NCBI GenBank assembly: GCA_965202605.1
Contig: OZ241838.1
Location: 905,431-969,430, forward strand
Length of the DNA: 64,000 nt
Direction: 5' to 3'
Source: a bacterium
GTDB taxonomy: Bacteria > JAAXHH01
Shown: positions 1-64,000 of the stretch, one piece after another
How positions within the stretch are numbered: position 1 is the first letter of the stretch
Layout: the number at the start of each line of letters is the position of its first letter
Notes under the pieces: model-generated
Told to the model about the DNA's origin: nothing
Seen by the model: only the letters and a program-made list of their open reading frames with translations
Database searches by the model: none
Program-made: the position numbers and the translations under genes

Positions 1-364
1 GGTAGTGTTCGGCGATCGCTCGATCCGTTCGCCCGTAGAAGAAAGGCGGTACGCAGCAGATTGCCTCAACGCCGGCGCGGGCGGCATGTCCGGCAAGACG
101 GGCCGCCCTTTCCGTGGTTGCGGCGCCGACGTGCATGATGTTGTTTACGCGGCCCCGGGACTGGTCCGCCGCCGCCGAGGCAATCCGCATGTTCTCGTCG
201 TCGCTGAGCAGTATGCTCTCCCCCGTGCCCCCGGCGATCCAGAATCCATGGACGCCGGCCTCGATATTGAATTCCATGACCTTGCGGAACGCTTCCTCGT
301 GGAAACTACCGTCGCTGGTCATCGGGGTGATGATGGCAGGCAGAATACCTTCAAATGCGGACAT
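1..364 (-). CDS. DapA/NanA-family (dihydrodipicolinate synthase-like) lyase; 5' part only, runs off the window start
   Basis: Manual translation from the ATG at 364: MSAFEGILPAIITPM...GFWIAGGTGES...NIMHVGA...CCVPPFFY. These are the GxxGE and PPFY motifs of the DHDPS/NAL family. Not in the ORF track because it is truncated. Confidence 0.85.
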   Translation of the reverse strand, partial: MSAFEGILPAIITPMTSDGSFHEEAFRKVMEFNIEAGVHGFWIAGGTGESILLSDDENMRIASAAADQSRGRVNNIMHVGAATTERAARLAGHAARAGVEAICCVPPFFYGRTDRAIAEHY

Positions 365-666
365 GGAATTCGCTCCTTCCACGCTGGTCGACACGATAGT
401 TGGATCCGGCTGCTGCCAGGCGCCGGGCAGGGCGCGGCGGCCCATGAAAGGTATGTTGAAAGGGGAAAAACGGAAGGGCTAAATTTACCTGCCGGTTGGA
501 CAAATTGCTTGACATCATGCCGGTAAACCGTTGTTATGTAACGACCAATCCCATGTGAAGCAAGTCGTGCACACTGCTTCACACATTGAACTCCCGGCGC
601 GTTTGAATTGGCCGTGCCGGTCCGGATAACGGCCTCCTGTTACCTACAGATCGGAATTCGTGCCGA

Positions 667-2022
667 ATGACCACGCAGAATAGGCTGGTACGCGAATACG
701 ACAAGTTCCTCGACTGCGTGCACTGCGGCCTGTGCCTGCCGGCCTGCCCGACGTATTCGGAACTCGGCGTCGAAATGGATTCCCCCCGGGGCCGCATCCA
801 CCTGATGCGGGCGTACGCGGACGGGCGCATAGCACTCACGGACAACTTCGAGACGCATATCGACCAGTGCCTGAACTGCCGGGCGTGTGAAACGGCATGT
901 CCCGCGGGGGTCCATTACGGCAGCCTGGTCGAGGCGGCCCGCGCCGAGATCGTCGAGAAGCGTCCCCGGTCCGCGCCCGGCAGGGCCCTCAGATGGATCG
1001 TCTTTGAAAAGCTGTTGCCGTCGCGTTTCAAACTCTCCGTTTTTTTTATCCCCATGCGCATCTACCAGTCGACGGGACTGCAATGGCTCGTTCGCAGGCT
1101 GGGATTGACGAAACTGCTTCCGTCCCGTCTGCGCGACCTGGAATCCATGATGCCCGCCCTGCCCGATCCTTCATTGAAGGGCCGGCTGAAGCATTTCATG
1201 CCGGCCAGGGGGCCGGCTTCCTGCCGCGTGGGTATGGTAACGGGTTGCGTGATGAACGAAATGTTCACCCATGTAAACGTCGCCACGGCGCGGGTGTTGA
1301 ACGAAAACGGATGTGACGTCGTGATCCCCCGGCAGCAGACCTGCTGCGGTGCGCTTCAGGTACACGGCGGGGAACGCGGCACCGCGCAGGCGCTCGCCCG
1401 GAAGAACATCGATGCGTTCGAAGACGCGGAAGTGGACGCCGTCATCATAAACGCCGCGGGTTGCGGAGCCCAGTTGAAAGAATACGGCGACCTCCTGGCC
1501 GGCGACCCGGCGTACCGGGACCGTGCCCTTGCCTTCTCCGCCATGGTAAAGGACGTGCACGAGTTTCTTGCCGGGATACCGGTCAAAGAGGAGATGGGGA
1601 GGATCGAGGCAAGGGTGGCCTATCACGACGCCTGTCACCTCGCCCATGGACAGCGCATCCGCGAGCAGCCCCGTGACCTGTTGAGCCGGATCCCCGGCCT
1701 TGAACTCGTCGAGCTGGAGGAATCGGACTGGTGCTGCGGCAGTGCGGGCGTGTACAACGTCACCCATCCCGATATGGCGGACAGGTTGCTTGCCCGGAAA
1801 ATGGGTCACGTCAGGCAGGCGCGGCCCGACGTGGTGGCGACCGGAAACCCGGGCTGCATCCTGCAGATTCAACATGGGGTCCGCCGGGAGGGAAGGGAAA
1901 TCGAGGTCCTGCACCCCGTGGAACTGCTCGACCGCGCCTATCGCTTAAAGCGCGAAGAGGCCTGTCGCATCAAGCGCGAAGAAAAGGAAACCGGAATGAA
2001 AGAAGCATGCAAATCGACTTGA
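667..2022 (+). CDS. glcF: Glycolate oxidase iron-sulfur subunit (GlcF-like; two 4Fe-4S motifs plus two CCG domains)
   Basis: CVHCGLCLPACP, CLNCRACETACP, TCCGA, YHDACHLAHGQ and WCCGSAG motifs. Confidence 0.85.
   Translation: MTTQNRLVREYDKFLDCVHCGLCLPACPTYSELGVEMDSPRGRIHLMRAYADGRIALTDNFETHIDQCLNCRACETACPAGVHYGSLVEAARAEIVEKRPRSAPGRALRWIVFEKLLPSRFKLSVFFIPMRIYQSTGLQWLVRRLGLTKLLPSRLRDLESMMPALPDPSLKGRLKHFMPARGPASCRVGMVTGCVMNEMFTHVNVATARVLNENGCDVVIPRQQTCCGALQVHGGERGTAQALARKNIDAFEDAEVDAVIINAAGCGAQLKEYGDLLAGDPAYRDRALAFSAMVKDVHEFLAGIPVKEEMGRIEARVAYHDACHLAHGQRIREQPRDLLSRIPGLELVELEESDWCCGSAGVYNVTHPDMADRLLARKMGHVRQARPDVVATGNPGCILQIQHGVRREGREIEVLHPVELLDRAYRLKREEACRIKREEKETGMKEACKST
1936..1983 (+). repeat. 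Imperfect 24-bp tandem duplication at the glcF 3' end
   Basis: gcctatcgcttaaagcgcgaagag / gcctgtcgcatcaagcgcgaagaa, 20/24 identical; encodes AYRLKREE/ACRIKREE. Confidence 0.7.
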
Positions 2023-3503
2023 AAATCGGGCGTATCGGATCTGAAATCGATACCACCGTTATCATCGGGCTGTTCAAAGAGGATAAACCGGAGGAAGGCG
2101 ACGCCCCCGTCATGGAATCCGCTCTCCGCCGTTATCTGCGCGAGATACAGGCGATGGGGGATTTCAAGGGTGATGGCGGGGAGGTCGCGGTACTGTATCC
2201 GCGAGACCTGGCGCCTCCCGGCCGGGTCATCCTGGTCGGGCTCGGGAATCGGGATGCCTTCGACCTGGAATCGGCCCGGCGAGCTTCGGGTACCGCCGTC
2301 AAAAGAGCCCTGAAACTCGGCGTGACTGAACTCTCGACGGCCATACACGGGCTGGACGTTCAGGACCTTCTGCCCGAAAACTGCGCACAGGCGACTGTAG
2401 AAGGGCTGTTGCTGGGCGCTTATAGTTATGATGATTTCAAGACCGACGGGACTGGTGGATCCAGGCTCGAAAGCCTGACGGTTTTGATCCCGCGGCGCGC
2501 GCAGTCCCGTGACATCCGGAAGGGGATCGAAGCCGGCCGAATGGCCGCCGCGGGTACGAACCTGGCACGGGATCTGTCCAATGCGCCCGGCAACGCGCTG
2601 CCGCCGCGCAAGCTGGCCGCCTCCGCCCGGAGAATGGCCGCTCAAAACGGGTTGAAATGCCAGGTCCTGACCCGAAAGCACATCGAAAAAGAACGCATGG
2701 GCGCTTTGATCGCCGTCAACGCGGGCAGCGAGGAGCCCCCACGCTTCATCGTACTGGAATATGGCGAACCATCCGATGGGCGGGATACCCTCGTGTTCAT
2801 CGGGAAGGGAATTACCTTCGACAGCGGGGGCATATCCATCAAGCCGAGCGGCGGCATGGAGGAAATGAAACACGACATGTCGGGAGCGGCCGCCGTGATC
2901 GGCGCCATGCGCTCCATCGCCATGCTGAAACCGGACGTCCACGTGGTGGGGCTCATTCCGGCCACGGAAAACCTGCCGGACGGCAGGGCGCTGAAGCCCG
3001 GCGACGTCATTACGACCCTCTCGGGAAAGACGATCGAAGTCATCAACACCGACGCCGAAGGACGCCTCGTACTGGCCGACGCCCTGGGATTCGCGGAAAG
3101 ATACAATCCGGCGGCGGTGATCGATCTCGCCACGCTGACGGGGGCCTGCGTGGTCGCCCTCGGCCACGCCGCGTCCGGGATGATGGGAAACGACGAAACG
3201 TTGCAGGACCGGGTTCGCGCGGCCGGCGAAGTCGCGGGAGAACGGGTATGGCCGCTGCCGCTGTGGAAGGAATATCACGATCAGATCAAAAGCCATGTCG
3301 CCGACGTCAAGAATACCGGCGGCCGATGGGGAGGCGCCCTGACCGCCGGCGCCTTTCTTGAGAAGTTCGCCGGTCGTCCCTGGGTGCATCTCGACATCGC
3401 GGGTACGGCGTATACAGATACGGCCAGGCCCTATTGCCCCAGGGGGGCCACCGGGGTGGGGGTTCGTCTGCTCGTCCAGCTGGTAAAGGATTGGAAGTCC
3501 TGA
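2007..3503 (+). CDS. pepA: Leucyl aminopeptidase (peptidase M17)
   Basis: GKGITFDSGG, MKHDMSGAA, NTDAEGRLVLAD and HLDIAG motifs. Start placed at ATG 2007 (MQIDLK), overlapping the glcF end. Confidence 0.93.
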   Translation: MQIDLKIGRIGSEIDTTVIIGLFKEDKPEEGDAPVMESALRRYLREIQAMGDFKGDGGEVAVLYPRDLAPPGRVILVGLGNRDAFDLESARRASGTAVKRALKLGVTELSTAIHGLDVQDLLPENCAQATVEGLLLGAYSYDDFKTDGTGGSRLESLTVLIPRRAQSRDIRKGIEAGRMAAAGTNLARDLSNAPGNALPPRKLAASARRMAAQNGLKCQVLTRKHIEKERMGALIAVNAGSEEPPRFIVLEYGEPSDGRDTLVFIGKGITFDSGGISIKPSGGMEEMKHDMSGAAAVIGAMRSIAMLKPDVHVVGLIPATENLPDGRALKPGDVITTLSGKTIEVINTDAEGRLVLADALGFAERYNPAAVIDLATLTGACVVALGHAASGMMGNDETLQDRVRAAGEVAGERVWPLPLWKEYHDQIKSHVADVKNTGGRWGGALTAGAFLEKFAGRPWVHLDIAGTAYTDTARPYCPRGATGVGVRLLVQLVKDWKS

Positions 3504-3506
3504 ACC

Positions 3507-4274
3507 ATGCGCATCGTTCAGCTTTCCGATCCCCATATCGTGCCGGCGGACCGGCAGCCCGTACACGGCCAGGACACGCTGAGACGACTGCGTGCCGCCG
3601 TAGAGGCGGTAAACCGGTTGATCCCCGCCCCCGATCTCGTCGTCATGACGGGCGATCAGATCAACGACGGATCCGAAGATTCCTACCGGGCCTTAAAAGA
3701 TCTCCTTCCCTCCCTTCGTTTTCCCTGCCGAATGGCCATGGGAAACCACGATTACAGACCAGCCTTCCGCCGGGTCATGCTGGAAGAGTCCGGAGCGGAT
3801 TCGGCCCCGTACTACTACGCCCTGGACCGGGTCGGCCACCGGATTATCGTGCTCGATACCCAGGACGAAGGGGAGGTTGCGGGAAGGCTTGACGATGCGC
3901 AACTGAACTGGCTGGAACAGGAGCTGTATTCCGGCCTTCCTTCCGTCATCTGCATGCATCATCCCCCGGTACCCGTGGGCGTCGACTGGATGGATGAACT
4001 GATTCTCCAGGACAGCGGCCGGTTTCTCCGGATATGCGAAAACCGGCCTTCGTTACGGCTGATCCTGTGCGGTCACGTGCACTACGACTTTCACATGAAA
4101 CTGGGGCATGCGACTGTCCTGACCGCACCGAGTGTGGGCCTGCAGTTCCGGAAGGACCCCGTGACAAAGGCGGACGGCACCCGCGTCATAGCTACCGACG
4201 AGCCGGCCGCGTTCCGACTCGTCGATCTGGACGGACCGGACTGGACGACCTCGATACACCGACTCACCCTCTAA
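3507..4274 (+). CDS. Calcineurin-like metallophosphoesterase (Icc/CpdA-like phosphodiesterase)
   Basis: SDPH, TGD, GNHD, HHPP and GHVH motifs. Confidence 0.88.
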   Translation: MRIVQLSDPHIVPADRQPVHGQDTLRRLRAAVEAVNRLIPAPDLVVMTGDQINDGSEDSYRALKDLLPSLRFPCRMAMGNHDYRPAFRRVMLEESGADSAPYYYALDRVGHRIIVLDTQDEGEVAGRLDDAQLNWLEQELYSGLPSVICMHHPPVPVGVDWMDELILQDSGRFLRICENRPSLRLILCGHVHYDFHMKLGHATVLTAPSVGLQFRKDPVTKADGTRVIATDEPAAFRLVDLDGPDWTTSIHRLTL

Positions 4275-4297
4275 ACGCGCACTACCGGACCGAGTAC

Positions 4298-5974
4298 ATG
4301 CTGATCGATGATCTGAGGGAGATACAGGCGCGTCACGGCTATCTGCCCGATGAGGAACTGAAATCCCTGTCGGAACGCAAGGGCATTCCGCTTTACGAAG
4401 CCCACGGCGTGGCCAGTTTCTATCCTCATTTCAGGCTGGAACCTCCTCCTGAGGCCACGCTTCGAGTCTGTACCGATCTCTCCTGCCATCTCCACGGCGC
4501 CTGCGACGTGCTCGAGACCCTGCGGGAAACCGTGGACTATGCCGGGCTGGACCAGTGGGAGGTGAGCGGGACGTCATGCCTCGGACAGTGCGACGGCGCG
4601 CCGGCGGTGTCGATCAACGATGGCAGCTACCGGGGCATGTCGGTGGATCGGCTCGCCAGATTCGTCGCCCGTCTCGCAGACAATGGGAAGATCGGCCGCC
4701 AACCCTTCAGACGCCGGACCAACCCGGGGCTCATCGATCCCTATGATCATCCCCTGGCCGCCGAGTCCCTGAAACAGTGGGTTTCCGGCGGTGATGCGGT
4801 CCGGCTCGTGCAGACCATCAGGGATAGTGGCCTGCGCGGCATGGGCGGAGCCGGATTCCCGGCCGGCGTCAAGTGGGATCTGGTCAGAAAAACGGAATCC
4901 GAGGTCAAGTTCGCGATCTGCAACGCGGATGAGAGCGAACCCGGCACGTTCAAGGATCGCGAAATCCTGTACCACTACCCCCATCTCGTCATCGAGGGGG
5001 TGACCCTGGGCGGACTCGCCGTCGGCGCGAACCAGGGATACCTGTTCCTCCGGCACGAGTACGACCGGGAACGGGAAGTGCTCGAGAAGACCATCAGGGC
5101 GTTCTACTCGTCAGGATACCTGGGCGACGGCATTTTGAATTCGGAACGATCGTTTCACCTGGAGATCTTCGACAGTCCCGGCGGATACATCTGCGGCGAG
5201 GAAACGGCCCTGCTCGAAGCAATGGAAGGGAAACGGGCCGAACCCAGGAACAAGCCGCCCTTTCCGGGCACGCACGGTCTGCATGGCAGGCCCACGCTCA
5301 TCAACAACGTCGAAACTTTCGCCTGGGTGCCCGCCATTCTGCAGCGTGGCGCCGACTGGTTCCGGACCGAGGGAACAAACGGCGCTTCGGGACGCAAGTA
5401 CATTGCCCTCAGCGGTCATGTCGAAAGACCGGGGGTCTATGAAATCGCGCTCGGGACGCGGGTATGCGATCTCATCCGCGACTACGGCGGAGGCGTCAGC
5501 GGGGGCCGTAAGCTGAAAGCCTTCGCGCCGGGCGGAACTTCATCGGGTTTCCTTCCCGCGTCCATGGCGGAGATCCCCCTTGATTTCAAACCGCTTGCAG
5601 ATGCCGGATCCATGCTGGGATCCGGTGCGGTCATCGTCGTAGCCGAGGGCACCGGTATGGTGGACCTGGCCCAGAACGCGGTAACCTTTTTCCGCAACGA
5701 ATCCTGCGGCAAGTGCGTGCCCTGCCGGACGGGTACGGAGCACCTGGTGCATATGCTTGACGCCGTGCTCGAAGGAAACGGCCGGTCCGGTACGCTGGAA
5801 CCCGTGACGGACATTGCCGAAGCCATGGAACTCACCTCCATCTGCGGCCTCGGCCAGGCGGCGGCGCTGCCGCTTACCTCCGCGCTCAGGTATTTCCCGG
5901 ACGAATTCGAGCCCCCCCGCCGGCATGCCGCGACCCGCCGGGGGGAGGAAGCCGGAGGCGGTTCGGATGAGTAG
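4298..5974 (+). CDS. NAD-linked formate dehydrogenase beta (diaphorase) subunit; NuoE-NuoF fusion
   Basis: N-terminal 2Fe-2S NuoE module (CTDLSC, CLGQCDGAP) followed by NuoF motifs GLRGMGGAGFP, NADESEPGTFKDR, YICGEETAL and CGKCVPCR...ICGLG. Start at ATG 4298. Confidence 0.88.
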   Translation: MLIDDLREIQARHGYLPDEELKSLSERKGIPLYEAHGVASFYPHFRLEPPPEATLRVCTDLSCHLHGACDVLETLRETVDYAGLDQWEVSGTSCLGQCDGAPAVSINDGSYRGMSVDRLARFVARLADNGKIGRQPFRRRTNPGLIDPYDHPLAAESLKQWVSGGDAVRLVQTIRDSGLRGMGGAGFPAGVKWDLVRKTESEVKFAICNADESEPGTFKDREILYHYPHLVIEGVTLGGLAVGANQGYLFLRHEYDREREVLEKTIRAFYSSGYLGDGILNSERSFHLEIFDSPGGYICGEETALLEAMEGKRAEPRNKPPFPGTHGLHGRPTLINNVETFAWVPAILQRGADWFRTEGTNGASGRKYIALSGHVERPGVYEIALGTRVCDLIRDYGGGVSGGRKLKAFAPGGTSSGFLPASMAEIPLDFKPLADAGSMLGSGAVIVVAEGTGMVDLAQNAVTFFRNESCGKCVPCRTGTEHLVHMLDAVLEGNGRSGTLEPVTDIAEAMELTSICGLGQAAALPLTSALRYFPDEFEPPRRHAATRRGEEAGGGSDE

Positions 5975-8798
5975 CGGGGAAGTAACGCTGACGATCGACG
6001 GCAGCAGAGTTGCCGCGCCGGAAGGAACCACGATATGGGAGGCTGCCCGGTCGGCGGGTATCGACATTCCCACCCTGTGCCACGATCCCAAACTGCAGCC
6101 GGTCGCCGTCTGCCGCGTGTGCGCGGTCGACGTCGAAAACTCCCGCGTCCTGCCCGCGGCCTGCATCCGCCAGGTTGAAGACGGCATGGTGGTGCGCACG
6201 GACACGGAACGGGTGCGTCGCGCGCGCCGCACCCTGGTGGAACTGCTCCAGGCCCGACAACCTCCTGAGGACAAACGGCGCAAACCGCCGACGCAGGACG
6301 AACTGGCGCTACTGGGCGGACTGCTGCAATCGGAACCTGGACGGTACGCGTCAACCTGTTCGAACCCGGCGGTGGAGCGGGACCTGTCCTCGCCCGTCAT
6401 CGCGGTGGACCACGACGCCTGCATCCTGTGCGACAGATGCATCCGCGCCTGCGACGACGTCCAGGTAAACGACGTAATCGGCCGCGCCGGCAAGGGGTGC
6501 GATACCCGCATCGCCTTCGATAACGACCTGCCCATGGGGCAATCCTCCTGCGTCGCCTGCGGCGAGTGCGTGGCCGCGTGCCCTACCGGCGCGCTGACGG
6601 ACCTCCCCATGGTGGACACGGGCCATGGGACCGCTGCAACCGCATCAGGGAAAGTCGATTCGGTGTGCCCCTACTGCGGCGTGGGTTGCGGTATCACGTA
6701 CCATGTACAGGACAACAGTATCCTAAAAGTGACGGGGCGGGAAGACACCCATACCGAGGGCCGGCTTTGCGTCAAGGGCAGATACGGCTACGACTATACC
6801 CACCATCCGCAAAGGCTGCTGAAACCGCTAATCAGAAGGGAAGAAGCCTATCCGAAGCGGCCGCTCTCGGCGGACTTCCAGGATTACCGGGAGTTCAGGC
6901 GCTCGCTGAGGTCGCCGGAATGGAACGACCGCATACGGGAAGTGTTCCGTGAGGCCGAATGGGACGAGGCGCTGGACCTGGCGGCCCGCCGGTTGCTGGA
7001 AATCAAGCACACGAAAGGACCTGGCGCGCTGGCCGGCTTCGGGTCGGCCAAAGTCACCAATGAGGAAGCCTACCTGTTTCAGAAGCTGATCCGCGTCGTC
7101 TTCGGTACCAATAACGTCGACCACTGCACGCGCCTCTGCCACGCGTCCTCCGTGGCGGCCCTCACCGAGGCCATCGGGAGCGGGGCGGTCTCAAACGCCT
7201 TTCAGGAGGTCCTCGAAACCGACGTCATCTTCGTAATCGGGTCCAATACGGAAGACAATCATCCCGTGGCCGCTTCTTATATGAAACAGGCCGTAGACCG
7301 CGGCGCCAGGATGATTGTCCTCGATCCCCGGCGGCCGACCATCGCCGACCACGCCACCCGGTACGTACGGTTCAAGCCGGGTACCGACATAGCGTTGCTC
7401 AACGGAATGATGCACGTGATTCTGCGCGAAGGGCTGCAGAACGATGGCTTCATCGCACAGAGGACGGAAGGCTTCGACGCGCTCGAACCGGCCCTGCGGC
7501 CCTATACGCCCGAAACAGCTTCGAAGATCACCGGCGTCCCCGCTTCGGTGATCGAAGAAATCGCCGTCGAATACGGCCGCGCACGGAGCGCGATGATCTT
7601 CTGGGGCATGGGGATCAGCCAGCATGTCAACGGCACGGACAATGCCCGGGCGCTGATCTCCCTTTGCCTCATGACCGGCAACATCGGACGTCCGGGCACG
7701 GGCCTGCACCCGCTGCGGGGTCAGAACAACGTCCAGGGCGCATCCGACGTGGGGCTGATTCCGCGATTCTATCCGGGTTACCAGCCAGCGGACGATCCGG
7801 ACGTGCGGAAGCACTTCGAAAAGGCCTGGGGCGCCCCGCTCGACCCGCAATCAGGTCTGACGGTCGTGGAAATCATGCACGGCGCCCTCGACGGCGGCAT
7901 CGAGGGCATGTTCATGATGGGCGAGAACCCCTTCCTTTCGGACCCGAACATGAACAAGGTCCGGAAGGCCCTTCAGAAACTGTCATTCCTTGTCGTACAG
8001 GACATCTTCCTGACGGAGACCGCCGAGTTCGCGGACGTGATCCTGCCTGCTTCCACCGCGGCGGAGAAGCGGGGCACCTACGTCAATACGAACCGCATGG
8101 TGCAGATCGGAAGAAAGGCGCTCGATCCTCCCGGCGAAGCCCGCCTGGACGGAGATATCCTGGTGGATCTGGCCAACCGGATGATCCGCATGGAGCAGGG
8201 AGGGCACGGTACGTGCTGGGACTACGACGGGCCGGAAGCGGTATGGGAGGAAATCATCTCGCTGACGCCGATCTTCAAGGGGATCACCTACGAAGCGATG
8301 GAAAGGGAAACCGTGGTCTGGCCCCTGGGAGAGCCGGTACTGTTCACCGACTCGTTTCCCCTCGGTAGAGGCGGGTTCACGCCCGTATCCTTCGCGCCGC
8401 CCGATGAGCTGCCGGACGAGGCGTATCCCTTTGTCCTGAACACCGGCCGGGTACTGCAGCACTGGCACACGGGCACCATGACGCGCCGCGCCCGGGCCCT
8501 CGACACCATTTCCCCGGAGCCCTTCGCGGAGCTGACGCCCCGGGACCTGGCACGCCTGGGCGTCGAAGACGGAGACCTGGTGGTCGTCACCTCCCGCCGC
8601 GGCGCCATCACGCTTAAATCGAAGTCCTCCACCCGCGTGTCCGACGGCAACGTCTTCATACCCTTCCACTTCAAGGAAGCCGCCGCCAACGTCCTGACCA
8701 ACGACGCCCTCGACCCCGACGGAAAGATCCCTGAATTCAAGTACTGCGCGGTGGCGGTGGAAAGCGCGGTATCAAGCGGGCAGGGACTGCCTTTCTGA
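5967..8798 (+). CDS. fdhF: Formate dehydrogenase alpha subunit (Mo/W-bisPGD, Cys-ligated)
   Basis: IPTLC...CRVC 2Fe-2S, CILCDRC/CVACGEC 4Fe-4S, CPYCGVGC, VDHCTRLCHASS, PLRGQNNVQG and KIPEFKYCAV. Start at ATG 5967. Confidence 0.92.
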   Translation: MSSGEVTLTIDGSRVAAPEGTTIWEAARSAGIDIPTLCHDPKLQPVAVCRVCAVDVENSRVLPAACIRQVEDGMVVRTDTERVRRARRTLVELLQARQPPEDKRRKPPTQDELALLGGLLQSEPGRYASTCSNPAVERDLSSPVIAVDHDACILCDRCIRACDDVQVNDVIGRAGKGCDTRIAFDNDLPMGQSSCVACGECVAACPTGALTDLPMVDTGHGTAATASGKVDSVCPYCGVGCGITYHVQDNSILKVTGREDTHTEGRLCVKGRYGYDYTHHPQRLLKPLIRREEAYPKRPLSADFQDYREFRRSLRSPEWNDRIREVFREAEWDEALDLAARRLLEIKHTKGPGALAGFGSAKVTNEEAYLFQKLIRVVFGTNNVDHCTRLCHASSVAALTEAIGSGAVSNAFQEVLETDVIFVIGSNTEDNHPVAASYMKQAVDRGARMIVLDPRRPTIADHATRYVRFKPGTDIALLNGMMHVILREGLQNDGFIAQRTEGFDALEPALRPYTPETASKITGVPASVIEEIAVEYGRARSAMIFWGMGISQHVNGTDNARALISLCLMTGNIGRPGTGLHPLRGQNNVQGASDVGLIPRFYPGYQPADDPDVRKHFEKAWGAPLDPQSGLTVVEIMHGALDGGIEGMFMMGENPFLSDPNMNKVRKALQKLSFLVVQDIFLTETAEFADVILPASTAAEKRGTYVNTNRMVQIGRKALDPPGEARLDGDILVDLANRMIRMEQGGHGTCWDYDGPEAVWEEIISLTPIFKGITYEAMERETVVWPLGEPVLFTDSFPLGRGGFTPVSFAPPDELPDEAYPFVLNTGRVLQHWHTGTMTRRARALDTISPEPFAELTPRDLARLGVEDGDLVVVTSRRGAITLKSKSSTRVSDGNVFIPFHFKEAAANVLTNDALDPDGKIPEFKYCAVAVESAVSSGQGLPF

Positions 8799-8885
8799 AG
8801 CATGTGACGCCACCGGCCATAGTCCGGTTGCATACTTCCCTCCAAACCCCTTTTCTGCCTGGCGCCAGACCTTCAGCAGCGTCTT

Positions 8886-8912
8886 TGAAACTCTTACGTC
8901 CAGGTATTCGTA
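8886..8912 (+). promoter_or_regulatory. Putative ECF (SigW-type) autoregulatory promoter TGAAAC-N17-CGTA
   Basis: TGAAAC at 8886-8891 and CGTA at 8909-8912, ending 8 nt before the sigma ATG. Resembles the Bacillus SigW consensus TGAAAC...CGTA. Confidence 0.55.
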
Positions 8913-8920
8913 GTAGTGGT

Positions 8921-9454
8921 ATGAACTCGACCGAAGGCAGCCAGCGCACGCCGGATCAGGATTTCGACAAGACCCACCGAACGCATTACCGGCGGATTCT
9001 CGCACTCTGTCGATATCTTCTGAAATCTGTCGATGATGCCGAGGACGCGACCCAGGAAGTCTTCTTCCGCGCATACCAGAAGCGTTCGACCGTCGACCGT
9101 TCGAAGTCGTACCTGAACTGGCTTTTGAAAATAGCCACCAATCATTGTCTTGACCAGTTACGTCGCCGGAGCAGCGAGGCCAGGATCTATGAGTCCATCG
9201 ATCCCGACCGGATAGGCCCTTCCCGGGTATCCGAGGATACGCTCGATTTTCTGGTCCGCGCAGAAAAGGGCGAACGGGTGCGGTCCGCGATACAGTTGCT
9301 CTCAGACAAATACCGCGTACCGCTCGTACTGGCCTACTATAACGAGTTCACCTACGAAGAAATCGGCGAAGCGCTCGAACTGAACAGGAATACGGTAGCG
9401 ACGCTGATTTTACGCGCCAAGCAACGATTGCGAGAGGAGCTGAAGGGACTATGA
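8921..9454 (+). CDS. ECF RNA polymerase sigma factor (SigW-like)
   Basis: Region 2 DAEDATQEVF...WLLKIATNHCLDQLRR and region 4 YEEIGEALELNRNTVATLILRAKQRL. Start placed at ATG 8921. Confidence 0.9.
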   Translation: MNSTEGSQRTPDQDFDKTHRTHYRRILALCRYLLKSVDDAEDATQEVFFRAYQKRSTVDRSKSYLNWLLKIATNHCLDQLRRRSSEARIYESIDPDRIGPSRVSEDTLDFLVRAEKGERVRSAIQLLSDKYRVPLVLAYYNEFTYEEIGEALELNRNTVATLILRAKQRLREELKGL

Positions 9455-11097
9455 CGGACGAAAAGGTGCGCAGGAAGGATTGTCCATCTGAACTCAGTTG
9501 CTCGATGTACGCCGATGGCGAACTGTCCGGGGCCGAAGCACTCGAGTTCGAAGATCATCTGAACCGCTGCCCGTGGTGCCGGGATCTTGTGCGTGCGTTG
9601 AAAATGGAGCGGGATGCGCTCGTTGGAGCATTTGGAAACACCGAAGCCTTCCTGGCCGAAACGAATCCGGCCCATGCTCCTTCTCCAATCCATGCATTGA
9701 TATTGATGGGACTGGTCACGGTAGTCGCAGCTCTGCTGAGGTTGAATTTCGACTCGATTATGGGCCTGGAGCTACCCTGGGGCATAGAATGGCTCAGCCC
9801 GTTGCGCGTCACCGGACAGTTGTCTCTGATATTCAGTTCAGGGTTTTATTTCATCCAGGAAGGGGGCTCGATCATGGAATCACTGGTCAGCTATGCGGGT
9901 GTCGCCGCGCTAGCCATCATGTTGCTGTGTACTGTATTCGTCCTGGTACGAAGATCACCGGGGGTTTCGAAGTTGCTCGTATGCCTGGCCCTGACAGCGG
10001 GGTTGTCCGCTCCGGCGGAGGCCATCGAAACACGCTCCACCGGAAATGTCTCCATTGAAGCAGACGAGATCATTGACGACACGCTCATTGTCTTCGGCCG
10101 CACGGCCAGAATCGACGGCGTGGTGACCGGTGACCTGATCGTGTTCGCCCAGTCGATCGAAATCGCGGGTTCGGTCCACGGAGATGTCTTTTCTTTTGGA
10201 AGGAACGTCGAAATAGAGGGTGAGGTGGGCGGCGGGATCGCAGGGTTCGGACAGGTGATTCGCATCGGAGATTCCGTCGGTCAGAGCATCTATGGGTTCG
10301 GCCAGTCGATTCTCTCCAGACGGGACGCTTCGATCGGGGGAGATTTCTTTGCATTCGGAGACGATATCAACGTGGGCGGGTCGGTCGGCCGAAACGTGAT
10401 GGCGTTCGGCAACACCCTTACGGTAACGGGCGAGGTGAAGCGGGACGTTACTTTCTCGGGTAACCTGGCGGCCGTTCATTCGTCTGCGTCGATCGGTGGG
10501 AATCTCGACGTCGACCTGACGAACGCGGAAAACCTGCAAACGGATTCCACCGCGTCTGTAGCCGGCGAAACGATCGTCGAGTTACCGGAAGCGGACCGGG
10601 ACGAGGAAGATCCGCTGTCGGTCTGGACGTTCGTGCGCATGGCCCTGTGGCTGGCCGCGGCGTTCATATCGGGCATGCTGCTGCTCTGGGCGCTTCCGTC
10701 GCTGCGGCGCATGCCGCTGGACGACCTGCGCGCCATGCTACAGTCCGCGGGGGTCGGGTTCCTGGTGCTCATAGCGATGCCGGTTGCCGCGGTGCTGCTC
10801 TGCGTGACGCTCATCGGCCTGCCGGCCGGACTCGTGATGGCCGCCGTCTGGGCGTTGGGGCTGTACGTGTCCAAGATTGTCGTGGCGCACTTCCTGGGTA
10901 ACGCGTTGCTGCGACCGAAACAGCAGGATACGGGTTCCATGGCGCTGCCGTTGATCGTCGGGCTGGTACTGGTACTGATCGCCGTGAGCCTGCCCTATGT
11001 CGGTTGGATCGTCAACCTGCTCCTGGTCATCATCGGCCTGGGTGCGATTGGACTGGTCCTCTTCAGGTCCGCCAGGAGCCGTATGGCCGCGGCCTGA
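9451..11097 (+). CDS. Anti-sigma factor: zf-HC2/ZAS domain + TM segments + polymer-forming (bactofilin-like) beta-helix repeats + C-terminal multi-TM domain
   Basis: YADGEL...HLNRCPWC (HxxxCxxC), repeated IxGxVxGD/N units, and several hydrophobic C-terminal helices. ATGA overlap with the sigma gene. Confidence 0.8.
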   Translation: MTDEKVRRKDCPSELSCSMYADGELSGAEALEFEDHLNRCPWCRDLVRALKMERDALVGAFGNTEAFLAETNPAHAPSPIHALILMGLVTVVAALLRLNFDSIMGLELPWGIEWLSPLRVTGQLSLIFSSGFYFIQEGGSIMESLVSYAGVAALAIMLLCTVFVLVRRSPGVSKLLVCLALTAGLSAPAEAIETRSTGNVSIEADEIIDDTLIVFGRTARIDGVVTGDLIVFAQSIEIAGSVHGDVFSFGRNVEIEGEVGGGIAGFGQVIRIGDSVGQSIYGFGQSILSRRDASIGGDFFAFGDDINVGGSVGRNVMAFGNTLTVTGEVKRDVTFSGNLAAVHSSASIGGNLDVDLTNAENLQTDSTASVAGETIVELPEADRDEEDPLSVWTFVRMALWLAAAFISGMLLLWALPSLRRMPLDDLRAMLQSAGVGFLVLIAMPVAAVLLCVTLIGLPAGLVMAAVWALGLYVSKIVVAHFLGNALLRPKQQDTGSMALPLIVGLVLVLIAVSLPYVGWIVNLLLVIIGLGAIGLVLFRSARSRMAAA

Positions 11098-11126
11098 TGC
11101 GCCGATTCCCCGGTTTACCAGCGGCA

Positions 11127-11243
11127 CCATGCCGGCCGGACCGGCCCGACCGGCATGGCCTGACGTGGTCAGCCCGAGCAAGATACAAGAAGGGACGTTA
11201 CAGGTCGGTAACCGCGCGAGTCGGCATTGCGGCGCGCGCGGTT
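11127..11243. terminator. Two GC-rich hairpins between convergent genes (possible terminators)
   Basis: ccatgccgg/ccggcatgg (11127-11158) and aaccgcgcg/cgcgcggtt (11210-11243). Confidence 0.4.
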
Positions 11244-11257
11244 TCACGGGCATGTGC

Positions 11258-11898
11258 TCAGGAAGCGTCGTAGCCCGCCCAGAAGGCCCCGCCCCATTCG
11301 CTGCCGGCATCATCCCAGTCATCACGCCATGTACAGAGCCGGTTTCTCAGGCTGCGTAACTGGTCCTCGTAGGATGCGAACCCGGCCAGATCATGACGTT
11401 CCCAGGGGTCCTGTGACAGGTCGAACAACTGCGTGGTGCGGCGTCCGGACACTGTGGAAGCGTGCCGTCGTACCGGCCTTCCGGGTCGTAGTCGAAGACC
11501 GGCACGTTCCAGTGGTCGTCCATGCCCCCGAAGAAGATCTCGGCGCCATCAGAAAAACTGCGGGCGAACGACGAGGCGCCGTTATGCCATTTGCCCGTAC
11601 CCCAGGTGCGGTAGCCGCGGGACCCCAGGTATTCCCCGATCGTCACGTGTTCCGGAGGAATGTCCGCGCCGGCTCCGTCGAGGTGAAACAGGGTCCGCCC
11701 CGTGTGCAGCATCGCCCGGCTGGGCATGCATACCGCCGAGGTGCCCCCGGGTATGTGTGCGTGCGTAAACGCGGTGCCCCGGGACACCAGCCGGTCCAGC
11801 GACGGCGTATGCACGCATGGGTTGCCGAGTGCCCCTATCGTGTCGAAGCGCTGGTCGTCGGTGAAAAGGAACAGGACGTTTGGCGGTTTGCGAGACAA
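11258..11898 (-). pseudogene. Sulfatase (formylglycine-type) with an internal deletion and frameshift
   Basis: N-terminal part from TTG 11898 (GGAGG RBS): [27 protein letters not shown]. It joins near 11440-11450, in another frame, to a sulfatase C-terminus ([17 protein letters not shown]...). The central region is missing. Confidence 0.8.
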
Positions 11899-12191
11899 GA
11901 TGTTCCTCCCTCCCCGAAGCATCATCTCAAAATACCTGAACCCGGGAAAGATGCTCGAGGAAGATGTGATGAATGATTGAGCCTGGGCAGCGCCGTCGGG
12001 TAAACCGCCAATAAACCCGGCGCTGCCCGGCCAAGTCAAGACCGTTGGCGCCCGGCGCGGCAAACGGGGTTTGCACTACCAGCGCTTCGAACACGCCGCT
12101 ATATTGTAGGCTCGCACGTGCTTGAAATCGGTTCGCGGGTAGTCTAACGCGCTCGCCTGTCCGCCGCCGCGGGTTCTCACCAGAAAGCGGG

Positions 12192-12923
12192 TTGCCCATC
12201 AAAGGCGTCAAACTCTACCAGATTCGCGTGGACGACTTGGAGGTGGACGTCTACAGGAAGCGGATCAGGCACCTGTACCTCAGGGTGGGGCCTCCCGACG
12301 GGCGCGTCCGGGTTTCGGCCCCGTTCCACCTGGCCGATGAAGCGATCCGGAAGACCGTGGTCAAGCGGATGCCGTGGATCCGGCGGCAACAGGAAAAGCA
12401 ACGCAGCCGCGGTCCTGAACCCGACTACCAACTCGTTTCCGGTGAACGGCATTATGTAGAGGGAGTGAGCGTCCCGCTCAATGTCACGATCTATGACGGC
12501 CCGCCCGCCGTCTACCTGCTGGGCGGATCTACCCTCGAGATGCGGGTCCGTCCCGACACCGGCCTGCCTGAGCGCAGGGCCCTGCTCGCCAGGTGGTATC
12601 GCGATCGCCTGAAGTCCCTGGTGCCCGCGATGATCGCTGCCTGGGAGCCGGTAATGGGGGTCAGGGTAGCGGAATGGCGCATCCGGAAGATGAAGACCCG
12701 CTGGGGCACCTGCAACTGCCGGGCCGCCCGGATCTGGTTGAACCTGGAACTGGCCAAGAAACCCGTCCGGTGCCTCGAGTACGTGATCGTCCACGAGATG
12801 GCGCACCTGATCGAGCCTTCACACAACCGGCGGTTCTGGGGCATCCTCGACAAACTGATGCCGGACTGGCGGACGTACCGGGAAGAACTGAACCGGTTCC
12901 CGGATACGGATCTTGCCAGGTGA
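12192..12923 (+). CDS. YgjP/DUF45 family zinc metalloprotease-like protein (M48/SprT-like)
   Basis: MKTRWGTC, LEYVIVHEMAHLIEPSHNRRFW motifs. Start uncertain (TTG). Confidence 0.85.
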   Translation: MPIKGVKLYQIRVDDLEVDVYRKRIRHLYLRVGPPDGRVRVSAPFHLADEAIRKTVVKRMPWIRRQQEKQRSRGPEPDYQLVSGERHYVEGVSVPLNVTIYDGPPAVYLLGGSTLEMRVRPDTGLPERRALLARWYRDRLKSLVPAMIAAWEPVMGVRVAEWRIRKMKTRWGTCNCRAARIWLNLELAKKPVRCLEYVIVHEMAHLIEPSHNRRFWGILDKLMPDWRTYREELNRFPDTDLAR

Positions 12924-13161
12924 ATATGGTTCAGCCCGCGTTTCCCGCCTGCCTGATCTTCCCCAGAATTACCTTGTGCACCGATACCTTACCGCCTATT
13001 TTCTGACCGGCGTTCCAGGTCGGCCGCCAAGCCGCCGCAGCGCGTCTTCTCGGTCGCCGGCAGGTGTTACGCATGGCCTGGCTCGCGGAGCGCGGTCCAT
13101 GACCCGGTTCGCGGAACGCGGTCTGGTTTTTCGTTGAATCATGTAGTAACAGGTGGGTCGC

Positions 13162-16100
13162 ATGAAGTTCAAGCCCTTCGACGGAAAGATGGAATACCCC
13201 GCCATGGAAGAGCGCATTCTCGCGTGGTGGGCGGAACATCGAATCTTCGATAAACTGCGGACGCAATTGGCGGATAGCCCGGTCTGGTCCTTCATAGACG
13301 GTCCGATCACCGCGAATAACGCCATGGGCGTCCACCATGCCTGGGGCCGCACCTACAAGGACATGTACTGCCGCTACAAGGCCATGAAGGGGTTCAACCA
13401 GCGGTGGCAGAACGGGTTCGACTGCCAGGGCCTCTGGGTGGAAGTCGAGGTGGAGCGGGCGTTGGGCTTCGATTCCAAACGGGATATAGAGTCCTTCGGT
13501 CTGGCCGGGTTCTCCAGGGCCTGCCGCGCCCGGGTCGATGAATACGCGGAGCGGATCACGCGGCAGTCCATCCGCATGGGCCACTGGATGCAGTGGTACC
13601 ATGACGACGGTCATCCGGCCTCCTATTACACGCTGGACGACAACAACATCGAACACATCTGGCATTTTCTCAAGGCCTGCGACACCAGGAAATGGCTCTA
13701 CCGCGGTTACCGTTCCATGCCCTGGTGCTGGCGTTGCGGTACCAGCCTGAGTCAGCACGAGCTGGTGGATTCGTACCAGGAGCAGACTGATCCGTCCTGC
13801 TTCTTCCGCTGCCGCGTCGGGGGCCGCGAAGACGAGTACTTCCTGGTCTGGACGACCACGCCGTGGACCCTCACCGCCAATACGGCCCTGGCGCTGCATC
13901 CCGAGGCCGAATACGCGAAGGCGAACCTGGACGGCGAATACTACTACCTGATGAAAACGCTTGTCGAGACCGTCCTGCCGCCGGAAGCGGAAGTAGTCGA
14001 GACGGTGAAGGGAGAAGACCTGATCGGGCTGCCGTTCCATGGTCCCCTGGAAGATCTCCCTGCGCAGCGAGAGGTCAACCGGACCACGGTGGCGTGGGAC
14101 ATGGTTTCGGACGAGGAAGGCACGGGGATCGTCCATATCGCGCCGGGTTGTGGATCGGAGGACTATCAACTCGGCCGGGAACTGGGTCTGGATGTCATCG
14201 TTCCGATCGACGAAAACGGCTATTTCACGGCCGATACCGGTCCGCTCGCCGCCACCCACGTCCGGGAATCGGCCGAAGGAGTCAGGCGGGAACTGGAATC
14301 CCGGGGCGTGCTGTTCCGCTGGGAAGACTACACGCACCGTTATCCCTTCTGCTGGCGTTGCAAGACACCGCTGGTCTTCCGCCTGGCCGACGAGTGGTTC
14401 ATTTCCGCCGACGAGATCAGGGCACCGATGAAGCAGGCCGCCGGCACGGTCCGGTGGGTGCCCGAATACAGCGGACTCCTGATGCAGGACTGGCTGGACA
14501 ACATGGGGGACTGGTGCATATCGCGCCGCCGTTTCTGGGGGCTGCCCCTGCCCTTCTACTGTTGCGGGAACTGCAATCACGTGAACGTTGTGGGCAGCAC
14601 GGCCGAACTGCGTGAGCGGGCGGTGAATCCCGCGCTCGTCGACGATCTGCCCGAACTCCACCGGCCCTGGATCGATGAGATCGAGATCACCTGCGAGCGC
14701 TGCGGCGAGGCCGTCAGCAGGGTGACCGAAGTGGGCGACTGCTGGCTCGATGCGGGGATCGTACCCTTTTCGACCTTGAACTATCTGCCGGAACACCGCG
14801 GCATCGAAGGCACGGTCCGTTCGGAACGCGGGCCGGAGGCCGAGCGGGACAAGGCGGGGATTGCGCTCAGCGGCGCGGATTCCACCTGGGAATCCTGGTT
14901 TCCCGCGGACTGGATCACGGAAATGCGGGAACAGATCAGACTGTGGTTCTATTCCCAGTTGTTCATGTCGGTGACCCTCTACGACCGGACCCCGTTCAAG
15001 GCGGTTCTCACCTACGAGGAGATGCGGGACGAGAACGGCGAACCCTTCAGCAAGAGCGGCGACAACGCCATCGCCGTGGAGGACGCCACCGCACGCATGG
15101 GGGCCGACGTGATGCGATGGCAGTACGCCGGCGCGCCGCTGAACATGGTCTTCCGGTTCGGCTACGGCCCGGCCGAGGAAGTAACACGGAAAATGCTGAG
15201 GCTGTGGAACGTCTACGCCTTCTTCGTGACCTACGCCAACCTGCCTGACTGTCCGCCCATCGCCCCATCCGCTTCTGTTTCGGGCCGCAGTGAACTCGAC
15301 CTGTGGGTACTCTCCCGGCTCCATCAGTTGATCCGGCATTGCAACGACAGACTGGACCACTTCGATTCGGCGTCCGTGGTCCGCGAAATCGAACGGTTCA
15401 TCGACGTGCTTTCCACCTGGTACGTCCGACGGAGCAGGCGCAGGTTCTGGAAGAGCGGGGACGATGCGGACAAGCAGTCGGCCATCCAGACACTCTACGA
15501 AGTTCTGGTGACGACGAGCAGGCTGATCGCGCCCATACTGCCCTTCTCCGCGGAAGAACTCTACCAGAGCCTGGTCCCTCCCGTCGATCAATCAGCGCCG
15601 GAAAGCGTCCATCTCTGCCCTTACCCGGAGGTCTCCGAAGATCTGATCGACCAGGAGCTCATGGACGACATGGAAGATCTTATGCAGGTGATCGAACTGG
15701 GCCGTGCCGTACGTAACGAAGCCCGGATGAAGGTCCGCCAGCCCGCGTTGCGGCTGTTGGTGAAACCCGCCAGCGCCCGGCAAGGCGAGACCATCTCGCG
15801 GCTGCGGGGGCAGATCCTGGAAGAATTGAACGTGAAGAACCTGGCCCTGGTCGATAGCGAGGATGGCTTCCGCGGGTACGCGGTGAAGCCGGACTTCTCA
15901 AAATGGGGCCCCCGTTTCGGCAAGCAGTTGAACGCGGTTCGCCAGGCCCTGGAGGCCCTGGACGGCGACGAAACCGGCGCCCTCGTCGCGGGAGGCGGGT
16001 CGCTGTCGCTGGAAGTGGACGGAGAGCGGGTCGAATTGTCGCCGGACGAACTCGTTGTCGAGCGGGTGGACGCGGACGGGCTGGCCGTGATATCGGATTT

Positions 16101-16401
16101 TGGCTGCACCGTCGCCATCGACACGACGGTGACCCGCGATCTCCTGCTGGAAGGACTGATGCGGGATTTCGTCCGCCATGTGCAGAACCTGCGCAAAGAA
16201 GCGGACTTCAACGTGGACGACCGGATTACCCTGTTCTACGAAGCCGACGGCGACCTGGCCGAGGCCATAGACACCCACGCCGACTACATCAGGACCGAGA
16301 CGCTTTCAACGGATCTTCGCGACGAGCCCGTACCGGGGGATGTGCACGCCGGCGAACTCAAACTCGGGGGGCACGTCGCGCGCATCGGGGTGTTGAAGTA
16401 G
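13162..16401 (+). CDS. ileS: Isoleucine--tRNA ligase, type 2 (IleRS2)
   Basis: DGPITAN, GFDCQGL, WTTTPWTL, GTGIVHIAP, DWCISRRRFWG and MKVRQP, with an IleRS2-type C-terminus (VQNLRKEADFNVDDRI). Signature motifs are GVHH and PFSKS. Confidence 0.95.
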   Translation: MKFKPFDGKMEYPAMEERILAWWAEHRIFDKLRTQLADSPVWSFIDGPITANNAMGVHHAWGRTYKDMYCRYKAMKGFNQRWQNGFDCQGLWVEVEVERALGFDSKRDIESFGLAGFSRACRARVDEYAERITRQSIRMGHWMQWYHDDGHPASYYTLDDNNIEHIWHFLKACDTRKWLYRGYRSMPWCWRCGTSLSQHELVDSYQEQTDPSCFFRCRVGGREDEYFLVWTTTPWTLTANTALALHPEAEYAKANLDGEYYYLMKTLVETVLPPEAEVVETVKGEDLIGLPFHGPLEDLPAQREVNRTTVAWDMVSDEEGTGIVHIAPGCGSEDYQLGRELGLDVIVPIDENGYFTADTGPLAATHVRESAEGVRRELESRGVLFRWEDYTHRYPFCWRCKTPLVFRLADEWFISADEIRAPMKQAAGTVRWVPEYSGLLMQDWLDNMGDWCISRRRFWGLPLPFYCCGNCNHVNVVGSTAELRERAVNPALVDDLPELHRPWIDEIEITCERCGEAVSRVTEVGDCWLDAGIVPFSTLNYLPEHRGIEGTVRSERGPEAERDKAGIALSGADSTWESWFPADWITEMREQIRLWFYSQLFMSVTLYDRTPFKAVLTYEEMRDENGEPFSKSGDNAIAVEDATARMGADVMRWQYAGAPLNMVFRFGYGPAEEVTRKMLRLWNVYAFFVTYANLPDCPPIAPSASVSGRSELDLWVLSRLHQLIRHCNDRLDHFDSASVVREIERFIDVLSTWYVRRSRRRFWKSGDDADKQSAIQTLYEVLVTTSRLIAPILPFSAEELYQSLVPPVDQSAPESVHLCPYPEVSEDLIDQELMDDMEDLMQVIELGRAVRNEARMKVRQPALRLLVKPASARQGETISRLRGQILEELNVKNLALVDSEDGFRGYAVKPDFSKWGPRFGKQLNAVRQALEALDGDETGALVAGGGSLSLEVDGERVELSPDELVVERVDADGLAVISDFGCTVAIDTTVTRDLLLEGLMRDFVRHVQNLRKEADFNVDDRITLFYEADGDLAEAIDTHADYIRTETLSTDLRDEPVPGDVHAGELKLGGHVARIGVLK

Positions 16402-16495
16402 TTTCGGAGGCGGGATGCGGTCCGGACCGGCCCATCCGCCGAACCCTCACCTGGCCGGACCTCGACCCGTGAACAGCACGCAAAAGGACCAGCCG

Positions 16496-17911
16496 ATGCG
16501 ACGCACAAAAATCGTGTGCACCGTGGGTCCCGCGACCAGTTCGTCCGCGATGATCCGCCAGGTCCTCGAGGCCGGCGTAGACGTATTCCGCCTGAACTTC
16601 TCCCACGGCAGTCCGGACGACCATCGAAAATGCGTTCACCGTATACGATGCGCCGCGGCTGACGTCGGTAAACCCGTCGCCGTACTCCAGGACCTGCCCG
16701 GCCCCAAAGTCCGCATAGGGACATTCCTGAACGGCCCCGTACGTCTGGGCGTGGGCGAAGGATTCACCCTGACTACGGATCCGGTGTCCGGTGACCGGAC
16801 CCGGGTATCGGTGAATTACCCCCGTCTGCCCGACGAGGTACGGACGGGTCAGCGCCTTCTTCTGGCCGACGGCCTGGTCGAACTGCGCATCGAGGCGGTA
16901 GCGCCACCCGAAATACGTTGCAAGGTGCTTCTGGGCGGTCCGCTCTCCGATCACAAGGGCATCACGGTACCGCGCGGCGCGACGGGCATCGCCGCATTCA
17001 CGGAAAATGACCGGGCCCTGTTGCTGGACGGGCTCGACATGGGCGTGGACATGGCCGCCCTGTCCTTTGTCCGCAACAGGGAAGACGTGAGGAGCGCCCG
17101 AAAGCTGCTGGACAGCCGGGGTTCGGGCCTGCCCCTGATGGCCAAGATCGAAAAACCGGAGGCCGTGGATGCGCTTGACGACATCCTGCCGGCCGTGGAT
17201 GCGCTCATGGTCGCCCGTGGAGACCTGGGCGTGGAAATTCCCTACCAGGACGTCCCGCTGGTACAGAAAGACATCATAGCCAAAGCCCTGCAGGCCGCGC
17301 GGCCCGTGGTCACGGCCACGCAGATGCTGCGGTCCATGGTCGAGAGTCCCAGACCCACGCGGGCCGAGGCGGCCGATGTGGCCAATGCCGTCCTCGACGG
17401 GTCGGACGCGGTGATGCTTTCGGAGGAGAGCGCCACCGGCGCCTATCCAGTGGAAGCGGTGCGCGCGCTGGCGGCCATAGCGGAACAGGCCGAAGCAAGG
17501 TTGTTCCAGCGAACGTCGTTCGGTACCCGGGAGCGACGCGGAATACCCGGTGTCTCGGAGGCGCTCAGTCATGTCTCCTGCGTGCTGGCGCTGGAAGCCG
17601 GCGCCAAGGCCATTGTCTGCTGTACGCGATCCGGACACACCGCCCGGATGGCCGCGCGGCACCGAATCAGCGTTCCGATCATTGCGGTCAGTCCGGAGGA
17701 GTCGACCGTCCGGCGGCTCGCACTGGTCTGGGGGGTCAAACCGGTCCTCTGCGACGAGTTCGAAACGACGGACGGGATGATCCGTACGTCGCTCGACGCG
17801 GCTCGAACGGCCGGCGGTCTCGGTTCAGGCGATCACATCGTCGTCGTCGGCGGCTCGCCGTCGGCGGGCCCCGGCCACACGGACTTCCTTCGGGTTGCCG
17901 CCGTGCCCTAG
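16496..17911 (+). CDS. pyk: Pyruvate kinase
   Basis: RRTKIVCTVGPA, RLNFSHG, DLPGPKVR, MVARGDLGVE, TATQML and DAVMLSEESA. Confidence 0.95.
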   Translation: MRRTKIVCTVGPATSSSAMIRQVLEAGVDVFRLNFSHGSPDDHRKCVHRIRCAAADVGKPVAVLQDLPGPKVRIGTFLNGPVRLGVGEGFTLTTDPVSGDRTRVSVNYPRLPDEVRTGQRLLLADGLVELRIEAVAPPEIRCKVLLGGPLSDHKGITVPRGATGIAAFTENDRALLLDGLDMGVDMAALSFVRNREDVRSARKLLDSRGSGLPLMAKIEKPEAVDALDDILPAVDALMVARGDLGVEIPYQDVPLVQKDIIAKALQAARPVVTATQMLRSMVESPRPTRAEAADVANAVLDGSDAVMLSEESATGAYPVEAVRALAAIAEQAEARLFQRTSFGTRERRGIPGVSEALSHVSCVLALEAGAKAIVCCTRSGHTARMAARHRISVPIIAVSPEESTVRRLALVWGVKPVLCDEFETTDGMIRTSLDAARTAGGLGSGDHIVVVGGSPSAGPGHTDFLRVAAVP

Positions 17912-17976
17912 CCCGGCGCGGCTACCCAGAGCCTGGAAGGTACGATGGACTTGACGTTGAATGGCAGGGAGGCGCC

Positions 17977-19500
17977 ATGCCTTCCGGTGGACTGACATTC
18001 GTCGACTGGATCATCATAGTCGGATATGCCCTCGCGACCATCTCGCTGGGCTACTACTACAGCCGCAGGCAAAGCACCGTAAGCGAGTATTTCACCGGCG
18101 GCGGGCGCATGCCGCCGACGCTGATCGGCTTCTCGCTGTTCGCCACCCTGCTCAGCACCATCTCCTACCTGTCCATCCCGGGCGAGGCCATCGGCAAGGG
18201 TCCCGTCTGGATGCTCAACTACCTTACGATTCCGATCATCTTCCTGGTGGTGGGATACGGCCTGATTCCGGTTTACATGCGGACGCGCGTGACGAGCGCC
18301 TATGAGCTGCTGGAAGACCGGCTCGGCGTGGGCATCCGCCTGCTGGGCGCGGTCATGTTCATCCTGCTCCGACTGGTCTGGATGGCCCTGCTGATCTACC
18401 TGTCCGCCAAGGCCATGACCGTCATGCTGGGCGTGGGCGATGACTGGATTCCCGTCATCACGCTGGTTACCGGATTCGTCGCGGTCATTTATACTTCGCT
18501 GGGCGGCCTGCGCGCGGTAGTGATTACAGATACGCTGCAAACCCTGCTCATGCTTGGAGGCGCCATTCTGGTCATCGTCACGGTTACCATGCATTTCGAG
18601 GGATTCGGCTGGTTTCCGGTTTCCTGGCAGCCCCATTGGGACGAACAACCCGTCTTCAGCCTGGACCCGTCCGTGCGCCTGACCGTGATCGGATCCATGA
18701 TGGCGTCCATGACGTGGGCCATTGCCACGGCCGGGGGTGACCAGACCGTGGTACAGCGTTTCATGGCGACGACAGACGCCCGCGCGGCCCGGCGGTCCTA
18801 CCTGACCCAGCAACTCGTGGGTCTCTGCATCGGGGTCACCCTGTGGATCGCCGGTTTCGCGCTTCTCGGCTTCTTCCAGGCCCAGCCCGACCTGCTGCCC
18901 GCCGGTGCCGGTCTGGACGGGCAGGCGGACCACGTGTTCCCCCACTACATCGCCTACTACCTGCCTCCAGGCGTATCCGGGTTCGTGGTCGCCGCCATGT
19001 TCGCGGCCGCCATGTCGAGTCTGGACTCCGGGGTCAATGCCATTACGGCCGTGGTTTCGACTGATTTCATCGGTCGGTTCCGGAGGTCGCCTGCAACGGA
19101 GCAACAGTTGACGCGGACGGCGAAAATGCTCGCCTTCGTCATCGGCGCCATTGTGGTCGGTGCAAGTTCACTGATGGAACTGGTGCCCGGCAACATCACG
19201 GCGGTAACCAACAAGACCTCGAACCTGCTGACAACGCCCATTTTCGCCCTGTTCTTCTTCGCGCTGTTCGTGCCGTTCGCACGCCCCGCCGGCGTCGTCG
19301 CGGGCGCGGTGTGCGGCATCCTCACCGCCTCGCTGATCGCCTTTTCCGGTCCCCTTTTCGGCATGCTGCCCGATGGGAACGACCCGGTCAGTTTCATGTG
19401 GATCAGCCCCATGGCCCTTGCCGTGAACCTTGGCGTCGGCACGGCGGTGAGCTGGGTCCTGGCGAGGCGTCGCATACCCTCGCGGAGACCTGGAAGATAA
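17977..19500 (+). CDS. Sodium:solute symporter (SSS family)
   Basis: Polytopic membrane protein with YTSLGGLRAVVITD, DQTVVQRF and AAAMSSLDSGVNA. Confidence 0.9.
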   Translation: MPSGGLTFVDWIIIVGYALATISLGYYYSRRQSTVSEYFTGGGRMPPTLIGFSLFATLLSTISYLSIPGEAIGKGPVWMLNYLTIPIIFLVVGYGLIPVYMRTRVTSAYELLEDRLGVGIRLLGAVMFILLRLVWMALLIYLSAKAMTVMLGVGDDWIPVITLVTGFVAVIYTSLGGLRAVVITDTLQTLLMLGGAILVIVTVTMHFEGFGWFPVSWQPHWDEQPVFSLDPSVRLTVIGSMMASMTWAIATAGGDQTVVQRFMATTDARAARRSYLTQQLVGLCIGVTLWIAGFALLGFFQAQPDLLPAGAGLDGQADHVFPHYIAYYLPPGVSGFVVAAMFAAAMSSLDSGVNAITAVVSTDFIGRFRRSPATEQQLTRTAKMLAFVIGAIVVGASSLMELVPGNITAVTNKTSNLLTTPIFALFFFALFVPFARPAGVVAGAVCGILTASLIAFSGPLFGMLPDGNDPVSFMWISPMALAVNLGVGTAVSWVLARRRIPSRRPGR

Positions 19501-19520
19501 CAAATGTAAGTTCAGACGTG

Positions 19521-19550
19521 TTCGGCAGCAGGCAATTCGGCAGCAGGCAA
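19521..19550. repeat. Perfect 15-bp tandem duplication in the intergenic region
   Basis: ttcggcagcaggcaa x2. Confidence 0.85.
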
Positions 19551-19581
19551 GCGCATTCATACGTTCCGGGGAAACAGGATC

Positions 19582-21897
19582 GTGCAACAACAGAAAAAAC
19601 TGACTCGGCTGCAGACCTCGCGCGGGATGCGCATGTGGAACGTAAACGGCATGCTCGAGTCGGTTTATTCTGCTATTACCACGGGCGTTTACACCACCGG
19701 ATACGCGTTGCATCTCGGCGCTTCAAGCGCCATGATCGGCCTGATCTCCGCGTCCATTTCCATCGGCCAGTTGCTTCAGGCCTTCACGCCGCTTTTGATT
19801 GAGCGCCTGCCCCGGCGCAAGACGCTCTGTCTGCTGGCCAACGGCGTCAGTTCATCGCTCTGGCTGCCTATCGCCTTCATCCCCTTCCTGTTCTTTGAAG
19901 GGTATCTGTTGTTGGCGTTCATGGCCTGCATCACCCTGTCGAAGGCCGCAATGTCCCTGGTGTCCCCGGCGCGCCAGTCCTGGCTGACCGACCTGGTTCC
20001 CGACGAGATCCGCGGCCGTTTCGTCGCCCGCCAGCGCAGTCTGACGGCGTCGGCGGGCCTGATTACGTCGGTCTGCGCGGGCTTCTTCCTGAGTACATAC
20101 GCCGCGGAAGACTCGCAGCAGGGATTCACCACCATTTTCGTCGTGGCCGTGGTCTTTTCCGGCATTGGCGTCTGGGCCTGGTCGCGTATTCCCGAACCGG
20201 CAAAAAGCCGGGGAGAAGACCTCCCGTCAAACCAGCTGCTTCGCCTCCCGTTCCGACACGGTCCTTTTCGCAGACTGATGTTCCTGGTTTCGGGACGGCT
20301 CCTCATCGCCCAGATCGCCGCGCCTTTCTTCACCGTCTACATGCTGCGGACACTTGAAGTTTCCTATGCCCAGATCGCGGTCTTCTCGGCCATGCAGACC
20401 ATTGCCACGATCATCATGAATCCCTTCTGGGGATACCTGGCCGACAAGTACGGCTACAAGCCGGTCATGTCGATTACCGCCATGGGGCTCGCCCTGTTTC
20501 CGCTGGGATGGGGATTCGTGACCCTGGAAAACTACTGGATCATGGTGCCGCTGGTTCAGGTCTGGGGCGGCAGCATGAGCGCGGGCTGGGGTACCGCCCG
20601 GTTCAACCTCATCGTCAAAACGGCGCCGGCGGTCAATCGCTCCGCGTTTCTGGGATGCTATTCCGCGGTATCGAGGGCATGCGCGGCCTGTGGCGCCTTA
20701 CTGGGTGGAATAGCCGCGGGCCTCTGCGACGCCATTCCCGCCGTCTCCTTCTTCGGTTACACCATCGCGGGCCTGCAGTATCTCTTCCTTGCCAACGGGG
20801 TGCTGCGTATTTCCTACATGGGCGTGCTGGGCCGCGTGGACGCCGATTCGCAGGTTTCTTCCCGCGACGTGATCAACCGCGTGCGCCGGGGAAACCCCAT
20901 CGCGACGCTCTGGCACCTCGTGCGCATGGGCAAATCCAGCAACCCGTCGGTCCGCGCCCGGGCCGCCCGTGAACTGGGTGAAACCGGAAGCCACCTGGCT
21001 GTAGACGAACTGATCGCCTTGCTGAACGACAGTGATCGTAACGTGCGCCGGGAGGCCGTACAGTCCCTGAGCAGGATCGGCGCGGAAGAGGCTGTAAACC
21101 CGCTCCTCGAATGCGTGGGGAACCCTTCGTCGGACATCGCCGAAGAGGCCGTGGAAGCGCTGGGCGCGGTACCGTCGTCGCTCAGCCTCAATATCCTGGT
21201 GACCCTGCTGCACGACGAAAGGCCCGGTATACGACGCAGTGCGATAGTCGCCCTCGACCGTATCGGGGACCGACGCGCGGAAACGGCGCTGGAAGCCCTG
21301 CTCGCGCACGAGCGGGACCCGGCGATTATCCAGTCTGCCATAGAAGCGCTGGCCAAAATGGGAAACGTCCGCATTCTGACCCGTCTTCAGGACCTCATCC
21401 GGACCAGCGAGACCAGCCTGGAGCGGGGTGTCCTCGTCATGTCGGCGGGTCATCTCCTCGGCGCCCCTGACCTCCTGTACCGGTTGCTCCAGGCCGATGG
21501 GATGGAACGGGATCGGGCGATGGTGCGGATTTACAGGTCCGTCCGACGCCAGTTGGGCGGCTGGCCGGACGTCGATAGAGATCTGAGGAATCAGTACACG
21601 GCCACAGTCGACCGCGCGTTGAGCGCTTTTGAGCGGCAGCAGACCGGAGAAATGCTGAAAGGGCTCGTCGAGGTCGCCCAGGCCGTTATTCGCGCGACGC
21701 GTGCAGATCTGCCAGATCGCGCCGACGACGACGCGGCGCCCGCCGGAGGCTCCGCATTGGAATCGGACGGTGGGGAACTGGCGTACAGGGTCCTGGCGGA
21801 CCTGGAATCAGAAGGCCGGAACAGAACCCTGCACGCCGAGGAAAGATTGCTGGCGGTGGTGGCCATGCAACGGATCGCGGATCTGGCCACCGATTGA
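19582..21897 (+). CDS. MFS transporter fused to a C-terminal HEAT/PBS-lyase-like repeat domain
   Basis: About 420 aa of roughly 12 TM helices (WGYLADKYGYK, motif A-like), then repeats VRARAARELG, VRREAVQSLSRIG, IRRSAIVALDRIG. Confidence 0.8.
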   Translation: MQQQKKLTRLQTSRGMRMWNVNGMLESVYSAITTGVYTTGYALHLGASSAMIGLISASISIGQLLQAFTPLLIERLPRRKTLCLLANGVSSSLWLPIAFIPFLFFEGYLLLAFMACITLSKAAMSLVSPARQSWLTDLVPDEIRGRFVARQRSLTASAGLITSVCAGFFLSTYAAEDSQQGFTTIFVVAVVFSGIGVWAWSRIPEPAKSRGEDLPSNQLLRLPFRHGPFRRLMFLVSGRLLIAQIAAPFFTVYMLRTLEVSYAQIAVFSAMQTIATIIMNPFWGYLADKYGYKPVMSITAMGLALFPLGWGFVTLENYWIMVPLVQVWGGSMSAGWGTARFNLIVKTAPAVNRSAFLGCYSAVSRACAACGALLGGIAAGLCDAIPAVSFFGYTIAGLQYLFLANGVLRISYMGVLGRVDADSQVSSRDVINRVRRGNPIATLWHLVRMGKSSNPSVRARAARELGETGSHLAVDELIALLNDSDRNVRREAVQSLSRIGAEEAVNPLLECVGNPSSDIAEEAVEALGAVPSSLSLNILVTLLHDERPGIRRSAIVALDRIGDRRAETALEALLAHERDPAIIQSAIEALAKMGNVRILTRLQDLIRTSETSLERGVLVMSAGHLLGAPDLLYRLLQADGMERDRAMVRIYRSVRRQLGGWPDVDRDLRNQYTATVDRALSAFERQQTGEMLKGLVEVAQAVIRATRADLPDRADDDAAPAGGSALESDGGELAYRVLADLESEGRNRTLHAEERLLAVVAMQRIADLATD

Positions 21898-21901
21898 GTG
21901 A

Positions 21902-22618
21902 TCAGGCCTGTTTCGCCTTCCAGGTCTCGTATTCTGCGAGGGTGTTTTCATCGGGCGGGTACACGCCGATGATGCTGTGCCCCTGCTGGATCTTCTGCAG
22001 AATGAACGCTTCCCGGTCTTCTTGCGCCACGGCCCTGGCCGCCACCTCTTCAGCCAGGTGGCGAGGGATGACCACCACGCCTTCGGCGTCTCCCACGACG
22101 ATATCTCCGGGAAATACCGCCACTCCGCCGCAGGCGATGGGGCGCTGTATGTCGCTCGGGTAGTGTATGCTTTTGCTGTTGTGGGCATTCATGGCCTGGG
22201 CGTATGCAGCCATTCCGGTCTCCACGATGGCCGGAGTATCCCGGAATGCGCCGTCGCTCACGATCCCCACGCCGCCGCGCTGCTGGATTCTCGTGGCGAG
22301 TATGTCGCCCATGACACCGGCCCGGGTGTCTCCCCGGGCATCGATCACGAGCACCTCGCCCTGCTGAATGCTTTCGATACCGATGCGCTGCATGTCCGTC
22401 AGATTGTCCACGGGCACGTGCGTGATATCTTCCCGGCCGGGGATGTACCGCAGGGTAAATGCCGGACCTGCCATGCGCGAACCCGGAGCCAGCGGTCCAA
22501 CGTTATGCATAAAGGTGTTATACAACCCGTATTCCGTGAGCACGGAAGTGAGCGTGGCGGTGCTTGGGATGAGCAGGGATTCGAGCGTTTCTCGTGATGG
22601 GGCTTCCTGTGCAGACAT
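21902..22618 (-). CDS. RraA/HMG aldolase-like protein
   Basis: VLVIDARG...GVMGDIL...DGAFRD and VFPGDIVVGDAEGVVVIP. Confidence 0.85.
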   Translation of the reverse strand: MSAQEAPSRETLESLLIPSTATLTSVLTEYGLYNTFMHNVGPLAPGSRMAGPAFTLRYIPGREDITHVPVDNLTDMQRIGIESIQQGEVLVIDARGDTRAGVMGDILATRIQQRGGVGIVSDGAFRDTPAIVETGMAAYAQAMNAHNSKSIHYPSDIQRPIACGGVAVFPGDIVVGDAEGVVVIPRHLAEEVAARAVAQEDREAFILQKIQQGHSIIGVYPPDENTLAEYETWKAKQA

Positions 22619-22720
22619 GGTATTGGATTCCTTTTCGCTTGTTGAACGGCGGACCGTACCGCCATTGGGTTAAACTGTTCTGGTATATTCGGGTTGACTG
22701 TCCGTCGCCGGCCTTCCGGC

Positions 22721-23641
22721 TCATTCCCGGTGGACCGGCTGCTTGCGAAGACCCGCGGGCCCGGCGAAAGCCGCCACGGCCTCGACGTATCCATGGGGCG
22801 AGCCCGTGTCGAAGTGATCGCCGTTTAGTTCCAGGCCGAAGGCCGTTCTCTGCGACGACAGCATGGCCTGCGCCCCGGTAAGCTGCAGTTCGCCGCCTTT
22901 CCCGGCGCCGTCCCTTCCCATCCGCCGCAGGCAGCTGAAGATCTCGGGCGTCATGGCGTGCAGGCCAAACCAGCAAAGGAACGTGTCCGTCGGCAGGCCC
23001 TCCACGCGCAACCGGTCTCGTGCCAGGCCTGTTTCCGGTTTTTCCACCACGGAGTCGAGGGTATAAAGCCCGTTCGACCGGGGCACGGGACGGCCGGCAA
23101 CCGTTCCGAAGTGCCCGACGGCGTCCACGGACTTTCGGATCAGGCCCGATACCGGCGCCTGCAGGTCCGCGTAGGCGTCCAGCAATTGACGCGTGCAGCT
23201 TCTTTTCTCACTGCTGAGATAAAGGTGGTCGCCGAGCATGACCAGAAACGGATCGCCCTTGATCCAGGATTCCACACGGAGGACCGCGTCGCCGAGACCC
23301 CTGGGGCGATCCTGTATGACAATAGTCAGCTTCTCCGACAGTTCGCCGGGGGATTCGGCCGCCGCGAGCAAATCCGCTCGATTTCCGATCGCGGATTTCA
23401 ACGGGCCCGGCAACGGCGAGAAGTAGGCGCGTATCCGGGCCTCGTCTTCCGGCGCGATCACCAGGCCGATTTCCTCGATTTCCGCGTTGAGTGCTTCCTC
23501 GATGATCAATTGCAACACGGGTCGTACCTGTCCCCGGACGTCCACGATGGGAAACAGCGCCTTGCGCACCGCGCGGGTCGCCGGCATCATCCGGACGCCG
23601 TGACCCGCGAGGGGTATGACCGCCTTGCGTATGCGATTCAA
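22721..23641 (-). CDS. Sugar-1-phosphate nucleotidyltransferase (GalU-like)
   Basis: KAVIPLAGHGVRMMPATRAVRKALFP, QDRPRGLGDAV, LGD, VVEKP and ELQLT. Confidence 0.8.
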   Translation of the reverse strand: MNRIRKAVIPLAGHGVRMMPATRAVRKALFPIVDVRGQVRPVLQLIIEEALNAEIEEIGLVIAPEDEARIRAYFSPLPGPLKSAIGNRADLLAAAESPGELSEKLTIVIQDRPRGLGDAVLRVESWIKGDPFLVMLGDHLYLSSEKRSCTRQLLDAYADLQAPVSGLIRKSVDAVGHFGTVAGRPVPRSNGLYTLDSVVEKPETGLARDRLRVEGLPTDTFLCWFGLHAMTPEIFSCLRRMGRDGAGKGGELQLTGAQAMLSSQRTAFGLELNGDHFDTGSPHGYVEAVAAFAGPAGLRKQPVHRE

Positions 23642-23675
23642 CGCTAACTACTCCTTCATGCCGGGCGCAACGTGG

Positions 23676-25133
23676 TCAGGTTATACGATAGACGCGGTGT
23701 CCGAATTCCAGTGCGCCGGGGGAAGTCCCGGTAAAGAGTTCGGCCTCGATACCGGTCGAATCGCCGTAGCGCTCAAGCAGGCGATCCAGGTGGTCGAACA
23801 TGCGTTCGTTTCCCGCGACGGCGACCGTCCCTCCTGCTCCGCCTCCCGTAATCTTGGCTCCGTAGAACCCGGCGCCCACGCCCAGTTTTCTTACTTCCTT
23901 GACGATCCAGGTAGTTTCTTTCGCACCGAGCCCGCAACGGTGGGTGTAACTCCAGTCCGAGGCGTACATGAGCCTGCCTGACTGCTCAAGAAGGCCCGGT
24001 TGTTCAGTATCTCCCGCCAGACGGATACGCTCGGTAAAGACTGTCGCCCTGTGGTGTTCGTAAACCGGGTGTTCCACGCGGCTGCGTACCTTGTACACGG
24101 TCTCCGGGTCGACGGACGTCACGGGATCGGGCGTGGTACCGTAGCGCCGCTTGAATGCCCTGCCCGAGCAGCTCGATGGCAGCAGGGACCGGTAGGAATC
24201 CACGTATTCGACCGTGGATATGTTACACAGGTAGTCAAGGCGGGGATTCCCGGCGTTTCCGTTGCCGGCCCGCAGATGGTCCCGTAAGATCGCCAGGCCC
24301 ATGAAAGCGCCGATTCTGCTGTGCGTATACCTCGACCCCTTGATTTCACGGCGGATTCCGGAGTTGATTCCGATAAAATGAACGCCGTCCGGAACCGGGA
24401 TCTGTTCCTGTACGGTATGGGGCTGGCAGAGCAGGGAGAGCAGGCGGCCCCTTGTTCCTATGGCACAGGCGACCTGGTCCATGATGCCGCAGGCCGCGCC
24501 GACCACGTGGTTTTCCACCTTCTGGGAAAGGACGGCCAGCGTCATCCCGTCCAGGTTGATTCCGTATAACAGGTTCAGTCCATGCATGGCTGCGATTTCC
24601 AGCGCGGCCGAGGACGACACGCCCACCCGAAGCGGGATGCTGCTCACCAGCACCATCGTGGCGCCGTGGGGGAAACGATCCACGTATCCTTCCCCCTGCA
24701 GCACGCAGAAAGCCCCGGCTACGTAGGCTGCCCAGGCTGATTCCGGTGCCCTGGAGAATCTCAGTTTCAGGGTCTCGTAGTCCAGGATACCCGCGCCCGG
24801 CGCCAGGTCGTCGAGCGCCAGCGTAACGTCAGGAGACATGTCCAGTACGTCCACCCCGGCGCTGTGTATGACCACCTTTCGGTCGTCCCGGGCCTGGATG
24901 CCCATCAGAACGCTCCGGTCAAGTGTCATCTCGCAAACCAGCGAACCACTGTAGTCCGCGATGCCGCCCATGCAGTCCAGCCGCGCGGGCGCCCTGACGA
25001 CGTAAATCGGCTTACTGGCGGAGAACCGCGTCCCCAGCGGGCCGTGCAGACTGTCAGGCGAACAGGCCAGGGCGCTTTCAAACGCTTCGGCGTCGGCGGG
25101 CAAGGCGCCGCGATCCGTCAGACAGTCCAGCAT
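23676..25133 (-). CDS. GHMP-family sugar kinase (galactokinase/L-arabinokinase-like)
   Basis: RAPARLDCMGGIADYSGS, IPLRVGVSSSAA, CGIMDQ and GAKITGGGAGG. Start placed at ATG 25133. Confidence 0.85.
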   Translation of the reverse strand: MLDCLTDRGALPADAEAFESALACSPDSLHGPLGTRFSASKPIYVVRAPARLDCMGGIADYSGSLVCEMTLDRSVLMGIQARDDRKVVIHSAGVDVLDMSPDVTLALDDLAPGAGILDYETLKLRFSRAPESAWAAYVAGAFCVLQGEGYVDRFPHGATMVLVSSIPLRVGVSSSAALEIAAMHGLNLLYGINLDGMTLAVLSQKVENHVVGAACGIMDQVACAIGTRGRLLSLLCQPHTVQEQIPVPDGVHFIGINSGIRREIKGSRYTHSRIGAFMGLAILRDHLRAGNGNAGNPRLDYLCNISTVEYVDSYRSLLPSSCSGRAFKRRYGTTPDPVTSVDPETVYKVRSRVEHPVYEHHRATVFTERIRLAGDTEQPGLLEQSGRLMYASDWSYTHRCGLGAKETTWIVKEVRKLGVGAGFYGAKITGGGAGGTVAVAGNERMFDHLDRLLERYGDSTGIEAELFTGTSPGALEFGHRVYRIT

Positions 25134-25289
25134 GATCAGTGATCCTGTTTCTTGCTCCGGATAAACGGTTTGGGAACAATCCGCCATAATATATCGGGCT
25201 CACCTGGATATTCAACGAATCTTTGACTCGGACCGTCTTCGACGTGGCCGGGATGGCCTTCGACGGTCGTCGCTCGACCCATGATTCTA

Positions 25290-25319
25290 TTGACAGGGTC
25301 ATTTTCGGATGTGTATTTT
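25290..25319 (+). promoter_or_regulatory. Putative sigma70 promoter for the uvrD-gatC-kds operon
   Basis: TTGACA-N18-TATTTT. Confidence 0.4.
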
Positions 25320-25410
25320 GATTCCGCGCCGCCCACCGTTGTTTCCAGATGGATGACGCAGGCTCAAGCCTGGACAGAATCCCCCTCACACGGCCGTTCG
25401 GGAACGGTGA

Positions 25411-27621
<2,211 letters not shown>

Positions 27622-27651
27622 TCAGGCGCTCCGACTGAAAGGGCGCATGCC

Positions 27652-27675
27652 AACGAATACAAAAACGAATACAAA
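27652..27675. repeat. Perfect 12-bp tandem duplication just upstream of the gatC RBS
   Basis: aacgaatacaaa x2. Confidence 0.8.
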
Positions 27676-27684
27676 GAGGTAGGC

Positions 27685-27969
27685 ATGACGGTAACCGTCA
27701 AGGATGTAGACCACGTCGCGGCCCTGGCCCACCTGAAGTTCTCGGACGAAGAACGCGGACAACTGGTGGATCAACTGAACGCCATTCTCGCGTACATGGA
27801 GCAGCTCAATACGCTTGAAACGTCCGGAGTGAGCCCGACCTCCCACGTACTGAACCTGAAAAACGTCTTCCGCGCCGATGAAGCCGGCAAGTCGCTTACA
27901 CAGGAGGAAGCCCTGCGGAACGCGCCTTCTTCGGACCGGGGTCATTTCACGGTTCCCAAGGTGATCTGA
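27685..27969 (+). CDS. gatC: Asp-tRNA(Asn)/Glu-tRNA(Gln) amidotransferase subunit C
   Basis: VDHVAALAHL...ILAYMEQL...PTSH...NVFRAD...NAP...FTVPKVI. Confidence 0.92.
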   Translation: MTVTVKDVDHVAALAHLKFSDEERGQLVDQLNAILAYMEQLNTLETSGVSPTSHVLNLKNVFRADEAGKSLTQEEALRNAPSSDRGHFTVPKVI

Positions 27970-27976
27970 ACGCGAG

Positions 27977-28747
27977 ATGACATCCGATAAAATAAAAATC
28001 ACGGGGCTCATACCGGCCCGCTACGCTTCGACTCGATTTCCCGGCAAGGCGCTGGCCGTCCTGCTGGGCAAACCGATGATCCAGCATACGTTCGAGCGGT
28101 CCAGCCGTGCTCGGCGTCTGACCGACCTTTACGTCGTGACCGACGACCGGCGTATCGCGGACGCGGTCCGCGGGTTCGGCGGCGAGCCGATCATGACGTC
28201 ACCCGACCACCCGAGCGGCACGGACAGGCTGGCCGAAGCCGTACGCGGGATGGATTCGGACGTGATCGTCAACATACAGGGCGACGAGCCGCTGATCACC
28301 CCCGGGGCCATCGATACCGTGGTACAACCCCTGCTCGACGATCCCGCAGTGCCCATGGCGACCCTCGCGCACCGCATTGCCCGGCCGGAAGACCTGCGCA
28401 ACCCGCACATGGGGAAGGTCGTATTCGATCGGCGGGGACAGGCGCTGTATTTCTCCAGGTCGCCGCTGCCCTGGCCGGGCGACCATCCGGACGGGAATTA
28501 CCTGCGCGCACACCGGCACTACAATACCGTGGGGATCTACGGCTATCGGAGGGATTTCCTGCTCACGTTCGCCGGGATGGAACCGACGCCCCTGGAGCGC
28601 ATCGAACGGCTCGAGCAATTGCGGGCCCTGGAAAACGGATATCGCATCATGGTGAAAGAGACCGATTACGCCCCGCTCGGAGTAGACGTGCCGGAGGACC
28701 TGGAAAAGGCGGAGCGCCGGCTCGCCGCCGAGGAGGGGCAACCATGA
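27977..28747 (+). CDS. kdsB: 3-deoxy-manno-octulosonate cytidylyltransferase
   Basis: IPARYASTRFPGK, SGTDRLAE, VNIQGDEP, LYFSRSP and LEQLRALENG. Confidence 0.95.
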   Translation: MTSDKIKITGLIPARYASTRFPGKALAVLLGKPMIQHTFERSSRARRLTDLYVVTDDRRIADAVRGFGGEPIMTSPDHPSGTDRLAEAVRGMDSDVIVNIQGDEPLITPGAIDTVVQPLLDDPAVPMATLAHRIARPEDLRNPHMGKVVFDRRGQALYFSRSPLPWPGDHPDGNYLRAHRHYNTVGIYGYRRDFLLTFAGMEPTPLERIERLEQLRALENGYRIMVKETDYAPLGVDVPEDLEKAERRLAAEEGQP

Positions 28748-29574
28748 AAGAGGTCGCCGTCGGAGAGGTCGCCATAGGTGGAGGAAGGCAACTGGCCCTG
28801 ATTGCCGGCCCCTGCGTAATCGAAAGCGAAGCGATGGCCATGGAAACCGCCGAACGTCTCGCCGCAGTATCCGGCCGCCTCGGGATCCCGCTCGTCTTCA
28901 AGTCGTCCTACGCGAAGGCAAATCGCTCCTCGGTCGACTATTACACCGGTCCCGGCCTGGAGGAGGGGCTCCGTATTCTCCGGAAAGTACGGGATCTCGG
29001 CGTTCCGGTACTCTCGGACGTGCACAGCCTGCGGGAAGTGGACGCGGCCGCCGAGGTCCTCGACATGCTGCAGCTTCCGGCGCACCTGTCGATGCAAACG
29101 GAACTGACCCTGGCCCTCGCCCGTACCGGAAAGCCCGTCAACGTGAAAAAGGGACAGTTTCTGGCGCCTGAGGACATGGCTTCGATCGTGTCCAAGATAG
29201 AAAGTACGGGCAACAGACAGATCCTCCTGACGGAACGCGGTGCCTCTTTCGGATATCACGACCTGGTCGCCGACATGCGGTCGCTGGCCATCATGCGCCG
29301 GACAGGATATCCCGTGGTTTTCGACGCTACCCACGTGGTGCGGCTGTACGGACGCCCGAGCAGCGACGCGAGCGGCGGGACACCCGAGTTCATCGAGCCC
29401 CTCGCCCGCGCGGCCGTGGCCGCGGGATGCGACGCCGTTTTCATCGAAACGCATCCTCGTGTTTCCGAGGCGCTTTGCGACGCCGCGAGCATGTTGCCGC
29501 TTGATCGCCTCGAACCCCTGCTGGAGAGACTTATGGCGATCGACGACGTCGTACGGCCCCACACGGGTTTCTGA
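28744..29574 (+). CDS. kdsA: 3-deoxy-8-phosphooctulonate (KDO8P) synthase, metal-dependent type
   Basis: IAGPCVIE, KANRSS, NVKKGQF, ERGASFGY, FDATH and FIETHP. Confidence 0.92.
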   Translation: MKEVAVGEVAIGGGRQLALIAGPCVIESEAMAMETAERLAAVSGRLGIPLVFKSSYAKANRSSVDYYTGPGLEEGLRILRKVRDLGVPVLSDVHSLREVDAAAEVLDMLQLPAHLSMQTELTLALARTGKPVNVKKGQFLAPEDMASIVSKIESTGNRQILLTERGASFGYHDLVADMRSLAIMRRTGYPVVFDATHVVRLYGRPSSDASGGTPEFIEPLARAAVAAGCDAVFIETHPRVSEALCDAASMLPLDRLEPLLERLMAIDDVVRPHTGF

Positions 29575-29593
29575 GTCGAATCCAGGTGCATTC

Positions 29594-30490
29594 GTGCCCT
29601 CCCTGATCAAACGCCTGCGCAATACCGCGGTCTATCACGCAACGCGCGCCTTCATCGGGCTGATGAACGTGCTGCCGAGACGGATGGCGTTGTCTGTCAG
29701 CGGGTGGATTGGCGGCCTGGCCTACCTCGTCGCCCGTTCCTCCAGGTGTCTTACGCTTTCCAATCTCACACTGGCCTACGGCGGAGAAAAGTCCCCCGGC
29801 CAGATCAGGCGGCTGGGCAGGTCCGTGTTCCGGGAATTGGGAAGGAATTTCGTCGATGTCGCCCGTCTGCCCGGGGTCACGGCAGAGAATGTGGACGGCC
29901 TGGTCAGGGCCGAGGGACTCTCCTGCCTGGAATCGGCCTATGGCGAGGGAAGGGGGGTGGTAGCCGTAAGCGCCCATCTGGGCAACTTCGAACTGATGGG
30001 CACGTTCCTGGCGCTGAAAGGCTTCACCGTTACCGTGGTGGCCGCGCCCCTCTATGATGCCAGGCTGGACGCGATCCTGCACAAAAACCGGGTACGCGGC
30101 GGATTGCACGTCGTCAGCCGGGACCGGGCCGCGTCCGCCGTGCTGCGCGCGCTGCGGAAGGGGCACGTCGTGGGTATCCTGGTCGACCAGGATACCCGGG
30201 GAGCCGGCATCGCGGTGCCGTTCTTCGGCAGACCCGCGCGAACGCCCACGGGTCCGGCCGTCCTGGCCGACCGGGCCGGTGCGCCGATCGTGCCCATGGC
30301 CATTCACCGCCTGGCGGACGATACCCACCTTCTAACCGTCCGCCCGCCGATTCGGCCCGCGGGAAGAACCCCGGAAGACGTGGAATGGACGACGAGCGCG
30401 TATACGGCGGAACTTGAGCGGTTCATCAGGAGAGCGCCGGCCCAGTGGGTATGGATGCACGACCGCTGGAAGGCGTCCCGGCAGGCTTGA
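29594..30490 (+). CDS. Lipid A biosynthesis lauroyl/myristoyl acyltransferase (HtrB/LpxL family)
   Basis: AHLGNFE, LVDQD, FFGRPA and QWVWMHDRWK. Start placed at GTG 29594. Confidence 0.88.
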   Translation: MPSLIKRLRNTAVYHATRAFIGLMNVLPRRMALSVSGWIGGLAYLVARSSRCLTLSNLTLAYGGEKSPGQIRRLGRSVFRELGRNFVDVARLPGVTAENVDGLVRAEGLSCLESAYGEGRGVVAVSAHLGNFELMGTFLALKGFTVTVVAAPLYDARLDAILHKNRVRGGLHVVSRDRAASAVLRALRKGHVVGILVDQDTRGAGIAVPFFGRPARTPTGPAVLADRAGAPIVPMAIHRLADDTHLLTVRPPIRPAGRTPEDVEWTTSAYTAELERFIRRAPAQWVWMHDRWKASRQA

Positions 30491-30560
30491 CCCGGTTTGC
30501 CACGGCGATCGACCCACAACTTGATCTTGCCCGACCGGTTTGTGTAAGGTATATTCAGGC

Positions 30561-31172
30561 ATGTCGATTCAGCATTTCTCTCAGCTTCGGCCCCGCCTTG
30601 AGTTTCGCGACGCGGAAAGGCACGCCCGCTTCTGGTTGTCGCACTTGTTCACGGCCATAGTCCTATGCTCGGCCGCGTGTCAATCCGTCGATCAGACCGC
30701 GGTGGAGACCGGCACGCAGGATATCCTGCCGGACCAGGAGGCATGGAACACGACGATCTACCTGAGCCGGCACGGCCGACAGGAAGCCAAGATAAAAGCC
30801 GGCCATCGTCTGTATTATTCATCGACGAATGTTACCGTCATGGACGGGGGCCTCTACGTCGAATTCTACGAAGAAGACGGCAGCCTGGCATCGACGCTCG
30901 AAGCCGAGCGGGGTGAAATCGACGGGCTGACCCATGACCTGCGCGTCAGGGGAGGCGTAATCGTCCACAGCACGGAGCGCGGTACCCTCGAAACCGATTC
31001 CCTGACCTGGGTGAACGCGGATAACCTCATCGAAACGGAAGCCGCCGTTCGATTGACCAGGGAAACGGATGTCATTACAGGCGACGGGTTTGAAGCCGAT
31101 CCGGGCATGCGGCGATACATCATCCGACGCGACATCAAAGGCCGGTTTCTACCGAGTGTGCAGTCGAAATGA
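30561..31172 (+). CDS. lptC: LPS export ABC transporter periplasmic protein LptC
   Basis: N-terminal hydrophobic anchor, beta-jellyroll-like LEAERG/LETDSLTW/ITGDGFEAD, and position before lptA-lptB. Confidence 0.8.
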   Translation: MSIQHFSQLRPRLEFRDAERHARFWLSHLFTAIVLCSAACQSVDQTAVETGTQDILPDQEAWNTTIYLSRHGRQEAKIKAGHRLYYSSTNVTVMDGGLYVEFYEEDGSLASTLEAERGEIDGLTHDLRVRGGVIVHSTERGTLETDSLTWVNADNLIETEAAVRLTRETDVITGDGFEADPGMRRYIIRRDIKGRFLPSVQSK

Positions 31173-32470
31173 CCAGGCTGCCGCACGACGCTTCGACACC
31201 CGTTTCACAAGGGGCCCCACCCTTGACGCCCAGCCGGAATTCAGGTATATTGCGAAGTAGAAATGCGTACGTCAGGTTGCTGATTACGGTCTGCGGTCTC
31301 GCCGTGCTCTCCGTTCCGTGGGCGACTGGGCAGGAACGCCGCGAACCCGTGCAAATCGAAGAAGCGGGGGAGCTCAGGGCCACCGGTGTCGACGAGATCT
31401 TCGATCTGTTCGATTCTGTGAAGCTCTCGCACGGAAGTACCGTGCTGACCAGTGACAGGGTTCGCTATGATCGTTTAAACGGTATCGTGCATCTCGCCGG
31501 AAACGTGCGCATGGTTCGCGACGCCAGCACGCTTCGCGCCGACGCCGCGGTTTACTATGAGAACGATCAAACGGCCGTCGCCACGGGTCGGGTGAGGCTC
31601 GACGACGGGCTGGACGGCGTGGTGCTGCAGGGCGCTCGCATGGTCTTTACCCAGGAGCCTCATCGTACCGTGGCGACGGGTGAGCCGGACATGGCCTGGC
31701 AGCAGGACGAAAGCCGGATAAATATCGAGGGACGACGTCTCGAGTACTACTTCACGGAATCCAGTACCCTGCTGAAGGCGCTGGCGAAGGATTCCGTCGT
31801 CGTGGTGGACGAAGGGGAAGGCGTGACGATTTACTGTGAGCAGGCGGAGTATCTCAAATCAACGCAGAGTGCGCGTTTCAGCGGCGCCCCCCGGTTGGTC
31901 AAGCGCCAGGAGAACGATGAAAGCGATATCGTGGTGACGGGGGAAGGCATGACCTACGCGTTCGATGTTCGAGCCGCCGTCGTGTTCGATTCGGTCAAAG
32001 TAGTGAAAGGTTTGCTGGAAGGACAATGCGATACGTTGCGATATGACAGCGAGGGCCAGAAGATCGATTTGCTCAGCAATCCCGTGATCCGAAGTGCCCA
32101 CAGCGAGATCGCCGGGGATGAAATCGTGCTTGAACTGGTTGAAGGCCGGGTTTCGAAAGCCGTTGTCACCGGAAACGCCTCGGGTTCCTATGCCGCTGAA
32201 AACGCGGAGGGTGCGGACCGCAGCACCATCGAAGGCCGCAGCATGGTCGTGGACTTCGAGGGCGAAGCAGTCAGGACGATAACGGCTCAGGGAAACGCGG
32301 TGAGTACCTACAACCCGTCCACGCTCGAAAGTGGGCCGACCGGCCAGAACGTGGTCCGGGCGAAAGAAATCGTGATCGAGCTGGATGGCGGAGAACCGGT
32401 CAAGGTGAACGCGGACGGCGGTGTGGACGGGACCTATCTCACACCGGAAGATGAAGACGGAAACCGTTGA
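31169..32470 (+). CDS. lptA: LptA/OstA-like multi-jellyroll periplasmic protein (true start may lie downstream, e.g. TTG 31250 or 31277)
   Basis: Signal-like hydrophobic segment and repeated OstA-type strands ([24 protein letters not shown]), between lptC and lptB. Confidence 0.72.
31223..31251 (+). promoter_or_regulatory. Putative sigma70 promoter inside the predicted lptA 5' end
   Basis: TTGACG-N17-TATATT. Confidence 0.5.
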
Positions 32471-32483
32471 AAGCGGAGGGCTC

Positions 32484-33227
32484 GTGCAGTGCCTGCAAGC
32501 TGAGAACCTGGTAAAATCCTATCAGAATCACCGCGTCGTTGACGATGTGAGCTTACGCGTAGACCAGGGCGAGGTGGTCGGCCTGCTCGGTCCCAACGGG
32601 GCAGGGAAGACCACCTCGTTCTATATGATCGTCGGCATGATCAAACCGGGATCCGGGCAGGTGCTCATCGAAGACCGGGAAACCGGGAGAAAAAGGGACA
32701 TTACGCGGTGGCCGATGTACCGCAGGGCACGCGTCGGGATTGGCTATCTGGCCCAGGAACCTTCGATCTTTCGCCGGATGACGGTGGAACAGAACCTGAT
32801 GTCCATTCTCGAGACGTTGCCCATGACCCGCAAGGCCCGGCGCCAGAGGATGGAGGCTTTGCTGGAGGATTTCGGCATTGCGCATCTGGCCAAGCACAGG
32901 GCCTATACGCTGTCGGGAGGCGAACGCCGAAGAACCGAGATCAGCCGGGTTCTGGTTACCGAGCCGAAGTTCATACTGCTCGATGAACCCTTCGCCGGGA
33001 TTGACCCCATTGCCGTGGAGGATATCCAGGAAGTCATTGGACGCCTGAAGGAAAGAAAACTGGGTATACTGGTTACGGATCACATGGTGCGGGAGACTTT
33101 ACAGATTACGGACCGATCCTATATAATGGCCGACGGCCGCATCTATCTGTCCGGCACGGCCGAAGACCTGGCCGAAGATCCCGAAGCGCGCCGCATTTAT
33201 CTCGGCGAGCGGTTTCGCCTGGAATAA
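32484..33227 (+). CDS. lptB: LPS export ABC transporter ATP-binding protein
   Basis: [41 protein letters not shown] and YLGERF. GTG start after GGAGG. Confidence 0.95.
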
Positions 33228-33242
33228 ACGGAAGAAACGCTC

Positions 33243-34727
33243 ATGGAACTACATCTGCAACCTCAGACGAGACAGCAGTTTTCTCCCCAGCTGATGTATT
33301 CGCTCAAGCTGCTGCAGTTCACCACGGTGGAACTCGAACAGGAGATCAAGGAGAAAATCGAGGAAAACCCGTTGCTGGAACTGGAGGAAGAGACGGGCGA
33401 ACCAGGCGAACAAGGCGAGCCGGGCGGACAGGAGGACGGCTCAGCGGGGGGGGCGCTTGCGGAGGAGTCGGACTCGACGCGCGAAGACGATCCGGGGGAT
33501 ATGACGCCTGACCGGGACGGAATCGACTGGGATGCCTATATACGCGACGGCATGTACAACCAGATGGATTCCCGCGAGGAAACCGAAAAGCGGGAAGATC
33601 AGCACGTCCTGGAACGTGAGGGGAAGTCGGGGCCGACGCTCACCCAGCACCTCGTGGAGCAGCTGCATCTTCTCGAACTTTCCGCCCGTGCCCGCGAAAT
33701 CGGTGAATACCTGATCGGCAACCTGAACGACAGCGGCCTCCTCGACGTCCCGTTGCAGGATCTGGCGCTGGAATCGGGCGTGCCGTTCGATGAGGCGGAA
33801 CGGGTTCTGAAGGTCGTGCAGACCCTCGAACCTACCGGCGTAGGCGCACGAGACCTGCGGGAGTGCCTGATGTTGCAGCTGGATGCGCTGAACCTGCGGG
33901 AATCGCTGGCATACAGAATGATATCGGAACAATGGCGGGACGTCAAACAGCGGCGCGTCGCGGCAATCCGGAAGAGAACCCGGGCTTCCCGGGAAGAGAT
34001 CGGGGACGCTTTGAATGTGATCTCGGGACTCAATCCACACCCGGGTCTGGCCATCAGCGATTCGTCTGTAATCTCCATACATCCCGATCTGGTCGTTGAA
34101 AAGATTGAGGGAGAATACGTCGTATACCTCAATGACCGCAACTTGCCCGGGGTCCGTGTCAGCCACGCCTACCAGGCTATCCTGAGCCGGAGTACGCATT
34201 CCACCGAAGAAGACCGGCGGTACGTGCGACGGAAACTGACCGAGGCGAATCACTTCGTAAACTCCATTGAACAAAGGCGGTCCACCCTGTTGAAGGTCAC
34301 GAACTGCATTGTCAAGTCGCAGCGCGCATTCCTGGATTCAGGCCTGTCCCATCTCAAACCGATGATTCTGCAGGAGGTCGCGGACGAGGTGGGGCTGCAT
34401 GTAACGACCGTCAGCCGGGCCACGCAAGGCAAGTACATACAGACCCCCAGGGGTATTTACGCACTGAGGTTTTTCTTTGACGGCAGGCTGCAGAAGAAAT
34501 CACCGGAGGAAACGGACGATGTCCCGGGCGGCCAGCTGGCGACAAAGACGGTCAAAGATCGAATCGCCCGGATCATCGAGGAGGAAGACGAGCACGCGCC
34601 GCTGAGCGACCAGGCCATCGAGGAGATCCTGCGGTCGGAAGAGGGCGTGCAGATCAAAAGGCGGACCGTGGCGAAATACCGCGAGAACCTGGGCATACCC
34701 ATAGCGCGGATGCGAAGAAGGATCTAA
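33243..34727 (+). CDS. rpoN: RNA polymerase sigma-54 factor
   Basis: LKLLQF...IEENPLLE, PTGVGARDLRECL, LHVTTVSRAT and the RpoN box KRRTVAKYRE. Confidence 0.95.
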   Translation: MELHLQPQTRQQFSPQLMYSLKLLQFTTVELEQEIKEKIEENPLLELEEETGEPGEQGEPGGQEDGSAGGALAEESDSTREDDPGDMTPDRDGIDWDAYIRDGMYNQMDSREETEKREDQHVLEREGKSGPTLTQHLVEQLHLLELSARAREIGEYLIGNLNDSGLLDVPLQDLALESGVPFDEAERVLKVVQTLEPTGVGARDLRECLMLQLDALNLRESLAYRMISEQWRDVKQRRVAAIRKRTRASREEIGDALNVISGLNPHPGLAISDSSVISIHPDLVVEKIEGEYVVYLNDRNLPGVRVSHAYQAILSRSTHSTEEDRRYVRRKLTEANHFVNSIEQRRSTLLKVTNCIVKSQRAFLDSGLSHLKPMILQEVADEVGLHVTTVSRATQGKYIQTPRGIYALRFFFDGRLQKKSPEETDDVPGGQLATKTVKDRIARIIEEEDEHAPLSDQAIEEILRSEEGVQIKRRTVAKYRENLGIPIARMRRRI

Positions 34728-34778
34728 CCTGTTCAGAAGAATCCTACCCGTAGGGAAATACAGCGAAGGGAGGCGACC

Positions 34779-35081
34779 GTGCAGAAAACCATGACAGCCC
34801 GCCACTGCGAACTGGCAGACGCATACAAGCGGCACGCGGATAGAGAGATGGACCGGCTGACCCGTTACAGCGACAATATCCTGAGCGCGGATCTCATTGT
34901 CTCTCAAGAAAAATACCGGTACATGGTCGAACTGAATGTGCACGTCGGCGGACACGTCCTGACCAGCAAGGAGGAGGACGCCGAGGCCTATACCGCGCTT
35001 GACCAGGCGGTCAACAAGATGGAAAGTCAGTTGAAAAAGCACAATGGCAAGCTACACGACCACAGGGTCAGGCGTCATTAA
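34779..35081 (+). CDS. hpf: Ribosome hibernation promoting factor (short HPF/RaiA)
   Basis: TARH..., YTALDQAVNKMESQLKKH; directly downstream of rpoN. Confidence 0.88.
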   Translation: MQKTMTARHCELADAYKRHADREMDRLTRYSDNILSADLIVSQEKYRYMVELNVHVGGHVLTSKEEDAEAYTALDQAVNKMESQLKKHNGKLHDHRVRRH

Positions 35082-35168
35082 AAGACACTCCGTGCATGTA
35101 CGCGCCTTAGAGCGCCCGGAACGGCGATTCGGGGCCAACCCGGCCCCATCTTCCCGTGAAGACGACTG

Positions 35169-36152
35169 ATGGCCACCACGTCGCCCTTGAAACCGCGCGT
35201 CCTGCTCATCAAGTCCCTGGTAGAACAGGTCGACCTGAAACTGTCGCCACTGACGGGTGAAACGGGACTCTCCAGGAAGATCACCAACGCGGAGACGAAT
35301 CGGCCCGGACTCGCGCTGTCAGGTTTTTTCGACAGGTTTTCCAACAACAGGATTCAGATCCTTGGAGAAACCGAATTAACCTACCTGAAGAGCCTGCCCG
35401 GGGACCAGCGGCGCGCGTCGCTGGTCCGACTGTTCGACCTGGGCATTCCCTGCATGGTCGTTACGAAGGGCATGGACCCGCCGGAGGAACTGACCGAAAC
35501 CGCCGAGCGGTTCGACACGGCCCTCCTGGGGACTGCCCTGACGACGGACGCCTTCATACACTCTCTGATCGAGTACCTGGAACCCTATTTCGCACCGATG
35601 ACGACCGTACACGGCGCGCTGGTCGACGTTTACGGCGTGGGCCTCCTGTTTACGGGACGCAGCGGAATAGGCAAAAGCGAGACGGCCCTCGACCTGGTGG
35701 AACGCGGTCACAGGCTGGTGGCCGACGATGTGGTGACCGCCTACCGGATGCGGCGCGGCATCGTCATGGGGACGAGCAACACGGTAACACAGCATTTCAT
35801 GGAAATTCGGGGCGTCGGGATTATCGACGTCACGCGCATGTTCGGCATCCGAAGCATCCGCGTACGTAAAAGGATAGAAGTCGTGGTGAACCTGGAAGAC
35901 TGGAACAACGATGGGGATTATGAACGCACGGCGCTCGACGAGAAGACCACGACGTTACTCGACGCGGAACTGCCCCATGTCCGCATTCCGATCAATCCGG
36001 GCAAGAACCTGACCGTAATCTCCGAGGTGGTTGCGCTCAGGCACCTCCTGAAGGTCGTCGGTATAAACCCGGCGTCGACATTGAATCAGCGCGTGCTGGA
36101 AGTAATGAAGGAAGGCGAAAGAGTCCGGTACCGCAGGGAAGATTACGAATAG
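35169..36152 (+). CDS. hprK: HPr kinase/phosphorylase
   Basis: NRPGLAL, HGALVDVYGVG, GRSGIGKSETAL, LVADD and EIRGVGIID. Confidence 0.95.
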   Translation: MATTSPLKPRVLLIKSLVEQVDLKLSPLTGETGLSRKITNAETNRPGLALSGFFDRFSNNRIQILGETELTYLKSLPGDQRRASLVRLFDLGIPCMVVTKGMDPPEELTETAERFDTALLGTALTTDAFIHSLIEYLEPYFAPMTTVHGALVDVYGVGLLFTGRSGIGKSETALDLVERGHRLVADDVVTAYRMRRGIVMGTSNTVTQHFMEIRGVGIIDVTRMFGIRSIRVRKRIEVVVNLEDWNNDGDYERTALDEKTTTLLDAELPHVRIPINPGKNLTVISEVVALRHLLKVVGINPASTLNQRVLEVMKEGERVRYRREDYE

Positions 36153-36190
36153 ACGCATATCACGTACGTCTGACTGAATCGGACTGCGCC

Positions 36191-36454
36191 TTGGTAAGGA
36201 AAACCGTTTCCGTCAAAAACAGAAAGGGGCTGCACATGCGGCCCGCGGAGCAGCTGGTCCGCACGGCTTCCAGGTTCGAGTCGGAAGTCACGCTGGTCAA
36301 GGACACTGTGCCGGTCAATGGAAAGAGCATCATGGGCGTGATGATGCTGGCTGCCGAGTACGGCAGTTCCATCACGGTCGAGATTGAAGGCCCCGATGAA
36401 ACGGATGCGCTGAAGGCCATAACCGAGATGTTCGACCAGGATCAGGAGGCGTGA
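36191..36454 (+). CDS. ptsH: Phosphocarrier protein HPr
   Basis: GLHMRPA (His15) and NGKSIMGVM (Ser46). Confidence 0.93.
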   Translation: MVRKTVSVKNRKGLHMRPAEQLVRTASRFESEVTLVKDTVPVNGKSIMGVMMLAAEYGSSITVEIEGPDETDALKAITEMFDQDQEA

Positions 36455-36455
36455 A

Positions 36456-38216
36456 ATGAGCGAAGAGGGCCGCACACTCAAAGGCATTCCTGCCTCGCCC
36501 GGCATCGCCATCGGCCGCGCTTTCGTCTATAATCGCCGCTTCGCCGACATACACCAGCGTCCGATTCCTTCCGACGAAGTGGAAGAGGAAATCAAACGGT
36601 TCAGGACCGCGGTCGATGAGGCGTTGAACGACCTGACCCAGCTGCAGCGTCGCATCGCGGTCGATATCGACCAGGATATCCTGAAGATCTTCCGTGCCCA
36701 CCAGGCGGTGCTCGAGGATCCGGAAGTCGTGGACGTCACCATCGTCCGCATCCGCCGGGAAAAGACCAATGCGGAGTATGTTTTCGACGATGTGATGAGA
36801 GGATGGATATCCAGCTACTCCTCGATCGAGAATCCATTCTTCCGTGAAAGGACCGCCGATTTCGAAGACGTTCATTACCGGGTGCTGGCGAAACTCACGG
36901 GCAGCGCCCGCCCCCGGGTCGAGGCCACCGAAGGAAAGGTGGTGCTCGTAGCCCACAGCCTGTCCCCTTCAGATACGGCGGAAATCAGCCGCGATTCGGT
37001 GTGCGGCTTCATCACCGACGCCGGAGGCCAGACGTCGCATACGGCGATCGTGGCCCGCGGCCTGGCCGTGCCGGCGGTGGTCGGCGCCAATATCGCCACG
37101 CAGGAGATCACCGATGGCATGATGATCATCATCGACGGCAACACCGGGATGGTCCATCTTGATCCCGGTCCTGAAACCGTCGGCCGGTACGAGGAAACGC
37201 AATCCCAGCTGTCCGTGCTGGAGCATGAGCTGCAGGAACTTCATGATCTGCCCGCGGAGACCCGGGACGGCAGGCGCATCGAGCTTTCGGCAAATATCGA
37301 ACTGCCGGGTGAACTGGAAGACGTCCTGAATCACGGTGCGGATGGCATAGGTCTGTATCGTACCGAGTTCCTTTATCTGGTTCGCAATGAGTTGCCTTCC
37401 GAAGAAGAGCAGGCCCGGACCTATCTGGATATCGCCCGGCGCATGGCGCCGCACGCCGTTATCATACGCACGCTGGATCTCGGTGCGGACAAGATGCATA
37501 CGCAGATGCCGGACGAAGCCAATCCCGCCCTCGGACAGCGGGGCATTCGACTCTGTCTCAATCGTCCGGCAATGTTCAAAGTACAGTTGCGCGCTATCCT
37601 GAGAGCCAGCGTAGAAGGTAACGTAAGGCTCATGTTTCCAATGATTTCCGGAATACATGAACTCCGGCGGGCGAAGGCGCTGTTTGACGAGGCGCGGAAT
37701 GAGTTGCTGGAGGCCGGTGTACCTATTGACCGGTCGATGCCGATCGGGATCATGGTCGAGATTCCTTCTGCCGCGCTGACCGCCCACGACCTGGCCAGGG
37801 AAGTCGACTTCTTCAGTATCGGAACGAACGATCTGATCCAGTACACGGTGGCGGCCGATCGGGGCAATTCGAGTATAGCCTCCCTGTATAATCCATGCCA
37901 CCCGGCTGTACTGCGGCTGGTCGCTTCGATTATCGATGCAGCCCACGACAACGACATCTGGGTCGGGGTGTGCGGCGCCATGGCCGCTCATCCGCTGGCG
38001 GCCTGCATACTCCTGGGCCTGGGCGTTGACGAGCTAAGTATGAGCCCGATCGATATCCCGGAGATCAAGAGCCTGATTCGGTCGGCGGACTACCAGGAGC
38101 TCAAGACCATTACGCGCGATGCACTGGATCTGCCCACGTCGGAGGAGATCGTGCGATTCCTGAAACCCTACCAGCCCAGGACCGAGCTGGACGTATCCGA
38201 CTTGATGCGAATCTGA
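36456..38216 (+). CDS. ptsI: PEP-protein phosphotransferase (PTS Enzyme I), no GAF domain
   Basis: GIPASPGIAIG, GGQTSHTAI, GIGLYRTEF, RTLDLGADK, SIGTNDLIQY and VGVCG. Confidence 0.95.
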   Translation: MSEEGRTLKGIPASPGIAIGRAFVYNRRFADIHQRPIPSDEVEEEIKRFRTAVDEALNDLTQLQRRIAVDIDQDILKIFRAHQAVLEDPEVVDVTIVRIRREKTNAEYVFDDVMRGWISSYSSIENPFFRERTADFEDVHYRVLAKLTGSARPRVEATEGKVVLVAHSLSPSDTAEISRDSVCGFITDAGGQTSHTAIVARGLAVPAVVGANIATQEITDGMMIIIDGNTGMVHLDPGPETVGRYEETQSQLSVLEHELQELHDLPAETRDGRRIELSANIELPGELEDVLNHGADGIGLYRTEFLYLVRNELPSEEEQARTYLDIARRMAPHAVIIRTLDLGADKMHTQMPDEANPALGQRGIRLCLNRPAMFKVQLRAILRASVEGNVRLMFPMISGIHELRRAKALFDEARNELLEAGVPIDRSMPIGIMVEIPSAALTAHDLAREVDFFSIGTNDLIQYTVAADRGNSSIASLYNPCHPAVLRLVASIIDAAHDNDIWVGVCGAMAAHPLAACILLGLGVDELSMSPIDIPEIKSLIRSADYQELKTITRDALDLPTSEEIVRFLKPYQPRTELDVSDLMRI

Positions 38217-38292
38217 AGGCTGGTTGCCGGCTCTGTGCCGCGAAGATGCCGCGGTGCGTGGCAGGTCGTCAGTAATTTACGGGAGAGATGAT

Positions 38293-39261
38293 TTGGGCTT
38301 TTCCAAAACTGAAATCGCGCAATTCAATGATCGTGGATATCTGGTCAAAGCAGGACTGCTGGCGCCGGGTGATTTGCATCCATTGCAATCCGCCTTAAGC
38401 GACATCGTCGATCGCGGAGCGAAGAAGCTGCACGCCGACGGCAAGTTGGCCAGGCTCTACGACAAGGAGGGATTCGAGACGCGGCTCGCCCGCATTTACG
38501 AGGAATCCGAAGAAGCCGGCCAGGTAATCATGGGGATGGTCATGGGCCGGGGCGGAGGCGGATTCAGCGGCGAGGCGATGCTGGTCCTGTTACGGAACGC
38601 GGACCTGGTAGACTGTGTCACCGACCTGGTCGGACCGGACATCGTGGGGGCCTCCGCATATCGCATACGTCCCAAGATCCCGGCGTACACGCGGACGGAA
38701 GTGCCCTGGCACCAGGATTCCGGGTATTTCCTGCCCCACTGCGACCGGCATCTGATCGTGACCTGCTGGATCCCCCTGGTCGACGCAACGGTGGAAAACG
38801 GATGTCTGCACGTCATCCCGGGCGTCCATAGAAGCGGCGTGTTCCGGCACTACACGGGCGGGCACGGAGGCTACCTGGAGATCCCGGGAGACGAATTGCC
38901 CGGAAACAAACCCGTACCGGTGGAAATGAAACTGGGCGACGTCCTGTTCATGACCAATCTGACGCCCCATGCTTCCTTCGTGAACCGGTCCGAAATCGTC
39001 CGCTGGAGCGTCGACCTGAGGTATCAACCCATGGACGCGCCAAACAACGCCGAAGAGGATCCGGCAACATATACGCCGGAACGGGACCCGGTCACCATGG
39101 CCTGTTATCCGAGCGAGGCGGATTTCGTCATCCGGGATTCAAACCGTCCCGAGCGGGAGATTCGAACGCCGGAGGCCTTCAGGGCGCTCAGGGACCGCTA
39201 CCACGAAGCGAAGCCCTATAATCCGGGCAGGGGCTGGACCCGCCTCAAGGACCGGGAATGA
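38293..39261 (+). CDS. Phytanoyl-CoA dioxygenase (PhyH) family Fe(II)/2OG oxygenase
   Basis: PWHQD, WIPLVDATVENGCL, TPHAS and RWSVDLRY. TTG start after GGGAGAG. Confidence 0.85.
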   Translation: MGFSKTEIAQFNDRGYLVKAGLLAPGDLHPLQSALSDIVDRGAKKLHADGKLARLYDKEGFETRLARIYEESEEAGQVIMGMVMGRGGGGFSGEAMLVLLRNADLVDCVTDLVGPDIVGASAYRIRPKIPAYTRTEVPWHQDSGYFLPHCDRHLIVTCWIPLVDATVENGCLHVIPGVHRSGVFRHYTGGHGGYLEIPGDELPGNKPVPVEMKLGDVLFMTNLTPHASFVNRSEIVRWSVDLRYQPMDAPNNAEEDPATYTPERDPVTMACYPSEADFVIRDSNRPEREIRTPEAFRALRDRYHEAKPYNPGRGWTRLKDRE

Positions 39262-39368
39262 TCCATATCCGCCAGGAACGGTACCGCGGGTTCGGCGGTA
39301 TCGCGGATTCAAGTGAATGAAGTCTACATGGACCCTCAAGTCGAACATCGACTCTTCCGGAGACTGAC

Positions 39369-40082
39369 ATGAACCCCGGCATCAACCGATACATGCGGGC
39401 GCCCTACGCGGCGCCAAATGGCCTGCAGGTCACCGAGGAAGGCCTGTGGGTCGTGGATCAGTTGACGGACCGCGTGGCGCTCCTGGCCCTGGCAGAACCG
39501 CACGAGTACGGCGTATCCGGGATTCTCCGTGAATTGCCTACGGAATCCTCTAATACGAGCGGCATGTCCTTTGGCGAAGGAGGGCTCTGGCTGGCCGCGA
39601 ACGGCTCGGGCGACCGGTGGCGCTTCGCGAAGGATACCGACGCCCCGTCCGGAACGGGCGAGATACTCAAGGTCGATCCCCGGACCGGAGCTACGCTGCT
39701 CCGCCGGCCGCTGCCCGCACCGGGCGGGACTCATGGCCTGGATTACGATTTCGTGGAAAAGGGCACGATCTGGCTCAGCACGCTTCGGGAGAAGACGCTG
39801 ACCCAGGTCCGTATCCACGACTGGTCGGTAAAAAGGGTCATTCCGTTGCCTTACGACGCCGGGCACGGAGTCGTAAGGACCGAAGACGATGCCCTGTGGA
39901 TGGTATTCAAAGTGGACCGCGTCATTGCGAAGATGGATATCGAGACCGGCGCGGTGCGCGACGAGATCCATATCGGTCCGGACCATCCGGAACCCCACGG
40001 CCTGGCGCGTTGCGGAGACGACCTGTTGTACTGCGACGCGACGACGGGCTGGATCGCCCGGATAGACGACGTCTTCGGATGA
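39369..40082 (+). CDS. Hypothetical protein, probable beta-propeller (Vgb/NHL-like blades)
   Basis: Repeated PxG(L/M)...LW blades: PNGL...LWVVD, TSGMSF...LWLA, THGLD...IWLS, GHGV...LWMV, PHGLA...LLYC. Confidence 0.6.
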   Translation: MNPGINRYMRAPYAAPNGLQVTEEGLWVVDQLTDRVALLALAEPHEYGVSGILRELPTESSNTSGMSFGEGGLWLAANGSGDRWRFAKDTDAPSGTGEILKVDPRTGATLLRRPLPAPGGTHGLDYDFVEKGTIWLSTLREKTLTQVRIHDWSVKRVIPLPYDAGHGVVRTEDDALWMVFKVDRVIAKMDIETGAVRDEIHIGPDHPEPHGLARCGDDLLYCDATTGWIARIDDVFG

Positions 40083-40136
40083 TCCTTCCGGGCGCGGCCA
40101 GTATAGTAAAACCCCGCAACCCCGCGGGAACCCGCC

Positions 40137-41255
40137 TTACCCCATGGCGCCCGAGTAGTAGATCTTCTCGCCCAGGTCCGTCCAGCCGCTTACGGTCTTC
40201 CGGAAAGCGGTGAAGGACTCGTACACCTTCCTGCTGTCTTCGTCCGTGTCGATCAACTGGGTAATGACTTCGTCCGCGTAGCCCTTGAGGGTCGTAAGCA
40301 CGGCATCCGGGAACCGCCGAAGCTGGACCCCTTCTTCATTGATCATTTTCTGAAGGTACTCGTTGTTTCTGGCGTCGAACTCGGACAGCACCCAGTGGGT
40401 CGACCGGGCCGCCGCGGTTCGGATCACTGTCTGCAGGTACTGCGGCAGTTCCTCGAAGGCGCTCTTGTTTACCATGAGTTCCGTCACGGTTCCCGGCTCG
40501 TGCCAGCCCGGGTAGTAGTAATACTGGGCCGCCCGGTAGAAGCCCATGAGGTAGTCATGGTAAGGGCCGATCCATTCGGTGGCGTCGATGACGCCGCGTT
40601 CCAGGTTGGTGTAGATTTCGCCAACGGGAGACAGAATGGCCGAACCGCCCGCCCGCTTGATCACGTCACCGCCCAGGCCGGGTATGCGCATTTTCAGCCC
40701 CTGCAGGTCGTCGGCGGTGTTGATTTCCTTCCTGAACCAGCCTCCCATCTGGAACCCGGTATTGCCTGCGGGCATGGGTATCAGGTTGAAGGGGGCGTAT
40801 ACATCCTCCCACAACTTCATGCCGCCGCCGCTGTAGAGCCAGGCCGTGACCTGCTGCGCGTTCATCCCGAAGGGTACCGACGAGAAGAACTGCGTGGCAG
40901 GCGCCTTGCCCGCCCAGTAATACGCGGCGCCATGTCCCATTTCCGCCACTCCCTGGCTCACCGCTTCGAATCCCTCCAGGGCCGGGATCAGCTCGCCGCC
41001 TGCGTACACCGTAATCTTCATCCTCCCCTCGGACATTTCTTCCACCCATTCGGCGAGCAACCGTGCACTCTCCTGCAGAATGGGCAGGTTCGGCGTCCAG
41101 GTGGTGACCATCTTCCATTCATAGGTCTTGTCCGTGCGGATGGCGGGACCGCCGCCTTCCTGTGCCGATCCGCATCCGGCCATCAACGCGGCTCCGCCGG
41201 CCAATCCGGCCGTCGATGCCGTCTTCAGGAATTCGCGCCTTCTGATCTTGTCCAT
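40137..41255 (-). CDS. dctP: TRAP transporter substrate-binding protein (DctP/TakP-like), Tat lipoprotein
   Basis: RRREFLK twin-arginine, LMAGC lipobox, WKMVTTW, QMGGWFRKEI, LKMRIPGLG and YYPGWHEP. Confidence 0.9.
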   Translation of the reverse strand: MDKIRRREFLKTASTAGLAGGAALMAGCGSAQEGGGPAIRTDKTYEWKMVTTWTPNLPILQESARLLAEWVEEMSEGRMKITVYAGGELIPALEGFEAVSQGVAEMGHGAAYYWAGKAPATQFFSSVPFGMNAQQVTAWLYSGGGMKLWEDVYAPFNLIPMPAGNTGFQMGGWFRKEINTADDLQGLKMRIPGLGGDVIKRAGGSAILSPVGEIYTNLERGVIDATEWIGPYHDYLMGFYRAAQYYYYPGWHEPGTVTELMVNKSAFEELPQYLQTVIRTAAARSTHWVLSEFDARNNEYLQKMINEEGVQLRRFPDAVLTTLKGYADEVITQLIDTDEDSRKVYESFTAFRKTVSGWTDLGEKIYYSGAMG

Positions 41256-41351
41256 CCTTTCCCTCCATGGAACAGGTTGATATCGCGTTCAGTAACAAGT
41301 CCGGCGTGCTGAACCGTGAAACAGGTTCGAATTGAACGCTCAAGCCCGAAA

Positions 41352-42299
41352 CTACATCGTATCGGCAAACAGGCTGCTAACGGATTCCCCGTGGTGTATC
41401 CTGCGAATCGTCTCGGCCAAAAGCGAGGCGACGGAGAGAATCACCATGTTGGGAAGACGCTTGTCTTCGCCTATGGGTACCGTGTTGGTCGTGACGATCT
41501 CGTCGATATGGGAACAGGCTTTGAACCGCTCGACAGCCCTTCCGCTGAATATACCGTGCGTACAGGCGACAGACACGTTCTGCACGTCCCTTTCTTTCAA
41601 TCGCTCGATCAGTTCGATAATGCTGCCGCCCGTCGCAACCTCATCGTCCATGATGATGGCGTTCTTTCCGGTAACGTCGCCCACGATCATGTCGATTACG
41701 ACCTTCTCGTCCGAAATTCGGCGCTTGTTTCCCGCAGCCACGGGCAACATCAGCTGCCGCGCAAAATGAGCGGCGTTCTTGGCATTGCCCAGGTCCGGAG
41801 ATATGACAACGGTGTTGCTCAGATCACGCTGCTGAAAGTGTTGCGCCAGGACCTTGATCGCATTCAGGTGATCCACCGGGATACTGAAAAAACCGTGAAC
41901 CTGCGGTTGATGCATTTGCAGTGTGAGAATGCGGTTGGCTCCGGCCGTTCCCAGCAGGTCGGCTACCAGGCGTCCCGCGATGGATATGCGGGGCGCGTCC
42001 TTCTTGTCGGATCTCGAGTAGGAGTAATAGGGAAGCACGGCAGTGGTGCGCGCCGCCGACGCCCCCCGCGCGGCGTCCAGCATCAACAGCAGTTCCACCA
42101 GGTTTTCCTGCACAGGAGGTCCCAGGGGCTGGATGATGTAGACATCACCTTCCCGGCAGTTCGCATTCAACTGGACCTGGAGGCAATCATTGCTGAATCG
42201 CGTCAGGGTACTGGCTTTCAGCGGTACGTTCAGATAGTGGCATACCTCTTCCGACAGGGCAGGATGGGAAGAGCCGCTGAATACCACGATATTGTTCAT
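41352..42299 (-). CDS. prs: Ribose-phosphate pyrophosphokinase
   Basis: FSGSSHPAL, YYSYSRSDKK, SPDLG, DDEVATGGS and ACTHG. Confidence 0.92.
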   Translation of the reverse strand: MNNIVVFSGSSHPALSEEVCHYLNVPLKASTLTRFSNDCLQVQLNANCREGDVYIIQPLGPPVQENLVELLLMLDAARGASAARTTAVLPYYSYSRSDKKDAPRISIAGRLVADLLGTAGANRILTLQMHQPQVHGFFSIPVDHLNAIKVLAQHFQQRDLSNTVVISPDLGNAKNAAHFARQLMLPVAAGNKRRISDEKVVIDMIVGDVTGKNAIIMDDEVATGGSIIELIERLKERDVQNVSVACTHGIFSGRAVERFKACSHIDEIVTTNTVPIGEDKRLPNMVILSVASLLAETIRRIHHGESVSSLFADTM

Positions 42300-42415
42300 G
42301 TATCCATCTCTGTACGCACGACCCGATTCAGCCCGAGGCGACCTGGGGCCATGTTGCGGGAGCCACTGTAATCAAGACGTCCGGACGAGCCGTGTCAAGT
42401 AGAATATCCGCCCTG

Positions 42416-44185
42416 TCACGGCGAAGAAGCGATCACCACCAGGTGCCTGGACGCCGTCAGTCTGTTGAGCGTGGGCAGCATTTGTTCGACGTACAGAATG
42501 TAAGGACCCACGGGCAGCCGGCGTCCGTGCTGGTCCGTCCCGTCCCAGGTAAACACGTGACGGCTGGCCACGGCGGTCTGATCGATGAGGGTCTTGAGGA
42601 AACGTCCGCTGATATCGAAAACCATTGCGTGGAGAATCCCGTGGGATGCCGGCAGATCGACCGTCACGAGGCAGATATCTTCGTGGTTGTCGCCATCCGG
42701 GGAGAATGGATTGTTGCTCAGGTGCAGGGAGACGCCGTCCGGGATACGGGTGACGTACAGCGAGTTCCTTTGTCCCGGTGTGCCGCCCGGATTTGCGGCG
42801 GAAGGTCCCCAGACCTGAGGATCGAAGTCCGGGTTCACCAGTTCCGCCGAATAGCCCGCGTCCGGACTTGTTTCCTCGTCGTAGCCCCCCGCATGGACTA
42901 CATTTCCATCGCCGTCCAGCAGCAGAACGCGCGCGCCGCTGTTCCGCAGTCTTTCCCATCCGCCGCGGGGTTCGAGCACCCGTCCGTCAAATGCGGGATA
43001 GGATGCCCTGAACTGGACGATATCATGCGCTATCACGAGATACCCATGGCTTTCGAGCGCGAGATTGCCATCGGAAATGACGCGCGCCTTTTCCAAGTGA
43101 TCCAGCCGCAATGACCATCCCTTAAGATCAACTTCATGGCTCCCGCCGTTGTATAGCTCAATCCATTCCGACCGGTTGGAACCGGGATTGTACATGATTT
43201 CATTGATAAACACGTTGCCCTCCGATTGGCCGGGGCCTTGCGGTTCTCCCGGTTCTATTGGCACCGATGGTTCCTCGGGTTCCTCCGGTCGCGCCGGCTC
43301 CTGCGGTTCAGCGGGTACCTCGGGCTCTTCGGGCTCGGCTGGCACTTCGGGCTCTGTAGGCTCTTCGGGTTCCACAGGTTCCCCGGGTTCGTCCGGCTGC
43401 GCCGGCTCCTGCGGTTCAGCGGGTACCTCGGGCTCTTCGGGCTCGGCTGGCACTTCGGGCTCTGTGGGTTCTTCAGGCTCGACCGCATCTCCGGGTTCCT
43501 CCGGCACCTCGGGTTCTTCAGGCACTTCCGGTTCCTCGGGCTCGGAAGGCTCCGTTGGTTCTTCCGGCTCCTCCGGCTCCGGTATTGCGGGGGGATCGCT
43601 TGCCGTGCTGTTCCTGAACCCCGGAGTCGATCCGTCCGGATGCATGGACGGTGAAAGGTTGGGTTCATCCGCGGGAAGGTCGAACCTCATTCGCTCCCAT
43701 GACACGCCGTTTCCACCCGCTGATTCGGTCCACTCAAACTGGTCTATCGTAAAGTCGTCTTTCTTGATGAAAACCAGGTCTTTGCTGTTTCCGAGACCAT
43801 TGCCCAGCGTGCGGTCTCCTTTTATCGTCAGCATCAGGAGACGCGCGGGATCACCGGCCGCAACGGCCCGGTCGCCGTATGCTCCGTCATAATCCGGATC
43901 TACGACGAGCGCGTATGCGCCGGGTTCCAGGACAGTACCCGCAAGACCAACATCGTGCGGACCCGTATAGTCCGTAATCGTATCGTTTACGTCCCTGGAA
44001 TCTCCGAGTGACCAACCGTCGAGGTCTACCGGTACATCTCCCGTGTTGTGAAGTTCCACGAATTCGCCCCTGGATTCAGATACCGGGTCGGCCAGGACCT
44101 CGGTTATGACGATTTCCGTACCCGCGGCTTTCCCGGCGAAGTAAAGACATAGACCCGCGATGGCAATATGACGTTTTCGTATCAT
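42416..44185 (-). CDS. Secreted protein: two lamin-tail domains, Pro/Glu-rich linker, C-terminal FlgD/T9SS-B-like domain
   Basis: Signal peptide from ATG 44185; IVITEVLADP...EFVELHN and VFINEIMYNP...EWIELYN; TPGxRNS; NPFSPDGD...WDGTD...G.Y. Confidence 0.78.
   Translation of the reverse strand: MIRKRHIAIAGLCLYFAGKAAGTEIVITEVLADPVSESRGEFVELHNTGDVPVDLDGWSLGDSRDVNDTITDYTGPHDVGLAGTVLEPGAYALVVDPDYDGAYGDRAVAAGDPARLLMLTIKGDRTLGNGLGNSKDLVFIKKDDFTIDQFEWTESAGGNGVSWERMRFDLPADEPNLSPSMHPDGSTPGFRNSTASDPPAIPEPEEPEEPTEPSEPEEPEVPEEPEVPEEPGDAVEPEEPTEPEVPAEPEEPEVPAEPQEPAQPDEPGEPVEPEEPTEPEVPAEPEEPEVPAEPQEPARPEEPEEPSVPIEPGEPQGPGQSEGNVFINEIMYNPGSNRSEWIELYNGGSHEVDLKGWSLRLDHLEKARVISDGNLALESHGYLVIAHDIVQFRASYPAFDGRVLEPRGGWERLRNSGARVLLLDGDGNVVHAGGYDEETSPDAGYSAELVNPDFDPQVWGPSAANPGGTPGQRNSLYVTRIPDGVSLHLSNNPFSPDGDNHEDICLVTVDLPASHGILHAMVFDISGRFLKTLIDQTAVASRHVFTWDGTDQHGRRLPVGPYILYVEQMLPTLNRLTASRHLVVIASSP
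43240..43590 (-). repeat. PE-rich coding repeat containing a 108-bp-period duplication
   Basis: 67 identical nt at 43291-43357 and 43399-43465; the protein reads (E)PEEP(T/E)... Confidence 0.85.
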
Positions 44186-44378
44186 GATGATGAGGTCCCT
44201 TTGTTGAATGGTGACGTGTGTTCGTCGGCTTCGATATCTGTCTGACCCAATCAGTCGGAAAGTCGTGATGTATCTCGTTTTTGTATTGACATTGTCGGAT
44301 GCCCTTGCGTTACATGCGATGGGCCGATACACGATACACGGCCGTCGGGAACGTCTCAGCCGCCGGGAACATCATCTC

Positions 44379-45476
44379 ATGTCAGACCTGCGAAGAACCG
44401 CGCTCTACGAACGCCACCTGGACCTGGGCGCGCGGCTGGTGCCGTTCAGCGGCTGGGAGATGCCGGTTCAATACAGGGGCATACTGGCCGAACATCACGC
44501 GGTACGCGGGGCCGCCGGTCTCTTTGATGTTTCCCATATGGGGCGGGTGGAGATCCACGGGCCGGATGCCGTGGCCTTCGTGAATCATATCACGGTAAAC
44601 GACGTCGAACGGCTGAAGCCCTATCGGTCCCAGTATACGCTGGCGTGCAGAGAGAACGGCGGCGTCATCGATGATTTCCTGGTTTATCGTATGCCGGACC
44701 GGTTGCTGATCATTCCCAACGCGGGCAATAGAGAAAAGGACCTGGACTGGTTTCGCAGGTCGGCCTCCGCCTTCGACGTCGAGGTCCGGGACCTGAGCGA
44801 AGAGACCATGCTCGTCGCCCTGCAGGGTCCTGCCAGCGAGGCGATCCTGAACCCCCTGGCGGAAGCCGAACTGGATACGCTCGGATTCCAGGGTTTCGTT
44901 GAAACGCGTATCGGCGGTACTGAAGCCAGGGTATTTCGTACGGGATACACGGGAGAGGACGGCTTCGAAATCTGGTACCCGGCGGAGCAGGCGGCCGCTT
45001 TATGGGACCTCCTGCTCGAATCCGGCGCTTCACGCGGTCTGGCGCCATGCGGGTTGGGGGCGAGAGATACCCTTCGGCTGGAGGCCGGACTTGCGCTGTA
45101 CGGTCACGAGATCGACGAATCGATCAATCCGATCGAAGCCGGCCTGGGATGGACGGTCAGGCTGAAGAAACCGGGATTTATCGGCCGGGACGCCCTCCTG
45201 GGTGTCCGGCGTGAAGGCGTGAAGCGGAAGCTGGTGGGACTGAGATTGCTGGAACGGGGGATACCCCGGCAGGGTTATGAAATCCTCCACGACCGGGTCC
45301 CGGTTGGCCGGGTCGTCAGCGGAGCCATCTCACCCACGCTGGGCCACGGGATCGGGACTGGATTCGTGCCCGTCGACCTGGCGGAGCCCGGAACGGGCGT
45401 GGCGATCGGAATCAGAGGCAGGCACATCCCCGCCGAAGTGGTGAAACCGCCCTTTTATACCGGCAGCAGAAAGTAG
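44379..45476 (+). CDS. gcvT: Glycine cleavage system aminomethyltransferase T
   Basis: RTALYERH, FSGWEMPVQY, LFDVSHMG, RTGYTGEDGFE and GLGARDTLRLEAG. Confidence 0.95.
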   Translation: MSDLRRTALYERHLDLGARLVPFSGWEMPVQYRGILAEHHAVRGAAGLFDVSHMGRVEIHGPDAVAFVNHITVNDVERLKPYRSQYTLACRENGGVIDDFLVYRMPDRLLIIPNAGNREKDLDWFRRSASAFDVEVRDLSEETMLVALQGPASEAILNPLAEAELDTLGFQGFVETRIGGTEARVFRTGYTGEDGFEIWYPAEQAAALWDLLLESGASRGLAPCGLGARDTLRLEAGLALYGHEIDESINPIEAGLGWTVRLKKPGFIGRDALLGVRREGVKRKLVGLRLLERGIPRQGYEILHDRVPVGRVVSGAISPTLGHGIGTGFVPVDLAEPGTGVAIGIRGRHIPAEVVKPPFYTGSRK

Positions 45477-45486
45477 CAGGAATCTA

Positions 45487-46458
45487 TCAAGTCGTATACC
45501 ATCCGTTTTCCTGCAGAAACCCCCATACTTCATTCGCAGCAGGCAGTCCTTCGACCGCACCGGGCGTACCGATTTTGATGGCTGCCGCGGCATTGGCGAA
45601 CGCTGCCATCTCTTCCAGGGTCCCCTTGGCAAGGTAACTGTAGAGCAGGCCGCTGGCAAAAGCGTCCCCTGCGCCTACCGTGGAGCCGGCCCTGGAATGG
45701 AACGCGGGCTGCTCGACCATGCGGTCTCTGGAGGCCAACAGGCAGCCGCGGTCGCCCATCGTCACCGCCACGACCCCGATACCCGCCTCGAGCAGATCCC
45801 CGGCGGCGTCATGAGCTGACTCCCGGCCGGTGAACTGTTCCGCTTCCACATAATTCGAAATGATGATGTCCGTGTGCTCCAGGGCCTCGTGCGCGCGGGA
45901 TTCCAGCGCGGGATTCAGCCAGTATTTGCCCAGACCGAAGGCTACCGTCCCGCCACCCTCGCCCGCGGCAGCCATCGCGTCGAGCATGTTCCTGCAGGTC
46001 GATTCGTCCTCGGTCAGCACATGGCCGGTAAGGTACAGGACGCGCGCGGACCGGACAAAGTCGTCCGCCAGGCAGTGGGCGGGTATGGTCCTGGGCCCCG
46101 GACATACATAGAACGCGTACTCGCCGTCCGGCGTCTCGAACATACAGGCCAGGGAGGTCGCCTGTCCCGTCATCACGTGGAGACGGGACAGATCTACGCC
46201 TGCGGCCCGCATGCGTTCCGTGAACCGGGCACCCGGCGCGTCGTCGCCGATTGCGCCGGCAAAGGCCGCGCGAGCCCCGAGCCGGGCGACGCCCAGGGCG
46301 ACGTTGGCCGCCGCGCCTCCCGGGCCCACGTGACAGGCATCACCGACGACGCCGATTGCCCTTGCGCCGCCCGCCCGCAGGTCCGGATGGCGCGGCACCC
46401 GCATCCAGACGTCCAGGTTGCCGTCTCCCACGGACAGTACGTCCAGTTCACGCTTCAT
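45487..46458 (-). CDS. PfkB family carbohydrate kinase
   Basis: GGAAANVALGVARLG, IGDD, VTMGDRG and STVGAGDAF. Confidence 0.88.
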   Translation of the reverse strand: MKRELDVLSVGDGNLDVWMRVPRHPDLRAGGARAIGVVGDACHVGPGGAAANVALGVARLGARAAFAGAIGDDAPGARFTERMRAAGVDLSRLHVMTGQATSLACMFETPDGEYAFYVCPGPRTIPAHCLADDFVRSARVLYLTGHVLTEDESTCRNMLDAMAAAGEGGGTVAFGLGKYWLNPALESRAHEALEHTDIIISNYVEAEQFTGRESAHDAAGDLLEAGIGVVAVTMGDRGCLLASRDRMVEQPAFHSRAGSTVGAGDAFASGLLYSYLAKGTLEEMAAFANAAAAIKIGTPGAVEGLPAANEVWGFLQENGWYTT

Positions 46459-46540
46459 CGCTTCACCTGGAAACCGGGCCAACCGGACCGCAGGATGAGG
46501 CTCGTAACCGTATGGTCATGGCCCTGTCCGATCCTTGTGG

Positions 46541-47287
46541 TCACGGGAGGAGTTCCGAACTGTGCACCGAAGGGCACCAGTGCTTCTCGATAAAGGAAAC
46601 CACCAGTTGCGTGCCTTCTTCATGACTGACGTAGGGCGGCATCGCGGGATTGTACATGGTGTCGGTGAGATCGCGGACCAGCGCCACGGGAACGTCCCAC
46701 CGGACCATCTGCTTTATGCCGAAGCTCCGGTGCAGGACGCACATGTTGGTATGCACGCCCATCATCAGCACGTGGCGGATGCCGTAGTGATGTAAACAGG
46801 CATAGATCTGTGCGCCGTTGTCGGAAATCAGGTCTCTTTCCTGGTCGATGACGATGTCCGGATGCTGCCGGGACCAGGCACTGAAGGTCTCCGTTTCGCC
46901 CGTATCCGCGCCTTCGTCTGATGCGTCCACGGGGAGAGGAGGATCCGGTAGATCGAGATCCGGCGGTGTATCCACGGAGGGCACGGACTCGGCTCTCTTC
47001 CGGGCCGGCGTATCCCTGTAGAAATCCAGCGTATCGGACGGGGCGTGGACAATCAGCACGCCGCGGGACCGGCAGGCGGCCGTGACTTCGTTCATCCGCG
47101 GGGTCAGCGCGTTCAGCCGCTCGACCGCGCCGCGGCACCAGTGGGAATCCCAGACGTCGCACAGCAAAAGCGCGGTACGCTCCGGTTCCCAGACTGTATC
47201 TGTCGTGATCGAGCTCCACACGGAAAAGCCGTTGTCGCGCACCAGTTCCTGGCGGCGCAGTTTCAGGTCAAGCCGGTCGTCTGCCAT
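46541..47287 (-). CDS. Isochorismatase/nicotinamidase-like cysteine hydrolase
   Basis: ALLLCDVW and MGVHTNMCV (catalytic Cys). Start placed at ATG 47287. Confidence 0.75.
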   Translation of the reverse strand: MADDRLDLKLRRQELVRDNGFSVWSSITTDTVWEPERTALLLCDVWDSHWCRGAVERLNALTPRMNEVTAACRSRGVLIVHAPSDTLDFYRDTPARKRAESVPSVDTPPDLDLPDPPLPVDASDEGADTGETETFSAWSRQHPDIVIDQERDLISDNGAQIYACLHHYGIRHVLMMGVHTNMCVLHRSFGIKQMVRWDVPVALVRDLTDTMYNPAMPPYVSHEEGTQLVVSFIEKHWCPSVHSSELLP

Positions 47288-47352
47288 GACAAGGTTCCTT
47301 TCTCGATCGAACTGCTTTTGCGAATAACGAATCCGGTGCCGTCCGATCCGTC

Positions 47353-49059
47353 TTAAAGAAAATCCAGGTCGGCGCCCAGGTGGGCGGGAAGGACGTGTTC
47401 GGCGTACAATTTGCGCCATCCCCGTTCCGGGGTCGCGGGAGGGACGTATTCGGCCTTTCGCCGCGCCTGTTCCTCCGCCGGCACGCACAGGTCGAGCCGC
47501 CGGTTCTCCACGTCGAGTTCAATCTCGTCGCCATCCCTGACGAGCGCCAGCGGACCGCCGGCGGCGGCCTCGGGGCAGCAGTGCAGCACGACCGTACCGT
47601 ACGCCGTCCCGCTCATCCGCGCGTCGGAAACGCGTACCATGTCCGTAACGCCTTTCCTCGCCAGGTAGGCCGGGATGGGCAGCGAACCGGCTTCGGGCAT
47701 GCCCATGGCGACGGGACCGGCGTTCCGCATGACGAGCACGTGATCGGGGGTGAGTCCCAGTTTCGGGTCGTCGATCCGCGCCGCCACGTCGTCGGGCGAT
47801 TCGAATACGGCGGCCGGCCCCCGGTGGCGTTGCCGGTCCATCGCCGCCGCGGCCCGCTTGATCAACGCGCCTTCGGGCGCCAGGCTGCCGCGCAGGACGA
47901 CCAGCGCGCCGGGGGGACCGATGGGGTTTTCCAGGGTGCCGATGGTATCCTGCCAGTCGGCCGGCTGAGGTGTGTCGGCCAGGATCTTCCCGAGCGTCAC
48001 GCCGTTCACATTTACGGCGCCCGGATCCAGCCTGGACTCGAGGGCCTTCCACAGTACAGGGAGGCCGCCCGCCTTGTGAAAGTCCTCCATGTATCCGGTA
48101 CCTGCAGGTTTGCAGTTCACCAGCACGGGCGTTTCCCGTGCCGCCTCGTGGATGTCTTCCAGCGTGAGGGCGACTCCGGCGCGTCGGGCGATGGCGATGA
48201 GGTGGATCACGGCGTTGGTGGACCCGCCCAGCGCCGCGAGCACGGTCGCCGCATTGTCGAACGAAGCCTTGTTGAGGAACTTGAGCGGGTCTTCTCCGCC
48301 TTTGGCCAGTTTGACGATGCGCCTCCCCGTCATTACCGCCTGCCTGAGCCGGTCACCTGATCCGGAAAGGGGGGTCGCTCCACCGGGCAGCATCAGTCCC
48401 AGCGTCGCCGTGAGGCAGGCCATGGTAGAGGCCGTACCCATGACCATGCACGTTCCGCCCGTGGAGCACAGGGCCTGTTCGATTTCACCGATCTCTTCCC
48501 GATCGATCTCGCCCGCCCGGTGCCGGAGCCAGTACCGCCGGCAGTCCGTGCAGGCGCCCAGGCGTTCGCCCTGCCAGCTCCCCGTACGCATGGCGCCGGT
48601 CACCAGCGAGATCGCCGGCACGCCGGCCGAAACGGCGGCCATCAACTGGGCCGGCACGGTCTTGTCGCAGCCACCCAGCAGTACGACGCCGTCCATCGGC
48701 TGCGACCGGATCATCTCCTCCGTACCCATGGCCATCAGGTTGCGAAAGAGCATGGAAGTGGGCGAGAGCAGCGTTTCGGCCAGGGAGATCGTGGGAAATA
48801 CCAGGGCGAGACCGCCCGCCTGGGCTACCCCGCGCCTGACGCCTTCGACCAGCGGCGGCATATCACGGTGGCACGTGTTGTAGTCCGATGACGTGTCCGC
48901 GATGCCGATGACCGGCCTGTTGAGGTCTTCGCCGTCATAGCCCGCGGAAGCCAGAAACGCCCGCCTGAGGTAACGGCTGAATTCCGTATCGCCGTACCGG
49001 GTCAGGTTCTTGTCTATTCCGGGCGGACCGGACCGCCCGATCAACTCAGTAGGCTCCAT
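47353..49059 (-). CDS. IlvD/Edd-family dehydratase (probably the sugar-acid/pentonate type)
   Basis: GGCDKT, GTCMVMGTASTM, GGSTNAVIHL, SDARMSGT and PEAAAGGPL; PTSMLFRNL resembles AraD/XylD-type members. Confidence 0.88.
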   Translation of the reverse strand: MEPTELIGRSGPPGIDKNLTRYGDTEFSRYLRRAFLASAGYDGEDLNRPVIGIADTSSDYNTCHRDMPPLVEGVRRGVAQAGGLALVFPTISLAETLLSPTSMLFRNLMAMGTEEMIRSQPMDGVVLLGGCDKTVPAQLMAAVSAGVPAISLVTGAMRTGSWQGERLGACTDCRRYWLRHRAGEIDREEIGEIEQALCSTGGTCMVMGTASTMACLTATLGLMLPGGATPLSGSGDRLRQAVMTGRRIVKLAKGGEDPLKFLNKASFDNAATVLAALGGSTNAVIHLIAIARRAGVALTLEDIHEAARETPVLVNCKPAGTGYMEDFHKAGGLPVLWKALESRLDPGAVNVNGVTLGKILADTPQPADWQDTIGTLENPIGPPGALVVLRGSLAPEGALIKRAAAAMDRQRHRGPAAVFESPDDVAARIDDPKLGLTPDHVLVMRNAGPVAMGMPEAGSLPIPAYLARKGVTDMVRVSDARMSGTAYGTVVLHCCPEAAAGGPLALVRDGDEIELDVENRRLDLCVPAEEQARRKAEYVPPATPERGWRKLYAEHVLPAHLGADLDFL

Positions 49060-49156
49060 GGCTGCTCCAGGTGGCGCATCAACTCAGTAGGCTCCATGGC
49101 TGCTCCAGGTGGCGCATCAGCTCAGAAGGCTCCATGGCTGCTCCAGGTGGCGCATC
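49040..49156. repeat. 38-bp tandem repeat, 3 copies, spanning the PhyH stop / IlvD start overlap
   Basis: atcaactcagtaggctccatggctgctccaggtggcgc at 49040 and 49078 (identical) and at 49116 (2 mismatches); no spacers. Confidence 0.95.
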
Positions 49157-49845
49157 CGCCTGGCCGTTGCGGTGCCGCGCATGATATCCCAATGCAGTTC
49201 CTCGCGGGATGCCGGGAGCCTGCGCCTGAGAAAGGCCTGCTCTGTTTCCGTACGGCAGACGGAACAGGCCAGGATGTTCAGCATGCGCCTGCGATTCCCG
49301 CCGCCAAGGGCGTTGTGCAGCGTCATCTGGTTGAACACGATGACGTCGCCGGGCTGGTTGTCCGACACCACGCAGGGAACCTTCTCCATGCCGACGCCCC
49401 AGAGCGCGTGGGTATCGAGATTGCCCTGCCATCCCTGCCGGTGGGAACCCGGCACGAGTCGCAGGGCCCCGGTATCCCGGGTCAGTGGATCGAGATACAT
49501 CGCCCACTTGACCTGGACTACAGGGTCTCCATGGCAGTCGGGATGCCACAGACTGTCCCCGACGTACATCTCGCCGCCGCTGCCCAGGTAGTTGTAGTCC
49601 GCCCCCAGCAGGCCGGACAGCAATCCGTCGACCCTGGCGTTGTCAAGCAGCGCGCACAGCCGTTCGCTGCGTTCGATGAAACATCCCAGGCTCGTGCGAG
49701 ACGTACCGTCATGCACGATACCGGCCTTTTCAAACACGCTTTCGAATTCTTCGACGATCCAGGAAACCTCGTCCAGCAGAAGACCGGGAAGGACGAGGTA
49801 GCCGAAGTCGTCGAAAAACCTTTTCTGCCCGTTGCTTAACACCAC
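49117..49845 (-). CDS. Phytanoyl-CoA dioxygenase (PhyH) family protein
   Basis: FFDDFGYLVLPG, WHPD, GALRLVPGSH, PGDVIVF...TLH...RR. GTG 49845 follows AGGAGG. Confidence 0.82.
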   Translation of the reverse strand: MVLSNGQKRFFDDFGYLVLPGLLLDEVSWIVEEFESVFEKAGIVHDGTSRTSLGCFIERSERLCALLDNARVDGLLSGLLGADYNYLGSGGEMYVGDSLWHPDCHGDPVVQVKWAMYLDPLTRDTGALRLVPGSHRQGWQGNLDTHALWGVGMEKVPCVVSDNQPGDVIVFNQMTLHNALGGGNRRRMLNILACSVCRTETEQAFLRRRLPASREELHWDIMRGTATARRMRHLEQPWSLLS

Positions 49846-49874
49846 CGCGTGCACCTCCTGGCCGTTACGAGCCG

Positions 49875-51455
49875 TCATGCCTCGATCTCGAGCGGTTCAG
49901 CTGCCTCGATTTCAAGCTGCATGCCAAAGGATTCCTCAAACAGCTGAACGCGGTTGCGTGCTTCGGACAACTCCACGGTAATGTCCCGGTCTTCCCGGGC
50001 AAGGACCTTCATAAGCACGTTTTTGCCTTCTGTCTCAAGGCGAACGTCAGCTACGATCTGTGCCCGGCTCCGGTCCAGGTATTCGGACAAACGCAATAAA
50101 GAGGAAAGGCGGTACACCATGGCCAGGTCTTCCTTTTTCAACATGGCGTGGTACCGGGAGAAGTCCGGCTTTCCCCGTCGGTGATTGAGGCAGAGCCAGG
50201 CGATGATCACGACCTCGCGGTGATCAAATCCGGGCAGGCCCGCATTTACGATGACGTAGGCCGAATGCTTGTGATGGTCGTAGTAATCGATCACCGTTCC
50301 AATATCGTGCAGCATGGCCGCCGCCCACAGGTACTCCCGTTCGCGCGTACCGTATCCGTGTCGCTCCTTGAGCTGATCGAACATGGAGAGCGCGAGATGG
50401 GCGACGTGCGCGGTATGGGGGCCTTCGTAACCATAGAGCCGGGCCAGGTTCAGGATGGTGAACCGGCGCAGTTGGCCGATACTGTTGGGCCTCGAGGCAG
50501 GCTTGAACGCTTCCTCGAAGAACAGCCCTTCGCGCAGTCCCTGGCCGCTTACAATCAGCCTCTGGGCGCCGGTCTTCCGCATCACGCCCGCCACGACCAT
50601 GGCGCCGGCGAGTATGATATCCTCCCGGTCGCGCTGCAACCCCGGGATGCGCCGCGACCGCTCGGAAACGGGTGTGGAAGCGATGCGTTCGATGAGTTTA
50701 TCGAGCCGTCGCCGTTTCAACTCGTACCCATGCACGAGTCCGAGCGGATACTTCCGGTCCAGGCGGTCGATACGGACCAGGGCGCGAACGACGCCTCCGA
50801 CGCCGGCAATCGTGCCTGCGCCCTTGGTTTTAATCCATCCGATTCCGCCCAGCGCCTGGTCGATATCCTTATCAAGTCGTCTCATCTGGCCGGCTGAGAC
50901 TTTCGAATCCGGAAGGTACCGCTCGGTCGTCCGAACCGTACCAAAGGGCGTGGACGCGCCTTTCGTAAACGCGCCATCCCGGATAAGGCCGATTTCCGCG
51001 CTGCCGCCTCCAATGTCCAGAATGATGCCATTAAACACCCCCAGGCTATTGATCACGCCCACGGTGCTGTAGAACGCTTCCTCCTCGCCGCTGAGCAGCC
51101 GGAAGTTCAACCCGGCGACGCGGCCGATCTCCTCGAGGAAGCGTGGACCGTCCGCGGCGTCCCGCACGGCCGCGGTCGCGACGGGCAGAATCCGTTCAAT
51201 GCCCTGCGCGTCGCAGAACGACTTGAACATGCGGACCGCCTCCAGCGCACGGGTCCGCGCCCCGGCACGAAGCCTGTTCCCCCTGGCAATGCCTTCTCCC
51301 AGGCGGACCCGCCGGCTGACTTCGTCGGTTATTTTGAAGACCCGGTCTCGGGTATACTGGGCGATCATGAGCCGGGCGGTATTGGAACCCAGGTCGATTA
51401 CGGCGACGCGTTGATCGAGTGGTGCAAAGGAATACAATGCAGCCTCATACGACAC
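49875..51455 (-). CDS. ppx: Exopolyphosphatase / pppGpp phosphatase (Ppx/GppA) with HD domain
   Basis: VIDLGSNTARL, ATAAVRDA, DIGGGSAE, GLREG and LHDIG...HHKH. Confidence 0.92.
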   Translation of the reverse strand: MSYEAALYSFAPLDQRVAVIDLGSNTARLMIAQYTRDRVFKITDEVSRRVRLGEGIARGNRLRAGARTRALEAVRMFKSFCDAQGIERILPVATAAVRDAADGPRFLEEIGRVAGLNFRLLSGEEEAFYSTVGVINSLGVFNGIILDIGGGSAEIGLIRDGAFTKGASTPFGTVRTTERYLPDSKVSAGQMRRLDKDIDQALGGIGWIKTKGAGTIAGVGGVVRALVRIDRLDRKYPLGLVHGYELKRRRLDKLIERIASTPVSERSRRIPGLQRDREDIILAGAMVVAGVMRKTGAQRLIVSGQGLREGLFFEEAFKPASRPNSIGQLRRFTILNLARLYGYEGPHTAHVAHLALSMFDQLKERHGYGTREREYLWAAAMLHDIGTVIDYYDHHKHSAYVIVNAGLPGFDHREVVIIAWLCLNHRRGKPDFSRYHAMLKKEDLAMVYRLSSLLRLSEYLDRSRAQIVADVRLETEGKNVLMKVLAREDRDITVELSEARNRVQLFEESFGMQLEIEAAEPLEIEA

Positions 51456-52386
51456 TGCTGGGCAGGGGCCGGCCGGCCAGCCCCGCCCTGAGATTGTCCA
51501 CCGTCAGGCGGGCCATCGCGTGGCGCGTGCGCGCGGTCGCGCTGCCCAGGTGCGGTGCGATGACCAGGTTGTCCAGCGTGAGCAGGGGATGGTCTCTCGG
51601 CAGGGGTTCGGGTTCGGTGACGTCCAGCGCCGCCCCGGCGATCCAATCGTTGCGCAGGGCGTGGTAGAGGGCTTCGTGATCCACGACACCGCCCCGTGCA
51701 AGATTGATCAGGATGGCCGTCTTCTTCATGCGTTTCAGCGCGGCTTCGTCGATCAGACCCCTGGTTTCATCGGTAAGCGGGCAGTTCAAAGTGACGAAAT
51801 CCGATATCTCGAGCAGCGACTCCAGCGAAACGTACCGTGCCTTGTATTGGTGGTCGTCGGGATCCCGCCTGCGGTTGTGATAGACGATCTCCATATCGAA
51901 CCCATTGGCTCTTTTGGCGACCTGCTTCCCGATGCTGCCCATGCCAATGATGCCGAGCGTGCTGCCATGCACTTCGTATCCGTGAAGTATACTCGGGTCG
52001 TAATCGGTGAATTCGGCGCTGCGGGCGAACCGGTCGCCGACGACAACGCGCCGCGCGGCCGCCATCAGGAGGGTAAAGGTCATGTCCGCCGTGGCGCCGT
52101 CCAGCAGGTTCGGCGTATTGCCGACGGGTATGCCCCGCTCCCGGGCCGCCTCCGTGTCTATGTGGTCGACGCCGACCCCGAAGTTGCTGACGACCTTCAG
52201 GTTCGGCATGCGGTCCATTATCTCTCCGTCCGTCGGGGGATGGCCATAAGTCAAATAAGCGTCGATCAACCTCCACCGTGCATCCTCTTCCGTCAGATCG
52301 GCAAGCAGGTGAAATTCGTCCTCCTGTTCGAAAAGATCCAGTACGGAAGGAGGAAGGGGTACATCCAGCAAGATGTGACTGCCCAT
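51445..52386 (-). CDS. D-2-hydroxyacid dehydrogenase (glyoxylate/hydroxypyruvate reductase-like)
   Basis: GVGVDHID, GIIGMGSIG, INLARGG, LDVTEPEP and PHLGSAT. Confidence 0.9.
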   Translation of the reverse strand: MGSHILLDVPLPPSVLDLFEQEDEFHLLADLTEEDARWRLIDAYLTYGHPPTDGEIMDRMPNLKVVSNFGVGVDHIDTEAARERGIPVGNTPNLLDGATADMTFTLLMAAARRVVVGDRFARSAEFTDYDPSILHGYEVHGSTLGIIGMGSIGKQVAKRANGFDMEIVYHNRRRDPDDHQYKARYVSLESLLEISDFVTLNCPLTDETRGLIDEAALKRMKKTAILINLARGGVVDHEALYHALRNDWIAGAALDVTEPEPLPRDHPLLTLDNLVIAPHLGSATARTRHAMARLTVDNLRAGLAGRPLPSSVV

Positions 52387-52445
52387 GGAGGTTCCTTTAT
52401 CACGCGAATTTCAGACAGCCGGGGAGACTGTTCCGATCGATGAGA

Positions 52446-53402
52446 CTACCTGACGGCCGATTCGTCTATGGTGAGGCTGCCGGCATCCCCGTCAAGCGTA
52501 GCCTGTACGCCCTGGGGCAGGGTCGCCTTGTAGGTTCCGTGTCCTATGCCGAGGCCATAAATTACGGGAACTCCAAGCGGTTGAAGCCGGTCCAGGAACA
52601 CCTCTTCAATACTGAAATTGCCATAGGGGAAAGAGGGGTTGTTCGGCGCGCTGCCGCATCCGGCGCATTCGCCGATTACGACACCGGAAACGCGCTTCAG
52701 CCTGCCGGCCTGCAGCAGCTGGGTCAGCATCCGGTCGATCCGGTGAGGTTCCTCGCCCACGTCCTCGAAAAACAGGATGGCGCCGTCGTATTCAAACTCG
52801 TACGGCGTTCCTACCGCGGCGGCAAGCAATGAAAGCGTGCCCCCGATCAGCGGTCCGCTGGCCTCTCCGCCGCGAATAACCTGCACCGGGGGCAGGTCGT
52901 CCGGATGGGCTATCGTCCCTATGGCAGCCGTTCCTGAAACCGCCTTCATAAAGGCATCCCGGTTGTACGGATGGAAACCCGGGCTCATGTCGGAAGAGAC
53001 CATGGGCCCCCAGAAGGTGACCATCCCGGTTTTCCGGCGTATGGCCCCGTGAAGCGCCGTGATGTCGCTGTACCCGACAAATACCTTGGGGTGCGCCTTG
53101 ATGGTGTCGAAATCCATCTGCGGCAGCATGCGAACGGACCCGTACCCGCCGCGCAGGCACACGATCCCGTGGACCTCCGGATCGGCAAACATGCTTTCGA
53201 GATCGGCCAGGCGGTCGTCGTCCCGGCCGGCAAGAAATCCGTGACGATCCGTCAGGTGCGGCGCGGTTACCGTGCGGAATCCCAGGGCTTCGAGGGAACG
53301 ACGGCCGTTCCGCAGGGCGCTCGGGAGAGCGGAGTGACTGGCCGGGGCGACGATCCCGATCGTATCGCCCTTTTTCAGTGCCGGCGGTTTCAGTTTGTCC
53401 AT
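52446..53402 (-). CDS. LD-carboxypeptidase (peptidase S66, LdcA/MccF family)
   Basis: RGGYGS, GYSDIT, GGTL, FFEDVGE and GHG. Confidence 0.9.
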   Translation of the reverse strand: MDKLKPPALKKGDTIGIVAPASHSALPSALRNGRRSLEALGFRTVTAPHLTDRHGFLAGRDDDRLADLESMFADPEVHGIVCLRGGYGSVRMLPQMDFDTIKAHPKVFVGYSDITALHGAIRRKTGMVTFWGPMVSSDMSPGFHPYNRDAFMKAVSGTAAIGTIAHPDDLPPVQVIRGGEASGPLIGGTLSLLAAAVGTPYEFEYDGAILFFEDVGEEPHRIDRMLTQLLQAGRLKRVSGVVIGECAGCGSAPNNPSFPYGNFSIEEVFLDRLQPLGVPVIYGLGIGHGTYKATLPQGVQATLDGDAGSLTIDESAVR

Positions 53403-53410
53403 GCTTGACT

Positions 53411-53438
53411 AATATAGATTGGCTGGTATTGCCGTCAA
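53411..53438 (-). promoter_or_regulatory. Putative sigma70 promoter for the S66 peptidase operon
   Basis: Minus-strand TTGACG-N16-TATATT, 8 nt before the ATG, with no SD. Confidence 0.4.
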
Positions 53439-53515
53439 CCTCTTTGCCCGCAGGTTTTGGCCCGTGCGAAATCTGTTGTCAACCCCGTTTTCAGACGTAT
53501 TTTGGAGCGGAAAGA

Positions 53516-53545
53516 TTGAATAAATCGTCCTGGAATGTGTATACT
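53516..53545 (+). promoter_or_regulatory. Putative sigma70 promoter for the GMC operon
   Basis: TTGAAT-N18-TATACT. Confidence 0.45.
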
Positions 53546-53598
53546 TTCCCGATGCGCGTTCGAACTTGGAAAACGCCTGAACCGGGAGTCTGGAAGAC

Positions 53599-54279
53599 AT
53601 GAAACACAAGCCGTTTTCGCGTCGGTCCTTTCTGGCCAATTTCGCGCGGGCAACTGGTGGTGTGATCACACTCGGCGTGTTGTCCCGGACCGGCTTGCTC
53701 GACGCCCAGGAATCCCTCCCCTTCGAATACACCTGGCAGAACCTGGACGCCCGACAGGGGCGTACCGTGGACGCCCTGACCCGCATGATCATGCCGTCGG
53801 ACGAAAACGGTCCCGGCGCGGCGGAAGCTCGCGTAATCGTTTACATCGACCGGGCCCTCGGCGCCCACCGGGCCGATTACAGGGAGTCCTACGTCTCGGG
53901 CCTGGCCGCTTTCGATCAGTACTGCCTGAATGCGCTTGAATCCACTTTCCTGGATCTGGATGCCCGCGGCAGGCGCAGGGCCCTCATGGGAATCGACCGG
54001 GCCAGATCCCCGCGGACCTGGCCGCAGGATGCCCCCATGGGCGCACGGGAGTTTCTTCGCATGGTGGCCACGCATACCATGGAGGGCATGTTCAGCGATC
54101 CGGTTTACGGCGGCAACTACCGCGAGGCAGGCTGGAAACTGATCCGGTTTCCCGGCCGTGCGCCTTTCGGCTACGATCCTCCGTTCAGCGAATTCGACAT
54201 GACCATTCCGGAGATCGAATATCCCGAGTGGAAGCCCTACGACGGCCCCATGAAGAGCCGGATCATCGGCGAGGAATAG
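53599..54279 (+). CDS. Gluconate 2-dehydrogenase subunit 3 family protein (Tat-exported)
   Basis: SRRSFL Tat motif; PGAAEARVIVYID and EGMFSDPVYGGN...GWKLIRFPG. Confidence 0.88.
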   Translation: MKHKPFSRRSFLANFARATGGVITLGVLSRTGLLDAQESLPFEYTWQNLDARQGRTVDALTRMIMPSDENGPGAAEARVIVYIDRALGAHRADYRESYVSGLAAFDQYCLNALESTFLDLDARGRRRALMGIDRARSPRTWPQDAPMGAREFLRMVATHTMEGMFSDPVYGGNYREAGWKLIRFPGRAPFGYDPPFSEFDMTIPEIEYPEWKPYDGPMKSRIIGEE

Positions 54280-54297
54280 TTCCGGAGCCCCCACCCC

Positions 54298-55962
54298 ATG
54301 TCTCTGCCCAATCCCCGAATAAGAAGACCGGACGTCATCGTCATCGGTACCGGTGCGGCCGGCGCGGTATTGGCGAAGGAATTGAGCACGAAGGGACTGA
54401 AGGTGGTCGCCATGGAAATGGGCTCCTTCCGGAAGACGCGTCATTTCGACCAGGACGAGCTCATGGCGATGCATCCCGCCGACAACCTGCCAGGCTATCC
54501 CAACATCTATCGTCACGACCAGCCCAATACCTACCGGCAGTCGGCGGGTGATCAGGCCGAAGAAGATCATGGCATTCACATGCAGAGCACGGTGGGGGGC
54601 AGCACGCTCCATTACACGGGCATATCCTGGCGGCTCCACGAGAACGATTTCAGGGAACGAAGCCTTTTCGGCGACCTGGACGGCGCGGACGTGCAGGACT
54701 GGCCCATCGACTACTGGGACCTCGAGCACTACTACGAAAAGGCTGAATACGAGATCGGCATCTCCGGCCTGGCGGGCGCGAACCCCTTCGATCCGCCGCG
54801 CCGCCGGCCCTACCCCATGCCGCCGGTGCCGCGGACCAGTTCGGGCGCCCTGGCCGATATGGCGGCCCAGAAACTCGGCTGGCATTCCTATCCGGCGCCC
54901 CTGGCCATCAACTCGCGGGAATACGGCGGGCGGCCGCCGGTCATGAACTGCGGGTTCTGTGAAAGCTACGTCTGTACCATCGGCGCGCGGTCCAGCATGC
55001 TGGTCACCATGATACCCCAGGCGCTGAGATCGGGCAACTGCCAGATACGGACCGACGCCTGCGTGCGGGAGATCGTGGTCGACGAGGACGGCAGGGCCGA
55101 GGGCGTCATCTATCTCGACAAGGATCTTCGGGAGCATCGCCTGGAAGCCCGCGCGGTGATCGTTTGCTGCAACGGCGTCCATACGCCCCGTCTGCTGCTC
55201 ATGTCCAAATCGAATCTCTTTCCGGACGGCCTGGCCAACAGCAGCGGCAAGGTGGGCAAGCACCTGATGTTCAATTACTACCAGTCCGCCCGCGGCTTCT
55301 TCGAAAAGGACCTCAACGAGTACAAAGGGGTCATGGATTCCCGGATCATACAGGATTTCTACGACCCGGACCCGGACAAGTACGGCTTCTTCGGCGGAGG
55401 CGTACTCGAACCCCGGGGCGACGGCGAAACCATCTCATTCGCCAACCTGAACATGCCGCGCCTTCGCAGGTGGGGCGCACGCCGCAAGAAGTGGATCATG
55501 GACAACTACACCCGGTACATGGTCGCCCTGACCAGCATGCAGTCTATGTCCCAGGAGTCCAACACGATCGACCTGGACCCCGACGTGAAGGACAAGTGGG
55601 GCCTGCCCGTCCCGCGGGTGACCTACAACGTGCATCCGAACGAGCATAAACTCGGGGACTTTTTCCGGGACCGCGCCCGCGAATTACTGGACTCCGCCGG
55701 GGCCCACGGGATTGTCGCCTCGCCGAATTTCGTCCCCCACGGCGACGCCCATCTCATGGGTACCTGCCGCATGGGCAACGACCCGGCGACTTCGGTGGTA
55801 AACAAGTTCAACCAGGCGCACGACGTGGACAACCTGTTCATCGTCGACGGTTCGTCTTTTGTCACCAGCGGTAAAAGCAACCCTACGCTGACGATTCAGG
55901 CGCTGGCGTTTCGTTGTGCCGACTACATCATCACCCAGATGGCACGGCTCAATATCCGGTAA
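54298..55962 (+). CDS. GMC family oxidoreductase (gluconate dehydrogenase flavoprotein-like)
   Basis: IGTGAAG, VGGSTLHY, GLANSSGKVGK, HLMGTCRMG and NPTLTIQALA. Confidence 0.92.
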   Translation: MSLPNPRIRRPDVIVIGTGAAGAVLAKELSTKGLKVVAMEMGSFRKTRHFDQDELMAMHPADNLPGYPNIYRHDQPNTYRQSAGDQAEEDHGIHMQSTVGGSTLHYTGISWRLHENDFRERSLFGDLDGADVQDWPIDYWDLEHYYEKAEYEIGISGLAGANPFDPPRRRPYPMPPVPRTSSGALADMAAQKLGWHSYPAPLAINSREYGGRPPVMNCGFCESYVCTIGARSSMLVTMIPQALRSGNCQIRTDACVREIVVDEDGRAEGVIYLDKDLREHRLEARAVIVCCNGVHTPRLLLMSKSNLFPDGLANSSGKVGKHLMFNYYQSARGFFEKDLNEYKGVMDSRIIQDFYDPDPDKYGFFGGGVLEPRGDGETISFANLNMPRLRRWGARRKKWIMDNYTRYMVALTSMQSMSQESNTIDLDPDVKDKWGLPVPRVTYNVHPNEHKLGDFFRDRARELLDSAGAHGIVASPNFVPHGDAHLMGTCRMGNDPATSVVNKFNQAHDVDNLFIVDGSSFVTSGKSNPTLTIQALAFRCADYIITQMARLNIR

Positions 55963-56030
55963 TCTCATGCTGACGCGATTCGTGAAAGAGACTGAAATAC
56001 CGCAGGTAATCGCGGGTTCGAGGTTCAGAA

Positions 56031-56084
56031 CTATAGCAGGCGTATCACATTGTAGATCTATAACAGGCGTACATCATTGTCGAT
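56031..56084. repeat. Imperfect 27-bp tandem repeat upstream of the aminotransferase gene
   Basis: ctatagcaggcgtatcacattgtagat / ctataacaggcgtacatcattgtcgat, 22/27 identical. Confidence 0.75.
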
Positions 56085-56127
56085 GTTTATCGCATAGCAA
56101 GAAACCATTCTATTGGAGGCTCATACC

Positions 56128-57399
56128 ATGGGTTTCGGGAGTGTACTGAAGAACGGGTTTTCGCGGCGCCGTTTCATGAAAGGCGCATTGCTGGGCGCCG
56201 GCGCCGTGGCCACGGGTTCCGCCTGGGAAATCGCGCAGGCAATGGCGACCGGGAGGAAGGCCAGCGACGTTCACGGTTATGGTGTTGACCCGGGTTTTGT
56301 CAATATCGGTTCCAACGAGAATCCGCTCGGCGCCTCCCCCCGCGCCGTGGCCGCCATCGCCGAGAACCTGCACAAGATCAACCGGTACGATTTCGGGGTG
56401 GACCTGCCCGTGCGCCTCAACAAGGCCCACGGCGTGCCCGGTGTCGAGGACTTCGAGCTGAGTTTCGAAGACATGAGATCCTTCATGCGGTTCAGGGAAT
56501 TGAATCGCGTGATGGTCACCCCCGGCTCCGGCCCCATACTGCAGGCGCTGGCCGTCATCGCCGCGGGCAACGGCGGAGAGTGCATTGAGGCAGTTCCCGG
56601 ATACGGTTCGGTCTCACGGGGTTTCCAGAGTTTTCAGATGATGGGAAAGGACGTCGGTGTCGTCCGCGTACCCACGACGGCTGACTACGTCCACGATATC
56701 GAGGCCATGAAGGCGGCGATCACCCCGCGAACGTCCCTGATCGTCATCACCAATCCCAACAATCCCACCGGTACGATCGTGCCCTACGAAGACCTGGTGT
56801 CCCTCGTGGACGCTGCGCCCGAGCAGGCCATCGTGCTCATCGACGAGGCCTACATCCACTTCGTCCGGGATCCGGACTACCAGGATGCCGTGCAACTCGC
56901 CCTGGAGCGGGAGAATGTAGTCGTTGCCCGCACCTTTTCCAAGATCTACGGCCTGGCCGGCATGCGCATCGGTTACGCGGTCGCCAGCAAGCGCATGATG
57001 GACATGCTGATGGTGCACATGGGATTCTTCGGCGGCGGATTGAGCACCCTGGGCATGCACGCCGCGACCGCGGCCCTGGACGATCACGAATTCGTTGACC
57101 GTACGAAAAAGGTCGTGAGCGACGGCAAGGACTATCTGTCCGCCGAGTTCGACCGCCTGGGACTGGCTTACACGCCGAGCCACGGCAATTACATGATCGT
57201 GGACGTCAAGCGGGACAGCCGCAGGATGGGCGGAGCGCTTCGTGAACGCGGCGTGATGGTGCGGGGCGGTTCCGGGTACCGGACCAGGGAGGTCAATCTC
57301 CTGGGCAACCACCTGCGCGTAACCATCGGCAAGCCGGACGAACTGGAAGTCTTCGTGAACGAGTTGGAAGATATCCTCGGAGGCTTGAATCAGGGTTAG
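56128..57399 (+). CDS. HisC-like class I/II PLP aminotransferase with a Tat signal
   Basis: SRRRFMKGALLGAG signal; SNENPLG, NPNNPTG, IDEAY and RTFSKIYGLAGMRIGY. ATG 56128 after GGAGG. Confidence 0.88.
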   Translation: MGFGSVLKNGFSRRRFMKGALLGAGAVATGSAWEIAQAMATGRKASDVHGYGVDPGFVNIGSNENPLGASPRAVAAIAENLHKINRYDFGVDLPVRLNKAHGVPGVEDFELSFEDMRSFMRFRELNRVMVTPGSGPILQALAVIAAGNGGECIEAVPGYGSVSRGFQSFQMMGKDVGVVRVPTTADYVHDIEAMKAAITPRTSLIVITNPNNPTGTIVPYEDLVSLVDAAPEQAIVLIDEAYIHFVRDPDYQDAVQLALERENVVVARTFSKIYGLAGMRIGYAVASKRMMDMLMVHMGFFGGGLSTLGMHAATAALDDHEFVDRTKKVVSDGKDYLSAEFDRLGLAYTPSHGNYMIVDVKRDSRRMGGALRERGVMVRGGSGYRTREVNLLGNHLRVTIGKPDELEVFVNELEDILGGLNQG

Positions 57400-57425
57400 T
57401 CCGAGTGTTCGAGGCAAGCACGACT

Positions 57426-57464
57426 AAGCCCCGGTGGCCCGTACCGCCGGGGCTTTGCCTGTTT
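57426..57464 (+). terminator. Rho-independent terminator
   Basis: aagccccgg-tgg...ccg-ccggggctt stem followed by tgcctgttt. Confidence 0.7.
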
Positions 57465-57548
57465 ATGGGATCGGCCGTGAGTGAATCCAGGGCGTGTGCG
57501 ATTTCGTATTCAAATCGTCAGCGTTGACGACCATGGGAGAGCGAGGGC

Positions 57549-59342
57549 ATGTCATCAGACGAACTGGAAGCCGGGCGGATCCAGGGGAGCAATGGATCGG
57601 TGACACGCACCGCCGAAATCATTCGGCAGACTCTGTACCAGCGAAAGTACGCCGTTATCGCCGTGATCCTCATGATGCTCGCGGGATCGGCTGTCATGCT
57701 GGTCCAGCCCCTGTTCTTCAAGATGCTGTTTGACCGGGTGATCCCGGAATCGGACACCGGTCTCCTGTGGTGGCTGCTGGCGGGGATGGTGGCGACCCCC
57801 CTGGTGGCGATCGGAGTCTCCTACTTCGAGGGCCATCTCAGGGTCCGGATCGGGTATACGGTAACCCTGGCCCTGCGCAAGGCGGTTCTCAATCATCTGC
57901 TGCAAGTGAGGCTCGATGCCATCGAGAAGATACCCAGGGGCGGTATCGTCTATCGTGTAACACGGGATGCCGGCAAGATCGGCGACATGTATATAAAACA
58001 GGAATTGCTGCCCGTGGTTTCCAGCGCGATCGTGCTGGCCGGCGTGCTGGTCATGATGTTCCTGTTGAGCGTCGAACTGGCGGCCGTTTTCTGTGCCGCG
58101 TTGCCGGCGACGTATATCGTAACCCGGTACCTGACCCGCTATTCGAAGGAAATGGACCGCCAGACCAACGACCAGGGTAAGGTATCGGAGAGCTTTCTCT
58201 ACGAAGTATTCAACGCGTTTCGTACGATACGCATGTTCAATGGAGAGCAGCATGCCGCCACACGGTGGGCCGGCCACATGGACAGGCTCACCCGGATCAA
58301 GATACGGGGAGCGGCCCTCCACGATATCATGCTCACCTTCCCGAACGAAGTAATTAATGGACTGGTCCTTGGCGTGCTACTGGGATACGGCGCCTTCCAG
58401 GTCATGGACGGTGCGGCCACGATCGGCAGCCTCGTGGCGATAATGGCCTATGCGCCGCGGGCGTATGCCGCGCTGCGGACGGTGCTCACCACCTATACCG
58501 GCACGCGGCTGATCAGGGTCTCGGTCGATAGTCTGAACGAGCTGTTCGATCTTCCCAGGGAACCGGGTCTTCAAGATACATTCAGCCCTCGGCCAACCGG
58601 AACGGAACCGCCGGCCATCGAGTTTTCCGCCGTGGATTTCAGCTATGAACGGGGCTATGAGGTGAAGGACTTGTCGTTCAAGGTGAACGGAGGTGAATTC
58701 GTCGGCATCGTGGGCCCCAGCGGTGGGGGAAAGACCACGATTATCGATCTCCTGACCCGGTTACAGGAACCCGAAAGGGGCCGGATCGCCGTCGCCGGAC
58801 GGGACATTCGTGAGATTTCCCTTGTATCGCTCCGGAATCAGATCGCCGTGGTGTCCCAGGATGTATTCATCTGGAACGCCACAATCGCGGAGAACATCGC
58901 CTATCCCGAAACCGATTTCCGCCTGGAGCTTGTCGAGCGGGCCGTGCATTCTTCCGCGTTGGATGAATTCATACGAAATCAACCGGAGGGTCTTGATACG
59001 GTCGCCGGTGAGGGCGGAGTCGCGCTTTCGGGCGGAGAGAAACAGCGCATCGCCATGGCACGGGCTTTCATGCGCAACAATGCGAGGATTCTCATTCTCG
59101 ACGAGGCCACGTCCGCCCTGGACGCCCTGGCCGAAGAGAAGATTCGGATGTCCGTCGAAGAGGCAAGGATCGGCCGGACCACGCTTGTCATCGCCCATCG
59201 CCTCTCCACGATACGGCACGCGGACCGCATTCTGGTCATCGACGAAGGAAGGCTGGTCGAATCGGGCACGCCCAGGGAACTCGTGGACCGCGGTGGCATC
59301 TTCGCGAGAATGTACGAGGCCCAGGCGCTGGATTTCGAGTAG
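57549..59342 (+). CDS. ABC exporter, fused TMD + NBD (MsbA-like family)
   Basis: Six TM helices; GPSGGGKTT, LSGGEKQR, ILDEATSALD and IAHRLST. Confidence 0.9.
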   Translation: MSSDELEAGRIQGSNGSVTRTAEIIRQTLYQRKYAVIAVILMMLAGSAVMLVQPLFFKMLFDRVIPESDTGLLWWLLAGMVATPLVAIGVSYFEGHLRVRIGYTVTLALRKAVLNHLLQVRLDAIEKIPRGGIVYRVTRDAGKIGDMYIKQELLPVVSSAIVLAGVLVMMFLLSVELAAVFCAALPATYIVTRYLTRYSKEMDRQTNDQGKVSESFLYEVFNAFRTIRMFNGEQHAATRWAGHMDRLTRIKIRGAALHDIMLTFPNEVINGLVLGVLLGYGAFQVMDGAATIGSLVAIMAYAPRAYAALRTVLTTYTGTRLIRVSVDSLNELFDLPREPGLQDTFSPRPTGTEPPAIEFSAVDFSYERGYEVKDLSFKVNGGEFVGIVGPSGGGKTTIIDLLTRLQEPERGRIAVAGRDIREISLVSLRNQIAVVSQDVFIWNATIAENIAYPETDFRLELVERAVHSSALDEFIRNQPEGLDTVAGEGGVALSGGEKQRIAMARAFMRNNARILILDEATSALDALAEEKIRMSVEEARIGRTTLVIAHRLSTIRHADRILVIDEGRLVESGTPRELVDRGGIFARMYEAQALDFE

Positions 59343-59392
59343 TTTTACATGTAATACGAGATCTGATGTACCTGTATCGGTATACCGGCCAC

Positions 59393-60118
59393 CTAATTCG
59401 ACGGGCTTTCCAGAAACACCGTTACGCCCATGTCAACGTACTTCTGCCGCATGCTGGCCGGGTGGTTCCGGAAACACACCCGCGTATCCGATCCGGCGAG
59501 TTGTTCGACCACGTGGCGCACGCAGTCATCCACATCGCGGAAGGGATGTTGCGGGTGGGCCTCGATACTGTACATCAGATCGTTCGGGCCGAAGGACAGG
59601 CAGTCTACTCCCGGTCGGGCCAGTTTACGCGCGGCGGTAACCGCGGGGATCGATTCGAGCTGTATCATCAGCACGCCGTAGTCGTTCCACCATGCGGTGT
59701 ACTCCAGCCGATCGCCCCCGACTTCCGCCACTTTGCGCCGTGCTTCTCCTCCCCAGCTCCGCACGCCCTTCTGCGGGTAATAGAAGAAGTTGACCGCCTC
59801 ATCGACGGTTGACTCGGTCTCGACCTGGGGCACTTCAATCCCCGTCGGACCGAGGTCGAGCAGGTTGCCGACCAGGTAGCTGTGGTACGTATGCTTGATG
59901 CGGAACATGACGTCCATGTCCAGTCCATCGGCCTTGCCGCAGAATTCCACCAGGCGGTCTTCGCTGAAGGCACTGTGCTGGCCGTCCACCCAGAGGAAGT
60001 CGAATTCCCCGCTTTCGACCACCTTTTTCAACTGATCTTCGGTATGGGTCATCCCGACATTTGCGCCGATGACCTGTTCTCCTTTGCCGATGCGTTGTTT
60101 CAAGTTGCGTTCCGCCAT
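59393..60118 (-). CDS. HpcH/HpaI aldolase/citrate lyase family protein
   Basis: FDFLWVDGQHS, LLDLG...VPQVET, YYPQKGVRS, QLES and GPNDL. Confidence 0.8.
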   Translation of the reverse strand: MAERNLKQRIGKGEQVIGANVGMTHTEDQLKKVVESGEFDFLWVDGQHSAFSEDRLVEFCGKADGLDMDVMFRIKHTYHSYLVGNLLDLGPTGIEVPQVETESTVDEAVNFFYYPQKGVRSWGGEARRKVAEVGGDRLEYTAWWNDYGVLMIQLESIPAVTAARKLARPGVDCLSFGPNDLMYSIEAHPQHPFRDVDDCVRHVVEQLAGSDTRVCFRNHPASMRQKYVDMGVTVFLESPSN

Positions 60119-60405
60119 GAAAGGACTCCTCTTCCGGGTTGAATATCGTGAAAATCTTCTGGATATAAGAAGGTAGCAGGATCAAGCCCGTCGTACCGTA
60201 TGTTATCGCCGCATGTTCCGGTGATCTCGATTATAACGCATGAAGAACGATTCCGTTAGGCCAATCTGGCCGTATTGAAGAGTATGCGCTGTTTTCAATT
60301 GCAGTGACACCTGCCGGGTATATCTTAAAACCACACCAACTTCCCCGCGTTCAGCCCGGACAGGACCTGCAGTCTATTCCGACTTTCCAGGATGGAGGGA
60401 AACGC

Positions 60406-61383
60406 ATGTACCTTCATGATGTCGTCAACTGGACCGAATTCAACGACGATACGCTCAGTTTCTATCGCGCCATCAGCGTCGATATGATCCAGCTGGATCT
60501 CCGAACCGGCGGTCGGGTCGAGGCGGAACGGCACGTGAGGGCGGGTAAGGACAGTACGGAGCTTTTCGAACAGGCCCGGGAAAAGACGGAGTCCCACGGA
60601 CTGAAGCTGCAGACCGTATTCATGCCGGTCCTGGAGGGGATCACCCTCGCCACCGAGAACCGGGACGAGGAGATGGCGGCCTTTGTCCGGCTCATCGAAA
60701 GTCTTGGCAAGGCAGGAATACCGACGCTGGCATGGAATTTCAAGCCGATGGGGAACTTCCGTACCACCTCCGACATCGGCCGCGGCGGCGCGGTGTACAG
60801 TACCTTCGACTATGCCGAGTTTGACAAGAACCGTCCCCAACCGCACGAGCCGCCCGTTTCGGAGCCGGTAATGTGGGAAAACATGGTTTCCTTCATGCGC
60901 GCCGCGGTCCCGGCGGCCGAGCAGGCCGGGGTCAATCTCGCGCTCCACCCCGACGACCCGCCCATTCCCGAACCGCTGGGCGGTGTCGCGCAGATCTGTT
61001 CGACCTTGGATCATTTCCGGCGCATCTTCGACGCGTTTCCCAGCGACAGCCACAGGATGCTTTTCTGTCAGGGATGCATGACCGAACTGGCGGGACCACG
61101 GGACGTCTATGAGATCATCGCCGAGATGGCCTCCCGGAACAAGATCGCCCTGGTCCATTTCCGAAACGTCAGGGGCCGGCTGCCGAGATTCGCCGAGGTC
61201 TTCATCGACGAAGGCGAAGTGGATATGCGCCGGGCCATGGAAACCTACCGGGATAACGGGTACAGCGGGCCCTTCGGCATGGACCACACGCCGGGCTTCC
61301 CCCAGTCCATGGCCGGCCCGGCCGGCAAGGCCTATGCGAACGGTTACATCCGTGCGATGATCCAGACGGTCTACGGGCGGTAG
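60406..61383 (+). CDS. Mannonate dehydratase (UxuA-like)
   Basis: WNFKP, LALHPDDPP, FCQG, VHFRNV, FIDEGEVDM, DHTP and YANGYIRAM. Confidence 0.8.
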   Translation: MYLHDVVNWTEFNDDTLSFYRAISVDMIQLDLRTGGRVEAERHVRAGKDSTELFEQAREKTESHGLKLQTVFMPVLEGITLATENRDEEMAAFVRLIESLGKAGIPTLAWNFKPMGNFRTTSDIGRGGAVYSTFDYAEFDKNRPQPHEPPVSEPVMWENMVSFMRAAVPAAEQAGVNLALHPDDPPIPEPLGGVAQICSTLDHFRRIFDAFPSDSHRMLFCQGCMTELAGPRDVYEIIAEMASRNKIALVHFRNVRGRLPRFAEVFIDEGEVDMRRAMETYRDNGYSGPFGMDHTPGFPQSMAGPAGKAYANGYIRAMIQTVYGR

Positions 61384-61441
61384 GCGTGCGTACTGGTATT
61401 TCCCGCTTCGTGTTTACCATCGACAAGAAGGAGCATTTGCC

Positions 61442-62632
61442 GTGCGAATCACTCATTTCGAGATCCTGCGCGTTCCACCAAGCTGGGTATGGCTGAAGAT
61501 CCACACGGATACCGAACTGTTCGGCTGGGGCGAACCCTACCTGGAAAACCATCCTGAAAGCGTCATCGCCGAGGTGCGGCGCCTGGAGCCGTTGCTCGTC
61601 GGCAAAGATCCCTGTCGGGTGGAGTCGCTCTGGCATACCATGTACGAGGGCGGGTCGGGATATGTAGGCGGACCGGTGAAGATGAGCGCGATCAGCGGGA
61701 TCGACATGGCGCTCTGGGACCTTGCCGGCAAGGCCGCCGGGCTGCCCGTCCATGGCATGCTCGGCGGGGCCTGCCGTGACCGGATTCGCATGTACCGCGC
61801 GGTGGGCGGCCAGCTTCCCTGGTGCGTGGAACCCGGGCAACCCTACAACGAAGGCTATCATCCGTCGTATGACACGGACCTGGATTTCCCCGAGGCCCAT
61901 ACCGAGGCAGCCCGTGTCATCATCGAAGAATGGGGTTTCCGGTGCATGAAACTGCACGTGGGCATGGGTACCGGACTGGAGCCCACGTATGAGGTGGATC
62001 GCATCGCGGAAGCCTTCGCCGCCGTGCGGAAGGGCGCCGGTCCTGAAGTCGAAGTGGCCGTGGACATCCATAACCCCCACCCCGCGATGGCGAAACAGAT
62101 GATATCGGCCCTGACGCCGCACCGGCCCCTGTTCATCGAGGAACCCATGCCCGTGGAGCGGGTCGACGTGCTCGCGGACATCGCCCGCAACAGTGAAATC
62201 CCAATCGCGGCGGGGGAACGGTGGATGGGCAAGTGGATCTTCTACGATGCCCTGCGCAAGAACGCCCTCTCCGTGATGCAGCCGGACCTGTGCCACGCCG
62301 GCGGCATTACCGAGTGCCACAAGATCGCGGTGATGGGTGAAAGCGCCTACGCAAAGCTCGCCCTGCACTGCCCGCTGAGCCCGCTGGCCCTGGCCGCGTC
62401 CATACAGATCGACGCCTGCGCGTCGAACTTCCTGGTCCAGGAACACAACGAGGTCAATTGCCGGCGCGAGGACGGGCGGACGTTCATCGGCAAGGGCTAC
62501 TTCGCCGAGCCCTTCGTACTGGACGAGGACGGCTGCGTGGCGGTGCCCCAGGGTCCCGGGCTCGGCGTGGACATCGATCCGAAGGGCTTCGAGGAGATCA
62601 TGGCCCGACCATGGCGGGAAGTGCGCGGCTGA
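61442..62632 (+). CDS. Mandelate racemase/enolase-superfamily acid-sugar dehydratase (DgoD-like)
   Basis: GWGEP, SGIDMALWDLAGK, DIH, FIEEP, AGER, QPDLCHAGGITE and PGLGVD. Confidence 0.85.
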   Translation: MRITHFEILRVPPSWVWLKIHTDTELFGWGEPYLENHPESVIAEVRRLEPLLVGKDPCRVESLWHTMYEGGSGYVGGPVKMSAISGIDMALWDLAGKAAGLPVHGMLGGACRDRIRMYRAVGGQLPWCVEPGQPYNEGYHPSYDTDLDFPEAHTEAARVIIEEWGFRCMKLHVGMGTGLEPTYEVDRIAEAFAAVRKGAGPEVEVAVDIHNPHPAMAKQMISALTPHRPLFIEEPMPVERVDVLADIARNSEIPIAAGERWMGKWIFYDALRKNALSVMQPDLCHAGGITECHKIAVMGESAYAKLALHCPLSPLALAASIQIDACASNFLVQEHNEVNCRREDGRTFIGKGYFAEPFVLDEDGCVAVPQGPGLGVDIDPKGFEEIMARPWREVRG

Positions 62633-62693
62633 AACCAGACCGATTACCTCGAGCGCGGCGCCGATCGGTGGCCGTGCCGCGCCTGGCCTGGCC

Positions 62694-63860
62694 TTAAACG
62701 CGCACCCTCGCCCACCGCGCGGTCATGATGGCATCATCTCCCGCGTAGTAGACGACGAACACCTCGTCGTACGGGCGGACTGAGCGGTCCAGGCGGTCCA
62801 GGCGGTCTGCCAAACGCACCATGCGGGGATGGCCGTAGCGCCAGCGCTCCATGTCCCCCCACAGCTCGGACTGGGTGCGGCTGCCATGCGCGCCCGATTC
62901 GGAGCCGGCAGTGCTGTTGTAGACCAGAAGGTCCCGCTCACGGTCCCAGCTTTCCCCAAAATCCTCGCTGATGGATAGCACGATGCCCGGAGGATCCCGG
63001 CGCCGTGGATAGGCGGCCAGCAACCGATCGCCGCCCAGGGCAAGGGGCTGGCAGTGCTGACCGGGAAGTCCGGTGCCGCGCGGGACCGTCCACGAACGGC
63101 CATCCGGCGACCCCCAGGCGATATGGATGTCGATGTCGACGCCCGCTTCGAAATCGTGGGTCCAGAACGTGGCCGCCAGGCGGCCGTCAACAGGATGGAC
63201 GGCCAGCCGCTGGTCCCAGTAGGCCAGCGCGTTATCGGAGTGCTGCGCCACGGTAACGAACTCCGGCCAGGTCCGGCCCCCGTCCCGGGAGAAACGCAGC
63301 CTGGCCGCGGGCCGCCCCGGCGACGGATCCTCGTATTCCTTCCACTGTTCGTAGGGTTGCGCCAGGATCCCGCCAGGCAACCGGATGACGTGATGCGAAC
63401 AGGGGGAAGCGGCGAGATGGGGCGTCGTGTCCATGCGGCGCGGCGGCCCCCAGGTGAAGCCGCCGTCTTCTGAATCCACGTGCATGACGCGCATGGGCAG
63501 CAGGCCCTGCGTTTCCGGGTGGATGAAGGGCAGGTCCGGGTCCGAGCGGTCTACCCACAGGGCCGTGGCCGTCAGTCTGCCCGGCGCCAGTTCCGTGCTC
63601 GTAAGACCCTTCACTTCGCCCGGGATACCTTCCCACGATCCCTTCCCGTAGCCGTCGTAGCGAAGGTCCCAGGTGCGGCCCGTATCGGTGGTGGCCCATA
63701 TGCAGGCATGGCCGTCCACCGAATCGCGGGCCGATCCCCACCGGCCCGAGACGAGTATCGTGCCGTCCTGCAGCCGGTTTATGGTCGTGAAAGCGCAGTT
63801 CCTGCGGTGATCGGGAATGGCACGGCCGTCGCGGATCACGCCGGAATCAACGATTCGCAA
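62694..63860 (-). CDS. Sialidase-like / BNR (Asp-box) repeat protein
   Basis: Asp-boxes TTDTGRTW, SEDGGFTW, SRDGGRTW, SPDGRSW and SEDFGESW. Confidence 0.8.
   Translation of the reverse strand: MRIVDSGVIRDGRAIPDHRRNCAFTTINRLQDGTILVSGRWGSARDSVDGHACIWATTDTGRTWDLRYDGYGKGSWEGIPGEVKGLTSTELAPGRLTATALWVDRSDPDLPFIHPETQGLLPMRVMHVDSEDGGFTWGPPRRMDTTPHLAASPCSHHVIRLPGGILAQPYEQWKEYEDPSPGRPAARLRFSRDGGRTWPEFVTVAQHSDNALAYWDQRLAVHPVDGRLAATFWTHDFEAGVDIDIHIAWGSPDGRSWTVPRGTGLPGQHCQPLALGGDRLLAAYPRRRDPPGIVLSISEDFGESWDRERDLLVYNSTAGSESGAHGSRTQSELWGDMERWRYGHPRMVRLADRLDRLDRSVRPYDEVFVVYYAGDDAIMTARWARVRV
62784..62807. repeat. 9-bp in-frame tandem repeat (about 2.7 copies) near the 3' end of the BNR gene
   Basis: gcggtccag x2 + gcggtc; encodes DRLDRLDR. 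Confidence 0.7.
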
Positions 63861-63899
63861 ACAAGGCCCCCAAACCGTAACATACCCTCGGACAGTGTA

Positions 63900-63998
63900 T
63901 TACGCGTTTTTGTTCCAGTGATCAATCAGTGCGGATTCGTCGTAGGACACGACCTTGCAGGCGACGTCCGAGGCACGGAACATCTCCCACTGCCTTTC
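63900..63998 (-). CDS. 3' end of a CDS of unknown function entering from beyond the window
   Basis: Open frame ERQWEMFRASDVACKVVSYDESALIDHWNKNA* ending at TAA 63900-63902. Confidence 0.5.
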   Translation of the reverse strand, partial: ERQWEMFRASDVACKVVSYDESALIDHWNKNA

Positions 63999-64000
63999 CG

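Follow-up and report, generated by a model that had tools for sequence, protein, structure and literature searches.

A SigW-like ECF sigma factor gene coupled to a gene for a zinc anti-sigma factor joined to a predicted exported beta-helix and a five-helix membrane domain

Pairs of ECF sigma and anti-sigma factors are the commonest stress switches of bacteria, and for most groups of them the input is obscure. The locus described here lies in a stretch of bacterial DNA of 64,000 nucleotides (the window). It raises the question of what an anti-sigma factor that carries a long repeat domain and a second membrane domain might sense, and how it would let go of its sigma factor. We are confident that the two genes code for an ECF sigma factor and for a membrane anti-sigma factor with an exported beta-helix and a five-helix membrane domain, and that the two products belong together. 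The genes and the element that precedes them are as follows.

8886..8912, + strand: putative autoregulated ECF promoter, TGAAAC-N17-CGTA, whose -10 element ends 8 nt upstream of the ATG
8921..9454, + strand: gene for an ECF (group 4) sigma-70 factor, SigW-like, 177 aa, assigned from Pfam, NCBIfam and a solved relative
9451..11097, + strand: anti-sigma factor gene, 548 aa, with the stop codon counted in the last domain

The two open reading frames are those described in the sequence-only reading. They overlap in an ATGA, with the ATG of the partner at 9451-9453 and the TGA stop codon of the sigma gene at 9452-9454, and Pfam matches to both products agree with the proposal of an ECF sigma factor translationally coupled to a zinc anti-sigma factor. 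The sigma factor matches Sigma70_r2 (56.5 bits) and Sigma70_r4_2 (47.8 bits), in keeping with ECF factors, which consist of the sigma-2 and sigma-4 domains only and measure about 170-220 aa, and a TIGR02937 (sigma70-ECF) score of 85.7 bits, with a cut-off of 42.9, places it in the ECF superfamily. Its top solved relative is SigW (5wuq_A, E 1e-19) and its gene is preceded by a SigW-type promoter motif, which fits its earlier description as SigW-like. Its scores for the SigW equivalog models (NF007223 / TIGR02948) are 91.6 vs 209 bits and 79.7 vs 243.1 bits, below both cut-offs. Judged by these matches, it appears to work like SigW without belonging to the SigW equivalog.

The promoter block is near-invariant across eight aligned relatives, and the start of the sigma gene at ATG 8921 is backed by a conserved ATG/GTG-AAC right behind it. 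The motif TG[AT]AA[CT]-N15-18-CGTA is found upstream of the sigma gene in 44/52 loci; both strands of these same 52 loci (1.04 Mb) hold 51 matches in all, the sigma-upstream ones included. The block probably acts as a promoter and sets the transcription start site. The transcript would probably be leaderless or nearly so, because the -10 element ends so close to the ATG. Across the genome, TGAAAC-N16-17-CGTA has 20 matches, with about seven expected from base composition. Besides the sigma factor's own, only two of them directly precede the start of an open reading frame, coding for a second ECF sigma factor and an aldo/keto reductase, and this genome-wide scan established no clear regulon. 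Scanning of positions 8600-11500 returned no sigma-70-type promoter and two terminator-like sites, no more than chance.

The 548-aa protein can be divided into five parts.

9451..9636, + strand: predicted cytoplasmic zinc anti-sigma (ZAS) domain, residues 1-62, with C11, H36, C40 and C43 (zf-HC2)
9688..9948, + strand: TM1 (~80-104), conserved periplasmic loop and TM2 (~149-166), placed by hydropathy, alignment and charge counts
9949..10023, + strand: internal signal-peptide-like element, residues 167-191, with a predicted signal peptidase I site after A191
10024..10605, + strand: right-handed beta-helix (residues 192-385), predicted to be exported, with 17-19 residues in each of its nine to ten turns
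10606..11097, + strand: five-helix membrane domain of the DUF8173 module in the AlphaFold2 model, residues 386-548 and the stop codon

The zf-HC2 model matches residues 19-44 with 32.3 bits (cut-off 22.2), a segment that spans the HLNRCPWC motif. Among 63 aligned sequences, H36, C40 and C43 are invariant and C11 is conserved at 90% or more. The family profile matches RslA (3hug_B, 3.7e-5), RsiW (5wuq_C, 1.9e-4) and DdvA (8rlz_A, 3.5e-4). The AlphaFold2 model of the domain has a pLDDT of ~80-86, and Foldseek relates it to ChrR with a probability of 0.97-0.99 at E 0.8-0.9. The protein has the hallmarks of class I ZAS proteins, namely HxxxCxxC with a Cys ahead of it, a helical domain at the N-terminus and a location at +1 of an ECF sigma gene. 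Homology and the conserved pairing of the genes argue well for binding of the sigma factor by this domain.

Hydrophobic segments follow at ~80-104, 149-166 and 175-186, together with a weaker helix at 120-136. The periplasmic loop between TM1 and TM2 carries WLNPL..GQLSL, with P117 conserved at 90% or more. Model confidence is low in this N-terminal membrane region (pLDDT 40-60). The earlier counts of 'several' TM segments, 'about 180 aa' of repeats and '4-5 helices' at the C-terminus are near the output of the prediction tools.

The repeats had been proposed to form a beta-helix, and the models agree. Residues 192-377 are predicted by AlphaFold2 as regular paired strands (pLDDT ~90), and VIA-align superimposes them on solved right-handed beta-helices at Z 12-17 (for HxuA, 4i84_B, Z 17.4 and rmsd 2.7 over 180 residues). 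Self-similarity of residues 205-380 peaks at a lag of 17 residues (z = 9.1 vs 300 shuffles), and the first turn carries the most conserved motif, GE(T/I)(I/V)DDT. This beta-helix is very probably exported, as the earlier reading had it, since the module to which it belongs also stands alone behind ordinary cleavable signal peptides. The distribution of charges obeys the positive-inside rule, with K+R counts of ~2.2 in the loop 167-174, 3.2 in the stretch 475-496, 2.2 at the C-terminus and 0 in the predicted periplasmic turns.

The five-helix domain, folded alone, gives helices at 391-414, 426-452, 456-486, 498-512 and 518-547 (pLDDT 90.9, pTM 0.79), with the conserved turns TLIGLP (453-458) and LPYVG (514-518) on the periplasmic side. 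Its alignment has conserved G, P and T columns and is devoid of conserved acidic, His or Ser residues. Searches for a solved homologue of this domain gave at best Z 6.5 over ~50 residues with VIA and nothing at E <= 0.001 with Foldseek, which likewise returned no match at that threshold for the whole model. Among named atlas clusters outside PF26514, PF04519 and PF13490, no usable match to the domain was found. These failed matches do not make the fold new.

Beta-helix and five-helix domain together correspond to the Pfam family DUF8173 (PF26514). This annotation is precomputed on 6/7 relatives at 82-90% identity and 98-100% coverage (P0003-P0006, P0008 and P0009; not P0007), and the protein is homologous to these carriers over its full length. 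The nearest atlas clusters, from Bacteria and Archaea, are named DUF8173 (scores 0.90-0.92; 67-83% of members with PF26514). They consist of DUF8173/Bactofilin proteins and are commonest in Chloroflexota, among others. Residues 185-548 match 5845 cluster representatives at E <= 1e-10, and 99 of the best 150 of these are fused zinc anti-sigma forms. In contrast, the typical DUF8173 protein has 330-400 aa and is secreted and anchored, with no anti-sigma domain. The 548-aa protein thus most likely arose by fusion of an anti-sigma unit with a DUF8173 module. A literature search returned no paper on the fused sigma/anti-sigma architecture and none on DUF8173, in line with the earlier statement that no functional characterisation was known.

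The pairing of the fused gene with the sigma gene is conserved far beyond the window. The sigma gene lies directly upstream in 52/56 genome loci, the other four being three stand-alone modules and one locus with an unreadable upstream part. The 80 metagenome loci comprise 55 ZAS fusions with the sigma gene upstream, three fusions whose contig ends first, four undetermined loci, one odd locus and 17 stand-alone modules without a sigma gene; among the fusions that could be judged, the sigma gene is thus upstream in 55/55. In the genome of the window the gene is single-copy, and 25/27 further genomes of the genus contain it, in every case with an open frame (537-706 aa). MAGs with the fused architecture are labelled Latescibacterota, Gemmatimonadota, Acidobacteriota, Gammaproteobacteria and others; those that stand nearest among the named records carry the labels Latescibacterota or Gemmatimonadota. 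In the window, the gene pair has formate-dehydrogenase-like, sulfatase-like, YgjP-like and IleRS genes as its neighbours. Conservation of the flanking genes is confined to a close clade (L002-L019), and no conserved partner gene was seen in distant loci. The neighbours of the 17 stand-alone modules show nothing consistent and give no functional clue; a BrkB/YihY gene lies upstream of the stand-alone module in four loci, probably of one lineage.

In a tree of the module (148 rows; P0218, P0242 and P0088 were dropped for short alignment), the labels 'fused' and 'short' are interleaved, with 38 changes vs a shuffled mean of ~41-42. Many short entries, which sit on short branches next to fused sister entries, are probably truncated gene calls, and the tree gives no reading of the number of fusion events. 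A metagenome scan with the 419-aa short form gave no matches. A second metagenome scan returned fused and signal-peptide forms and no trio of separate sigma, anti-sigma and module genes.

At the junction between the two units, residues 167-191 are laid out as a signal peptide, with an n-region (RRSPGVSK), an h-region (LLVCLALTAGL) and a c-region (SAPAEA). The mean hydropathy of the h-region is 2.36 and the K+R value of the n-region 2.67. In the 63 aligned sequences, position -1 (residue 191) is A in 62 and S in one, and position -3 (residue 189) is A, S, G, T or V in all. Small residues at -3 and -1 after an N-in/C-out helix, the pattern of a signal peptidase I site, are thus found in 63/63. 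A small-x-small motif followed by x-E/D-x-R/K occurs at the junction in 86/99 fused cluster representatives vs 44/395 control windows. In stand-alone homologues, the genuine N-terminal signal peptide stops at the matching point, ..AxA|(A)D/E-I-R... From these patterns, signal peptidase I may cleave after A191. The sequence-only reading had the beta-helix anchored at both ends; this holds for the precursor only, as the full conservation of the site after TM3 suggests that the N-terminal anchor may be cut.

How does this protein compare with described systems? In the SigW group, ECF245, the anti-sigma factor is described as a zinc domain, one TM helix (in 97.69%) and a Bactofilin domain outside the cytoplasm (PMC7826278, Casas-Pastor et al. 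2021). The contrast first drawn with RsiW was thus overstated, going by this group description. The novelty of the present protein lies in its polytopic DUF8173 module and not in the joining of a ZAS domain to a beta-helix. The likeness to Bacillus subtilis SigW-RsiW, the closest described system, otherwise extends to SigW as top solved relative, to a putative autoregulated promoter (-35 TGAAAC, -10 CGTA(T)), to an anti-sigma gene at +1, to a zinc domain that here aligns to RsiW and to extracytoplasmic Bactofilin-type repeats. The motif at 8886-8912 agrees with the ECF245 promoter (TGAAAC, CGTAT); the TGAAAC element is not unique to ECF245, as ECF116 and ECF256s1 are also described with it (PMC7826278). 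In contrast to the single TM helix of RsiW-type proteins, our protein has three N-terminal helices and a five-helix C-terminal domain. The one TM helix, the cdaA/cdaR/glmM context and the Bacillales origin that define ECF245 are not found here: the protein has about eight helices, the genes do not lie in a cdaA-cdaR-glmM context and the phylum is different. PrsW, the site-1 protease family of RsiW, was not found in the genome, which is 99.3% complete; M50 site-2 proteases are encoded at three loci. ECF25, a taxonomically broad group described with zinc anti-sigma factors of one to three helices (PMC7826278), was also considered as a home group, and its description offers no ground for a decision.

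The putative cleavage site invites a second comparison. Degradation of RsiV is reported to be begun by signal peptidase and gated by ligand binding (PMC6066255), and the same initiation is reported for RsiP (PMC8844934). As in B. subtilis SigV-RsiV and B. thuringiensis SigP-RsiP, a signal-peptidase-type site lies right after an N-in/C-out helix, beside an extracytoplasmic sensing domain. In contrast to these single-pass proteins, in which the cut helix carries the anti-sigma domain, the site here comes after the third helix. Pfam detects no match to DUF4179, the protective element of RsiV, in the 548-aa protein at E <= 1.

Taken together, the explanation that we favour, tentatively, is a self-regulated switch with the DUF8173 module as sensor and release by signal peptidase. 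The sigma factor would be made from its own SigW-like promoter abutting the start codon, and the N-terminal zinc domain of the 548-aa protein would hold it at the inner membrane. That protein would consist of an anti-sigma unit (ZAS domain, TM1, conserved periplasmic loop and TM2) and a complete DUF8173 module, the latter reporting some state of the periplasm or the membrane. Signal peptidase I would make the site-1 cut at its conserved site behind TM3, in the manner of RsiV and RsiP, and the fold or the ligand state of the module would gate this cut. Membrane and cytoplasmic proteases would then remove the three-helix stub and free the sigma factor. For the proteolytic release itself our confidence is lower: it is the likeliest release path, yet less likely than not; the occurrence of the cut, its regulation and the identity of the signal are all tentative. 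The position of the ZAS domain is a real weakness of this mechanism. The domain hangs on TM1; even if a cut behind TM3 and then a site-2 cut within TM3 took place, TM1 and TM2 would still anchor it, so that a classical two-step cascade fails to free it without extra extraction. As the N-terminal membrane region has a pLDDT of only 40-60, the models give no confident contact of the anti-sigma unit with the module.

A bolder extension, which we consider unlikely, takes the fused gene as the Rosetta stone of a three-part envelope switch of wide occurrence, with DUF8173 as a receptor that physically gates the anti-sigma factor and signal peptidase as a regulated site-1 protease acting on a polytopic one. 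To our knowledge, signal peptidase has so far been found in that role only for single-pass anti-sigma proteins of Firmicutes. If the extension were true, it would provide a first function for DUF8173, which has thousands of members in Bacteria and Archaea. The fusion ties this membrane-protein family to a defined output, the sigma factor's own promoter, and for that reason the function of DUF8173 could be tested with a simple reporter.

The alternative that survives best, although we would not expect it to be correct, is that signal peptidase always cuts after A191. This would yield a three-helix anti-sigma factor and a separate DUF8173 protein that stay bound, an end state shared with split three-gene systems. 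The signal would then travel through an altered contact of the two or through a different protease, not through the signal-peptidase cut. In its signal-peptide layout the junction lacks nothing that the stand-alone secreted modules have. As a point against a regulated cut, the conserved AxA may simply be a legacy of the ancestral module's signal peptide and may be cut constitutively. A split arrangement is in print: the group description of ECF247 (Chloroflexi) gives a two-TM anti-sigma factor at +1 and 'bactofilins' at +2 (PMC7826278). These are the same three components in the same order, with components two and three in separate genes there and in one gene here. Compared by group description only, the '+2 bactofilins' would be homologous to DUF8173, and the ECF247 arrangement reads as a split form of the fusion. 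The geometry also speaks for a cut, whether regulated or constitutive. In the model, the beta-helix is ~45 Angstrom long, begins ~7 residues past TM3 and stops ~10 residues short of TM4; with such short end linkers, the uncut protein would need to lay its nine to ten turns flat on the membrane. However, no confident contact between the two halves is predicted, and if the halves were always separated, there would be little evident reason to keep the fusion over several phyla, though a fixed 1:1 ratio would be one.

We give somewhat less credence still to a protein that is not cleaved at all, the arrangement nearest to the sequence-only reading. TM3 would then serve as a signal anchor that stays whole; the protein would be a polytopic anti-sigma factor of eight helices, its periplasmic beta-helix tied at both ends, and would signal through a conformational change that crosses the membrane. 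Signal-like helices inside polytopic proteins often stay uncut, and all 55 metagenome loci open to judgement keep the fusion intact. Polytopic anti-sigma factors do exist. NrsF/OsrA of ECF16 are described with six helices and periplasmic cysteines (PMC7826278), and a conformational signal of this kind has been proposed for NrsF. Like the protein studied here, NrsF of Caulobacter SigF-NrsF is an anti-sigma factor with several membrane helices, and signalling without the classical proteolysis of single-pass proteins has been suggested for it (PMC7826278). In contrast, it is a DUF1109 protein devoid of a zinc domain and a beta-helix, and no sequence relation to ours was seen. The conservation of the junction is hard to reconcile with a mere anchor, as -1 is A or S and -3 is small in 63/63 sequences while the rest of the helix is free to vary, and the short linkers at both ends of the beta-helix also oppose a double anchor.

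It is improbable that the zinc domain itself is the sensor, as a thiol/redox switch like that of RsrA, with the membrane and beta-helix parts only localising or stabilising it. C11, H36, C40 and C43 are all conserved, with a ligand spacing that we take to be like that of RsrA, and NCBIfam gives weak matches to ChrR (E 0.011) and RsrA (E 0.13), far under their cut-offs. However, conserved zinc ligands also occur in ZAS proteins that do not sense redox, the top profile matches are the membrane anti-sigma factors RslA and RsiW, and a conserved membrane and periplasmic part of ~470 residues would be left without a sensing role.

Finally, the earlier label 'bactofilin-type' did not stand, as it reflects only a weak likeness of repeats and fold. 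Bactofilins (BacA, CcmA; PF04519) share with our domain a right-handed beta-helix, short G-rich repeats and a weak sequence likeness. In contrast to them, the domain described here scores below the gathering threshold of PF04519 (18.2 bits vs 27.9), has ~9-10 turns and is predicted to be exported and membrane-tethered. Its fold fits any right-handed beta-helix and is closer to many unrelated ones (HxuA, HMW1, NosD); with the bactofilin 6rib_A, Foldseek gives a target-normalised TM score of 0.57 (probability 0.82, E 0.66). That it is a genuine cytoplasmic bactofilin polymerising under the membrane was already disfavoured and is hardly credible: its Pfam score, the 2/6 scanned relatives that pass the cut-off (34.4 and 39.2 bits; 4/6 are below) and the profile match to BacA (2n3d_A, E 6.3e-4) speak for it, but stand-alone homologues have a cleavable signal peptide directly ahead of the beta-helix, the positive-inside rule puts the domain outside, and a six-frame search of the genome with the Bactofilin model at E <= 0.01 matches only another gene, which codes for a separate, canonical bactofilin (83.6 bits).

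The sigma/anti-sigma pair is real, conserved and ordinary in principle, and its putative sensor module is uncharacterised and widespread. The two genes lie as follows:

8921-9454, + strand: ECF sigma ORF, 177 aa, with sigma-70 regions 2 and 4 only
9451-11097, + strand: anti-sigma ORF, 548 aa, with an ATGA overlap with the sigma ORF

The 177-aa protein scored above the cut-off of the ECF superfamily model. Its top equivalog scores were obtained with SigW models, yet far below their cut-off, and the nearest solved structure is that of Bacillus subtilis SigW (5wuq_A, E 1e-19). At the N-terminus of the 548-aa protein, zf-HC2 (Pfam) was found above cut-off. An alignment of 63 relatives shows no variation at H36, C40 and C43 and conservation of 90% or more at C11; among solved structures, the family profile matched the anti-sigma domains of RslA, RsiW and DdvA. 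The sequence-only reading of a sigma factor translationally coupled to a zinc anti-sigma factor is thus borne out by the gene overlap and both domain models. Its account of the membrane segments, repeats and C-terminal helices also proved accurate. Hydrophobic helices span residues ~80-104, 149-166 and 175-186 (TM1 to TM3), and the repeat region has a period of 17 residues (z 9.1). AlphaFold2 modelled the latter as a beta-helix with a pLDDT of ~90, which superposes on solved right-handed beta-helices with Z values of 12-17. Folded alone, the C-terminal hydrophobic domain forms five helices (pLDDT 90.9, pTM 0.79).

In a word-indexed collection, 115 relatives of the 548-aa protein were found at E <= 0.001, mostly of 530-580 aa. 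Their precomputed domains are zf-HC2 and PF26514 in most cases and Bactofilin in some; PF26514 corresponds to DUF8173, a name taken from a protein-cluster atlas. In species-representative genomes, a sigma gene is present upstream in 52 of 56 loci, and in 50 of these it ends no more than ~60 nt from the start of the match. For the other two, L056 and L057, the distance is ~600 nt, owing to a match that spanned the module alone; L056 is one gene with frame breaks. The remaining four genome loci comprise three stand-alone modules (L042, L051 and L052) together with a single locus that is unreadable upstream. The 80 metagenome loci include 55 forms in which the zinc anti-sigma (ZAS) domain is fused to the module, with a sigma gene upstream, three fused forms on contigs that end before the sigma position, 17 stand-alone modules without a sigma gene, four undetermined cases and an odd one (L073). 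Therefore, wherever this can be judged, the fused form is always paired with a sigma gene.

The window pair is preceded by NuoF-like and FdhA-like genes and followed by genes for a sulfatase-like protein, a YgjP-like peptidase and IleRS, the last named by eye. Such flanking genes are common to the close clade only, and therefore the conserved module is the two-gene sigma/anti-sigma unit. The anti-sigma gene is single-copy in its 3.97-Mb genome and is found in 25 of the 27 other genomes of the genus. A search with the 548-aa query did not find it in six genomes, as available, of other genera of the phylum. Several features of this region were noted in passing. The NuoF-like flavoprotein gene (4034-5974, + strand) overlaps the molybdopterin FdhA-like gene (~5970-8798, + strand); as a pair they resemble an NAD-linked formate dehydrogenase, and their synteny with the sigma locus is confined to the close clade. 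The G+C content drops to 0.54-0.56 at 9000-10000, over sigma and the initial third of the anti-sigma gene, vs 0.61-0.68 on either side. The sulfatase-like gene (11258-12063, - strand) looks split. Its 238-aa ORF (11347-12063), with relatives in 16 related loci, aligns with no more than positions 1-133 of the Pfam Sulfatase model, which has 301 positions; a second ORF (11258-11452), of 64 aa and in a different frame, resembles a sulfatase C-terminus by eye. The split may reflect a frameshift, a pseudogene or faulty assembly. The gene of the YgjP-like (HExxH) metallopeptidase (12192-12923, + strand), which lies two genes further on in the same orientation as the pair, is kept at this position in the close clade only.

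Searching 1.84 billion cluster representatives with residues 185-548 yielded 9939 proteins at E <= 0.001, 5845 at E <= 1e-10 and 673 at E <= 1e-30. Among the best 150 module representatives, 104 have at least 480 residues, 99 of them with an HxxxCxxC motif in the first 90 residues, and the other 46 are shorter than 480 residues. Fused and short database entries are not separated in the module tree, and truncation during gene calling seems to account for many of the short ones. DNA context identified true short forms in 17 metagenome and three genome loci. In these, the module begins no more than 60 residues from an in-frame stop or from its first start codon and is headed by a textbook signal peptide. 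This peptide ends in AxA immediately before (A)-D/E-I-R, a position that corresponds to A191|IETR of the 548-aa protein. Among 63 fused proteins, Lys and Arg residues are concentrated in three places, namely residues 167-174 (a loop), residues 475-496 and the C-terminus, and none occur in the pair of short turns predicted on the outer face. This distribution fits a topology with the ZAS domain inside, TM1 running outward to a conserved periplasmic loop, TM2 inward to a positive loop, TM3 outward, the beta-helix outside, and the five helices ending inside. Thus, the 548-aa protein appears to be an anti-sigma unit (ZAS, TM1 and TM2) joined to a whole DUF8173 precursor, signal peptide included. 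The fusion connects DUF8173 to a readable output. As a separate observation, four metagenome loci (L132, L133, L136 and L140), probably from one lineage, have a stand-alone DUF8173 gene directly 3' of a BrkB/YihY-family membrane protein gene, followed in three of them (L132, L133 and L140) by an RNase_H_2 gene.

If TM3 were a mere anchor, drift would be expected at its C-terminal flank; the alignment shows conservation instead. Position 191 is Ala in 62 of 63 sequences and Ser in one, position 189 is Ala, Ser, Gly, Thr or Val in all 63, position 193 is Glu or Asp in 60 and position 195 is Arg or Lys in 58. Among 99 fused representatives taken from clusters at 50% identity, 86 harbour the strict pattern small-x-small|x-E/D-x-R/K at the TM3 junction, vs 44 of 395 control windows, and the 13 others still have AxA-like ends by eye. 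In the predicted structure, the beta-helix starts ~7 residues past TM3 and stops ~10 residues before TM4. Since beta-helices usually rise by 4.8 Angstrom per turn, its nine to ten turns would measure about 45 Angstrom, and with such short linkers the model would force an uncut protein flat against the membrane. These conserved residues and this geometry make cleavage by signal peptidase I at the predicted site after A191 plausible, and the conserved internal site offers a clear experimental entry point.

We propose that the ZAS domain, as judged from homology and pairing, would hold sigma at the membrane, that the DUF8173 module would sense something in the periplasm or the membrane, and that the signal would lead to loss of the anti-sigma factor. 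The route that we favour is proteolysis beginning at the signal-peptidase site. RsiW is cut by the PrsW family, no member of which was found in the window's own genome (99.3% complete), and M50 site-2 proteases are present there. This argues for the proteolytic route, as do the conservation of the site and the precedents of RsiV, whose established site-1 protease is signal peptidase, acting at a site exposed by ligand binding (PMC6066255), and RsiP, for which it is likewise reported (PMC8844934). The weak point of this route is that the ZAS domain hangs on TM1: a cut after TM3 alone would leave the ZAS-bearing helix unexposed, and the route would then require an additional step of extraction or degradation. 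Constitutive processing by signal peptidase is a rival to which the conserved junction is equally suited. The protein might also act as an uncut polytopic sensor, which would impose the flat arrangement of the beta-helix. A third, unlikely rival, in which the ZAS domain is itself a redox sensor, would draw on its conserved His and Cys residues. As for the beta-helix being a cytoplasmic bactofilin, the likeness to bactofilins is at fold level only, and the window domain is below the Bactofilin cut-off and predicted to be exported. The genome has one canonical bactofilin elsewhere (83.6 bits, open frame of 156 aa), unlinked to the sigma locus:

G000:C1:2851576-2851869, - strand: canonical bactofilin gene (locus L058)

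In the five-helix domain, the conserved alignment columns include Gly, Pro and Thr, with no acidic, His or Ser residue among them; we therefore take it for a structural or signalling domain rather than an enzyme. Structure comparison gave no clear solved homologue. The motif of highest conservation in the beta-helix, the acidic GE(T/I)(I/V)DDT in the first turn, might, speculatively, bind a cation or cap the beta-helix.

The pair would work like SigW-RsiW, but its NCBIfam score places the sigma outside the SigW equivalog. The association of a ZAS with a bactofilin-like domain had been taken as unusual, wrongly so, since the ECF245 anti-sigma is described in exactly such terms, as a zinc domain and an extracytoplasmic Bactofilin domain (PMC7826278). 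The window pair departs from that group description in helix number, gene context and taxon. ECF247, in which a +1 anti-sigma with two helices precedes 'bactofilins' at +2 (PMC7826278), reads by its group description as an unfused version of the window arrangement. Anti-sigma factors with 1, 2, 6, 4 or 3 helices are counted in the main text of PMC7826278; in the supplement passages searched, 'eight transmembrane' is absent and 'seven transmembrane' is used only for sigma extensions. We found no description of a polytopic DUF8173 form with an internal signal peptide in that main text and those passages.

Among eight relatives, the 40 bases 5' of the sigma ATG are almost invariant, and those farther upstream are not. 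They contain:

TGAAAC at 8886-8891, 17-nt spacer, CGTA at 8909-8912, + strand: putative promoter, followed by 8 nt and then the ATG at 8921

The generalised motif TG[AT]AA[CT]-N15-18-CGTA is present 5' of sigma in 44 of 52 loci; both strands of these loci, 1.04 Mb in all, contain 51 matches, those upstream of sigma included. A gammaproteobacterial clade has the variant TGTAAT...CGTATTAC. Given the typical distance from the -10 element to the transcription start in ECF promoters, a CGTA only 8 nt before the ATG points to a leaderless or nearly leaderless transcript, and sigma would be autoregulated. The longer ORF starting at GTG 8804 is therefore unlikely to reflect the true sigma start. The window motif is the same as that of the SigW group in the ECF classification, TGAAAC / CGTAT (PMC7826278).

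A second ECF sigma of 220 aa, 32% identical to that of the window, is encoded ~50 kb upstream, outside the window:

G000:C1:864046-866945: second ECF sigma locus (locus L145, 1-3045)

Its promoter, TGAAAC-N16-CGTA with the ATG 9 nt on, is of the same kind. Its gene is followed by one for a zinc anti-sigma factor with a single membrane pass (305 aa) and one for a 432-aa HtrA-like protease, the latter named by eye. The two sigma factors may use promoters jointly or in competition. Also outside the window, an aldo/keto reductase ORF (321 aa; G000:C1:1173223-1174217, locus L143) begins 6 nt past a TGAAAC-N16-CGTA match and possibly belongs to the regulon of one of them.
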